From Hydrolagus affinis (taxonomy: Eukaryota): 64,000 bases of DNA. Each line of letters starts with the position of its first letter. The first letter of the stretch is position 1. The stretch spans positions 1 to 64,000 of the forward strand of contig JAAILG010000348.1 of assembly GCA_012026655.1 (NCBI GenBank). The letters are read 5' to 3'. A program made the translations under genes and the position numbers. The notes under the pieces were generated by a model, which saw nothing but the letters and a program-made list of their open reading frames with translations, did not search any database and was not told the origin of the DNA. Of the stretch, positions 1-64,000 are shown in pieces.

Positions 1-945
1 GTGAGTTTCTGAAATTATTCCACACACACAAATTATATTGTTCAATTCTTGTCAGGCAAGCCCCCATTCCTAAAACCAAGAGTATTGACCTATGATCTCA
101 GTGAGCTGTAAATTTCCCAGTTAACCCTGCCTGATTGTCATACAGAGCATGCGATCAATCTCTTACAATTTAATATGCGTTGGTTCAGTCTCAGCATCAT
201 CAATGCTGATGTTGTATTTGAACTGTTCTCTATGAGCTTGGTGCAATAAATGCGGTGTTCTTTTGTGTCTAAGTGTTTTGTATAAGGTGTCATTGAGAAG
301 CCTTCTGTTGAACAAAAATCTGCATCAGTAGTTCTGTAGCACTACATGTTTTATTGATCTGTGGTAATAATTATAAATGTACAAGTAATGGTGAAGACAA
401 CCAACGAATGCTGTGTTTTTTTTTAGAAGAACTGAGGTACTGACAACCAAATTTAATGTTTGTGCAAAACAGCACACATTGGTATAATTACTATCCTGTC
501 TAACCTTCAACTGAATAGCCATTCAAATGGACCCACTCTTCAAATGAAGACAATATAAAGTGTTAGATATTATATTACGTCTGACTGCTTTCTAATTGGC
601 ATGCAGACGTTTAACACCTTGCTTGCCTGTGGACATTTGTACAGTTCAAATCAATCTCACCATAATTCCTTTCCATTCTTGGTTTGACTATGAAGAGCAT
701 TGTACAGGAAGCATTGTTTAAAGTTTGCTCAATCATTCAGCACTTGCACTGGTATCCTGGTTACAGTGTGGCAGCAGGTTTTCTCTCCTGAGCGAAGGTC
801 CTGCAAACTTGCTCAATGCCTCAAGAGTACAATCAGCAAACAATCCATATTGCTCACCATTGATCCATTGCTTTGATGGTACATTGTTAATGTGCTAATA
901 GCATAAGAGCCATTGTATTTATTGGAATATTCTATACAATCAAAT

Positions 946-1059
946 TTTTCCCACAAATTATACAATCCATCCACTTTGCAATATATTCTGCGAAGCACTT
1001 TGAGACGTCTCAACAGAGTGATAAAGGGCTACAACAAATGCAAAGATGATTATTATTAG
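946..1059 (+). mobile_element. 5'-truncated tRNA-SINE (3' L2-derived tail), interrupted in its (ATT)n tail by a DNA transposon
   Basis: ...tattctgcgaagcactttgagacgtctcaacagagtgataaagggctacaacaaatgcaaagatgattattattag matches the 3' end of the full-length SINEs at 2746, 24159 and 38501; the tail resumes at about 1885-1900 (tagtagtattattata). Confidence 0.85.
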
Positions 1060-1363
1060 CACAGGTAATCCTCGATTTAGGATTCTTCTATTTACGTTGT
1101 TTCGATTTAACAAACAATTTTTTAACACCTTTTTATCGATATTCAACATTTGGTTTTGTTTTAACAATCAAAAAATTTATTGCATCTTGTTTGCACATGC
1201 GCAGCATATATATGTGCATTTTGTGGTAAAATCGCAGTTGTATACTGTATCCAAGCGTTTGAACTGGCCAATTTTTGCTGGGATGCAAATTAGCCTCTAA
1301 AACGTTATCTCCCATCTGTTTTGTGGACTCAGCTCTTTTGTAAGTACGCTCTCCCCCTCTCTG

Positions 1364-1540
1364 GTGGGGGGGAGAGGGGGATGGGGAGGGCAGGAGAAAT
1401 GGGGGAGGGAGAGAGAGATGGGGAGGGAAGGAGAGATTCGGAGAGAGGTGGGGAGGGAAGGAAAGATGGGGTGGGGGGGAAGAGATGGGGAGGGAGGGAG
1501 TGGGGGAGCGGGAGAGAGATAGGGTTGGGTCCCAAGGTTG
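1364..1540 (+). repeat. G/A-rich polypurine low-complexity tract (G-quadruplex/triplex prone)
   Basis: Runs of ggggag/gggaga repeated over about 175 bp; it accounts for ORFs 1321..1626 and 1329..1535. Confidence 0.9.
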
Positions 1541-1651
1541 GGACCTGTGTGAGATTAGCGATTAGAGAAAAAGAGATGTGTCATAAAGCCTCGCCCCCAA
1601 AAGCAGCAGCAGCAGACTCTGCTTAGTTTAGCAGTTTAGGAAGATAGCCAG

Positions 1652-1686
1652 CCGGTCCCCAGCATCAAAAAGGTTGAGAAATACTG
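1652..1686. mobile_element. Orphan hAT (Charlie-like) terminal sequence
   Basis: ccggtccccagcatcaaaaaggttgagaaatactg followed by ctttagat resembles a Charlie-type TIR end plus an nTnTAGAn-type target; no partner end was found. Confidence 0.55.
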
Positions 1687-1929
1687 CTTTAGATACTAAA
1701 TCTTGCCTATGTGTTTTATTTTGTGTGTTATTTTAGTGAGTTTAAGATCCGAAAATTTTGTGAAAAGAACGCATGTTGGATTATATAATGGGACCGCATG
1801 GGAAACCGCGTTTCGATTTAGGACGTTTCGATCTGAGTACCGTTTTTCAGGAATGCAACCCCGGCCTAAATTGGGGGTTACCTGTAGTAGTATTATTATA
1901 ATGTTCCTTATTGGCACAAACTCCCACAC

Positions 1930-2180
1930 TTGAGCTATCTGCTTTATTTCCCATAGCTTTCTTATAACGTTGTTTCATAATTTTTCACATGGTTTTCTCA
2001 ATTTTCCCTAATATTTATCCAATTCTCTTTCAAATGTTGTTCTGGATTCAGCAGACATTTACAGAAACAAATTACACACTCTCACCACCCTAATTTACTA
2101 CAATCTTTAAGTTTCCTGTGATTTTGGAAGGATTCTATTATCTTTCTTATGGTGACTTGAAAGGTGGAACAAATCTCTCC
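1930..2180 (-). mobile_element. Degenerate CR1 LINE 3' fragment
   Basis: aatatttatccaattctctttcaaatg...cacactctcaccaccc is similar in layout to the CR1 copy at 46000-46430. Confidence 0.45.
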
Positions 2181-2745
2181 TGAAAGTGCAATAGTATAAA
2201 AACAAGCTTCATTCAATTGGCAGTTCTATTATCTATATGTAGAGTGAATTTAATGACTAGCTGCTGGTAAACTATGGCAATCATTAAGAAGTCATTACAA
2301 GGAATACAAAAGATAACAATGCAATGCTCAATATGCAGAAGATGAATAGAAGCTAAAAGCTGCATTCTTGACTGACATTGAAGAAAATTGAAGACCGAAT
2401 AGAATATTGTTAGATGCTGACATTGTTTCACTTTCAGGGTTTATTTGTCAGTTATTCTGCTTCAAATTTCATCACACATTTCAACATTAAGCATGTTGCA
2501 ATTGCCTTTTGAATACTGATTTTCCAGAATAATGAGTTGACAAGTTAGAAAACATTCAATTTCTATGCACCGGTGAACTTTTAGGTTTAGTCAGTTTGCT
2601 CAATTGATCACATTGCTGTTGTGTCTCAGTGCATGCCCACTACCAACTAAAAATTTGTACAATCTTTGGTCAAGGATGTATGAAGTATTTCTTCACTCAA
2701 ACAGCCCATGTGTTACCCCAGTATTAGAACTATTCCATTACATGT

Positions 2746-3110
2746 GGAGTTCTGTAGCTCGGAGGTTAGAACATTCGCCTCACAAGCAAGACACCTGGGT
2801 TTGATTCCCAGGCAGACCGAAACATTGGGCAAGTTTCCTTACTTGATACGCCTCTGTTTACCCAGTGGTAAGTAAGAAGCCAGTTGTTAGTCGATTGGCG
2901 GATCGCTTTTTCGGGGGGAATAATTCCTTCAAAAGTTAATAATAAATTGGTTACTCAATTAAGACTGTTTTTAAGACACAATTGACTGCCATGTTTTGCC
3001 CACAATATGCCCAGACAATTCGCTTTACAGTATATTCTGTGAAGTGCTTTGAGATGTCTCGAAGACGTGATAAGAAGCTATATCAAATGCAAGGATTATT
3101 ATTATTACTA
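2746..3110 (+). mobile_element. Full-length tRNA-derived SINE (long subfamily; SINE2-1_CM-like)
   Basis: tRNA-like head with box A (tagctcggagg) and box B (ggtttgattcc), an extra internal segment (ctgtttacccagtggtaagtaag...), and an L2-type tail ending caaatgcaaggattattattatt. Confidence 0.9.
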
Positions 3111-3119
3111 CAAGGCAGC

Positions 3120-3390
3120 TTGGCCATAAAATCAGAGCTGAGATGGTTTAAGCTGACATCAGGAAACATTGTTCCCAGAGACAGTTGTGCAGAAGTGGAA
3201 TGTTTGTCTGCAGAAAGCTGTAGTGGCCTAATTGATAGCAAGGTTTGAAGAGAGAGAAATAGGCAGATGCTTCGGTAGTGGAGATAAACGGGGTCAGATG
3301 ATTGATTTTAGAAGGTCTGCCAAAATTTAATAAAGTGGTGGAACAAGCACGATGGGACCAATGGCCTGTTTTGGTTCCTATTATTTCACA
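3120..3390 (+). mobile_element. CR1 LINE 3' end fragment
   Basis: ggaaacattgttcccagagacagttgtgcagaagtggaa...gcacgatgggaccaatggcctgttttggttcctattatttc resembles the CR1 ORF2 end and 3'UTR. Confidence 0.6.
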
Positions 3391-5173
3391 ATACTGTATA
3401 CTTTATCATTGCCATACATGTTACATTGTCAAATCCACAGGCTTTTGAAACCTAAGCTTCATTGCTTAATAATTACCCGATTTATCTTATAGTCTCACCA
3501 CTTCTCTCAGATTGTATCCTTTCCTATGGGTCTTGATCCTCCAGTTCTTTCTTTTAGGGAGATTTTAAAAAGCCTTTTCAAAGGAAATGACTTAATGAAG
3601 GAATCAAACATTAAACCTCTCTTAGGAGCAACTATTAAAATAGAGCACATATGTAATGAACTAAAGCAAAATCATTTCAAGAATCTTCTAATCTAGATGA
3701 CGGAAATAAGGATTCACAGTGGGCCCAACTATATTCTTTTTCCTGAGACAGGCCAAGCTTTGAATGTCAGTGTAGGATGAAAGTAGCCAGGTGAAGTGTT
3801 ATATTCTTCTTTCATCCACTTGCCATTGAACAAGGTGATAAACAGTGCAACATCTCCGATCTTCTTCCAAGGTGCTCTTGAACATTAGGTATAATTCATC
3901 AGATTTTCAGTTTGCTCCTATTATCAAATGAAATATGACCATTAATGTGCGTATTTGTGATCGAGGGGGAAGGCAGATTGGTGATTAAAATCAAAGTGTA
4001 CTTGGGACATGATTGTATTCGGATTGTTTGCATTGGAATAACTAACAGGTTCCAGAACTAGGATCATAAATAAACTATTTTATTTGGTTGCATGACATGC
4101 AATTATACATCATCATTATTACGGCTCAGCACCAGAGGATTGTCTGCAGGTATGATTGATTACTCAGGATAAAAACAACTTAATGCTAATGGTGTGGAAG
4201 CTGTTCAGTAATCCTGTTAATAAAGTACCATCACTATACCGGGGCTAGCGTACCATTATTTCTTGCAAACGACAAATATTAAAATACTGTTACTGTGCAT
4301 GGCAAGCCACACTAAAGGGAATTGGCTTGTCCCCAGTCCCTTCAAGGTGCTATGGCACAAAATACTTGCAGCGCTGCCAAAAGAAGAGATTCAAATTTGT
4401 TGCTGTGTTTATGCATTGCTAAATACCGTGAATGCTAAGGATCATTCCAATTAATAAAATACACTGTTATTTAATTGTGCCTTTGCATTCTAGCCTAAAC
4501 AAAAGCATAACCGTCAGGAGTCATCAAATGTGTATCATCTGGATTGCTTGATAGTGTGTTCCTCTTGAGGTAAAAAGCTTATCGCAGTCCCACTGGTGAT
4601 AATAATTTTGTAGAGGACACAATATTCTAGCAAGGAAAATTGGCTTTATTTTTCCTGTGTTGAATTCCGGACGTTAGCACTGTCGCATTTGTTAATCCAT
4701 CTAAATATATCTTCCTTTTTTTAAAAAAAAACTGCCTCAAGGCACAGATCAGGTTTACCACTATTGTTGATATTTCTATCTTTGTTTAGTTGGTGTATCT
4801 AATTCCCAGTCCCTGTCATTGTTTTCCTATGATCTTAATTATGACTGGAACAAAAAGAATAATCAAAAAAGTTCCTCCTCATTTGCAAGGAATTTATTTA
4901 TTCCTCACATCTGCATCAAACTTTAATTTAAAAAAAATCATTCAAGTCAACAGCTGGAATGATAACATGAGCCTGACAATTTGACACCAGTTGATAATTC
5001 TGCATTACACATGGTACCCTATCAGTATAATGAACAAGACCCCCCACGATGCAAAAGTGCTTGCACTGTACCACAAAATACGAGAGCACAAGTCACATTC
5101 AAATCAAAAGGTAAATGTTGGCTCCTTTGATTTTTGTATCAGCAGCAACAAAAGACAAGATTTGCACAATTAC

Positions 5174-5238
5174 CCCTCTCTCTCCTCCTCCCCCTCCCCC
5201 ACCCCCCCCACTCCACCCCCGACCATCTCCCCTCCCTC
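5174..5238 (+). repeat. C-rich polypyrimidine low-complexity tract
   Basis: ccctctctctcctcctccccctcccccacccccccca...; source of the spurious Pro/Ser-rich ORF 4991..5377. Confidence 0.85.
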
Positions 5239-8200
5239 GTCACATATATACAACATAATTTATTACATGTCTCTGTTACATTTTGCCAATACAAGCATTT
5301 TCGTTCAATATCAGGATACATTGTTTTGTCAATTGAGGAGGAAATTAAGTCTAATTTCTTGTTTTACGTATATTTAATAAATCATGCCTTCATTAATTGG
5401 AAATCTACATGTAAATCAATCATCAGCCCTTTTGAGAGTTGAGCTCTTAAAATTATTCATTTTGAAACTTTCAAGTTCCCATCATTATTCTGAGTTGGCA
5501 AAGGAAATGTATATAAAGAAGGCTGTCTCCGCACAGAAGGGTTTTGATGTGGCATGATGCGGATAGCCAGAAAAACAGCTTTCAACTTGGCTTCTAAGAT
5601 GATTCAAAGCAGCCAATTTAATTTATACGTGGATGCATGCAACGATGGTGAATATGAACATAGTAGTTTAAGGGTGGAATGCCACTAGTGTATGTAGAAA
5701 AGGTAGCAGATGGTTATTTTTGGAACTGTAACTAAGGAGACATAAACTCAATATTGCACTAATTAGAGGTGCATTCATTATTCCTTTAATTGATTAATTG
5801 TTGCAATTCGGTAAGTGATCATAAAGTAATCTAATGAAATATTCAGACAAATGGATGTAAAGTTTTCAAGTTGCTAATGAGTTGCTAATGCCAACTTAAT
5901 ATTGGGTATGTTTGGTCTCGACTACTTCGGTTTAAGCTATTACATCAGGATGTCTGGCTCACAAAGCTAATGCAACTACTTGTGATCAGCTGATATCAAA
6001 AACAGTAATGGGTAAATCAGGCAAAATATAATTTTTATTGAATTGTTTTTGATCATTTTCAGGACAAGGGCCATTCCCATCAGTGAAATGCATTGATTGA
6101 TCTGTCACCATCTTTAATCTTACTCTACTGGCTGTTCATTTTGTAGCGGTGTCCACAATGGGGAATTTTGTGAACAGGGATTTTTAAGCTTGAACATTGA
6201 TTGTGTTTTGACGTGACTAAATGGGCTAAGCTGAGCTAGGTTTAACATTTTGAACTGCATTCACCCACAGCAAAAATCTATTACATTTGGAGAAAATTGT
6301 AGGTTTTATTTGAGGGTGTTTAAAAACCCTCAGCAAATTTTAGGGGAGAGGGAATTGTAATTGGTCTTCAAGTGGACTGGTTGCATTATTGCCAATTGTG
6401 GGAGATGAAGGTACTGCAGGGATATTGCCGTGGCCTTTGTTTACACCAGTATTTACTGCACTGTTTAGCTACTGATTGGGAATTACAAAGAGCACCACAG
6501 TGGATGGGGGTAAATGGATTATTCATGAACGCTATTTTTATATTTTAGCATTTCCTATTCCAAATATTCAGCTTCCCTCTGAACACGTGGCTGATTGTAA
6601 GATAGACAATATTCACGACTGCGAACATGGTCCGAGGTGGTAAGATCTTTCAAGGGAAAATAAGATAAATATCTCAAATCTAAGCAACTTGTGGGGAATT
6701 ATGGGGTAAAAGGCAGGCAAGTAGGGGTGCAATATATTAGTGTTAAAGGAACAGTACAGACAGAATTCACTGATTGACTTTCTTCTGTTCCTTGTAGTTC
6801 TATGGTTCTATCCAGCAGGTATTGTTTGAGCACCAACACTTGACAAAGGTGGGTTAGGGTTCAAGACAGGTATCAGGGATTCAAAACCAACAAGTCCCCT
6901 GTGGTGAATGAGCTTTATCCCATGGTGGTTAGAGGCAAGGCAAGAAATCTGCAAAGCACTGACAGACGTTGTTTGGGATTCACTCACCTTTGATTAAGTT
7001 TCAACAGAGACAAATAAATGTGGTTCCATTGCAAATCATGCTACTTCAGAGCCAGCTCAACTCCAATGAGACTCTGCTTACCAGCCATCTCCATGTATAG
7101 TTACTTAAAAGTTACTTAAATGTTACCTGTAGTCTAACCATCTAGTTTATTATTCCAAATACTGTACTCTCATTTGCTTCCAATTTCTAGATTGGGAGAT
7201 TAACTGAGTAAACGTATTCTGCAATGCATTTTGTTAAAATCACTATGCTGCATAATAGTTAATGAAGAAATCTTTTAGTTTCTCTAGTTGTTTTCAGACT
7301 TGCACACCAGTTAAGACTCATTGCCGTCAATAGCCAAGAAAATGCTCAGCATGACATTCCAATCATGTTTAGTGTCTGTATAATTGCACACAAATGCTCA
7401 TTGGAACATACAAGAATTACAATTAACAGACGCTTTCAAAAAAAAATCTTGAATTGTAGCACTCATGTTTCACTCTAAATTTGATGGTACGAAAATCAGA
7501 ATTTTAGATATTACTATTCATCAGTGGCAGAAATAAGGTGGAGTCCAGAAATAAGGACTCTAGCTTCTTGTCCAGAAATCTTGGGATTGTGATTGACTGT
7601 TGGCACTTGTGATGGTCTTTATAGGAAAACTAAATGCATTTATCAACCATTTTTATGCCCTGCTGACTGCAATTTTTAATCAGTTATGTTATATAACTGT
7701 TTTGTCTTTTGGGCTTATCGCAGAAGGATTTATTTGGCAAATTACTGCCAATTAGATTGTGTAAACAAAAACGGATGGGGGAAAACCATCACAAAACTGT
7801 TAAAAAAAAATGAAAGACTTCTTCCTGTACTTTCTAAAGCATGATAAAATGGTCATTATAGGATTGCCACAGAGGAAAACAAAGTTGAAAAACATTTGCT
7901 TTCTCACAATAGAGTGACACAGACTGGAAAATGCAACCAAGAAGAGGAATTTATTTTGTCAGATATCCACCCCTCTCCGTGTTTTACAACACATCAACAA
8001 CTTGCATTTTATTAACTCCCTTTACATGAGGCGGGGTCTCAGAAGAGTTTCAGAACTTGTCTTAGCAAATGGAGGAAAATTCTACCGAGTGTGTCTGTAT
8101 CCTGATCAGCTGCACCTTGGATGATTTCCCACATGACTTCCCTATCATGGCCAACAGGGGATTCAATGAATGGACAGTGAGGAGCATCATCATGGGAAGG

Positions 8201-8744
8201 AAACAAATCAGACATTGAGATATTCCAAAACAGTTTGTTTCTTCAGTCCTGACTGAAGAATTGGTGCGTTACATATTGGCAATGGGGTGGGCAGGATTAT
8301 TATTACTATTACTAGATTGAAAAATAAAAAATGGCAATTGTTGTACAGAGGCAAACTGAATACAGATTTTTGTGCATAGAAACACTTTAGAGCAAGATGG
8401 GCTATTTTCATGCTTCTTAGGTGGTAAGATGAGCCAAGTATGAATATTTAAATTTCATACAGAAATGAGTATTGTCACATAGTTGTTTTTAATGTTACAG
8501 CATAGCTGTACTAAATTATTAAGGGAGGGAGAAAATGCAGTCTATGATGTGGTAATTATTGCATTTGGTGATAATTATCATATACGTTTTTGCGCAGTTC
8601 CTATTCAGCTGATTGCAATAATACCGAAAAAGATTAATATTTTAAATTTCCACACATCTTAAACACATGCTAGTTTCACAGAAGTTAAAGAAAAAAAACG
8701 ATTTCACAGCAAAATATTACAATACTCTTATAATATACTGTACT

Positions 8745-8995
8745 ATAAAGCTCGTGTTACTCATCAATGTATTATGATGCTCCAGTGTTTCACAACAATG
8801 TATTGCAATACTCTGTTGTCTTGCAACAAGCTAATACAATGTTCTTGTGTCTCACTAATGTATTACAATGCTCTTGTACTTTTATCTTGGAACAACGTGT
8901 TACAATACTCCAGACTAGAGTACAGTATAGTATAATGTCATGATGTCTCACAACAATGCATTACGTTGGTGTCACGACAATGGTGTCTTGCAGCA
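8745..8995. repeat. Degenerate ~31-bp minisatellite
   Basis: Recurring unit close to tgtctcacaacaatgtattacaatgctct, with about 6-7 decayed copies. Confidence 0.7.
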
Positions 8996-9514
8996 ATTAT
9001 GGTTAAAAGCTTTAGGTCAGCAGTGTTTACATTGAACAGGTGGACAACTCTGATGCATACTAACGGTTCCTACCCATCACTAACCATTCTGTGCTGACAC
9101 TGAACTGGTGACTTTCCAGCGCCTTCCCATAACTGTTACTTATCATTCCCAATTTTCATTTTTCAAGTAAAACAAAGTGAAGTGAGATCAAATATTCTGT
9201 TTCCCTTAGTAGGAAATCTTGCAGAACTATATTTTATAATTTTATGTTTTTTTATATAAGCCTCCCAGTTATGTGCATTGCTCAAAATCAAGGCTTTTCA
9301 GTCCCACTAATGACATTCTTTCCACATAATTTCATGTCATCTCAAATTGCTCCACAGGATTTACTGTCAAGTGCAGTGACTGTTTATTTTGCAGGCCATA
9401 GCACCATCATTGAAGGTGTGAAACTTCTCTGCTATAATTTGCCAAAGAATCAGAATTTTTGACACAGTTTCTTTTAGCACAGATCAATTATGAGCTTACA
9501 TTGACTGGGCAGTT

Positions 9515-9665
9515 CAATAAATAATTATCCTTGCATTTAATATAGAAACTTATTGTGTCAACATTTCAAAGCACTTCATATAGCATAGTACTGTAACTAT
9601 GTTTCTAGATACAGTAGATGTGGCAGTCAATTTACCCCCAAAGTAGCCATGAAGTGAATAACTAG
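9515..9665 (-). mobile_element. SINE 3' fragment
   Basis: aataaataattatccttgcatttaatatag...caaagcacttca is the reverse complement of the SINE tail. Confidence 0.7.
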
Positions 9666-12600
9666 TTTAGTTTCTGGTTCAGAACATATAATTATGCCAA
9701 CGTTAAGCAGCTCAGAAGAAAATAAATACAACCCATGTTGAATTTAATATTACATTAACCTCAATTTGCAATTGAAGTGCTGAATCAGCACATTGATTTA
9801 AAAACTAAATTTTCCCCCAATTATCTCCTTTAATCATTGTAATATTACAACTGTTTAACAAAGAAAACTTATCATTTCCATTGTACTTTCTGGTAAATAA
9901 TGAATCAGCTGCACTTTTCTTATTACACAAAACTTTCACAGTTTATTACTGCAATTCTGCTTATGAAACTATAGTAATTGTAAACTGAGGTACTGTAGCT
10001 CTGCATTATTTCTTTGAATGAGAGCGATATTCATAGCAAATGAATCTATAAAAGCTCAATTTCTGTCTCTTTGTTCTTGATTGGAGCATGATTTCTTGGC
10101 AGAGCTGGATTTCCCCAGAGAAAATCATGAGTGAACTTTGCTCTATCAGTTTAATTAGTTTTGCCATTAATTGTGCCACTGATCCTGAATATTTAATCAA
10201 TCGACGTGACCTCACCCACAGTGGCAAGTTAAGGATGATTAGGTCACGAAGCTTAAATGGATTAACATATTTCTCCTTTTGACTTGTTCATAGAGATTTT
10301 CATAAGTCCATTCCAATTCAGGTGACAAGATTCTTAAAATAGCCAATATTAATCCTAAAATATAGATTAAGCAGACCCAATTCTCTTACCATTTTAATTC
10401 AATATCTTCTCACAGGTTCTAGATTTTCTTCCTTCTCATAATATATTTGATAATAGATAAATATATTCCTTTATGATTTTTCAAAGGAAAATCATACAAT
10501 TCAAATGAATAATTCAGGAATAATATTAACTTTGACCATATCAATTAGTTCTTTAAAGATGGTTACAAAAATACCATTGTTTCACAATTGATTTAAATGT
10601 GGTCGAACATGCATTATACTGCACTTTAGAGATGTCTTCCAATTTTGGCCTAATTATTATAACTAAATATTTAATTCTATGGTACCTTTCAATAGCACAT
10701 TATGGTTATAATATCTAGCTGAAAGCAGGTATCAAACTTAATCCAGTTACCCTTGACTTCAAAGAAGCTATTCAATGCAAGAACGCATATTAGAGCTAAG
10801 CTGGTTAGAAGTAAAATCAGAAAATGTTCCTTCAGAGAATGTGCAATGCATGGTTGTAGATGCAGAATCAATTTGGATGTTTAAAAGGGAGATGTATACT
10901 TGAAATATGAGGGTATTTAGGGATTTGGAGAAAAGGCAGGAAACGTCTGCCATCATTAAACAAAATAATGGTAATCCGTGCATTTGATATCAGAATGAGC
11001 TCAACAAGCGAAATGGCCTTTATCTTCCTTTCTTTCAAAACAAACCTCCGTGTGTGTGGATTTGAGGCAGTTATTGGAATCACATGTTGTGCTGTTATAC
11101 GCTTGTCTCCTACCAATTTTCCAACTGTTGATTGAAAGCAATGATTTGAAAGCCCCAAAAGTACTTTTACTACATAAAGGGTTAATTGCCTTAAACCAAA
11201 GCCACTGTTCAATGTATTGTATCACTATTCACAAATGCACTCAATCTTTGTTTACAATATTTTATCTTTGAAACGTGCCTTTTTTTCCATTCTACAATCA
11301 AATTAGAGAACATTTTCATCTTAAGAGTTCTTGGCAAAATCAAGCTGCTTCAATATTCAAATCTACTGTTGAATATAGTAATGGTTACAGTAGCTGGTCT
11401 TGAAAATGTGACATTCTCAAATGAAAATTATGACTTCAGTTGCCGCTGAAATTGAAGGTTTGCTGCCAGATTCCATTCTGATGTCTAAAGCCCATCTCAC
11501 TGACACTGTTTGACGCTGTACTGACCTTTTGTCCAACCTCCTGGGCCTTCTCTCAGCCAAGAAAAATCACCTTATGATTGAAGCCATAATTCAGCCTTCT
11601 CATGAATATTCTTATTTCAACAATATAGCAGCACACAATTTCATTTTTTTAAAAAAGTTTTGGGAAGAGATGGACAAAGTCAGTCATAAATCACAATTCA
11701 TAATTTGTTCCAAACTCTGCCTATTTCTTTGGGTCTTCTGATGAGATCCATATCTAATTTAAACAGTAGTAGGTTACCTGTACTGCAGTATTCCAATAGG
11801 CCTCGGAAGGCCTATTGTTTGACTTTGTATACACCAGATGCTGATTCTCTATTCAATAAATTTCTCAATTTTGATCGGCCAAATGTGCCTCGTTTTCCAT
11901 CTAACAGCAAATTTACCAACCTTGACAGCACAAATTTGCAATGGGAAAAATCCTTTTTGAGGATCACTAAATTCGCCAACCACCTGGGATTCCTGGGGGT
12001 CAGGCAAAATCCAACACATAAAATTCACGACATCATAAAAACACACCTGCCTTCCTTCTGCCAGTTGCAACTTGCTACGAGTCATAAACTTTGTCTTGCA
12101 AGGATTAGGAAGGGGAAAGAGATGGACAGGAAATCCACAGCAGGATGATCAGTATCTGAAAGAGAAAAGTAGTTTAGCATTTGAGGCATAATCTTTTCTT
12201 CCAATAACACTAACCTTTCCCATGGAAATTGTACATGTTTTTCCACATTTAGCCACTGTGGAAAATGTCCTCCTTCCTTAGCTCCTCTAGTGATGCAGTC
12301 CTTCCTGATGGCTTTTTACTGCAGGCTTAATCAGCAAGCATTCTTTTTATCCCAACTGAACCAAATTCCCTGGATTGACACTTCCATCTTACATTGACAG
12401 ATTGTCTGAAATTCCCAGGCTGTCACATTAATCTTGTTTGCTTCGGGTCCTTGAATGTTGTTGACTCCCTACTTACAATAGGGGTTTAAGCCTTTAGTTA
12501 GCGTGGCCTGATTTCTCCCTGTGGATCTGCTTATTCCGAATGATGTTGTCCGCCTCTCCCAGTGGGTGTGCAGGCTCTATTATTATGCAGCCTCCCCCCA

Positions 12601-13959
12601 CCCCCCCAATGGACAAAACTAACACGGCTGAAGTGGTCTGCACACTGAGGCCCAGGCTGACGTTGGCTGCTTCTACCAAGAGACTCCAAGCCTCATTTGT
12701 TCCTTGCTCTGGTCGAATTACCTCAGCCTTGATTAAAACACACTCGCTGTACATACCATTTAGATTCTGACATGCCTGCTTACAATGACCACCCTCAGTT
12801 AACTCATAAAGCGAGTGTTGCATTACTTACATTTTACTGTTGAAAATGATTTTTTAAAAATGATTTTGGCATTATGTCCTTGAATGGTGCCTTATAGTTC
12901 AAGAAAACCAGCTCTGATCTGGTTACCAAATGGTAGATTGTGTATTACTAGATTTGTGCAGAGTCAACGCAGAGTTTATAAATCATGCTACACTGTGTTT
13001 ACTGCATTAATTTGGATACAAATTGCATTGAAACCCTGCTTCAGGGTAACTACTTTGAGGACACACGAATCGATTTCAGCCACAACATTGACCAATTTAG
13101 TGATACGCTTCTTGAGCTATAAATGTGTTTTATTTGAAGAGGTAATTTGGTGAAATATAAACATTGAGGTAAAAAGAATGAATAGAATAGGATTTTTAAT
13201 TTGGGTTCAGCATGATGGTCATATGTAATTCTCTAATGTTTCTATGTTGTTTGACCTACTCTTCTCTTTTACCAATGACTGAATAAGTAATGGGAAGAAT
13301 TTAGTACTACTTTTTTTCCACTCCTGAGATGCTGCTCTTATTAAAGTGTTTTTTTTCTTCCTCACCAGCATAACATAACCTTTTATGTGTTCACCAGAGA
13401 TTTCACGTCTTCAGCATTTTGGTCATTGCAGATCTCAATATGATTTATGGTTCCTATATTAGATGGAGTTGAGGCATATTCAGATCAGTGTTGTAATCTC
13501 CTACTGTATTATCCATGAGTAGGAGTATGTTCTCTGAATTGATAGTGTAGTTTTGCTCCAGTTGCTATTGAATGATGAATTTTACTTTTTCTGGCAGGCT
13601 TGTTCAGGATTAAATTAAACATTTGACAGATTTATTTGAAAAAGGAAAACAAATGGCAATTAATTTATTTCAACCAGAATTAACAGGGTGTGGTTTCAAT
13701 ATTCCGAATGTTTCAGTTGCCTTCGGCACTGCATTAGCTCTGGGGTAAAGTTCACTTTGGGGGGCTTGGCCAATGTCTGGCATTCATCTGGTACATTATT
13801 ATCCCAGAGAAAGTTTACTTCATGAATGCATGAAATTTCAGCCCGGCAGATTTTAGTGTTTGGAATGTAAAAATAAAAGAACATGGGATATTCAAAATGA
13901 AGAAAAATACATCACATTCAATCAATCACTCGCTCACTCACTCAGTCAGCAAGCTTCAG

Positions 13960-14200
13960 TTCTCCCTTTTGTTTCGCAACATGAACACTTCTTTAACCCT
14001 TCATCTCCTGCCCTCTACCCCATTTTCTCCTTTGTCTTCCTTGCCCTGCCTCCCCTCTGTTAATCCTCAAAAGCCTCTCCCTCCCAAAATGCCCCAGTTC
14101 TGATGAAGGGTCGTTGACCCAAAAAGTTGACTCACTTTTCCTTTCTCCATAGATGCTGCCTGACCTGCTGAGTGTTCCTAGAGACTTCTGTTTTTGTGTC
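13960..14200 (+). mobile_element. Penelope-like element terminal fragment with hammerhead-ribozyme relic
   Basis: cagttCTGATGAagggtc-gtt-gaccc-aaaaagttgact followed by ctccatagatgctgcctgacctgctgagtgtt; homologous to the copies at 17852 and 37962. Confidence 0.7.
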
Positions 14201-14949
14201 AGTTTTACAGGCTTTGACAATCCTTCTCTGTGAGAGCTCCAGTGCTTAGGGGACATTTGGGCTATTGTGTTTCATAAATTGCTTGGTCAGTTACCAGCCC
14301 ATTTAACACAACAGCATTTCACACATTCAGAACCCAAAAGACTAATCGACAGAAAGTCTCAGGGGAACAGTAATCCACTTAATGCATTGATTAGAATATT
14401 TCATCGTACCTGAAGAATCCCTTCTAAAAAATTTGGGTGTTGCCTGGATCACAAATCTCATTATGTTAACAGAATTCTTAAAGCCTATGCACGAATAAAG
14501 AATATGTCAGGATAGGATCTTCCTTCTGTCTCTTAGTATTCTGCATAAATCTCATAGCAGTAATAAATAAACTCAATTCAGAAAGCATTGTACATAATGC
14601 ATTCAATTATTCAATTTGTACACAATATAGTAAAATTTAAAATATTCTTAAAGCAATGGTTCTTAATGGTTGTGGAATAATGCATTCATGGAATACACTT
14701 TCAATTGACTCTTTATAGCTGTCCAATGGGGGAAAAGCACGTAAGTGGATATATTTGACAACCTTATACAAGAGTTCCAGGAAAGGGCTGACTACTATTT
14801 GTATATTGATTTATAAATATCCTGCTGCACAATCCGTGTGTGTTAATGACATCTTATGCCAGATAAAGGGTGTGTTTTTTTTATTAAACAAGGCTCACGG
14901 TGGCTAAGTGCTACAGTATCGGGGGGTGGGGTCTATTTGATGATAAGAT

Positions 14950-15085
14950 ACTAATAAACCTTGCACTTTCTATAACTCCTTTCATATTGGAGGACATCTC
15001 AGTGCTTCACAGGACGACAACAACAACAACAAGATTACAATTATAGAGCGCCGTTCATGTCGGGAGGACGTCCCAAGGCGCTGGC
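14950..15085 (-). mobile_element. Adjacent SINE tail and L2 LINE tail fragments
   Basis: ccttgcactttctataactcctttc...catctcagtgcttcacag then caacaacaacaacaagattacaattatagagcgccgttcatgtcgggaggacgtcccaaggcgctg. Confidence 0.75.
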
Positions 15086-15857
15086 ATAATGTATAGAGAC
15101 TGTGTATTTGTAGACGAACAAGTAAATTTTAAGACATTTTTCAGGAAATTAGATGAGCAGGCTGCACCAGTGCTCTACCACTGCTTACAACTGTTGCTTT
15201 GTGATTTTATTATTTCATGTGCTTTGCAAGGTAAAGTCACAGATTTTATCTTCAATGTGGCATCTTTATTTCATCTAAACTTTATTTTGTGCAGTTATTT
15301 CAAACCATAATGATCGCTAGCAATGCTGTTCTGTCCTCCCCCACCCCCCAAAAATCTGATGCCCACCCAAAAGTTTACTTCTACTTTTGCATTGGATAAC
15401 TTATTGTCCGAGAATTCTGATTCTTGTTTTTGTTTGTTGATGGATTTGGACTCTTCACTCTACAGGGAGTCAAGGGACCGATGATTTCCAAACTCTGAGT
15501 ATTCCCTCTTTCCAACCTCCTTGAGTTTCTTTATAAATCATTCACATAACAAAACTTGCCCTGAGGGCAATCTCACACCAGTGGGACCACCTACATCTGA
15601 CTTTAATTTGCACCATAAACAAATGACTAATACACATAAAAGCTATAAATACATTTAACATTTACCAACTGCAGCTTTGGAAAGCACAGGTGGCATTTTG
15701 TTTTATTCTGACACCAACCTATTAATGTCTGGTGAGATCCTGGAACATGGAGACAGGGGAAAAAAGGCAAAATTGAACTGGGCAAGAAAAGCACCCATGA
15801 ACTAAACTATGACACTTTTGAGCTTTCCTTTGCTATGTATGGCTTTCAAATAACAAC

Positions 15858-15982
15858 AACAGCAACTTGCAACTCCCACAAAATATGCAGTCAATTTACT
15901 TTACAGTACATTCTTTGATGCGATTTTTTGATGTCTCAAAGACACAAGGCTCTATATCAAATGCAAGAATGATTATTATTGA
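15858..15982 (+). mobile_element. SINE 3' fragment
   Basis: cccacaaaatatgcagtcaatttactttacagtac...tatatcaaatgcaagaatgattattatt. Confidence 0.75.
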
Positions 15983-17774
15983 TATATAGTATATAGTGGC
16001 TTTTATTTTGGGAGGACATTCCAAGACGCTGGTCAAAGAGGGGTTTGAACCTGAGTTGCATTGGCAGCAGAGAGGACGGTTAGTTGCAGACATGCTGATA
16101 GCTAAATCTCAATTGTGACAATTGGGCTGTATTTCAATGATCCCATGAACATCACTGACCCCTAGATAAATACTTTTGAGTATTATTGATCAGGCGATTT
16201 CCACTTTACCTAATGCAAAACCAAAGTTGGTGCCATTGATTTACAATTACAGCAAAGCCCTTTGCTTCATCCCGGAGTAATCCAAATCTATCAACCCTTT
16301 TGTGTTTAGCTACTGGATAACAGAATGTGGTGTTTCCAAAACAGATGACAGCAAGTTCTACATTTTCTTTTCATGTTTGATTTATGCCAGCCAATGTTCT
16401 GGTCTGACAGACTGCTGCACTGCTGAGATGAAGTTGTCTGCACTAAATTTCAATTGGAACCTAGATTACCTCAATCTGAATGGAAATTGTAAAACAGTTG
16501 CCATTGTATTGCTGTTTGCATATCGATTTTTTTTGTAGAAAAAATATTGATGCTCCTCAAGCTGATAACTTTGCTGGGGAATAGAACACCTTCTGGTTTC
16601 AAACATCCACCATCAGCATCAATCACTCCCAGAACAGGAGTGCTATCCGCAGAGAAATACTCCCGTCACCCTGACTATCTCCCAACAATGAACTTTAACT
16701 TCAATACCTAACATCAATAACCAGAATATATCCAACTCCTTGCTTTTGTTCTCTCTCATAATTGCTTTCCTACCCAATTTAATTCGGAATTACCTAAGCA
16801 GACTGTTTCCCTCGAGAGAGTGAGTGTCCATTTCATTCCAGACACAGGAATTTGCGTAAGTGCAACATTGAAACTTTCAGTCTGGTTTAGACCAACACCT
16901 ACCCACACACACTGGTTTTGGAAAACACAAAACTTGCTTACTGTGAAAAATGGGGCTGAAACGAATGCCCATTCTTCCAGTAGCTTTTGCATTCATCTAT
17001 GTCACGTATTTGTCCATGTACAGAATTAAATGTGATTTCCAAGCTAAGGAGCTGAATATTTATAACTGTAGAAAGCTCGCAGCTATTATGGAGTGGAGGG
17101 AGATGACAGCAGGACAGTCTATCTTACCAGATGGTTATTGACTTGGTCTTCTTAGTACTAAAGATAACATACAATTTGTCCACTCTCTGTCCAGTTCTAT
17201 CTATAGTTGGCAGCAATGATTCAGTAGGTACTTCAGAAGTTAATTGTCACAAACAAGGAAAATGTCACATTCGATGCCATGCACTAGATGACTGTTGAAG
17301 ACATGAAATAATGGGCCAAGTGCACTCCCTTGCTTTGTGAGGTGTTGTCAGGAGAAGACGAGCATCCATTTATCATATCCGTAATTTACATTCTCAGAGG
17401 AACTCAATTATCCTGTTCAACAGCTTGCCCGATATGACAAAACCCTGACCCTTCAATCGGTCTGAGAAGCCATACTTTATCAAAAGCTGCAGAACTGTAG
17501 AAGGTCACTGCTCCAGCTTCATGTGGAGCAGCAAAAGAAGATGCTTTCTTGTCTCACAGTGATACACTCTTAAGAAATGGCCAATGAATTTATATGGGCT
17601 TCTGTTCCAAAAGCTCTTCCCTTAAACCAGAATCACAAGATCATAGAATATTAAAGCACAGAAGCAGGCCTTTTGGCAAGTGAAGTCTACACAGATGATT
17701 TTCTCCACACAAGCCAATTAGTATAATCCCACTCTCTCCCCCCCTCCTTTTAAATAGTCTGAAACAATGACTGT

Positions 17775-17842
17775 CTGATGCCTTGGGACGTCCTCCTGAC
17801 GTGAAAGGCTCTATACAAGTGCAATGTTGTTGTGGTTGTTGC
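17775..17842 (+). mobile_element. L2 LINE 3' tail
   Basis: gccttgggacgtcctcctgacgtgaaaggctctatacaagtgcaatgttgttgtggttgttg. Confidence 0.8.
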
Positions 17843-17851
17843 TGGAAATTT

Positions 17852-18190
17852 GAAACAAAAGCAGAAGTCACTGGGAACACTCAGCAGATCATCTATGGAG
17901 AAAAGAAAGTGAGTCAACATTTTGTGTCCATGGACCCTTCATTAGAACTGGGCCATGTTGGGAAGGAGAGGCTTTTAAGGACTAATGGAGATGGGAGGAA
18001 GCAAGGCAAGGAAGATAAAGGAGAAAATGGGGTAGAGGACCTGAGATGATGGGTTAAAGTGGTGTTAATGATGTGCAACAAATGGGGGTGGGTTGCACCA
18101 AAACAGGAGAGAAGAGGTGTTAATAATGCGAAACAAAGTGGGGATGAGGGGTTTGCAACCAAACAAGCAGGCCAGAGAGAGAAAAAAGGT
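17852..18190 (-). mobile_element. Penelope-like element terminal fragment (second copy, inverted relative to 13960-14200)
   Basis: The reverse complement aligns with 13984-14200 over more than 200 bp; it contains cagttCTAATGAagggtccatggacacaaaatgttgact. Confidence 0.75.
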
Positions 18191-18409
18191 GTGTCTGGGA
18201 TCCAGATCACAGAAGACCATTACCTCACTATTAATATAGTAATACAAAAGTGCACAATATGGTAGCTTGGCTTATTAAAAATCAGTTGAGTACCTCTTAT
18301 TTAATGGTTTCCTTGTACTTGTTGTATCTTCATTCCTTCCATTTGGAATAGTGCCTCATTATGTCATTAGAAGGTCCGAAAGCAGTTCACAAAATTCACC
18401 GCAAAGTAC

Positions 18410-18700
18410 AGTATAACAACAACAGTGCCCTCCACGCCGGACGGCGTAAGTATATTTGTAGGGAAACACAGGAGCCAGTTTGCAGACAGCAGTGTCCAAC
18501 AAACAGCCGTATAAGTCTACGCCTATTTTTTCTTAATTTGCTTGTTGACCAGGACTCCGAGAGAAACTCCCTTCACTTTACGAATAGGAGGAACATAAGG
18601 AAATGGGAACAGGCATTTAGCCAATTGAGCCGGTTCCACCAATTTACTGGATCTTGGCCAGTCTTTCAATCTTAAAGCCCCATCTTTTTGCCATTTCAAG
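18410..18700 (-). mobile_element. Deu-type SINE fragment followed by CR1 3' end fragment
   Basis: gggaaacacaggagccagtttgcagacagcagtgtccaacaaacagcc...ccaggactccgagagaaactccc (SINE body), then aggaacataaggaaatgggaacaggcatttagccaattgagcc (CR1 3' end). Confidence 0.55.
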
Positions 18701-19559
18701 TCATGAAGTGAATGATCAATCTCTGTGGGTTAGCGTCCAACCCATTTTGTACCAAAATAACCTGAAATCATGTAGAGGGTAAATGCTTTACCCTCTTATG
18801 TCTCTCAGAGTTGTGATGTCTTGCTGTGAACAATAATCCTGTGCTAAACAGCTGCTGTACAATTGCTATCAGACTGACATGCTGTGAGAAGAAATTAACT
18901 GCCCTTGTCAACACCTATTCCTGTCGGGCAGTCTCCCTTCAGAGTGTGTTATTGGCTTCATTGATGCATGTTGATTGACTGCATATCATATATTGTGTAA
19001 AAAAAATTGTTGGAAATTCTTGCTTTTGTTTTTACTGTTCTTTATTTACCATCCAGGTCAGGTGGAAGAGCAGTGTGGATTGGGAACCAAAGGAAACCCT
19101 GCAGTGAAGGGGAACAAAAGGCTCCGTTAGGGCAAGGATTTAGGAGAGCCAGATTGATTGATTAGGGGATTGGATTGAGTTGCTGCAAAGATAATAATAG
19201 GAATTCTAGCTCCCAAAATGCAGTCAGACTGATATGTTGTGAGAACAGTTATCACATGATGCATCCAAATTTCACTTCACTGAGAAAGATTGTTGCTAAC
19301 CATCATTTACCAAGTCTCTGGGGTCAATTATTTAACTGGGCGCCATAAATACTTGAAAATAAACGTCAACTGATAGGTTTATTTGGGATCATTCCCCCAA
19401 TCTCGTGAGAGCTAAAGCTTCCTGCTCTTCTCCTTGCTCCACTTTCTCTTCTGAAGCGGCTAATACATTACTGTTGATTTCCCACACCTCCCTCAGCGTA
19501 AGCCATCCTCTTCTATAGTCTACACTATACTAGAGACTGTAAAAAAAGCTTCCCAGAAA

Positions 19560-19627
19560 ACAACAACAGAAACAAAATTACATTTGTATAGCACCTTTCA
19601 CGTCGGAAGGACATCCCAAGGCGCTGA
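19560..19627 (-). mobile_element. L2 LINE 3' tail
   Basis: caacaacagaaacaaaattacatttgtatagcacctttcacgtcggaaggacatcccaaggcgctg. Confidence 0.8.
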
Positions 19628-19989
19628 AACTCTCCATCTCAAAAGGTGCACACCTCCTGAACTAAGAATAACATTTTTGAGTCGGTCCATTTTAACGTTG
19701 AATAATAAATGGACTTTATTAGAATTGCAGCAGTTTCTATTTACAAAATTTCCATTCTTCGCATCAATAATAACTGAGTCTTAACTTATCGCTTGTGAGA
19801 TATTTGGTCAGCCCATTTGCGGAAATAAAAAAAGTGTCATGTTCCTCAGTTCATAATAATAACCATTGCATTTTGTATCCGCATCTTATTCTGACTAAAT
19901 ATATTTTTTATATTTTACTTTACAGATATATTTCTTTATTTGTAGAGTCGCATCAGTGTCTTATACGCAGTCATGAAGCAATTTTTTTT

Positions 19990-20236
19990 ATCTGTAGGAG
20001 TTGTTGGCCAGGATATCAGAAAAATTTCACTCCTCTTTTCGAATAGTGCCATCTAACTGAACAGGCACATTCGAGAATCCAGTTTAACAATGCAGTGGCC
20101 CCCAGCATTAAATTGGAATGTTAGACTATGACTGCTGGATTATGAGCTGGATTATGAGCTCAATGTCCCAATGTGGGGCTTGAACTCACAACTTTTGCAC
20201 TCCGAGGTGACGGTGCTCCCAGCTGAGCCAGGCTGA
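19990..20236 (-). mobile_element. Deu-domain tRNA-SINE (SacSINE1-like), 5' part
   Basis: The reverse strand reads tcagcctggctcagctgggagcaccgtcacctcggagtgcaaaagttgtgagttcaagccccac (tRNA head), followed by a body shared with 28481-28850. Confidence 0.65.
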
Positions 20237-20699
20237 TGCTATGTTTATTTGTAGAGTATACATTCAAAACTATCGACAAACATTCCTACTATAGAAAGAT
20301 TGTGCTGAATCTTTCCAAACATCTTGCCTATTCCCACATTGGATGATTTGATTGTATTTGGGATGTTTCATTTGAACGAAGACAACAAAGAAATTTCCCT
20401 GGGAATTCTTGACATACACTTGTCAACTGTGATATAAAAGCATACTCCAAAGCTGTGAGTCGCATTGCATCTTCCTCTGGAGAAAGGTGTTAGCCTTGTT
20501 AGTTGAAAAAGGTTGCCTTCCTGAAATGTGTATTTGAGATGATGTTCTCATTCTGTTACTTTACTCACCCTCTTTAGGTCACCTAGGCAATATTTCCCAG
20601 CCTCTTTTGAAACCATTTGTGAGCAATTATAGAACTGCATTGTGTCGCATATCGTTCCGAGCCATCCCAGTGGAGTGGTGCAAAACTACACCTAATCCA

Positions 20700-21200
20700 A
20701 TGGGAACGTTCTGACTAGTGAGTTAATTGATAGAAGTGCTGATGTGCCTCTGCAAAGGTAGAATGGTGAAAACACAGCATTCGTGTTGCAGGGGACTCAA
20801 GTCTGGTTCTGAGATCTGCTAAAGATAAAGAGATGCAGAGATTTAACTGAGATCTGGAATTCCTGGCCGTGTGGCAACATACAACGAAAACCTGTCTTGA
20901 ACTCTTACCAGTCTGCAGCACAGCATGCCAATCATCAATGTTTGGTTGCAGGAAGACGGCCACAATAAATACCATAGTGTCTGTGGTGGTATCTAGCAGT
21001 TTTATACTTGTTATAACCTGGTTAGATATAAGGAGTTCTGTAATATCCTGAGGCTTTTTTGTGAGCATTGAATCTACTCGGTTTACTGTTTGGAGAGATT
21101 GCAGAGCATTAAACAATTGTACATCAAGCATTTGTTTGATATGAATTTGATATTCGACCCCATAGTGTTTGGGAAGGTTGTTTGCAGGCAGCAACTGAAA
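20700..21200 (-). mobile_element. Possible ancient LINE ORF2 (endonuclease C-terminus/linker) remnant
   Basis: The 159-aa ORF contains NRVDSMLTKKPQDI...LLDTTTDTMV, loosely like the N.LDLVLT...SDH..V end of LINE APE domains; very degenerate. Confidence 0.3.
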
Positions 21201-23249
21201 ACTATGACCCTGGCCTGTAGTTCCTGAGTATGAGCCTCCAGATGCTGTATCTAGTTGATATGACTAGTAGTGATGCTACCAGAGGCACAGAAAAACTATC
21301 AATTTAGGTGCAATGTGGCCCTTCTCCAAGTACCGTTATGCACCATGAGATTGTTCTGAATTAAATTGATAGATGCCACAGTCGAGCAAAATTTGTGTGT
21401 GGTGCTTTAATCTGTTTGACTGTTAATGCTTCGCTTTCACCGGGCTATCCTATTTTGGCACCAGAACAAAGAACATTCTCATTGTGCCCAGGAGTACAAT
21501 ATCAGCAGGTGATGAATGCAATTTACATAGATAACCAGGTTCCACTTCAAGGGAAGTGACATGATGGTGCTAATTGGGCCGCACCATAGTGATGGTGTAT
21601 GAAAAGACTTAAGACAGAAGACTGGAGGGTGAATGTGTGCCCTTCTGTTGGAGGCACACACCGCCATGTTTGAATGAGATAAGAATATCTGGAAGTGTCA
21701 TTAGAAGCATATTCTCCAGGAAAATACGCAGAATAATGGATGTTACATGGTAAATTAAAGAGAATTATTCCTCCCCGATTTGCTTCTGGAGCACAATGTG
21801 TCCAGTGTTACAGCGAAAAGTGCTTATACAAGTTCCAAACTAATTCGGGGGTGAAATCAAATGGATCAAAAGGCCTTCCTCAGCAAAACCTCTTTCTGAT
21901 CTACACAGTACAGTACAAGTCGTGCATCTTGCAATGCCAGTTACTCTAATTTGAAATACGCAAGGCCACTTTGCACTTCTTCGTCATTCCCAAAATTGTT
22001 TTAAGCCTAGTCTAAAGGAGAAACTATGAGTAGGCTTAACCACACGATGGCCATCTGATGCCAATGATGAAATAATGCAAAATCATATTCAGAGTAACTG
22101 TATTTTGAGAGTATTTGAAGATTGAAAATAATTGGATATTGACTGAAACTTTAAGCACGATATTCACAGATTCATTTCTCATTTCACATTGTTCCATTTA
22201 TTTAACTTCTTTAAAAATTAAATTAAATCTCTTAAGTCCCTCAGCTAAGTGATTAAGTTTAAAGCAGGTCAATTTCAGATCTACCCAGTTAATAACTTTA
22301 ATAGGGGTTAACATAAAATGTTCAGCATCATAGTTAATGCTAGGCATGAGGAAGCATGTGTTAATTAGTTTAAACTGTTTGGTGATCAAAGTAACACAAC
22401 TAATGGTATGTTGTTAAAAATCATTAAGATGTGTAAAATGTAATTTAAAACCTAAGTATCAGAATTACTACAGTATGGATCTTTATTGAACAAACATCAG
22501 AATCTTCCTTCATTGATGAATCAAACATTTACCGATACATCAGGATCTTTCGATTTGTGACACACCGTTCTTTGTTATCCCACTTATCTTACAATTTGTT
22601 TAACGAAGAAATGAAATTGGGTACTTCACTGTTGCACACAGATCTCAGTTTGTTTTGCTCAAACAGTTTTTCCCTTGGCACTTGCCCGGTTTGTTAGAAG
22701 AAATTCCAGGGACAAGATTGGGAGAAAATTATTTATTCGAAGGTTCCTAGGGCTTGGAATTTATTGCAACAGGTGGCGGCTGGGGATGGATCAATCAAAA
22801 TATTCAAAGGGGAACTGGATACAATCTGGGTATGAAACATCTTAGAGGATATGGGATGAAAGCTGGGAAATGGGATCAATTTTAAAAACATTTTTTTTGT
22901 AATGCTAATAGCAGTGGCATTGACTTTATCGGCCACATGACAATCTCTTTTACTGTAATTGTCTAGTGTTTCTATACGGTTACTTAAAGTTAGTTCCATA
23001 GGAAGACGTGACACCCAAATTTAAACTTAGTCTTTCCCTTAAGATTTGTTGTTTTAAAACTTAATGTCACATGGAATTTGGAAAATTCTCAAACACAATC
23101 TTAATTTGGTTACCATGTCTTTTCAAGAAAATTGAAAAGTTTTTTAAAACTGAATTTAAGGATTTTTGCACATTTTCTACGCAATCTCAAACTTTAAGGG
23201 AAAATAGTCAAATGAGCTTAGAAGAGGTGGAATTTGGGCCCTCAGTGCA

Positions 23250-23312
23250 ACAACAAATAACAACAAAATCACATTTATCGAGTGCCTTTCATGTCGGGAG
23301 GATGTCCCAGTG
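23250..23312 (-). mobile_element. L2 LINE 3' tail
   Basis: caacaaataacaacaaaatcacatttatcgagtgcctttcatgtcgggaggatgtccc. Confidence 0.8.
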
Positions 23313-24158
23313 CAAGTAAAGGAACTTAAATTTCTCATGCACTGAAATGTATTGACTTTGAAGTTGTGAGCTGGAATGGCACATTGGGGGAAAATCTCTT
23401 TAGACTTTGGAATTTCTGCTGAAAGACATTTCTCACGGCAGGATGGAAGTGAAAGTGAGTCACAATCAGCAGTTCTCTTGTGCATTTTGGCAAATGTTAG
23501 CAAATGTTTCAAAGCAATGTTGGCAGAGCCCTGGTTGCAGGTCTTTTATTGAATAATGAATGGTATGTGGTATGTAGAAACACAACTGAGACCATGAACC
23601 CAAAGTAGGACAAGTAATAAAATAAAAACTTGAAAAATACTAATCAGCATCGTGCCTTTGAATCAACTTACTTCTGATGCTTCATTAGCATTTTTAGCAT
23701 ATTAATAAAAAATAATTAGCACTTCTATAATTAATAATATTTCAGACTTCATGCAGCCAAAAAATAAACATTCTAAAGAGCCAACACTGACAGTGTTAGA
23801 AGTCTGTAGATTTCCATTGAATGGAAACAAGCCACTTGACCCAACTGATACATGACAGTGTTTATACACCACATGAGCCTCTACCCCTCCCAATTCCCAC
23901 TTCCATATTCCTTCTACATCTATGTCGCAATTTATTTGAGTTTTAATTAACTTCAGTCTCAAGTGAAACTACATTGTCTGTAGCATGCATTATCTAGACT
24001 GCATCATTCTATGTGAAAGAGATTACATCCGTAATTCATAAATAATAACCCATGGGCTTCTTAATTGAGACTTGATGAATGGAGGTATTAGAATGGTTCT
24101 ATGTAATTTTTGTGCTATGTAATTTTACATTGGTGGACTCCACGTTTACACATCTAGT

Positions 24159-24480
24159 GGAGCTCCTGTAGCTCAGTGGTTGGAGCACTCATCTTACAAG
24201 CGTGAGACCTGTGTTCCAATCCAGGCAGGTCAGGGCGAAACCTTGGGTAAGTTTTCTTACTCCACACGCCTAATAATAATCCATCAAAAAAAACAATAAT
24301 AAAAATTGGTCATTTTCTATCCACGATTGTTTGTGGGGACGCTGCTGTGCGCAATTGGCTGCCGCGTTTCGCCCACAAATATACAGTCAATTAACTTTAC
24401 AGTATATTCTGTGTAGCGCTTTGAGACGTTGATAAGATGTGAAAAGCGCTTTATCAAATGCAAGAATTATTATTATTATA
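24159..24480 (+). mobile_element. Full-length tRNA-derived SINE (short subfamily)
   Basis: ggagctcctgtagctcagtggttggagcactcatcttacaagcgtgagacctgtgttccaatcc head (box A/B, TAC anticodon-like loop); CpG-retaining body; tail gcgctttgagacgtt...gtgaaaagcgctttatcaaatgcaagaattattattatt. Confidence 0.93.
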
Positions 24481-24702
24481 GTTTACAGTGAATGGATTTC
24501 CTAGGGTTTCTTACCCTGTCATTTTAAATGAGCAGCAGATAACTGCCCTTATATGTATTAAGGTTAGGATTTTCACACATCACTTTCAAAAAGTTGTCGG
24601 ATATTTGTGCATTCAAAAGGTGTGAAAGTGCTGATGTCCTTTTTTGAATCTGTAAGTGCATTTCTTTTGATATGTGCTAACAATTCTTATTAAATACACA
24701 TA

Positions 24703-24842
24703 TGCTGTGCACAATTGGCTGCCGTGTTTTGCCCACAAAATATACAGCCAATTCACTTTACAGAATATTCTGCGAAGCGCATTGAGACATCTCGAAGAAA
24801 TGATAAGGCGCTACATTAAATATAAGATTATTATTTTTATTA
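24703..24842 (+). mobile_element. 5'-truncated copy of the same SINE
   Basis: tgctgtgcacaattggctgccgtgttttgcccacaaaatatacag...gataaggcgctacattaaatataagattatt. Confidence 0.88.
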
Positions 24843-26124
24843 CTTATGTGTTAAGGAGATAGTCATGTACCAGTGAGGTTGGCATCTTCCACAAATAGGA
24901 ACGTAAGTAACGCAATGAGTCATTTCACAGTTGGGACACGTAGCCATTTTTTTGAGTCACCAGCCTCCAGTTTAGAGCATGCTATATAGCAGTTGAGTTA
25001 TTTTTCACCATGTCTCCATGGCTGGTTGATACATGACTGGAGCACAGGGACTTGCAGATGGTGGTGTACCTTGAAGATACACAGAAAACAGCTGAGACCT
25101 TTCAGTTTCACTGTGCGACTCTGAAATTATGATTGTTTTATCGACTTGAATAAGTTTGTAGCTTTCACACAACAACCACAGGTTTTGCAGCCATGCAGAT
25201 TAACACTATTGCAGATGCTTTGATTTTGTTTTCACATTATTGCCCTGCCTCTCAGAGTAGAATCTGCATAATTTATTAAATAAATTAGCTATGAAGCAAC
25301 GCATAAATAATACCCAGTGCTATTGGCTGGCAGGTAAATTGAACTGGAGTGGCACATTCATACCGTGGGGACTTACATACCATAGATATGTTTTTGATCA
25401 AATAGTCTGGCTCATGCAGGCAAGGCATTAAAGTAGTTTGCAGAAACACACCGATAATTTAGACTAGTGGGAAATATACTTCCGAAGCAACGATCACGCA
25501 ACATCTAGGTTTCTTGTTCTTTGTTACAAAATATGTTTGCACTGCTTTAACATATTCAAGGTTCATGAGATGGGGTGTGTTTCTGCTGCTTATGTCTGAG
25601 TATAAAATTGTATCTATGGTGCACGATAGAAACGAGACTAAGCATAACTCTTCATCTAACTGTGTCTACAACATCAGGGCTAATATTTGATCCCCGTGAA
25701 TCCTTCTTTATAATTCAAATCAAATAAGAGAGGGCAAAGAGAAAACAGGAAAATATTGAAATATGTAGCAGGATCATTGAGATCTGAAAGAGAAAGCTAA
25801 CAATTACTGCTATAGGTTTACTCTTGACAGTTTTATCGAATTTCAGGAATATTACTCCAGCTTCTTCAGATACTGATTATCATTTTACACAAATGGCACA
25901 TTTCATTAAATAAAATGTTATTGGTAGATAACGAATTACCTTAAGGTTTCATTGCTAAATCTAAAGGCTGTTTCATTTGTATTCACCAGGTCCTTTAAAA
26001 TATTGGTATACAGTAGGACATTGATTCCTGCATCTCCCGAGCATAAAATAACACTGGTTGCAAGCCACAATTGTCGGAGTACTTCCTTTGAGAAAGTAAA
26101 TGACTTTTCCATTTGATCACCCAA

Positions 26125-26330
26125 TCGGAATTCAGGCCATTAGAAATACAGTTATGGTCACCTTGATATCAGGACCCTGCCCAGACTCGGGAGGCAGAAA
26201 AGTGTAGAGCAACAAGGATAATTCCCGAGGTCGAGGGAATGAGCTATGAGCCATGCATAGGCAGCTAGGATTATTCAGCCTTGAGAGGAGATGCCTCAAA
26301 GGTCACCTTATCAAGGTGTTCGAAGATTTC
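26125..26330 (+). mobile_element. CR1 LINE ORF2 C-terminal fragment
   Basis: Conceptual translation RATRIIPEVEGMSYE...LGLFSLERRCLKGHLIKVF, the typical CR1 ORF2 motif. Confidence 0.8.
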
Positions 26331-26339
26331 TATTAAATA

Positions 26340-26500
26340 TTTCCAAGGCTCCACTCTGCTGTCACTGCCCTACATTTCAGCCCTTGGATATGCCTGTTTC
26401 CTCCTGCCCTTACCTCAATTTTTGGAATTGTGGTCAATTCAACCACTTCAGTGTTTACAGTAGTTACCTGATTGACAACATTGAGCATCCTCCCGGCCTT
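26340..26500 (+). mobile_element. Degenerate L2 RT fragment
   Basis: QGSTLLSLPYISALG resembles the PQGSVLGP.LF..Y..PLG RT motif. Confidence 0.45.
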
Positions 26501-27786
26501 CCTTCTTTTATGCATACATTATTAATTTTACTACTTTAGAATGTGATACAGTACCACAGCCATTTCTTCTCACTCTGCTGGATGACTCCGTCGCTTTCCC
26601 ACGACCACAAACATTTCAGCTGAGGCTGTTTCCACATGACATCCATGAGGGAATGCTAATGGCATTTGTGAGCATCCTCAGAGACTGGTACCATTAGCCC
26701 TGCAACTATTGGTTACTAAATAACATTCCCTACAATCTTTATTGCTTTCTCTACCCAAAGATTACTATTTCTCACATGAGTAGCTTCACAGTTTGGCAAA
26801 TGGAAATGGCAATGTTTTTGCAGCTCAGTGTGTGGATTAGTCCCTTGGCCTCAACTAGAATTGCTTTCAGCATTCTGCATTTGCATTTCCAACAACTGAA
26901 AATCACACCTGTCATTACAAATATAGTCTACATAACCAAATTGTAAGAACAGGAGTGCACTTATCATCTTCTATCAGTGTTATCAGTTCATTGTTGATTC
27001 TTTATCTTTCTAATCTTTCTAATGATTTTGCTGTCTTTTCTCTACAATATCTGATACTCTGCTTTCTAAATTACCCTTCTTATCTCACTCTTAAATCTCT
27101 CAAATTATTCTGCATATATTAGGGTCAAGGGCACTGAGCAGGCAAGTTAAGATTGGATCATTTGCGTCTGTGGAGAAAAACACTTGGACAGACTTGATGG
27201 GCGAGATATTCTGCCCCTATGTTATAGCACAATTTGTTGTCAAACTTTATATATTAAATAAATGTACGGTAGACTGAAAATGTTAGAAATAAGCACATTC
27301 TCACAGTGGAAATATTGGTCCCCAAAGAAACAAAATGCAGTCTTTGAACTATTGCAACTGCTTCCTTTATGTCTGACCCTAGACCATGCACTTGAAATCT
27401 CGATGAGAAGCCAGCTAACAAGAATGATCTATTTGTTCTTTGATTGTCATGAGAAATCACATTGGAATCGGGCATCAAGGAGATTGCTGTTGCCCCAACA
27501 TTGGCAAAACACTTTTTGTTTTAAAATGATGTCATGGTCCCTTTACAATGAACATTACATCTCAGAATGCCTCTTGTGAATAGATATTTTGACAGGCTTC
27601 TTTGCTTTGTTGTGATTACACAAGATGGCATCAGTAGAAACACCAGGAGAGCGTGTGAAACCAGACCCTCAAGAAAGGGATGTGCTCCTTACAGATATAG
27701 GCATCAATCTCAAAGTTCCCAGAACTACTGAAGTAGAGCATTCAAGCAAATCCTTCTGTTAAGTAGCTGCCTGCTCTTTGTGCCCT

Positions 27787-28418
27787 ACAACAACAACAAA
27801 ATCACAGTTCTACAGCGCCTTTCACATCAGGAGGATGTCCCAAGCACTGGACAGTCATTGTTTCAGCTGGGGACAGGGTGGGGGGGGGTGGGGCGGGGGG
27901 AATTAGGAGTAGCCAATGGGACCTTCGAAGAGGAGGGTCTTGATGGTGGGACTGGAATGAGGCAAGGGATGGTGTGAGGTGGAGCGACTGCGGGATGGAG
28001 TTCCAGAGGTTGGGAGCAGAGTGGCTAAAGGCTCGTCCGCCAATGGTGGGACAGGTAGGTCGGGGACGTGGAGCAGGCTGGAGTTTTAGCGGCCTTGGGG
28101 CTAAGGTGGTAGCGAAGTCGGACAATATTGCGGAGATGAGGGAAGGCAGAGCGAGTCATTGCTTGGATGTGGGGGAGGAAAGACAGTTGAGGATCGAACA
28201 GGATACCTAGGTTCCTGACAGGCTTGATGAGGTTGAGCGAGCAACCATGGAGGTTGATGCTGCTAGCACCTGATGCGTGAAAGCACTGGCATGAGTTAAT
28301 CAGTAGGGCCTCTGTCTTGTTGTCATTCAATTGTAGAAAGTTAGCTCTCATCCAGGACTTGATGTCTGACAGATAGTCTCTAGGACAGTAGTAGTTCTGG
28401 AGTCGAGGGTGGAGGCAA
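27787..28418 (-). mobile_element. 5'-truncated L2 (CR1/L2 clade) LINE
   Basis: ORF fragments LSDIKSWMRANFLQLNDNKTEALLI, VRNLGILFDPQLSF and GGRAFSHSAPNLWNSIP; tail ...gacatcctcctgatgtgaaaggcgctgtag...(ttg)n. Confidence 0.93.
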
Positions 28419-28480
28419 ATCTTTAAATGATTTTCTTTTTCACACTTCCTGGCTTCAATGTTGTCTTTATTATAACTAAA

Positions 28481-28850
28481 CATTGCATTTTAGGAAGTGT
28501 CTTATCACATCATCAAATTATCAAAGCCCTTCATAGGATTTACTGTAAAGTGTAGCGACTGTGTATTTTGTAGGCAAATGTGGGAAATAGTGGTAACAGC
28601 AAATGTGGGGGACTATTGTCCACTACAGTAGGAGGAAAAGCACCCCTCTTGTACCAAATAATGCCGTGGTATCTTTAACATCCATACGTACAGGTAAATG
28701 GGTCCTCTGACAAGGATCTCCCAGCAAATCTCCCAGCATTGTACTTGTACATCAGCCTGGACTACAGCCTTTAAAACCCAATTTGGGGCTGATTAAACCA
28801 CAATGTCTGACTCAGAGGTGATAGTGTTATCAACTGAGGCAGGCTGACAC
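28481..28850 (-). mobile_element. Deu-domain tRNA-SINE, near full length, old
   Basis: Reverse-strand head gtgtcagcctgcctcagttgataacactatcacctctgagtcagac; body includes ggatgttaaagataccacggcattatttg; L2-type tail at 28481-28560. Confidence 0.7.
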
Positions 28851-29569
28851 TTTACTCTGAACAGGTGGGAGAAAATGCAACCTTTTTTTTGAATATTCCA
28901 TTGTAAAGTATTTCGAGAGTCTTCTGAAATCACTCTCCTGGTCTTATGCAAAATCAATTGTCATTCAAAGATCACCATCAATAAGTGGAATCCTGCATGA
29001 CTCAGCTCACAAAGGTCGGAGTTTTAATTGATGCTCTTTGCAAAGTTAACTGATTTTAGCTGGGTGTTATATTTGGTTTCATTGTCACCAGATAAAGAAG
29101 TGGGATAATCGTCCAGGTTCCCGCTCGTGATCATTATTGTTGGAGAAGTTGCAGCAGGGCTGCTGCTATTGGGTTACCTTTCTTATGAACTATTGATACT
29201 AAATTCAGTCTAAGTGGGATTACAGAACAAAGGTGATTATTGGCCTTTGAACCATTGTCTTAAAATATACGATTGGATGTGACCCTGAAGAAACACCTCT
29301 TTTACTATTAGAATATTTTCGATTGAGGGCTCAATGCTGAAAGCTGTGGACTTCATAAGTCCCTGTAATAAGTCCCTGTAATGTAACACATTTCTGCTTT
29401 TTAAAATATACATCATATATATAGAATATATATGTAGCTAAAAAGTATATTTGGATTATCAGGGGATGAGATACTAAGATCCATAGGTTTAAAGGAATAA
29501 ATTAAAGTTGTTATTTTACATTGATTTTTTTTAAAGATGTTTTTAAATGCAACTGTATCAGAGTATCAG

Positions 29570-29880
29570 GATTATCAGTGCTACCTGCACTGGCTCAGAC
29601 CCTCAGCATGCTCTACCTTATTCTCAGTGGATGCTTTTTCAGCTAATTTGCCCCACATTTTTGGAACTCTCTTCTGAAACCCACTCTCTCTTATCTGAAA
29701 ACCCTTCCCTTTGGGTATGCTTTGGCCACCCTTACTCAGCCTCCCCCTCCTTCCCAGCTCCCACTCAGTATTTATCAAGAATTTTGTGACATTCTCCCGA
29801 TATGAAAGACGCTACATAAGTGCAGATTAAATGCTTTTGGATGTCCTCTCGGTGTGAAAATACTCTATAATTTTAAATTT
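29570..29880 (+). mobile_element. Degenerate L2 3' fragment with two tail remnants
   Basis: ttcagctaatttgccccacatttttggaactctcttc (AP..WNSL motif) followed by gacattctcccgatatgaaagacgcta and a second gatgtcctctcggtgtgaaa. Confidence 0.6.
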
Positions 29881-30249
29881 TTGTGACCTTGTTGACACCT
29901 CCCAATCGGTTTCTACTGAAAATGTCAACAACCGAGACTGCTGAGAGGGAGAGATTTGGAAAAGCAAGAGAAAAAAACAGGAAAACCGTTCACTATTCTC
30001 AACAGTTAATTTTTGACAAAGCTTCCAATATTGCTAGTGCCTCTTTAATTTCTGTTGTCACTGTTGGGTATGTTGATTTTCTTGCAGTTGTTTGCATTTG
30101 CTTGATTTTTAGGTCAACTGTGTACTGTAGTGCTTCCAGAGGAAATTTACTTTGCTTGAGGCTAATTATGTGGTAATGTGCTATCATGTGTCTATTTATT
30201 CTTATGACATCCGGCATGGGATGATTAATCATCACATAATTAATTTGCT

Positions 30250-30545
30250 TTTCAGTTTAAATGAACCGTCAAAGAGGAACATCTCAGGCTGCAAAAGCTC
30301 TAAAGCATTGATTGAGCATTGAAGGCAATAAATTGATATTATTGGGAGTTTCTCTTCATGTCCTTGCCAACAATCCTCCAAATAAGATTGGTCATGTCGA
30401 CATGACTGTTTTGGGGATATTGCTGTGCACAAATTGGCTGCTATGTTCACCTGTAAAATTAACAAACGGTGCATCATGTGAAACTCTTTCAGACACCCGC
30501 CCAATGTGAAAGGCATTGTATCCAATGTAAGTATTATTATGTTAT
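30250..30545 (+). mobile_element. Deu-domain SINE 3' half
   Basis: gggagtttctcttcatgtccttgccaac...ggggatattgctgtgcacaaattggctgctatgttc...gtgaaaggcattgtatccaatgtaagtattattat. Confidence 0.7.
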
Positions 30546-31416
30546 AGTGGCAATGGCACAGGATTGCCACCTTGATTTTTGACCTTGTTATCATTTGTGA
30601 TCAAATCTAAATATTCGAAAATCTGTATCACCTTGGGAGAGGGCTAAAAAAACCACCCGCGAGCCAGTTCCCCAGGTGTAGGATAGTCACTGGCCAGAAC
30701 GTAATTAATCTCCATGAAATTCTCCAGCCTTCATAAATCAAAACAATGCACTGCGCTATCTATATAATAGTTGTTTTCGTATTACTTGCTTTTATGTACC
30801 ACATTCTGTGCTTTGAACTGTTTGAAAACTATTCTAGCACAATAAACCTGCTTCAGAAGCTTCTGTTGGATGGTTTGTAACTGCCATTTCCTTAATAAAT
30901 TTGTGAATAATTGTTGTGCTGTCTTGTACCAGGGCTGAAAAAACGATTCTTTGTGCTTTACCTTTAAAATGGAATACAATACTCTTTTGAGCAATCAGCG
31001 CAAAGTAGTCATTTGGTCTAAAATGCAATGGTAAGTCACTGTTAATTACTGAATGCATTTGAAATCTGGTACCATTCGATGCAAGAAGTAAGCAGCTCAC
31101 CAGTCATGTTATATGTTGCCCCAGTTGTGAAACGATTTAAACGTTCAGTTTATTTCATGCCTACATTCTGATCAGAGAGCAGATCAATGATACAGATCAA
31201 GTAAAGATGGATGACCAAGGTGAGTGGTGCGTTCTTCCTAACGAGCTCAAAAACTCAACCCCTGAACCAAATGCATTAAGAACGTGTCTTAACAAAAGAG
31301 AGTCGCCAGAGTGCATACTCTGCATGTGATCACCAATGGGTCAAGCTAAAGAAGCAACAATCAATACAGGCATCACATCGAGTGCAAGTGAGAGGAGATG
31401 GCAAACAATCACAAGG

Positions 31417-31930
31417 TGAGAAATTGTTTCTAAGCTCTGAATATGGCAGATCTGTGACCGAGCATTGCCTGCATATTAAAGTAAAGTACAAAGGAGTATG
31501 GTGAAAATAATTACGGTAAAATGGAAATCAAATTCCGATCAATTCCAAGGAGGTTTATAAAAGAAGTAGAGGAGCTGAAAGAGCATTGAGCCCATGACTA
31601 TAGGCGGTCACATCAAGGATAAAGTAGAAAGTCGGTCTGAGACAAGAGACATCTATTATGAAAAGAAGAACCAAGATGAGAAATTGTTTCTAGTTCTGAA
31701 TATGGCAGATCTGTGACTGAGCATTGCCTGCATATTAAAGTGCAAAGGAGTATCATGAAAATAATTAAGGTAAAATGGAAGTAAAATTCCGATCAATTCC
31801 AAGGAGGTTTATAAAAGAAATAGAAGAGGAGCTGAAAGAGCATTGAGCCCATGACCATAGGCGGTCACATCAAGGATAAAGTAGAAAGTCGGTCTGAGAC
31901 AAGAGACATCTATTATGAAAAGAAGAACCC
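31417..31930. repeat. Tandem duplication, period 260 bp (31417-31676 and 31677-31930)
   Basis: Both units run tgagaaattgtttcta...gacaagagacatctattatgaaaagaagaacc with only scattered substitutions and small indels. Confidence 0.97.
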
Positions 31931-32699
31931 AGGAGGTTTTTCATCTGCTACAGTAAATTTCAGGAACAAGGTCTAGCAGTTCCTGCAATTGCTTTTCGTC
32001 TGCTTGTGGGTTCAGCAACAGGCAAGTTCACATTGCTGCTGCTATTATGGGATCACAGGTGTTGAATTACTGGGATCGCAGTTCTACTTCACATGGATTT
32101 CAGCTTTAACTCCTCACTTTGGAAAAAAAACCCACATAGAAATAACTAAGAGACGATGAAGTGAACATCCAGTTGCATTTTGTACTGTTTACTCTGATAT
32201 TCATTATGAAACCCAACAACAACAACAATAACTTCGATTTATATAGTGTCCTCCACGCCGGACGGCATCTCGGAGCGCTTTGACCAATTGCCTACACTGA
32301 GCGAAATAGGGATATGGTGAAATACAGCATTGCAATTAATATATATATAAAGTCTCTTGTCAACTGCTGTGAATTTAGTAATAATAATCCTTGCATTTGA
32401 TATAACGCCTTATCGTGACTCCAAGGTATTTAGTTTTTACAAAGAGCCACTAAGAGGCAGGTAGCATAGATATGAACTATATTACTCCCTCCCCAAAGTC
32501 ACTTAGACATAAAGCAAAAGTATCAGTGTGTTTCAGTAGATTACCACGAATTGAGTACAGGAATGCTGCCTTGATCCATCATTCATCAAGTCCAAATGAA
32601 CCTAAACTCCACTGCCTGTATACTCACCACTGCCTGTATACTCACCACTCACACAATCCACAAGTCCAGCATCACAATCCTTGTTTGACACCTTCAGCT

Positions 32700-33190
32700 A
32701 CACTGTCTCCCAAAAGATCGATTTCAAGGTCCTCACCCTCGCCTATGAATCTTCACACTCTACTACCTCCTTATTACAGTACTATGACCTTCTTCTCTGC
32801 TTTGACCAGTCTTTGTTTCGCAAACTCAGACCAGCTACATGTCCTGTCCCATAGTCAGTGATTGAACATTCAACAAACAACAAACAAACAAATCTTACAT
32901 TTATTAAGCGCCTTTCACGTCGAGAGGACGTCCCAAGGCGCTGTACAGTCAGGTAAGGACAAGAGCAGCGGGAGAGGAGTCGGCTAACCTCTGGCACTCT
33001 ACCCGTCTATTTTGCCACCTTTCTACCAGTCTACCAGTCTACCAGTCTAAATCCTTCCTAAACGCCTACATGTTTGACTGTGCCTAACATCTTGTTTCTC
33101 TCTTCCCTTTCTCCCTTTTGCCCCATCATTGTGAAGCACTCCGAGATGCCATCTTGCGTGAAAGGTGCAACCTGAATGTAGTTGTTCCAC
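32700..33190 (+). mobile_element. Degenerate L2 3' region interrupted by an inverted L2 tail (32880-32945, - strand)
   Basis: caaaagatcgatttcaaggtcctcaccctcgcctat (.IDFKVLTLAY); tail remnant gaagcactccgagatgccatcttgcgtgaaaggtgcaa...gttgtt; inverted tail aagcgcctttcacgtcgagaggacgtcccaaggcgctg. Confidence 0.65.
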
Positions 33191-35889
33191 ACTGCTCATT
33201 CATTGTTGAATTACACAGATTTCTTCACTTTTCTTTAGTGTATAAAAATAAATTTGGACCCACCAATGCCAAAGAACACTGCCTTAAACTTTGGAATTAA
33301 ACTCAACACATTGAACATCCTTCATGTGAAAAGAAACATAAAGGAATGTAACAACGGAAGTGAAAGAAAACATGTTTTGATTAAGCTCATATCGGGGAGA
33401 AATTTAAAACATTTTGGATAAATGTTTATTCTGTTTAAAAAAAAATCACTCAGAAACAAAATGTCAATGGTTGCTTAAAGTTATTGACCTTGTTACTGTG
33501 ACCTTAAATTGGGAAATCTTACCATAAAAGCACTGCCAGGATCAGTAACTTTACTGACCAGAGAGAACATGTTTTCTTGAAGGTTTCACTTGAAATTCGA
33601 TCCATTCAAAGAGGAAGCAGAGGAGGAAAATTAATACTCATGTACTGTACTTTGAAATATTTTTAGAAACCAAAAGAAACTGTGACCTGCATCTGATCAC
33701 TTGGTGATCTTGTGGCACAGTGCGGTGTGATGCTTTGTAAGCTGATAAGTTTAATGCACTTCTATGATTTAATAATGGGAAATCCCATTGACGGTTGACA
33801 CTATCAAAGTGCACTAAATGTAAGGGCATATTGAACAATTCCTCTATAGTCACCTTGTGTCACTGGTGCTAATGAGTCATGTGTCAAGTTTGCTCTGGTC
33901 ATATAATATAATTTTTTTTAACCTCATACTATATTTGGGTTCAGTTCAATGGAAACCCAGTCAAATTTATTTTCCTAGCTTGTTGCTTTCTCTTTCCTAC
34001 TCCAACAAGAAGTGCTAATGTCAAGCATTATAAATAAGTCTTGTTCTTTGTTATCTGATGAGGGTGTTCCCTTCCTTTCCTTACACACTCTATCAAGATG
34101 ACACTGAGACTCCAAAAACAAAAGGAAACTGTCAGATACAATGAAGGTTAAGGTAATTATTTGTGATTTAAAAGTATGTGCTCCTTTGATGCAGAGGGAA
34201 AGGATCTTACAGTGCAACATTAACATAGAAATCAATATGTGGGAGACTATTTTTCAAAAATTCCATGGAAGATTTACATTGTAAATTTGAGGCTGTATTT
34301 ACCCCCCATAATTTAAACTGAGTAATCTTTCGAGGAAGTTGCACATGATCAAGACCCCTTTATTACAGATGGTGTATTTTCAGCAGGTGATGTGCGCAGC
34401 TGAAGATAATGGCTTAGCATGGCTTAGCATTTCTGAAACTCATTCATTTCAATGCGAAAGCTTTTAGTGGATTTGATGTGACGTTCATGAATTGCTATTT
34501 TCTGTCTCATTCTCGCGCATAAACTTCCCAAACTTGAAGCAAGCTCATCTCCGCTCCCAGGAGCTTAACATTAAACATTAAAGAGATAAATCAATAACAA
34601 GCAATTTTACATATCTGGCATTATCTGCTGGATGTGGATCTGCTGGAGATTGGCGGATATATCTCAGTAGAGAAGAAATAGATGTATTGCATATAAAGCC
34701 ACTGCTCTTTGCTGAACAATGTGACAGCTAATATGTATGTTAAAGAATGGAAAGACTTCTCTTTTTGTGCATACTTCTGTAGGTGATACATTTTTAAAGG
34801 CAAGAATCCCTGAGCATGTTTCAAACAATACTTTTCCACGTCAACAGCTAAAGAGGCCCAGAACTTCCTTACTGTTATCATAAAGGAATATTGTTCAACT
34901 TGTGCTCGGTTCAATCTAAACCAGGTTTGAAATGTGCTAATGCGTACTGTGTCACCAAACATGAGTGACTTTTAAAGAACATTGCGGGAAATCCACTTGT
35001 TCATATCATTCACGTGCATAAACTTTGAGACAAAATACACAGTCGCTTTACAGGATTTTACCTAAAGTGCAATGACTGTGTATTTTGTAGGCGAATGTAC
35101 CCATGAAGTGAATAATGAATTTTACCTGTGAGATTTTACATGAATATAAGTACTGTATGCAGAAAAATTACACATGAATTTGTGAGATTTATGTCCTTGG
35201 TGATAAGATTGTTGGTTTCGGCTATCATCAGAGTGATGTTGCTTGTTTTTAATGGGATAGTTAGTATCTAATCAAGTAATAATTTACGTGAAGGAGAATA
35301 CTGGGTTATAATTGAGAGGAAGCAGATTGATTGAAGGATGGGCTGACAAGGTCAAGTCCTTTAAATTGCTTGTCCTCAATTACAACATTCTGCATGGCCA
35401 CAAGTCATGATTGGTTTCCGAATATGCCTTGTTCATGTAATATCTAGAAACCGATTTTGAATGTTTCTTTGACATTTGCGGGCTCCGGATACGGGAGATT
35501 GAAGCAAAATTGTCTAATTATGCTCAATTACTAACTTAACGATGCCTTATTTTCAATACGAGAAGAGATTATGGAAAAATGTATTTCAGTTACTGGTACC
35601 ATTAATAGATGTCTCATTTGATATTGGTATCGCAGTCACCACAATGACTTTGTCCTGTCACACAAAGATATATTCCACTCAACAGTCTACATTCATTTCC
35701 TCTATCAGAATCAAGAAAAACTTAGTAAACAATAGCATATGTTATCAAGGGAAGCATAACATAGCTTCAATCTGGGACAAAGCAATAGCACGTCCATGAG
35801 TTTGAATGAATGTGTTTTTCAGTATAATCCGAACCCAAGGTTTACGGTGCCCATGAAATGCCTTTCAGTCTCTCTTGTTTTTATTTCCA

Positions 35890-36045
35890 CTAATCCTTGC
35901 ACTTGATACAGCACCTTATCATGTTGTTGAGACATCTCAAAGGATGTGACAGGGTTTTAATGTAAAGTGTTGTGATTGTGTGTTTTGTAGGAAAATGTGG
36001 CAAATTATTTGTATGCTCACAAGCAGCCATGAAGTGAATAGTGAA
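35890..36045 (-). mobile_element. SINE 3' fragment
   Basis: taatccttgcacttgatacagcaccttatcatgttgttgagacatctcaaag... Confidence 0.75.
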
Positions 36046-37961
36046 TATTATTGTGGCATTTTATGTTTTTTTTTGTATCCTAAATACAGAGTTCATAGAA
36101 ACAGGGTATGATTCTATTTTTCAAGATAGGTGAAGTTTTCTGTTATAGGTTTTATAGTTGGTAGAGTTTCTTGTTATAGGTTTTACGGGAAACATTGTGA
36201 GTGGAAGGCTACTGTTACTCAACTTGAACTGAGGCCATATGAGGTCGTGGAATGTGAGCTGAAGCGTGACCTCTGGGATTTGAGCTGCAAATGACATTGG
36301 GTTTCATTTCGCTTTGTGTTTTTCAGAAACAACCCTTACATGTTATCTCGTGTTCGTCACCAGATTTTCGAAATCAAGTGCAACAAAGCTTCGAGCAGAG
36401 TTTGCTCATCCAGGCCTTGGTCCACTGCAGATCAGAGGCCCTCATATTTATCACATTTTTATGCATCAGACATTACCAACTACCAACTGATGCAGTTAAA
36501 GTACATTGACCTAAACCAACAAGGACTTGCATTTGTATTGTGTGCTTTATGTAAGATAACATCTTAGATACTTCACAAGGAAAAGAATCAGACTATGAGG
36601 GCATGAGAAGGGATAGGGGTTGTTGATGGGAAATATGGTAGGTTTGTATGCAAGATTTAAAGTTTTATAGAGAAGGGGTGAGGCAGAGAGCTAGAAAGAG
36701 TGAGTCCATAGCTGATGGCATATTGAAGGGACCTCTCAGAGTGTAGATTGCAGCAAGCCATGAATTTTCGATGGAAAGGAATGTACATCAGTCATTTTCA
36801 TTATTTAGAGTTTTGAATTATATCCTACAAAAGTCATATGTTTTTTTTAAAACAAGTATCTACTGTTTATTTTGTAGTTTTCCTTTTTTAATTAATTATA
36901 CCTAGCATGAATGCTCAATTCAAGGTAATATGCTTGTAGCCACTGGAGGGTGCAATCAAAGCTGAAGAGTGCTTAACAAATATATGTCAGGGTAAAATTG
37001 TGAAACCAGGTACTTTACAAAATCTCCGAAATGATTTTAACCTGGGATTTCTTGAAATTCCTGAAATTTTCAGAAAAATTAGAAAAATTAATTTTCTGAA
37101 ATTAGTGATTAGGAAATCACAAAATACAGAGTTACTCCACTACATTATGCCATGTGAAGCACTTTGGGATGTTGTCTTGATGTGAAATGCAAGAAAAAAT
37201 TATTTGTTGTTAACTAATTCTACAGCCGGGGTGCACTCAATCAATGGGAATTTGTCAGCGTGTAAGTGTCAATCATAAACTGATTAGACTTAAAAAGGAC
37301 AATAAAACAATCGAGTGGAACAGGTTACTATGGATGATCCGTGAAATTGGCAGTGCTCAGCCTCAATGGTTTATTTATGTTCCCTTTAATGAATCTAGAT
37401 GTATTACTTTTGCCCTTAAAATAAAATCTGGAAAGAGGTCACTTGAAAAGTTATTTAAGGATAATTTGAATGCTGGGTAGATTAATCAGATGTGCTCACA
37501 GTTGAATTTGAACCAACTGTGAAATTAATGGCCAGAATTAACTTCTTGTATGAAACTGAGAGGCTTTTCTTTTTGTGTATTCTAAAATAGCAAATCCAGG
37601 CGTTTAGGTTCAATATAAAGTCCCATCCCCAACTGTTAGAACAAGCATGTGCACTATCAATCCCTCACCATGGTTTCTGGTTTAGTTCTTCTTGTTCCAA
37701 TCTCAGTTTCTGCAACCCTTCAGCAGAAAATAAAAATAGGCCTTTAACTATGGTTATTTAATTGTATAACCACATTCATGTCAATGTCGTCCTTAATGAT
37801 GCAACCGTAGATGATTAGGTATTGGTGGTTCAGCTACATTTTATTTTATCAGTGTTCAGGTTAATCCATTCCAGTGCAGTACACGTCACTCTATAATTCA
37901 ACACTGAACAAAGAACAGCTCACTATTGCATTGGGTCAACAAGTCAGGCTATTATTTTGAG

Positions 37962-38100
37962 TGACACAAAATGCAAAATACTATAAATGCTGGAAATCTA
38001 AAACAAAAACAGAAATCGCTGGAAACACTCAGCAGGTCAGGCAGCATCTATGAAGAAAGGAAAGTGAGTCAACGTTTCAGGTCCATGAGCCTTTGACAAA
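37962..38100 (-). mobile_element. Penelope-like element terminal fragment (third copy)
   Basis: The reverse strand reads ...ggacctGAAACGTTgactcactttcctttcttcatagatgctgcctgacctgctgagtgtttccagcgatttctgtttttg, homologous to 14116-14200. Confidence 0.75.
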
Positions 38101-38500
38101 AGGGTGTTTCTGTTTTATTATTTTGAATTTACGGCTAGACTTCAGACACTCAATACATCTGACTCATTGTAATTAGACTAATAAGGGAAACAGGTCAAAC
38201 ATATACGAATGTGTGATGTTATTGAATGCTGTACTTAATATGCTCGCATGAGCTTTCTCTGGTTATCATGATTCAGCAGCAGATAGTGAGAGCCTCATAG
38301 ATGGGTGATGTATCAAGAAACATTTTGCAACTGGAAAACTTTAGAACCAATAGGTGCTCATTGACTGTACAGTAATTAGATGCTTACCGGAACCTTACAC
38401 AACTCAGAGTCATAAGCAACACTGTCAGCTTCTCAGTGCTAAATGTCGTTTCTCTTGACAATTAACGTTCCACTGCCCTGATTTTTTTCTTTTTATTCCT

Positions 38501-38805
38501 GGAGTCCGGTAGCTCAGTGGTTAGGGAAGTTGCCTTACAAGCGAGAAACCTGGGTTTGATTCCAGGCAGGGGAAACCGTGGGTAAGTTTCCTTATTCCTT
38601 ATGCCTAATAATAATCCCTCCCAAAAAAATTGGTCAATTCAATCTATGACTGTTTGTGGGACACTGCTGTGCGCAATTGGCTGCCGCTTTTGCCCACAAA
38701 TATAGTCAATTCAATTTACAGTATATTCTGTGAAATGTTTTGAGACGTCTAGAAGACGTGAAAAGCTCTATATTAAATGCAAGGATTATTATTATTAGTA
38801 GTATT
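38501..38805 (+). mobile_element. Full-length tRNA-derived SINE (short subfamily)
   Basis: ggagtccggtagctcagtggttagggaagttgccttacaagcgagaaacctgggtttgattcc head; same body and (att)n tail as 24159. Confidence 0.93.
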
Positions 38806-39434
38806 AACCTTCCTCATAAGTAGCGTGCAGAAATTTATGTGAACCTATCACCATCACCATTTGCATTAGTACCATTTTTATTAAACACTCCACCATCATG
38901 ACTCACCGTCACTGAGACAGAGCAGCGAGCTTCTGAAAACCTGCTTTGAATGCTCCTGCTATAAATTGGAGTTGAGCACAAAAGCACACTTGCACACTTT
39001 GTCCATAATTTCAGACTATTTTTGAACTGTTAGCATATTATAAAGAATGAAAAGGTCGCAAAGAATTTGTAAGTGCCTAGGTGGTTCTGAGTGTGGCAGT
39101 TCTGTGATTTTATATGCACAATGAATTATATAGGATCTTTGATGAAAAATATCTTAAAACAGTTTTATTCGAATCCTTGTAGTTTCGAGTCCTGAAATAG
39201 CCTATTTAGATTTGTGGAATATGAATTCAAAATCGAAGTTTAAACACATATACGGTGTGACGAATACATTTATATTGTGTCTAATCATGACAGGAGGATC
39301 ACATTCCATACTGTGCTGAACATTAAAAGATTACCATAAAGAGCCTAATGTAATGCATTTGGCTAGTTATCCTGCATTTTATAAAAAATGCATGAATGCA
39401 TTATTTTAGTTCTCAATTTTGATTTTCAATTATC

Positions 39435-39600
39435 GTAACAATCCTTGCCTTTGATATATAGCTTTTATCATGTTATCGGGAAGTCCCAAAGCACTTCACT
39501 GCGCTTTGAGACGTCTCGATAACATGATACTGTAAATTGATGTGACTTGTGTATTTTACGGGCAAATGTGGCAGCTAATTTTGTGCAGAGCACACCAATG
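39435..39600 (-). mobile_element. SINE 3' fragment carrying an internal fold-back inversion
   Basis: atccttgcctttgatatatagcttttatc...; arms 39466-39494 and 39501-39529 are inverted copies (25/29 match). Confidence 0.8.
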
Positions 39601-39974
39601 CGTCATAAACAGCTTAGTCTAAAATATATTTTTGTTGGCACTAACCAAAAGGAATAATCTTTTAACAGATGTACTTAAGATCAATGCTTGATTTTATATA
39701 TACAGTATATATATATTTGTGAGTTCTAAAGACATATGAACATATATTTTTTAACTCACGATACACAAATGTGACTTCTAAAATATTTTCCTAATTGGAA
39801 GGTATTTTTGAAGGAGCTTTTTAGCCCATTAAGTTATAGATATAATTTTATGTTGTTGTTGATGCAATGTCCTCACATTGAGTTTGATTTATCTGTAAAC
39901 TTTACTCTCCATTAGAGAAATCAGGCGGACTTCTTTAGAGATATAAAACACCATTTTGGAATCTATCAGAACAC

Positions 39975-40053
39975 CTTGGAAAATATCTTTACTGTAGAGA
40001 TTTAATATTCATAGTATGAATATTAAATCTCTACAGTAAAGATATCATCCAAG
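39975..40053. repeat. Near-perfect palindrome / hairpin
   Basis: 39983-40013 (atatctttactgtagagatttaatattcata) is the exact reverse complement of 40015-40045 with a 1-nt spacer; pairing extends through a 2x2 mismatch to cttgga/tccaag. Confidence 0.97.
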
Positions 40054-41003
40054 ATCTAATACAGAAATTGCCTATTTGAATTCGTAAACTGACATTTCCA
40101 ATTCCTTTTCAATCAATCGAGGATTGTCCTCCTTTTAGCTTCTTAAACTCATTCACTTGTCTCTGCTCCTCCAACTAGACAAATAAACTGCACAGCAGCT
40201 GCCTGACGAAGAACAGGGACACTTGCTCAGTCTGTTGCTTCCGCTGATGCTGCGATCAATTCTCTTGTTTCCTGCCTCGCTTTCTATTCCAGCTTCAGCT
40301 TTTTTTCTGGCTTCAATTCCCACTTGCATTTGCACTCCTCAATTTCAACAATATGTTCACTGGTTCCACTTCAGTCTTACTTCAGTCATTCGGGCTTTTC
40401 ATTTCTTGCACTCGGCCCTCGGTTCTTTGCCTTTCAACAAATTGTAATGGGACTTTATACTACCAGTCTGGCTCTTTATGTGGAACAGCACCCTTTTCTG
40501 GATTTCATTTTGTATAGAAAACACATGTGAGAAACGGTTCCTTATATTTTATGGTTGATGCCGATCAGCTATTTTTTGTTTGATTTCATGCAACACACAT
40601 GCAGGCAATTTTATGTACAGTATAATGCTGTGCGTGAATATAAAATATGCATATTGTTAGGTCAGGGCTGAGGTTTTAGACCTGGCTTCAATATACTTGA
40701 CTGGATTTCTATTGATTCTGCAGCAGCTAACTTTGGTGTCTGGAACTATGCATCCACTGAGACTGATGATGTATAATTATTGTGTTTACATTGTAGGACA
40801 AAATCTATAGTACCATTGAAAACTGGGCTAACTGGACAATTACTAAAATCACAACATGTGGTTTTCTACATGGTCAAGATCATTCTGTGCTATGGACAGA
40901 AGCTGGTCTTGAACCCAGTATTTAATATCTAAATACTCAAAGTGAATAGCTCACATTTAGGATCAGTATTTATTTTGTGGCTTTTTCCCCCCATTGTTTA
41001 CAG

Positions 41004-41096
41004 ACAAACTGGTGAATCCAAATGTAAAATTGACCATGAAGCTGTCAGACTGGAAGGAATCAAATGCCACCACCTTGCCTTCTGATCATTTCACTG
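41004..41096 (+). CDS. Candidate internal coding exon (93 nt, phase 1-1) of an unidentified gene
   Basis: Acceptor ctttttccccccattgtttacAG and donor actg|GTAAGT; length divisible by 3; only the phase-1 frame is open (xKLVNPNVKLTMKLSDWKESNATTLPSDHFT). The protein is not recognised. Confidence 0.5.
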
Positions 41097-42067
41097 GTAA
41101 GTTTTGGTGAGGTGTTAGTTTCAAACATAAAAATAGAAAATTCACATGTTATTTTGATACAAACATTTTGAAGTTAAAAAAATATATAGTTTGGGTCACT
41201 TCAGATTAGTTTAGATTTCTAACCAGATAATCCCTCTACCTGAAAAGACTTTGTAATTGTGTTCCCCAATACAGTACATAACTTTCACAGATACATCTGA
41301 GGCTGATTTATTATATTACATTTATTACTTTATTGTTCTTATGGCAGATTTGAGGTTCTTGCTACATCTTTTTACTTTGTGCATCAGCTGTGAATGGGAC
41401 TGAGAAACCAGGGTGATTTGAGAAAGCTTTTTGCTTTAATTGTTTCACCCAATAGGTACATTATTCACAACATTGTAATGTTTATATATCAACTATGTTA
41501 ATCTCATTTTATTAAATAAAAGCATCGCTCTAGGCAATAGTTTGATACTCAATGCACATGTGTAAAGCAAAGTTATGAGAGATATCAACATATAATTGTT
41601 CCAGCTCATTTGGTTTTGGGTGAATTGCTCGCTTGAAAGCACCTATTAGTTCACTCTTATTTTTTCAGTTAATTTACATATTGGGACTCGTGGTTATAAT
41701 AATTTGATCAAATATATCGTATTGCATTTCATGATCAATAGATTAATTGTGTATATACAGTATAATCAAAACCATTCCTGCATACTGATGAGTGAAATTG
41801 AAGAATTGACACAAAATCAATTTTTTTCCACATTCAAATATTAATGAATTGGAGCCGTCTCTTTTGGAGTATTTTCTTGTGGTAGTCCTTGAGTCTCCTG
41901 CGTTTGTAATGGACGCCTCCATTATTGTACCCCTGTGGAAAAGATATTGACCCAAAATGTAGACACAAGAGTTTTCCAATGGCATGTGGCATACCAAGGA
42001 ATAATTGAAATGGCATTTTTTTGACAGTCGCTATGTCTAATATGTTACATGTCCCAACTTCATTTTG

Positions 42068-42437
42068 AATGTCCCCTCCGTTCAGCGAGCTCTGCCCTGC
42101 TCCACGTCCTGTCCCGTCCCCGAACCGCCCTATCATCGGTGGCCGGGCTTTCAGTCTCTCTACCTCCACACTCTGGAATTCCATCCCGCAATCCCTTGGC
42201 CTCGCTTTCTCCCTTTCCTCCCTCCAGGCCGGTCTCAAGACCTTCCTCTTTGACTGTGCCTTCCGCTCCCCACCTAATACTCCCCTGTCTCCTACTCTCC
42301 TTTCCACTTCCACAAACTCTCCCCTTCTTCCGCCCCCCCCCACCCCCCACTCGAGTCCCTACCCAACTGTTCAGTGCCTTGGGACGTACTCCCGACGTGA
42401 AAGGCGCTCTATCAATGTAATTTTGTTGTTGTTGTTT
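42068..42437 (+). mobile_element. L2 LINE 3' end, relatively young
   Basis: IGGRAFSLSTSTLWNSIPQSL...LKTFLF; CpGs retained; tail gtgccttgggacgtactcccgacgtgaaaggcgctctatcaatgtaattttgttgttgttg. Confidence 0.93.
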
Positions 42438-43109
42438 GCTTAATTTTAAACAATAGAATTGGCAATTCAATATTATCTCCTTCTGCTTGCTGGATACTCG
42501 ATGGGTTTGACGGCATTTCAGACTACTCCTTTCAGTGGGAATTTTGTAAGCGACAATTTGCACATTTTACAATTTTCACCAGCCTAAATTTTTAACAGAG
42601 GGAGTATGACATTGTCAATCCCCATAAACTAAAACACGTTTATCGCAAATGCGTGCACAGACAAATCTGTTCAATTTAGGATCTTGTGGGAAATCTTTGT
42701 ACAAATTAACAGCTCGGGTGTGCTTCCTCAAGTTGCAATTTGAAAATAGGTGGTAGGTAATCAGAAAGAGAAAGTCTGGTGACACCGCATGGTTCCAGAG
42801 AAATATGCTTCTGTGCCCACATGTTGCCAAGTTCCTCATCTCAGTTGTGTTTTGCTCTGGGGTGGATGAAAGCTGGAGTAGTCATTTGATGGACCTTTCC
42901 CATGTATCTCAAAATACTGGTAAACATTATCAGCGGATGTCCATCTCTCATTACCATATGACATGTCAGGAGGGAACATAAACAGTGTATTTAGTGTATT
43001 TGAAAAAGAGGAGGAAATTTCTCCTAGTATACAGGACAACAATCCTCCAGATAAGATCCCCCATGTTGTGAAATGCACCTAGACCAAATCATTCCTAACG
43101 ACACAACAG

Positions 43110-44645
43110 CAGATCTGACTTGACCATACTAACACCTAGTTAGTTCTACTTCACCTCCACCAAATCATGCTTTTACTCTAAGATAATCTTGGAGGCCAAG
43201 AACAATCCCAGGGTCCTCTTCTCCACCACTAATTGTCTCCTCCAACCACCTTCCGATGCCTTGCCATCCTCTCCTCCAATTCCAACTGTGAGAAGATGTT
43301 GGATTTCCTCAAATCCAAAATTGAGGGCATTTGTTCAGCTCCCTCCTCACGTCCAATGCTGCTTCCCCGCCACCTCCCCCACACACCGTGGTCCCCACCC
43401 ATCCCCACTTACACACCTTTGAGCCTATCTCTTCCTCTTCCCTACCTCCATCACCTCAAAAATTAAGCCCACAACCTGTTCCCTCGACCATTCCCATCCC
43501 TTCTCTTACCTCCCAGCTCCACCTCCTGGCCCCTCTTTCAACCTCTCCTTATCCACTTGCACTGTTCCAAACAACATCTGTCATCACCCCCATCCTTCCA
43601 AAACCTTCGGTGGTCCCATCCCTACTCTCCATCTATCCTCACAATCCTCTGCAAGGTATTGGAATGAGTCATCGAGTCCCAGCTTCACTCCTTCCTCTCC
43701 CGCCATTCCCTATCTAAACTACTCCAGTTGGGTTTCCGTACTGCCCACATATCTATATGCACCCCCTTGGTGACTTCCACATGTATGCGGATGACACTCA
43801 ACTCTACCACTCTGCCTCCATCCTTAATTCCAGGACCACTGCTGTCCTCGTAGACTGCCTGTCGGACATCAAATCCAGGATGGGAGCTAACTACCTGCAG
43901 TTGAATGTCAACAAGACTGAGTCCCTCCTGCTTGGCTCCCATCAGTGCCTCCATACCACGGGTGTTGACAACATCTCCCTCTGTTGATTCACCCTATCTT
44001 GCATCTTACAAAGCCAATACGAAACCTCGCAATTCTGTTCGACCCTCAACTGTGGTTCATATCCCTCATCCGTGCCTTGACTTGCTCCACCTCTGTAACA
44101 TCAACCACTCAACCATTGTCTCACACCACAGGTTGCCAAAACACGTATTCATGTAACATCCAGGCTTAACCACACAAACTCCCTACTTGACAGCTTCCCC
44201 AACCCCTCCCTCCATAGCCTGCAGATAATCCAGAACCCTATCCTCCCATTTTCAGGATACAGTTCAAGATGTTGGTCCTCACTTTCAAAGCCCTCCATGA
44301 CTTGCTCCCACCTACATCTGTGATCTCCTCACTCCCTACCTCCTCACTCCCTATGCTCCATCTGCTGAGCAGGCTCCAGCCTACTTCATATCCCTTGCTC
44401 ACTCCACCGTTGGCAGCCACCCTGCTCCCAGGCTCTGGAATTCCATCCTATAGTCCTTCCGCCTCACCCTCTCCCTTCAAGATCCATCTCAAGACCCTCC
44501 TCTTTCCACACCTTTGGTCACCTTTTCCCCACTCCCCTGCCCTTCACCATCCCCGATCCCAGCTTCCAACTTGGGTCCAAAACATTGATTGTCTATGTAT
44601 GTCCTCCCCATGTGAAAGACGCTATACAAATGTAATTTTTGATTG
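43110..44645 (+). mobile_element. Internally deleted, frameshifted L2 LINE ORF2 (reverse transcriptase) with 3' tail
   Basis: EAKNNPRVLFSTT, FHMYADDTQLY (YADD at 43784-43795), CLSDIKSRMGANYLQLNVNKTE, IRNLAILFD and LVLTFKALH; tail tgtgaaagacgctatacaaatgtaattttt. Confidence 0.95.
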
Positions 44646-44667
44646 ATTTTGGTTGATAAAATTGATC

Positions 44668-44830
44668 ATTCACTTTGTGGTGCTTGTGGGACATTGCTAA
44701 ATGCAAATTGACAAATCTGTTCACTTACATATACACAGTCACTATATTTTATACAACAATTCAGTGGGTGCCTTGAGATGTATGGCATGTGAAATAAGGC
44801 ACTATATATAATGTAAGGATTATTATTATT
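44668..44830 (+). mobile_element. SINE 3' fragment
   Basis: tgtgggacattgctaaatgcaaattgac...gtgaaataaggcactatatataatgtaaggattattattatt. Confidence 0.7.
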
Positions 44831-45999
44831 GTGATTGCTTTTTTCACATAACAAACAATGTGTTTGATCACACTCACACAACACTTGGATGGTGAGAAAA
44901 ATAGTGGAAATCTGAGTTGTAGAAAAAAAACCTGTACTTTAATTTATTCCCAACACCCAAAGCTGTTAAGGCATTGATGACCATGTGTTGTGTTTTGCAA
45001 ACATTAATACTTCTTTATTTGACTAATGATATAGTATATTTATGGTTTATCAGCTCTCTAACTTCCTTGGGGGTGGGGGAAGGTAAGCAGGGAGTGTTTA
45101 AAGCTGAGCTGGCTTCAAGGTAACATACTTGGCACTGCAATGTTGACATTGAGTCAACCCTCAGTAGCGGTTGTAGTTGTCTGTTTTATCAACTGGATGA
45201 TGGGTTTGCAGTACTCAAGGAATCAAGGGCACTGCTGATGAAAGACCAGCTAGATAGAATCAGTGGTAGGTCTTGGAAGGGATTCGATGACTGGGAGCAG
45301 GATTTCTTCCCACTCAGAGCCTGTTAACCCTGCAAGCCAAAGCTGATCCTAGCTGAGCAAGTCGTGTGATGCCCACTGTTGTATATTGCTTTAAGGACAT
45401 AAGTGACAATTGAATATGGATGATACAAGCATAAAATGATTCTGGGAAAATTACTGGGTATATTTGAAAAGGGGTTGATTTGTATAGTTCGAATTGAAGG
45501 ACTCAACAAATTTACATTGCGTTTTGGGATTAAAGAACATTACACTTGCCCGACTTTGTGAGCTCTCTCCCAAAAAACATAACTATGCAGTTCAAGCCAT
45601 GCTATTTTCTGCTCCCTTAGACGAGGAGACAATACTTCAAAGGTGAAAATCTATTATATGATACTTTGTTTCATATTTTACTCTGTGACACCTCTTGCAA
45701 TGCCTTTCATATTGATGACATCACTGCTGAAGAGCAGTTACTTTGAAAATTCAGTCACTATATACAACTAATGAAGCAGGCAGAGATGTGATGTGCAAAT
45801 GTGCCAATCATTGATTAGGCAGTTTTGTTTGATGGAATAGAAATTAGTTTTTAGACTCAAAGTGAGTGATGATCCTTCACGAATAAGTGAGAAATCTTTT
45901 CTATTAACCCTTTACATTTGCCTATCAAAGAATATGGATCACTACATCCCACAGTGAAGTGTTTTGGGAAATCCTTTTAACATAATATATCAAATATAG

Positions 46000-46430
46000 G
46001 AATGTGGGAAGAAGAGTCGGCCATTCAGCCCATCGAGCTTGTGCCATCATTTTATTAGATCATAGCTGATCAGTATCTCTACTAATACTTTTAATTCCAA
46101 TTTCCCACTTTCTCCCCATATCCCTTTATATCCTTACCTACCAAAAATGTATCAACCTCACTCTTGAAGGTATCGATGGTTCCAGCATCTATGACCATTT
46201 GAGGTAGAGAATTCCATATTTCTTTGAACGAAAAAATGCTTCCTAATTTCACTCTTAAATAGCTTGGTTCTAATTTTAAGACTATGTACCCTTGTTTTGC
46301 ATTCCTCCACCAGAGGAAATAGCTTCTCCGTATCTACCCTATCAAATCCCTTTTTTAATCCTAAAATCCTCTGTCAAATCACCCCTCAATCTTCTAAACT
46401 CAAGCGAATATAATCCAAGTTTGCGCAGCC
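46000..46430 (-). mobile_element. CR1 LINE 3' end
   Basis: ggaagaagagtcggccattcagcccatcgagcttgtgccatca...tgaggtagagaattcca...cccctcaatcttctaaactcaagcgaatataatccaag (reverse strand LGLYSLEFRRLRGD). Confidence 0.88.
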
Positions 46431-46499
46431 TTTCTTAAATATATAGTTATTTTGCTATATCAACTGCAGTGATTACTTTCATGTTGCTTTCCAAACTTT

Positions 46500-46690
46500 T
46501 CTGAGAATATGCGATCCTATATTAGCAAAGGATCCACAAATATGGCACGGGTCATATCTTGGGCATCCTCTTTCACTAAAGAGTGTAAATTGTCTGTCTA
46601 CAAAGTCACTACACTTTATAGTACAGTATATTCTGTGAAGAGCTTTGGGACATCTTTCAATCATGTAAGGCACTGTATTAATAAGGCTTG
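46500..46690 (+). mobile_element. Old SINE 3' fragment
   Basis: acagtatattctgtgaagagctttgggacatctttcaatcatgtaaggcactgtatt. Confidence 0.6.
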
Positions 46691-48477
46691 TCAATCTGAT
46701 GAAAGTCTTAAGGATAAGCCTGTTGAGTTAGTTCGCCACTTGAGTGAGCAACGTTAAAGCACTTTGGATACTTTAATAAAATGATGAATTTTATTAAGGC
46801 CTTTTCAAAGCAGCTATGTGATTTGACCTATGAACTGTGGCAGAGGGCTGGGATTCTGTCATGTTTCAAATATAAATGTAGGCATTTTCCTCCCTCCCGG
46901 TGAGCAAAAGAATAGGGCTGGAGGAGATAGATTGCAGCAGTCAGGAGTCTGGAAAAGACAAGACCATAAAGGGATTTGAAGATAATAGCAAGGATCATAA
47001 TATCAATCCCCTGAGGAACCAAGATTTAACTTCAGAAACAATTGGCTTGACTTTGTGTTTACCAATCTTTTGATTTAGCTCTTTTAGATTCTCATTATTT
47101 TTACAGCAAACCTTTTTCTTTACTATCTACTGTATCGATTGCCGTGCCAACCTGCTTTCTTTCATTACTTTTAAGTTATCACTGCATCGTTTGTTTCAAA
47201 TAAAATAGCGTACCTATTCGCTCGATGGGATGAAACACAATCAAAGCCTCTGGAGCTTGCCAAAATGGTAAGAAAATTAGGTGGTTACAACCTAAGATGT
47301 ATTTTAATTAAGTCACAACTCACTTCATTTCCTATTTTATTTGCCCCCATCACTTCCGAACAGTTCCCTTTGAAGCTTCTATTTGTAATTGCTTGGCTTA
47401 ATAGTTTTCATCCTCTGTTATTGCATAGTCAATACACCCAAACCACAGTCCATGTAACCCTCTACCTAGCAACAAATAAAACGTCATCCACTCTTGCATT
47501 TTCTGAAACCTCAAACATTGTTTCAGAACACATCAGTGTTGCTTGGTTAAATGGCTCTATTCTGACAGATTTTTTTTCTGCTCTACATATGTGACTTGTT
47601 TAGTTTTCAACACGCGTTTTTAACTTTAAATCTTTTGCAGCAAATCTCACAAGCTCTGGAAGAGCTCATTGAAATATGCAGGACACCCCAATGTGTTGGA
47701 TCCATTACATTTGATTCCACTTTATATCAGATGCGCAGAAGAAATAATGCCTGCCGGGCCTGCTTCCACTGAGTTTTCCACTGGTTTCCGCTGAGACTTC
47801 TTAGATGAGAAAAATTTAAAATAAAAGAGCTACAACTGAACCTCACCACTCCCCATATTGACCATCATTTGACTGTTCAAAATAAACTCAGCAACATATC
47901 TCTGATATGTTTTCATCTTCTTTCCTTTCTCTGCCAATTGACATGAAATAGGCTGTGATGAGGGAAATGTTGAATTGTGTTTCATATTGCCCTGTCTCTT
48001 CATGATGTTGTCTCCCCCACCACCCCCACCCCCCCAACCACCACACCCCAAGCGTACGCACACTTGTGTAAATCTCAACTGATGAAAAAACGAACAGAAA
48101 CAAAATAAAAATAAAAAAAGAAAGGCAAATCCATAAATGAAAAGTTACATAAAAAATAGGGAGTGAAGATGCAGCTGGAGAGTGAAGGAGGTGCAGTGAT
48201 CTGGTTTAATTTAATTGCTGTCCTAATCCTTCAATAAAATTGGTAAACTTCCTGTTCCATGTCATTGGTACTGAGCTGAATCCTGCAAAGGTTTTTTTTA
48301 ATTAAATAAAACACTATTCAAGCAGGTCTTCCTTTAACTCTTGCTATAGGACAACCCACTATTAAATTAAGTGGGTTCAGCGTGGGCCTGTTTATACTAT
48401 ACATATTTTCTCCCCAGTTTTCCATCCCGAGTAAGCAAAAAATTGAGGTGACAAAATAAACAATCCGAGCAATCAAA

Positions 48478-48598
48478 GCATACAAATATACAGTCACAAA
48501 TATACAGTCAATTCACTTTACAGCATATTCTGTGAAGGGCTTTGCTGTCTCTAAAATATGTGAAAAGCGCTATATCAAATGCAAGGATTATTATTATA
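48478..48598 (+). mobile_element. SINE 3' fragment
   Basis: cacaaatatacagtcaattcactttacagcatattctgtgaagggcttt...gtgaaaagcgctatatcaaatgcaaggattattattat. Confidence 0.88.
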
Positions 48599-49584
48599 TC
48601 AAACACTGCACAAGAACAAATCATACTACAAGCAGATCTATATTATTATAAATAATAGAATCCAATACAGAAAAGGGCTCAGGAGCTCAGTCAAGAAAGC
48701 ATCTATTATCCATTATTCTGCACCAAGTAAAATTCTTGATCTATGAAGATGATGGCAAAGATTGATAATTATTTGGAGTGGTAACAGTTCATTATTGAAA
48801 ACTGAGCCTACGTCTGTATGTTAGAGACACCATTTAATAAGCATTTCCATTATGTCTGCAACCTTTCACTACAGAGTACATATCTTCTTTTCCCAGGGGC
48901 CTAGTTTGGTGTCTTGGTACTTCTCAACTGAGTTATAGCCACATCATTAAATAAGACACTGGGAAGCAACTCATTGCTGAGAGTGAATCCATAAAACACG
49001 AGAGTCTGAGGTAGATCCCGTCTACTCTTCTGTAGTTCTTAGAAATGCTAGGCCTCTCTGGGAGTTTGTTTCCAGTTGATACCTCAGATTGCAAGGACCT
49101 TCTACCTCGCTCGAACCAGGAGTGCTTCAGTCAGAAATACTTTTAACGTTTGAGGAGGTTCAATAGAAAAGTAAAATAATTGACAAGGAGCTAGATTCTG
49201 AACATGTAAGCAAACAAGCAGTCGCATTAGAAGAACACACTGGAAAAGACAGAAAAAGACTTTGAAAGCAACAGGAGAACTAGAGGGCAATATTCCAAAG
49301 AGACTGAGGGACCGTCCGTTCTTATTAGTTTGCTGCGACTAAACAAATCTTTCTGACATTCATAGAGTTATTCTTCTTTCCTTGGGGCTTTGGTGCATCC
49401 ACCAGGGTTTTCCCTCAAAACCTCAGCAGTGGTTGTAATATGTTCTAATAAGGTGGAACAAACCTTTGCCAACATTAGGGAACAAGATCAAATATCAAGG
49501 TAAGATATTGAAAATAGTGAGTGGCAATAAAGCATTATATTGGTAATGTTTTTTTGAAACGGAAATATTGGCATGCTCATCATA

Positions 49585-49735
49585 GCAATATAGGAACAGA
49601 GGTAGGCCAGTCAGCCCTTCGAGCCTGTTCCACCATTTAATTAGATTGTGGTTCATCTGTACCTCAACTAATCCTTTCAATTCCAATTTCTGGCTTCCTC
49701 CCCATATCCCTTAATCCGCTGACCTACCAAATCAT
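49585..49735 (-). mobile_element. CR1 LINE 3' end
   Basis: ataggaacagaggtaggccagtcagcccttcgagcctgttccaccatttaattagattgtggttcatc, homologous to 46000-46145. Confidence 0.85.
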
Positions 49736-50860
49736 TGATGCGTGACACAACCTACTGTTTAGTGTGAATTTAAACATGTGGATCACGGAAGTTCAGCGTT
49801 CAAATCTTTGCTGTGTATTATGTTAGTTCTCAATCAGTCTTGTAGTAGAGGTATGACATTTCATTGCAATGCTCCTGGAAAAAGAAAGGTAAAGCTGCGA
49901 TTCCCAATGCGGGTTGTTATTCAGAGATTCTTGCTGATATGTGTGGATGTTGGGTAGGAATTTGATCTGATTTAATTGTTGATACAGCTGTACTTGCAAA
50001 ACCTGCTAGTACATAGTTAGTCAGTGGTCTGGATTTGATGATAAAAGTAATCCTTGCATTTGATATAGCTCCTTATCACATTTTCAAGACATCTCAAAGC
50101 ACTTCAGAGAATATAGTTTGAAGTGAATTGACTTTGCTGGAGTAAATTGAAGGAGTGGGTGAGGGGCTGGGGGGATTTAATATATATGTTGTGACAAAAA
50201 TACCACACATTTTTTATATCAACTTATAGCACCATTCACGTCAGGAGAATGTCCCAAAGCGTCTTTCCTACAATTGGAAAAGTTGGAAAACTGCTTCTTT
50301 GAGATTCCCTTAGTAAAAACATTGTACAAAAAAGAGCCAACTCTCTAATAGAGATTCTGTTATTTACTTGTTCTGTGAACATGAATGCGATTAATTAATT
50401 CAATCAATATTTTACACCTCAGTTCCTTTGCTTTGTAATCCCACTAATAACTGAGTATGAATTATCAATAATACTGATATATTCCTGTTGTACTGCAGTA
50501 TCAATCACTAGACTTTGTTGAGCAATATTCCCGGTGGTAATAAGTCCTTTTTAATGTGTTAGAGGCAATAGAGGCAGTCGCTAACTGGAACTATTTCTCC
50601 TCGTAGTCTTAGAATGTATGTTGATTATTCCTCTTGTGGCAGATATCATAAAATGACTCAGCCTCAGACAAACCTACATTTTCTGTGCATGTGTATACAG
50701 CATATTTAGTTCAATACAAATGAACTGATTCTATTTTAACAACCGCGTTGGCCCCATTGTGTCAAACAGAGAAGGCAAACAGTCAGAAAATCACAAGAGT
50801 TTATAGTATAAATGCCTCAATATTGTGTGTGTTGATAGTCCATTGGAATAGCTAATTGCA

Positions 50861-51167
50861 TAATAATAAAAATAATTCTTGCATTTGATATAGCGCTTTT
50901 CACGTCTTCTGGATACTTAATTCCAGAATATACTGTATATTGAATTGACTGTATATTTGTTGGCGAAACGTGGCAGCCAATTGCGTACAGCAGTGTCACA
51001 CAAACAGTTATGAATTAAAATGACCAATTTATTAATATTATTTTTTGAGGGATTATTATCAGGTGTGTGGAGTAAGGAAATCTGCCCAAGGTTTTGCCCT
51101 GCCTGGAATTGAACACAGGTCTTTCGCTTGTAAGGTGAGTCCTCTAATGACTGAGCTACAGGGCTCC
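50861..51167 (-). mobile_element. Full-length tRNA-derived SINE (short subfamily)
   Basis: The reverse strand begins ggagccctgtagctcagtcattagaggactcaccttacaagcgaaagacctgtgttcaattccaggcagg; tail at 50861-50910. Confidence 0.93.
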
Positions 51168-54100
51168 ACATATCTGGGGATAGTGTATACTTTGGGGGCA
51201 CGACGTGTCAAACGACTGCCAAGATGGTGGAAGTTGAACCAGATGGACCGTAGTCTTCTTTTGCCAACAAATTCTTACATTCAATATCCTCTCCAAATGA
51301 GCTTTAAAACTCTCTCACGTGTTTTTTCTTCCAGCAGTTAACCCAAAGCATACTCCGGGCTCTCCGCAAGTCTTGGCTCTTGCCAACCTGCGCCTAATAC
51401 TCTCTGTAATGAGGTTCAATTGAATAATAACAAACTTTACATTTGTAGAGCACCTTTCACATTGGAAGAATGTCTCAAAGCGCTTCATAGGAGGTGTGCT
51501 GCATAACTGATTAGAGAGAAAACTAACCACATCGCCCATTACTTCAGACTTAAAACACACCCTTCTAGTTAAGTGATCTTGTCAAGATTTTACCATAGTT
51601 TAACTACATTGTTACCCTATCACGCATACACAAATCTAGAGTTGATAGATGCAAATCTAATAAAATGGTTAGTACTGAATGCCCAAGCAGAACTTTATTG
51701 GTTTGAATTCTACCGTTGCCCATGTAGATTCCGCCCCTTTTGAAATTAACAAAATGTGTACCACGTCCAAGTATAGTCTTCTTGGTAAAGTTTAACCAAG
51801 TATTGATCCTGCTTCAAGGGTTAACAATCCTGGGCATTGTTGATGGTTGATCAGCCTGAATGATTTATTTATGGAGAATCTTGGAGGTGTAACCATTTCT
51901 TCAACCTGGGATTTTTAAGAATAATGAATGTTTTTTTTCCTCAAATGTTAGCAGGGCCAGTTTGATAACATCAGCCTTTCTGCTCCCTATGTTTCTATGC
52001 TAGAATAGGTATGAACTAAATTACTGGTGGGGAAATCGCAAAGCCGGGAGGCAATAATGAGAGACTATTGCAGGATTTACAAAGTAGAAGTGATTGAACA
52101 TGTCCAACATATATATAAAAAAAGGCCTTGGGGGAAATATAGGCTCTGAACTTTGCGGGAAAAAAGAATGCCTAGGGAGAATGGCTGTCAAAATCAAGGA
52201 GGATAGCAAGGTGTACCAAAAGCAATTTGATACTGTTTACAGATGGACAAAAGCAAACCTTGCTGCTGTTAAACTGCCCGTGAAGGATTCTAGGACAAAA
52301 TAGTAGATGAAAAGCCTGCTCTGGGTGTCAATCTTTGAGTTGTGGGCAGGACTTGGAGCAAGATATTGTGGCCAGAAGCGGGCAAGTACCTTACAATTCA
52401 AATGTGTTCGCAGATTTTCCAAACAGTCCAAGTGTCAAGGGAAATGAGTATACTTCAGAAGTGTAAATTTTTCTTGCAGTTTAAGTCTTCTACAAGAAAT
52501 GTAATCCTGTTTGATCACACAAGATATACAAAGACAACAAATCAAGAAAGCTTATACATTAGAAAACAACAAAAACACTGAATCAATGCCGTAAGTAAAT
52601 CTATGATTCATGTGTGCCTTAGCTATATATAATCATTACACCTTAAGCATTGGATTCAGACTCCAAAGGTTGGTTTTAAATTAATTGTATTTGAGGCAAA
52701 CACGTATCTTAAGAATCTAGAAATTTTAGAATGGTCCAAAATCTCCTATACTTCAAAATCAATTAAATTGCTTCAAATATTGAGAAATATTTGCATGAAG
52801 CCACCTGCCTCAAATTTTCCTTAGAGCAGATTAAAACTGCTTGTTCATAGATATTGACAGGGACTGAAATTCATACATTCACACAAGTCCATCCTCAAGC
52901 CTGCCAGGCATCACTAATACAGTTAACATCACTCCTTTTGGTGTAAAACTGATGCATGTTGACATCATTCACTCTTAAAAATTAACAGTCCCATTATGTT
53001 TAAATCGGTTTGTAAAGTACGCCAATCTTGCTGATCATCAATGTCACTCCTCACATTCCACTAATGCTAGCAGTTCTGTCTGTACTGAATAAAACCTCAA
53101 ATCAATGATGAAATCTTGGGCACAATACCATTGTAAGGAGAGAAGAACAGTTTATTTGTTCGAGTCGCAGATTTCACCTTGCACAGTTAATGTAAACAGG
53201 TTTTGCTGAAAGAAGAGTCTTTCTTTGAATTTGTCTAAGCAACTTCAAGATGGTCTAACTGTCCCTCTTCTCCATTGTGCCATGATCATTAGATTTTCAC
53301 ATTCAGATCCCACAGAGTTTCAAAAGTATAAGAAATTGGAAGGCAAATTAGCTCCAGGGATGAGATCTGCATGAGGTCTGCTTTTTGAATCATGGCAAGC
53401 AATGTTTTATTTCTCATACAGCTGTAGCGGAGCAACTTAAATGAGTTAGCTAGCTGTGAGTGAAACTGGCTTTGCCCAGCAGCACCTCCAAACTAATATC
53501 AGCATGAAACTTGAAACACACAGTTTAGTAGTGCTTATTCTGCCAAGTTCTCATCGTCCACCATATTCAACTGCTGAATGCAGAACCCACCCACTCGACC
53601 CCACTCTTTCCTGTGCCAAACCGATCAGAGTGGTCTCACATTTGCTATACATTCCTGGAAAGCAGAGTATAGACTGGAGCTGAGCTCACTAAGGAAAATG
53701 ATACATGATAAGGGTTTCTAGAAGTATTTACACTTATCTTATGACACCAGTAGTCATACTGGTAGAAGAAAATTTGGGACGAGGCCTGAGAGAGCGAGAT
53801 TGATTATTATTACCTATCTATATCTAATGGATAAGACAAGCCTTGAATGGTATTGGACGGTTAATCAAAAGAGATACACAGTAGTACACTACAGTATTAG
53901 GATTTTAGGAGTGCAGAACACTGCCTATTCTCAACTCATGTTAATAACTCTGTGATCCACTGTTGAATCCAGTACCACATGTTTCATACAATAATGCAGT
54001 GTGAACTCATCAGTACTCATTGAGGACAGCCTCCTGATTTTATTATGCTGTGTTTGTCTGAACATTGCTAAGATACTTGAATGACTTTCATTCTCTAGAA

Positions 54101-55796
54101 CTACATATCCCGTTAATTACTTAAGATACTCCAACCATTAATACGAAGCACTTAATTTCCTCCTTGTGACATTTTTTTTAATGCAGCAGCTCAAACTAAA
54201 TACTGTGCTAACAAACTGTGGCTTTACACATCTGATAAGGGCACAGTTATACAAGATCCTATATATCCTATCCTAAAAGAGATCCCCATATGTGTGTTTG
54301 TATTGAATTTCAAGAAGTGAAAGGATAATTTGGATATATTGGGAGTTTCAAGCTCATTTCTGCTTATTCATTCAAACAGAGTGACAGATAGATCAAGGCA
54401 CAATAAGTGAGTTATTTGTGGACAGTTAGAACTGATTGTGGACAATATTGTCCTGCAATGTCTTGTCGTCTGTGTCTATGGGCAATAAATAATGCTGGTA
54501 CAAAGTGCAAGCATGCTTCCATTGCCCTAACCAAACGGTTATACAATACTTTGTGTGTTAGCCTAGACAAAAATACTGTATATGGGACACTGTTAATGCC
54601 CAACCACTGCCTCAGCTGGCATAAGTTAGCACAGAGAGTATATTAAATGTGAGATCATTCTGATCAGTTTGGAATAATACCACACAACACCACCATATGT
54701 TGCATTGAGTGGGGGGCTGGTTGGGAATCTTGTAACGTGGCTTTGTTACTTTACAAAGCCAACATTAGTTACAGAGTAGTAGTGATCTTGGACTTAGAGA
54801 CTGAACAAATGTACATTCAGATTGGAAAACATTTCCGTTTACTTTTTAGTTTAGATATTCAGTCACAAAATATCACCAGACACCCAGACCATCATAGAAA
54901 CTGAAAGAGAACATGCCTAAACATATATCTAAAGATTGATGCGTAGATTTAAGTATACATATTTACGTTTTGCATCCTTCAATATATGGCCTTTGTTTCA
55001 AAATTGATATTACTGGGTGATTTTGTGCTAATCTCGAAGAAGAATGTCTTACCAAAGGATCGACACCGTTATAAGCAGGCAGGACTCCCATGTCAGGAAC
55101 TGAAAGAGTAAGCAGGGCAAGGAATTTGTAATGCAATTTTATAAGCATCAGGGTTGAACTCATTCATCGAACTATAATACTTCCCTCTTTACATTAAAAG
55201 TGCATAAAACATTAACTGGAGACACTTTCATGAGGTGTTCAGGCCATAAGCACCTCATGGACATTAGACTTCCACATCTCTCTTGACTGAAAATATCTTC
55301 CAAACAGAGGTCGTTTTGTTCTATATTAATCTATATTAATCAATTCAATCACTACATGAAAATAAAACAATGAAGCACCTTTTACGGCCTTTCCCAGGCC
55401 TGCCATTAAATTCCAATTTGGTGGGGAGACTGGAAAGCAATTGTACCTGAACAGCAGGACATGTTGTCACAATGAATGCATCATTGTTCAAACAAAAGGA
55501 TGAGCAGCACGGGTGATTGCGATCGAAACTGGGTCAAATTCATAATGTTAGGAATAAATCTAAATCAGACCAATTTCAATCAGTCTGGATCACCATGTCA
55601 AGTCTGATGCTCATCACTGGGGCTGAATGACAGTTGCAGAGGGACACTGACTCCCCTTTGGGGATTTTTATCAAGCAGAACAGGGTGTATGATTTGCTCA
55701 GACTCAGCTGCAATTTATTGTTTTGCACTTTCTTCAGTTTTACTTCCTTACTTGTAGAGTATTTATATTTAAAGTGAAAAAAAATGATAGATAACG

Positions 55797-55880
55797 TGTC
55801 AGCCAGGCTCAGCGGTAGTGGCACTCTCATCACTGAGTCAGAAGGGTGTGGGCTTAAACCTCATGTCGGGACTTGGAGTC
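55797..55880 (+). mobile_element. Deu-type SINE tRNA head
   Basis: tgtcagccaggctcagcggtagtggcactctcatcactgagtcagaagggtgtgggcttaaacc, homologous to the heads ending at 20236 and 28850. Confidence 0.65.
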
Positions 55881-56879
55881 ATACCGTTTAAGATGACAGA
55901 ATGTATTAGGCTATGGGAAATTTGTGACAAGCTTCTAAGTATCTCAAGACAAATTTTGTAAGTCTTTTTATGCTACCAGCAAGTAACGCAGTAAAATTCA
56001 TGAAGCATCTGCCCTTGTTAGAATTGCCTCTGGCTACACTTGTAATGCATCCAGTGACACACAGACTTGCACAAAATATCATCAAAGCTGTGGTACAGCA
56101 GCCCTCCCTTCCCACACACGAATACACCAACAAAAATACAGCCAATGTGTGGATTAAGGACCTACAGGCGATCTGATATGTGACAATTTGAATGAGTAAT
56201 GTGCAGACACCATATGGCGTGGCCCTGCTTCCTGGTTCTAACCTCCTTTAATATACTTTCTCCTCCCCACCACTATCGGTGTCCTATCACATTTCTATCA
56301 ATGAGGCAGGCAGCACTGCCAAAAGAGAAACATTAAGCCATCAATATATCTCAGCTCATTCAAGAAACCGCTAACAAAAAAACGAGAATGATGCGCTCAA
56401 TGTGGGATTACTATGCCCCATTGCTAAAACATCCTCCCAAGAAGCTTTTTTTTCTTTCAGTCAAATATTTTCATTCACTTCTACAACCTAATGGCAATTT
56501 TAAGATTCAAAAGTTCTTGTTATATTAATGGTGCCTTTTGTATTCCTGGACACAAACCTTTGGCTTCAATCTTGCTCTCCTTTGCAATTCATTTTAGTTT
56601 CGCAATTTTGATAGATATTACAGTGATGACTATGGCAAATGAAGAAGAAAGATGTGAAAGCATTTAGGAAAAGGGGTGAGAGAAAGGGTAGATTCAACAA
56701 GGCACGGATTTAATGGAGCACTTTATTTTTTGGCAGTCTGGCATGCGGAAACACGTCACCGTGCTTAAGAGTATCCAAACTAAACGGAGATTTCCATGCA
56801 TCTCATCTTCACATGGAAATCCCAGAGTTAGATTATTGAAATGATGGGCACACTCTCTCATAATATTGTAGATTGAAAG

Positions 56880-57310
56880 TAGGGTCCGTCGATAGGGAAA
56901 TTTTCCGATATCGATATATCGGTGGGCTCATATCGATATATACCGATATATCAATATTTCCGGGGTTTGTTATACTGCGCATGCGTGCGCATTCGGAGGT
57001 ACACGCGCATTTGGGGGTGCGAGCGCATTCTGTTGTCCACGTGCATTCGGGGTGGGGGGGTGCGCACGCATTCAGGGGTGCGCGCGCATTCCGTGTTCTA
57101 GGCCCAGGAGGTTGTAATGCCGGCGACAAGGTAAGTTGGAAAAGTTCGCATTATACCGATCATACTGATATATTGCCGGAAACGATATACCAATATATTT
57201 TTTATACCAAATTTTTCGATATGTCTATATATTTTAAATTACAATATCGGCATATCGATTTGAAAAATTATATCGATATAACCGATATATCGATATATCG
57301 CCAGACACTA
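56880..57310. mobile_element. Non-autonomous hAT-superfamily MITE (431 bp)
   Basis: Perfect 8-bp TSD ATTGAAAG (56872-79 and 57311-18); imperfect TIRs tagggtccgtcgata versus rc tagtgtctggcgata; dense subterminal cgatat/atatcg repeats; CpG rich. Confidence 0.93.
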
Positions 57311-58919
57311 ATTGAAAGTAACAGTGGCCTAATTTTGTGCTGAAATATCTATCGTTTTATGAATGTTCTTCCATTCTTCAAGTTCCAATATTCCATCATA
57401 TCCTGCATCTTCACAACACTGAAATCAAAACTCAAGCTGTGAATCCTCCCAAATCATAGCCTCAACCACCTCAATGTATACTGTTTCATATGCACAATTA
57501 TGGAAACATCTCAATGTTTGCACCTGCAAGTAACATGGAACCAAGATTAAATTGACAATTTATATTTTCTGCAGTCTAAATGAAGCCATTTGCTTTGAAC
57601 ACGTGCTTACAGTGTAAAAACAGAGTTGAAATGATTCAGATCCACTGCATATTCAACTCCCAAGTGTTTGCCAATTGCGACCTTAGGATTGGAGGGGCAT
57701 CTGTTTCCATTGAACATGCAAACCGATAGAAGATTTGTTTGAAGTGGTGGTAATTTGAGTTACAACACTTGTGTGCATTTGTTTTGTTCAGGTATTTTTC
57801 ATGCCGGTTTTTGATTAGATCCAAAGCACCAGCTGGCTGTGGAGAATGATTATTAAAAGGGTAACAATATTTTAAAAACCATTGTTGAATGTCACTCACA
57901 GATGTTTTACAATTGAGCAGCCCCCAAATTTGCATATGTTTTTCGGACTTTGATGGATGATCATTGAGAATGGGCCACTAAAACTCACGAGATTTTACAG
58001 CTTTTTGAGAATGGTTTATAGTGATTTTGGTGGAGGACTCCTGTGACAGTTCACAAATGTTCAAAGGCTTTTGTGACTGAACAAACTGCTGTCTGAATGT
58101 AACTAAATCTTGTTTGTGCATTGCTGTTTTGATATGGCCGTAAACATCTGTGAACCTGTATAGCAACACTGAATGTTAATGGGTGTTCCAGGACATATAA
58201 CATTTAGTTGATGAACTTTTCAAGCAGACTGAGCTGTATAACACAAAATTCATTTTTTTAAAAATGATTCATAATCATTTTATTATTAGTCACCCAGGCA
58301 TTGCAGTAACTGTTAAATATTCACTGAAAGGAGTGATTGATTTTAATTTGCGCTTTATTTTTCTCTTTGATGCATTAAATGCCACTACAGTCTTCAGAGG
58401 GTTAAAGCACTTCCTGTGTTCCTGTTTATTTAATGAGATTTCATTATGGCTTAAGGAACTCGTGACATCAATGTTGCATCTTCCTCATTAACTTAGATCT
58501 ATTCATTTAAGCAATCTATCTTGCCAATTAAAAAGAAGATTGTTTAGTCTGGGCATCACAGTCTGCTTTCTCATGTCATAATGTCCTTTTGTATTCCCAG
58601 TGATGAAGCTCTGCACTTGTTAATTCAGCCCTATGTAACACCTACTGCTTTTCTATTTTCCCAGCACAATGAATTTCAAGTTTCCCTTACAGCAGAATCA
58701 GGACAAAATTTTCCATTACCTTTACCTACTCGCACTAATTAGGGTTATTTTGTTGAACACGTGTTGTCATATAATTGACAGGATGTTCAACAGCTTCTAA
58801 TCATTAGTTTCCAGTCAAACTGTTCCCTCCAATCATGATATTGCCACACGTTAAATAAAGAGCTTTCTGTTGCATGAAAGCACCCCACACAACAGCCATG
58901 ATGATGATGCTGACTGCTA

Positions 58920-58975
58920 TACAACAACAACAACAACATTACATTTATAGAGTGCCTTTCACATTGGGAGGGCAT
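58920..58975 (-). mobile_element. L2 LINE 3' tail
   Basis: acaacaacaacaacaacattacatttatagagtgcctttcacattgggagggcatc. Confidence 0.8.
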
Positions 58976-59979
58976 CACAGTAGTGAATTTCATCAGGAAG
59001 GTGGAACAAAAAGACTGTGTAATTATCTTGTGCTAAATGCTATTGGGGCCTTATACAGCACATCATAATTGTGCTCAAAGTGTGTCAGCTTGGTTCAGTT
59101 AGTCGCATTCTTGCTTCAAAGATTATTGTTCCTTGAACTTTCTTATCTTGCTCCTCCCAAGTGCCAAAAATGCATGTTCCTCCACTCCACATCTCACGAT
59201 GTTGAAATCAAAGCTCATCACGACACACCGTCTCTCCTACTCAAACCCACGTTTTCCCAGGACCTCAAAGCTGTTGATTTCCCGATGTCCCCCAGACTTT
59301 CCTTCCTCCCACAATTTGTAGTATTTTTTTGTTCAAAACAAACCGTATGTGATTGACTTCCTTCTTGTTTCTCCTCATGTTTCAGCAGCCTGGGTGATGT
59401 TATCCTCTGTGGGCATCGCCCATATTTCTCAGCAAAACACAACTTCTTTAGTCTGAATGTCACCCGACAACAGGGACATGAAGTGCACAGACAGCTGCTC
59501 CTGGCACAAAAAGTGAATCCCAAAACAGAACAAAATCCTCAGACAGACAGAAGAATTGCGCTTTATTGCAATTATTGAGGTTTGCTTGGGTGTAATTTCA
59601 AAGCTGCAGCCCACTCAAAATTCAGCAAGAAAGAGATCAACACTTCAATCCACCTACTTAGAGGTAAAAGTAAAGTGAAGAGCCAGAGAATAGCAATTTC
59701 TGTTGAATTTTACCACATTCAGAGCTGGTAAGCACTGAGCCCATTGTAAACCAAATCTTCCTATCAATTTACTATTTTACTATATGGACAGGAGTTTTAA
59801 TACCTATGTAAATCAGAAGATGTTATTCCGACAGGGGGGCAGGGAACTGATTGAAACATGTTGGAACATTCATTTTGACTGTTACGAGTTAGACAGCGAT
59901 AGAGCAGTGACAGTTATGTTCATTCCAGCGAGGCAAGCTTTAACCTCTCATTAGTGTCTGCAGTCAACCAACAGATCCA

Positions 59980-60435
59980 TTGTCAATGCTGATATTCCAA
60001 TGCAATGCTGGGTGTGTGCTGCATCCTTTGGAGTTGCTGCCTTCGAATGAGATGCAAAACTGATGTCCTTTTTGCCTGTTCAGGTGGATGTTATATTATT
60101 TGAAAAATAAGGGAGTTTTTTTTTTACACACTTTTACGCTTTAGTGTGATTCACATCAAGGGGAATCTTAAATTTCTTCACACAGCTAACTGAAAGCCTA
60201 AACGAAGAGAGCAGAATGAGAGGGGTTCAGGACCAAAAACTATTTGTGTTCTGGTTAACAATCCCTTGAATAAAACTTGTCATTCATTTCACTGCTATTT
60301 ATGGAACACTACTGTGTGCAAATTAGCTGTTGTGATTTATTAAATACATAGTCTAAATACAAATTGCTACACTTTATAGAAAACTCTGTGGAGCACTCTA
60401 AATTTGTTATATGAAAAGCAAGAATTTTTATTATA
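59980..60435 (+). mobile_element. Old Deu-domain SINE (body and tail, interrupted)
   Basis: gctgccttcgaatgagatgcaaaactga...gcctgttcaggtggatgtta...gggagtt; later gctatttatggaacactactgtgtgcaaattagctg and aaagcaagaattttttattat. Confidence 0.6.
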
Positions 60436-60864
60436 TACCATGCTGACAATTCTGGACACTTTCAGGAAAACACTTTCTTCCTTTCAACTTAAAAGAATTA
60501 CAATCAGGAAAGGCTTCCCTGTTTTGTAATGGTAGAGATGAGCTGCTGCGGGGATCTTTACAGATGGTAACGGAGATTAAGGGCGTTGGCAAAACTCAAA
60601 TGGAGTTTTGGAAGTGGTAACAAGAATATATATGAAGCTGCCTGAGAATATTATTAGGTTCCAGTCCTCTCTTATGCTCTTTAGTTAGTAAGTTCATCAA
60701 CCTATTCAGCAGGTTACAGCCGTGAAACATTCTCTGAGCCAGTCAATGTTGCCTGAAAATTAATGCATGAGCACATTTCCATCTATCCTTTTGACTGAAA
60801 TGTTGGTTCTTCCCGTCTTACCCAGGCATTGCTTCCCCATCCCCACTACCCTCTCTTTTACTTG

Positions 60865-61007
60865 GCACTCAGCCAATTGTGTGAAGCTTGACAAAATATA
60901 CAATGAATGCCCTTTACACATGACACTGTGAAGGGTTTTGAGACAAAACGAAGATGTGATAAGGTGTTATATCAAACTCGAGGATTATATATATATATAT
61001 ATATTAT
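60865..61007 (+). mobile_element. SINE 3' fragment ending in (TA)n
   Basis: ctgtgaagggttttgagacaaaacgaagatgtgataaggtgttatatcaaactcgaggattatatatatat. Confidence 0.7.
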
Positions 61008-61925
61008 AACTTGTTGAGCTTCCCCTTGACATGAAAGGTACTATATAAGGGGACATTCTTGTCGAGGTTAATCTGTGTTGTCATTTATTGGAAGTACACA
61101 TCCTTATATTATTTTATATTAATTCTGTTCTTATAATAGACTTTTAAGTGTCATCAAAAGAGCCGCTATAAAGTACTGATTATCAGTGGTAACACTGAAG
61201 CAGTAACTCTTTGAATTAAGTTATACTTCAACTATTTACTATAGTTGTAAAATGTGTTTCTTTTTCATTGCACACCAAAGACAAATAGGCAGCATGTCCC
61301 AGGGCTGCCACGCCCTCCCCCTCTCTCTCTGTCTGCCTAAGCTGCCCAGGAACCACCGCTGGTGGGTTCCATATGAGTGGCCTAGGTTGAATTGCTTTTA
61401 ATTTGGTTTGCCATCAGGGAGTGTCTTGGCAGTGCTTACTGGCTGCCCTCCTACCATTCAGTTTTCCAAGTTAAATCATTGTGTGCTTGCCACAAGTGAA
61501 GCTCCAAATTACTTGTGGAATTGGACTGAACACATTGTATATTGTCCTTTGTAAATGCAATGCCTATCGTCTTCATTTCACCTGCCGCCGGTGTCCAGTA
61601 ATTCTTCTATGTCTGTGATTACATCGATGAGCCTTCATGGCTATTTCTTTCAATGTTGCTCAAATCCAAATGCAACAGCAGTTATCAGTGGAAACGAGTC
61701 TTTTTGTCACAGCAGTGAAACTGGTAATAGTTTCTGTTTTTAGCATTGCCAAGAATGGTGGAATGAAGCAGTCATGCTGCTAGAGGAGAAAATGAGAGAG
61801 GAACACAAATCTAGTCTCCAATCCTGGGAGCATTGGAACACTGATCACAGACCTGTTGTCTAATGTGAGCAGTGTTATGAGGATATGATCTCTATTAAGA
61901 TCGTAAAATCATGTCGGTTCCAGTT

Positions 61926-62076
61926 AATAATAATAATAATAATAATAATCCTTGCGTTTGATACAGCACCATATCACATCTTCAAAACGTCTCCAAGTGC
62001 TTCACAGAATATATTGTAAAGTGAATTGACTGTGTATTGGGTGAGCAAAACGCAGCAGCCAATTGCGCACAGCAGT
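61926..62076 (-). mobile_element. 5'-truncated SINE with (AAT)n tail
   Basis: taataataataataataataataatccttgcgtttgatacagcacc...cgcagcagccaattgcgcacagcagtg. Confidence 0.9.
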
Positions 62077-63234
62077 GATGAAGATAATCCTGAACAGGTT
62101 GAAGATAAATCTGAACTGAAAGTGACCTACCTTCTTCAGGTTTCCACAGAGGGATTCTCCAAATCAGTTTGTGTACCACAAATTATATCCTGGCCACAAT
62201 GCAATGAGTCTTGGTTTCTGGTTCAAATCATTTGGAAATGAAGTCACCTGTTTAACTGCAGCCTTGATACAAAATCTTACGCTTCACAGCTCCAGAATTT
62301 TAAACTCTGAAAACGAAATGAGTGTAATAGATCAGCAATACTCAACCAATCATTCTGCTGTGACCTCAAGGGAATCTCATAAAAACTGCAGATCATATCA
62401 AGAATAATCCAAGCACCTAGTAAATGCCCGTTTCTGTGAAAAATGTCAATTTCTTCATATGGAGTATTTTTGGTGGGATTACAGTAGTTTTTAAAAAAAT
62501 ATATATTATGCGCTGTTGCCCTTTACCCAGTTTAGCGGAAATGAATTGTCTTTTTTGAATTGGTCACAGAGTGTTTGAGAGAGATCCATGTAACGCATTT
62601 CTGATGAACTGTCTCTGTAACCCATTAAAACACCGTCAGATGGTCCCAGATACTATGCCTACTGGAATCTCCAGAGACTCTGAAATCATTTTAGCACAAA
62701 GTGTTCTCATTAGGTGCAGTGCCAGCCACAGCATAGCACGGACATGACACTACATTCCATAGGGGAGTTCTACGGAAGAATACTGCCACAGGGAACTAAT
62801 GTGAGATATTCAGGGCATATTAAAAAAAAATTGCAATTCTTCCCGTATGTGCATTCATTTCCCACATTGGTGGAATATCAATGTCAATGTCAGGGCATGT
62901 TCTACGTTTGTAAAACACAGACCACGTTAATCATCTCTACAGTGCCTATTAACAACCTTTGAATCAATGGCTTTGCAATCCTCCTTCAGCGAAACAGATT
63001 GACAAGCACATACCTTACAGCCACCCATTTCTTCAATTTTGTAATGAAATAATACATCAGATAAATGCTGGCTAATAACATAGCCGCATGTTGAAACATA
63101 CATCCACCATTTGCTCCAATGAGCTGGAGAGTGCACGAGCTGTTAGGTTCCATTTGCTCCAAGCTGGCAAGGTTTCGCTAAGAGATTCTCCACATCATTT
63201 CACTTAAATCCGTTTTGATTACATGAACAAAGCC

Positions 63235-63345
63235 ACAGACAATATGCAGTCAATTCAGTTTACCGTATATTCGGTGAAGTGCTTTGAGCCATCTAGAAGA
63301 TGTGATAAGGCACTATATCAAATGCAAAGATTATTATTGCTATTA
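63235..63345 (+). mobile_element. SINE 3' fragment
   Basis: atatgcagtcaattcagtttaccgtatattcggtgaagtgctttgag...gataaggcactatatcaaatgcaaagattatt. Confidence 0.85.
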
Positions 63346-64000
63346 GTTGCACAAATCAAGCAACAAAACAGATCATTCAGCCTAACGAGTCTATGCTGCT
63401 GTTTGTATTCCAAATGAGTCTCCACCTGTCCCCATGTCTTCCCTTGCTCACGTATGAATCAAGTTTCCACTTTAATGGTTGATGATTTCTGCTTAAAGCA
63501 CAGCTTCTGGGAAAGAATCCCACATTCCCAGCTCAGTCCTTTGCCCAGTTTGGTGCCAAGCAATGTTTTTTTTGTGTTGTAGGGTACAACGGTTTTGTAA
63601 AACGTTCCTCCTGAACTCTCTTCACCCCACACAATGCCCCCCATTTCATCTCCGGAGAAGACAACTCAGACATCTCTTTCCAGTGCATCATAACAACAAG
63701 AAGAGAGATGCACGTGTAGAAACAAGCTTTCTGAGCCATCAACATAAACCAGACCCTGGTTTACAGACATTGCCCTCCCTTGTCTACTCTTTACTGTATG
63801 GCTCTCTGAATGGCAAAACTCAGCAGGTCTTCCTCTGGTTGGTATTTTACCTTTCTAAGAATATTACTATTGAAAATTGTTACATGACAGTGCTTTCAAG
63901 GGGAAAAAGAAATACAGTATTTGGTGTGGTGGTAAAACAAGCACCAAATAAAGTAATGCAATGAAATGCTATCACGTGTTAGCCTAAAAAGTGAGTATCA

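Follow-up and report, generated by a model that had tools for sequence, protein, structure and literature searches.

Decayed hammerhead-bearing end fragments of a Penelope-like retroelement, likely of the Neptune clade, in Hydrolagus affinis, and a sharp 5′ limit at the ribozyme edge

Minimal hammerhead ribozymes are known from the pLTRs of Penelope-like retroelements, for which Cervera and de la Pena 2014 (PMC4209133) described low activity and a dimer model. The role of hammerheads in these elements was called unclear by Craig et al. 2021 (PMC8557442), in whose account a CX2-5CXXC linker marks Neptune and Nematis. Inverted partners, tails, duplications and solo pLTRs were described by Arkhipova et al. 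2013 (PMC3846280). For the anole Poseidon element PAc, Frangieh et al. 2024 (PMC11167929) traced the tail to two internal priming sites and found that the template needs sequence downstream of these sites. For Penelope of D. virilis, Schostak et al. 2008 (PMC2377424) located the start site 5′ of an intron, whose end maps to helix I (PMC4209133). The literature search, with subscription journals outside its scope, returned nothing on Neptune Penelope-like elements in sharks or on a strong-stop product with a hammerhead. None of the texts searched was found to describe a 5′ limit at the ribozyme edge; supplements, Repbase and subscription papers may hold one.

The window analysed here is a stretch of 64,000 nt from Hydrolagus affinis (contig JAAILG010000348.1, positions 1 to 64,000). 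Three repeat copies within it are mutually 80–85% alike over 100–250 nt, and no ORF remnants of an element were found within the window. On balance, these copies are probably dead end-fragments of an abundant Penelope-like element, likely of Neptune type, with a dimer-type hammerhead and with an RNA that likely starts at the first bases of the ribozyme.

Copy 1 (13953–14210, forward strand) is a 5′-truncated element end that comprises part of the 3′ UTR, the hammerhead and the tail up to the first 3′-end site, and it shares 87–89% identity with endonuclease-linked copies. Its decayed minimal type-I hammerhead (14096–14132) is composed of a stem I strand at 14096–14099, an intact first box CTGATGA at 14100–14106, stem II at 14108–14120, GTT at 14126–14128 and GACT at 14129–14132, and the predicted cut falls between 14128 and 14129; the second box has decayed, positions 14121 and 14125 deviating from the family. 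The segment 3′ of this hammerhead (14133–14210), which is leader or tail, continues into the ORF start in long copies. Copy 2 (17840–18205, reverse strand) contains 3′ UTR, the hammerhead and part of the tail, and its 3′ end at 17841 adjoins another repeat; in its hammerhead (17912–17949), both boxes have changed and loop II has 4 nt. Copy 3 (37961–38104, reverse strand) is a hammerhead-to-tail stub that runs from the 5′ edge of the motif to the second 3′-end site. In its decayed hammerhead (38067–38103), the second box and the palindrome are intact, and the first box and stem II are changed. It represents a complete small insertion with an exact target-site duplication of 11 bp, the upstream copy of which lies at 38116–38126 and the downstream copy at 37950–37960 (reverse strand). 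The 11 nt of filler between the duplication and the stub (38105–38115, reverse strand) bear, by eye, a weak resemblance to an inverted scrap of the tail.

The first-pass annotation, made from the letters of the window, had read copies 1 and 2 in the same way: the box assignments and coordinates of copy 1 are borne out, and so are the position of copy 2 (17949–17912), the changes in both its boxes and its 4-nt loop. For copy 3, the location and the intact second box stand, but the motif is not confined to its second half, because the profile alignment spans all of it (38103–38067). The view that each copy had lost core bases, partly at CpGs, also holds, and a minimal-hammerhead descriptor accepts none of them, with 0 matches in the window as it stands and 0 across 30 shuffled versions of it.

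Intact counterparts are present elsewhere in the genome. A DNA search of the 1.11-Gb genome returned 4,687 candidates, of which 40 were scored, and 30 loci were fetched; all 30 align to the motif of the first-pass annotation. CUGANGA, GAAA and UH are the majority state in 30 aligned copies, and the family retains both boxes. In 30 copies of subfamily A the most changed positions are four CpGs, of which one coincides with the G of the second box and another falls within the palindrome. A 32-nt pattern of the intact minimal type-I hammerhead had 300 exact matches genome-wide (reversed-pattern control, 0), and the consensus formerly reconstructed from three decayed copies is thereby found as real sequence. 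A 29-nt tail pattern matched exactly 6,332 times (control, 0), and the first 100 of these matches listed served as a tail-picked sample of 99 usable copies (L262 gave no row). The full descriptor was passed by 10/99 of them, and both boxes together with the palindrome core were kept in 16/99. The scan for known hammerhead models proposed earlier gave a different outcome: no hammerhead family of Rfam was matched at E up to 10, either in the window or in the intact copy L002. Head-to-head pairs of fully intact hammerheads, less than 20 bp apart on opposite strands, were noticed at C614:43657-43739 and C5418:4274-4353.

Three subfamilies, identical in their catalytic boxes and palindrome, were distinguished by loop II and flanks; the window copies belong to subfamily A. 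The first stem II pair is G-C in subfamilies A and B. When both positions of this pair were left free in the subfamily C context (n = 11), 10 copies had A-U, the remaining one had T and C, and none had G and C. The 3′ partner is T in 31/35 C-type rows versus 16/65 other rows (a hand count over the 100 of 307 matches listed). Stem II shows compensatory change, at one pair only, which is the covariation expected in the first reading of the window. Helix I has 4 bp, and its U-G pair becomes U-A in subfamily C by a one-sided change. In an intact natural copy, the fold with helices I and II was predicted at −8.2 kcal/mol, compared with a minimum of −9.0, and the 6-nt palindrome, serving as a minimal helix III, could permit a dimer (predicted duplex, −3.5 kcal/mol). 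The family motif is, by this structural analysis, a complete minimal type-I hammerhead, whose cleavage is predicted to require a dimer or the help of a protein; that the family master was a self-cleaving RNA is suggested by published relatives.

Judged by sequence, the ribozyme of the family is the hammerhead that Cervera and de la Pena 2014 described in pLTRs, and this arrangement was already known. As in the available text of that study (PMC4209133), helix I has 4 bp, one base stands between A9 and helix II, helix III is minimal and palindromic, a G10.1-C11.1 pair occurs (here in subfamilies A and B), and the copies are mostly single and dispersed, with close opposite-strand pairs, fish Neptune elements being among the carriers. 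By contrast, helix II has 5 bp here and 7–8 bp in the Schistosoma families, the 10.1-11.1 pair is A-U in our subfamily C, and the copy ends are mapped relative to the motif here, which the available text there does not do. Alternatively, the motif could have lost cleavage in this family and be retained because it acts as a structure or binds a protein. Such a role would fit the inactivity of monomeric minimal hammerheads in vitro (PMC4209133), the anole ribozyme mutants that still insert and the RNA reads there, none of which ends at the cut site (PMC11167929), as well as the copy ends described below, which do not accumulate at the cut site. However, the boxes and the palindrome are identical in three subfamilies that differ in stems and flanks, and the anole ribozyme cleaves with protein (PMC11167929); we give this alternative hardly any credence and keep to a dimer-type ribozyme.

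A protein search of the genome returned 3,522 candidates, of which 150 were scored. In the longer copies, GIY-YIG cleared its Pfam cut-off (E 1.9e-5), and RVT_1 stayed just under its own (E 3.1e-6; 27.5 bits, cut-off 29.6 bits); in L025, a frame with GIY-YIG-type sequence (Pfam E 0.018, below cut-off) ends ~220 nt upstream of the motif. The RT stretch had no match in a comparison with solved structures. The RT of long copies carries a DKG motif, and the GIY-YIG endonuclease is C-terminal in one ORF. Between RT and endonuclease, a CX2-5CXXC linker (CX4CX2C) was found in one frame in 14/20 long copies. Subfamily A is joined to the endonuclease, and one copy of it (L053) reaches the RT core, so that the repeat is physically linked to an ORF with RT and GIY-YIG, as had been anticipated. 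By these sequence features, the element is an endonuclease-bearing Penelope-like retroelement, likely of the Neptune clade, an assignment by the linker motif that Nematis shares.

The distance from the stop codon to the motif is ~220–310 nt, and that from the motif to the likely start codon ~170 nt. Walking upstream in long copies, the tail passes directly into the likely start codon, ~170 nt after the core; both element ends therefore carry the motif, as in published pLTRs. The hammerhead after the stop codon and that before the likely start codon come mostly from different copies, partial tandems such as L110 excepted. The order is thus hammerhead, ~135-nt leader, likely start codon, RT, zinc-finger-like linker, GIY-YIG, 3′ UTR, hammerhead and tail, a layout pieced together from several broken copies and with a full 5′ end mostly from subfamily B. 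The ORF of ~2.8 kb was summed from two copies, and no unbroken ORF occurs among the copies seen, the frames being broken in every one. According to the available text on Neptune (PMC8557442), one ORF with RT followed by GIY-YIG, the DKG motif, the CX2-5CXXC linker, a CCHH-type endonuclease, an inverted 5′-truncated partner and an optional tail of 30–40 bp are found there as well; unlike there, the upstream repeat is here usually hammerhead plus tail, with a long pLTR in 1/7. The ORF of anole PAc starts within stem II (PMC11167929), whereas the likely start codon is ~170 nt downstream here.

An internally deleted unit of ~1.1 kb, extending from one hammerhead to the next, has been amplified (L134, L137, L139, L140 and L318–L321). 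Its second hammerhead joins at the DKG-motif codons, where both sequences look alike, and several copies of the unit are preceded by one and the same flank, which belongs to another repeat. Two bases ahead of the likely start codon, a pyrimidine tract with a terminal TAG was also observed (L139 at ~820–845; L122, L125 and L342), and by its composition it is possibly a second 3′ splice site within the leader.

The ends of the copies were mapped in a numbering in which the C of CUGA is 0 and the predicted cut falls between +28 and +29. The 5′ ends of 42/99 tail-picked copies lie at −6 to 0 (p 4e-22 versus an even spread over −40 to +44); 21/99 lie further upstream and 36/99 at +1 to +45, and the predicted cut site (+27 to +31) received 3/99, compared with 4.0 expected. 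By eye, the end-calling script erred for ~7 of the 36 downstream-called copies, which are internally deleted and really start at the limit, and for 3 copies called short that in fact extend further upstream, one of which is counted in the 42. About 10/99 copies (L220–L317) have called 5′ ends at −22 to −38, near a branch-point-like motif, at least three of these calls being script artefacts. In two sets picked by the core pattern, 26/30 and 25/30 copies start within 12 nt of the core. Among 142 short copies, the family base is present at frequencies of 0.81, 0.80, 0.77, 0.61 and 0.51 at −1 to −5 and falls to background at −6. The 5′ limit is therefore sharp and lies 4–5 nt upstream of CUGA, with microhomology blurring the junction. 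An accumulation of 5′ ends at the cleavage site was looked for and not found; look-behind patterns, which differ in the number of subfamilies that they cover, gave truncations in 9/15 matches at the cut site, 2/6 at +3 and 14/28 at +20. At the limit itself, a cap-like G was counted in 13/27 copies (p 0.011) and a neighbouring test gave 9/26 (p 0.33), which may hint weakly at a cap-derived G at the 5′ end and is given no weight here.

A limit of this kind could be set by the copying machinery, through a stall, a fold-back at the palindrome CAG-TT-CTG or trimming of the cDNA, on an RNA that starts further upstream. The palindrome covers exactly −5 to +2, an inverted partner is present in 53/99 tail-picked copies, 18 of which start at −6 to 0, and palindromic inverted junctions were taken as self-priming by Arkhipova et al. 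2013 in the available text (PMC3846280). On the other hand, the base profile at the limit is alike in 93 short copies with an inverted partner and in 49 solo stubs without one, its stem of 3 bp is much weaker than stem II, at which ends show no accumulation, and a stall at the folded ribozyme would be expected on its 3′ side, near +33. We consider a limit made during copying unlikely, and prefer a limit that is the 5′ end of the RNA.

Target-site duplications adjoin the limit, often within 0–8 nt, and duplications of at least 10 bp were found in 24/49 solo stubs versus 3, 5 and 4 in mispaired controls. These duplications bear on the idea that the limit is a splice junction, in which the hammerhead would open an exon behind a 3′ splice site CAG at −5 to −3 and the copies would derive from spliced RNA. 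A pyrimidine tract and CAG do immediately precede helix I; in copy 1 the pyrimidine-rich tract with its terminal CAG, as read from the sequence, occupies 14066–14097 (forward strand), directly before the hammerhead. By consensus, this tract would pass for a putative 3′ splice site, with a possible initiator-like motif overlapping it, and the base frequencies at −5 to −3 resemble those of exon ends, which counts for a splice junction. The intron end of D. virilis Penelope was placed likewise (PMC4209133). Yet the flanks of the 142 short copies share only two 12-nt matches with the element body and match each other nowhere beyond host repeats, so no common upstream exon was seen; because of this and of the adjoining duplications, the splice junction is disfavoured, and we hold it to be highly improbable. 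A captured host or element exon upstream of the stubs was likewise rejected.

The limit is common to stubs and to ORF-bearing copies. Among 30 ORF-start loci, the motif was reached in 10, and counting four with one common flank once leaves 7 independent cases; 5/7 start at −3 to −6, one at +5 and one at −128. At the other end, the 3′ ends of tail-picked copies lie at +92 to 107 in 49/99 and at +128 to 138 in 39/99, two clusters ~33 nt apart. It might be supposed that the stubs stem from a separate short non-autonomous master of ~140 nt, SINE-like or retrozyme-like, given that they outnumber long copies (55 short versus 18 long cores in the tail-picked sample) and that pLTR-derived non-autonomous hammerhead elements have been reported in vertebrates (bioRxiv 10.64898/2026.07.22.740005). 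The non-LTR retrozymes of animals in the available part of that preprint are similarly hammerhead-bearing, ORF-less, pLTR-related and present in a chondrichthyan. They form tandem units, however, whereas the stubs here are single or head-to-head and have their ends in common with ORF-bearing copies. No retrozyme-type head-to-tail units of 150–400 nt were noticed among the loci examined, nor head-to-tail stub arrays, a longer unit of ~1.1 kb being present in L134, L137 and L139. Moreover, the stubs occur in all three subfamilies and with both 3′ ends, and the limit is that of ORF-bearing copies, all of which speaks against a short master; we regard it as improbable and return to the copying of the element's own RNA.

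From the 42/99 and 5/7 ends at the limit and the 3/99 at the cut site, we infer that the templates were likely uncut and that the 5′ end of the RNA likely lies at the first bases of the ribozyme. The stubs would then be a fossil map of 5′ ends, the RNA starting at the hammerhead and being primed 100–135 nt inside, so that most insertions would be a strong-stop-like run-off of uncut RNA; we put this forward tentatively, as a quite plausible reading that falls a little short of probable. The enzyme would nick the target and start copying the RNA within the leader, ~100 or 133 nt 3′ of the core, as was shown in vitro for the anole element. Priming on the 5′ repeat would lead to run-off at the 5′ end of the RNA and leave a stub of 105–140 nt, often with an inverted twin, and for longer copies a read-through RNA would have to be primed on its 3′ repeat. 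The template RNAs would probably remain uncut by the ribozyme, and the inserted copies would then have decayed, mostly at the four CpGs. If sequence downstream of the priming sites is needed as in the anole element, its presence in the 5′ repeat only would explain why stubs dominate. Against an RNA start at the limit stand the 21/99 tail-picked copies and the 1/7 ORF-bearing copies that extend upstream of it.

The available text on anole PAc (PMC11167929) similarly reports two 3′ ends that define a tail downstream of the hammerhead and no ends at the cut site, the uncut template being found there and inferred here. It differs in that a 5′ limit lies at the ribozyme edge here and none is reported in the main text there. 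Since the D. virilis start lies upstream of an intron that ends at helix I, a start at the ribozyme would depart from the published pattern. If the proposed reading is true, it would explain the origin of pseudo-LTRs and of head-to-head stubs and would show that the ribozyme does not make the ends of the template. The end map gives in-genome support for uncut RNA as template, in agreement with the in vitro result on the anole element, and it predicts sharply where the element RNA starts.

Reads from four sequencing runs were aligned to one copy, the RNA run being from another organism. In this RNA run, family reads were about equal on both strands, with no start or end peak; because thousands of copies are read passively, these reads cannot isolate element transcripts. 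Strand-switch joints at −2/0 were present among them (53 reads, 21 starts).

Several other features were observed in the window. A near-perfect inverted repeat at 39975–40053 has arms of ~39 bp and a 1-nt centre, and microRNA models matched it below their cut-offs. A tRNA-headed repeat family, likely a SINE, is present at 2745–2841, 24157–24482, 38500–38806 and 50860–51169, and ARAGORN called a tRNA-Val at 2749–2819, inside the first of these. Fragments resembling a LINE 3′ end with short CAA-rich ends were found at 27787–28489 and 41834–42450 (both reverse strand), the former containing an RT-like peptide at 28025–28489. Short LINE-like copies also occur, such as 15018–15083 and 17780–17841, one of which adjoins copy 2. 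At 31412–31932, two head-to-tail copies of ~260 bp each are 92% alike.
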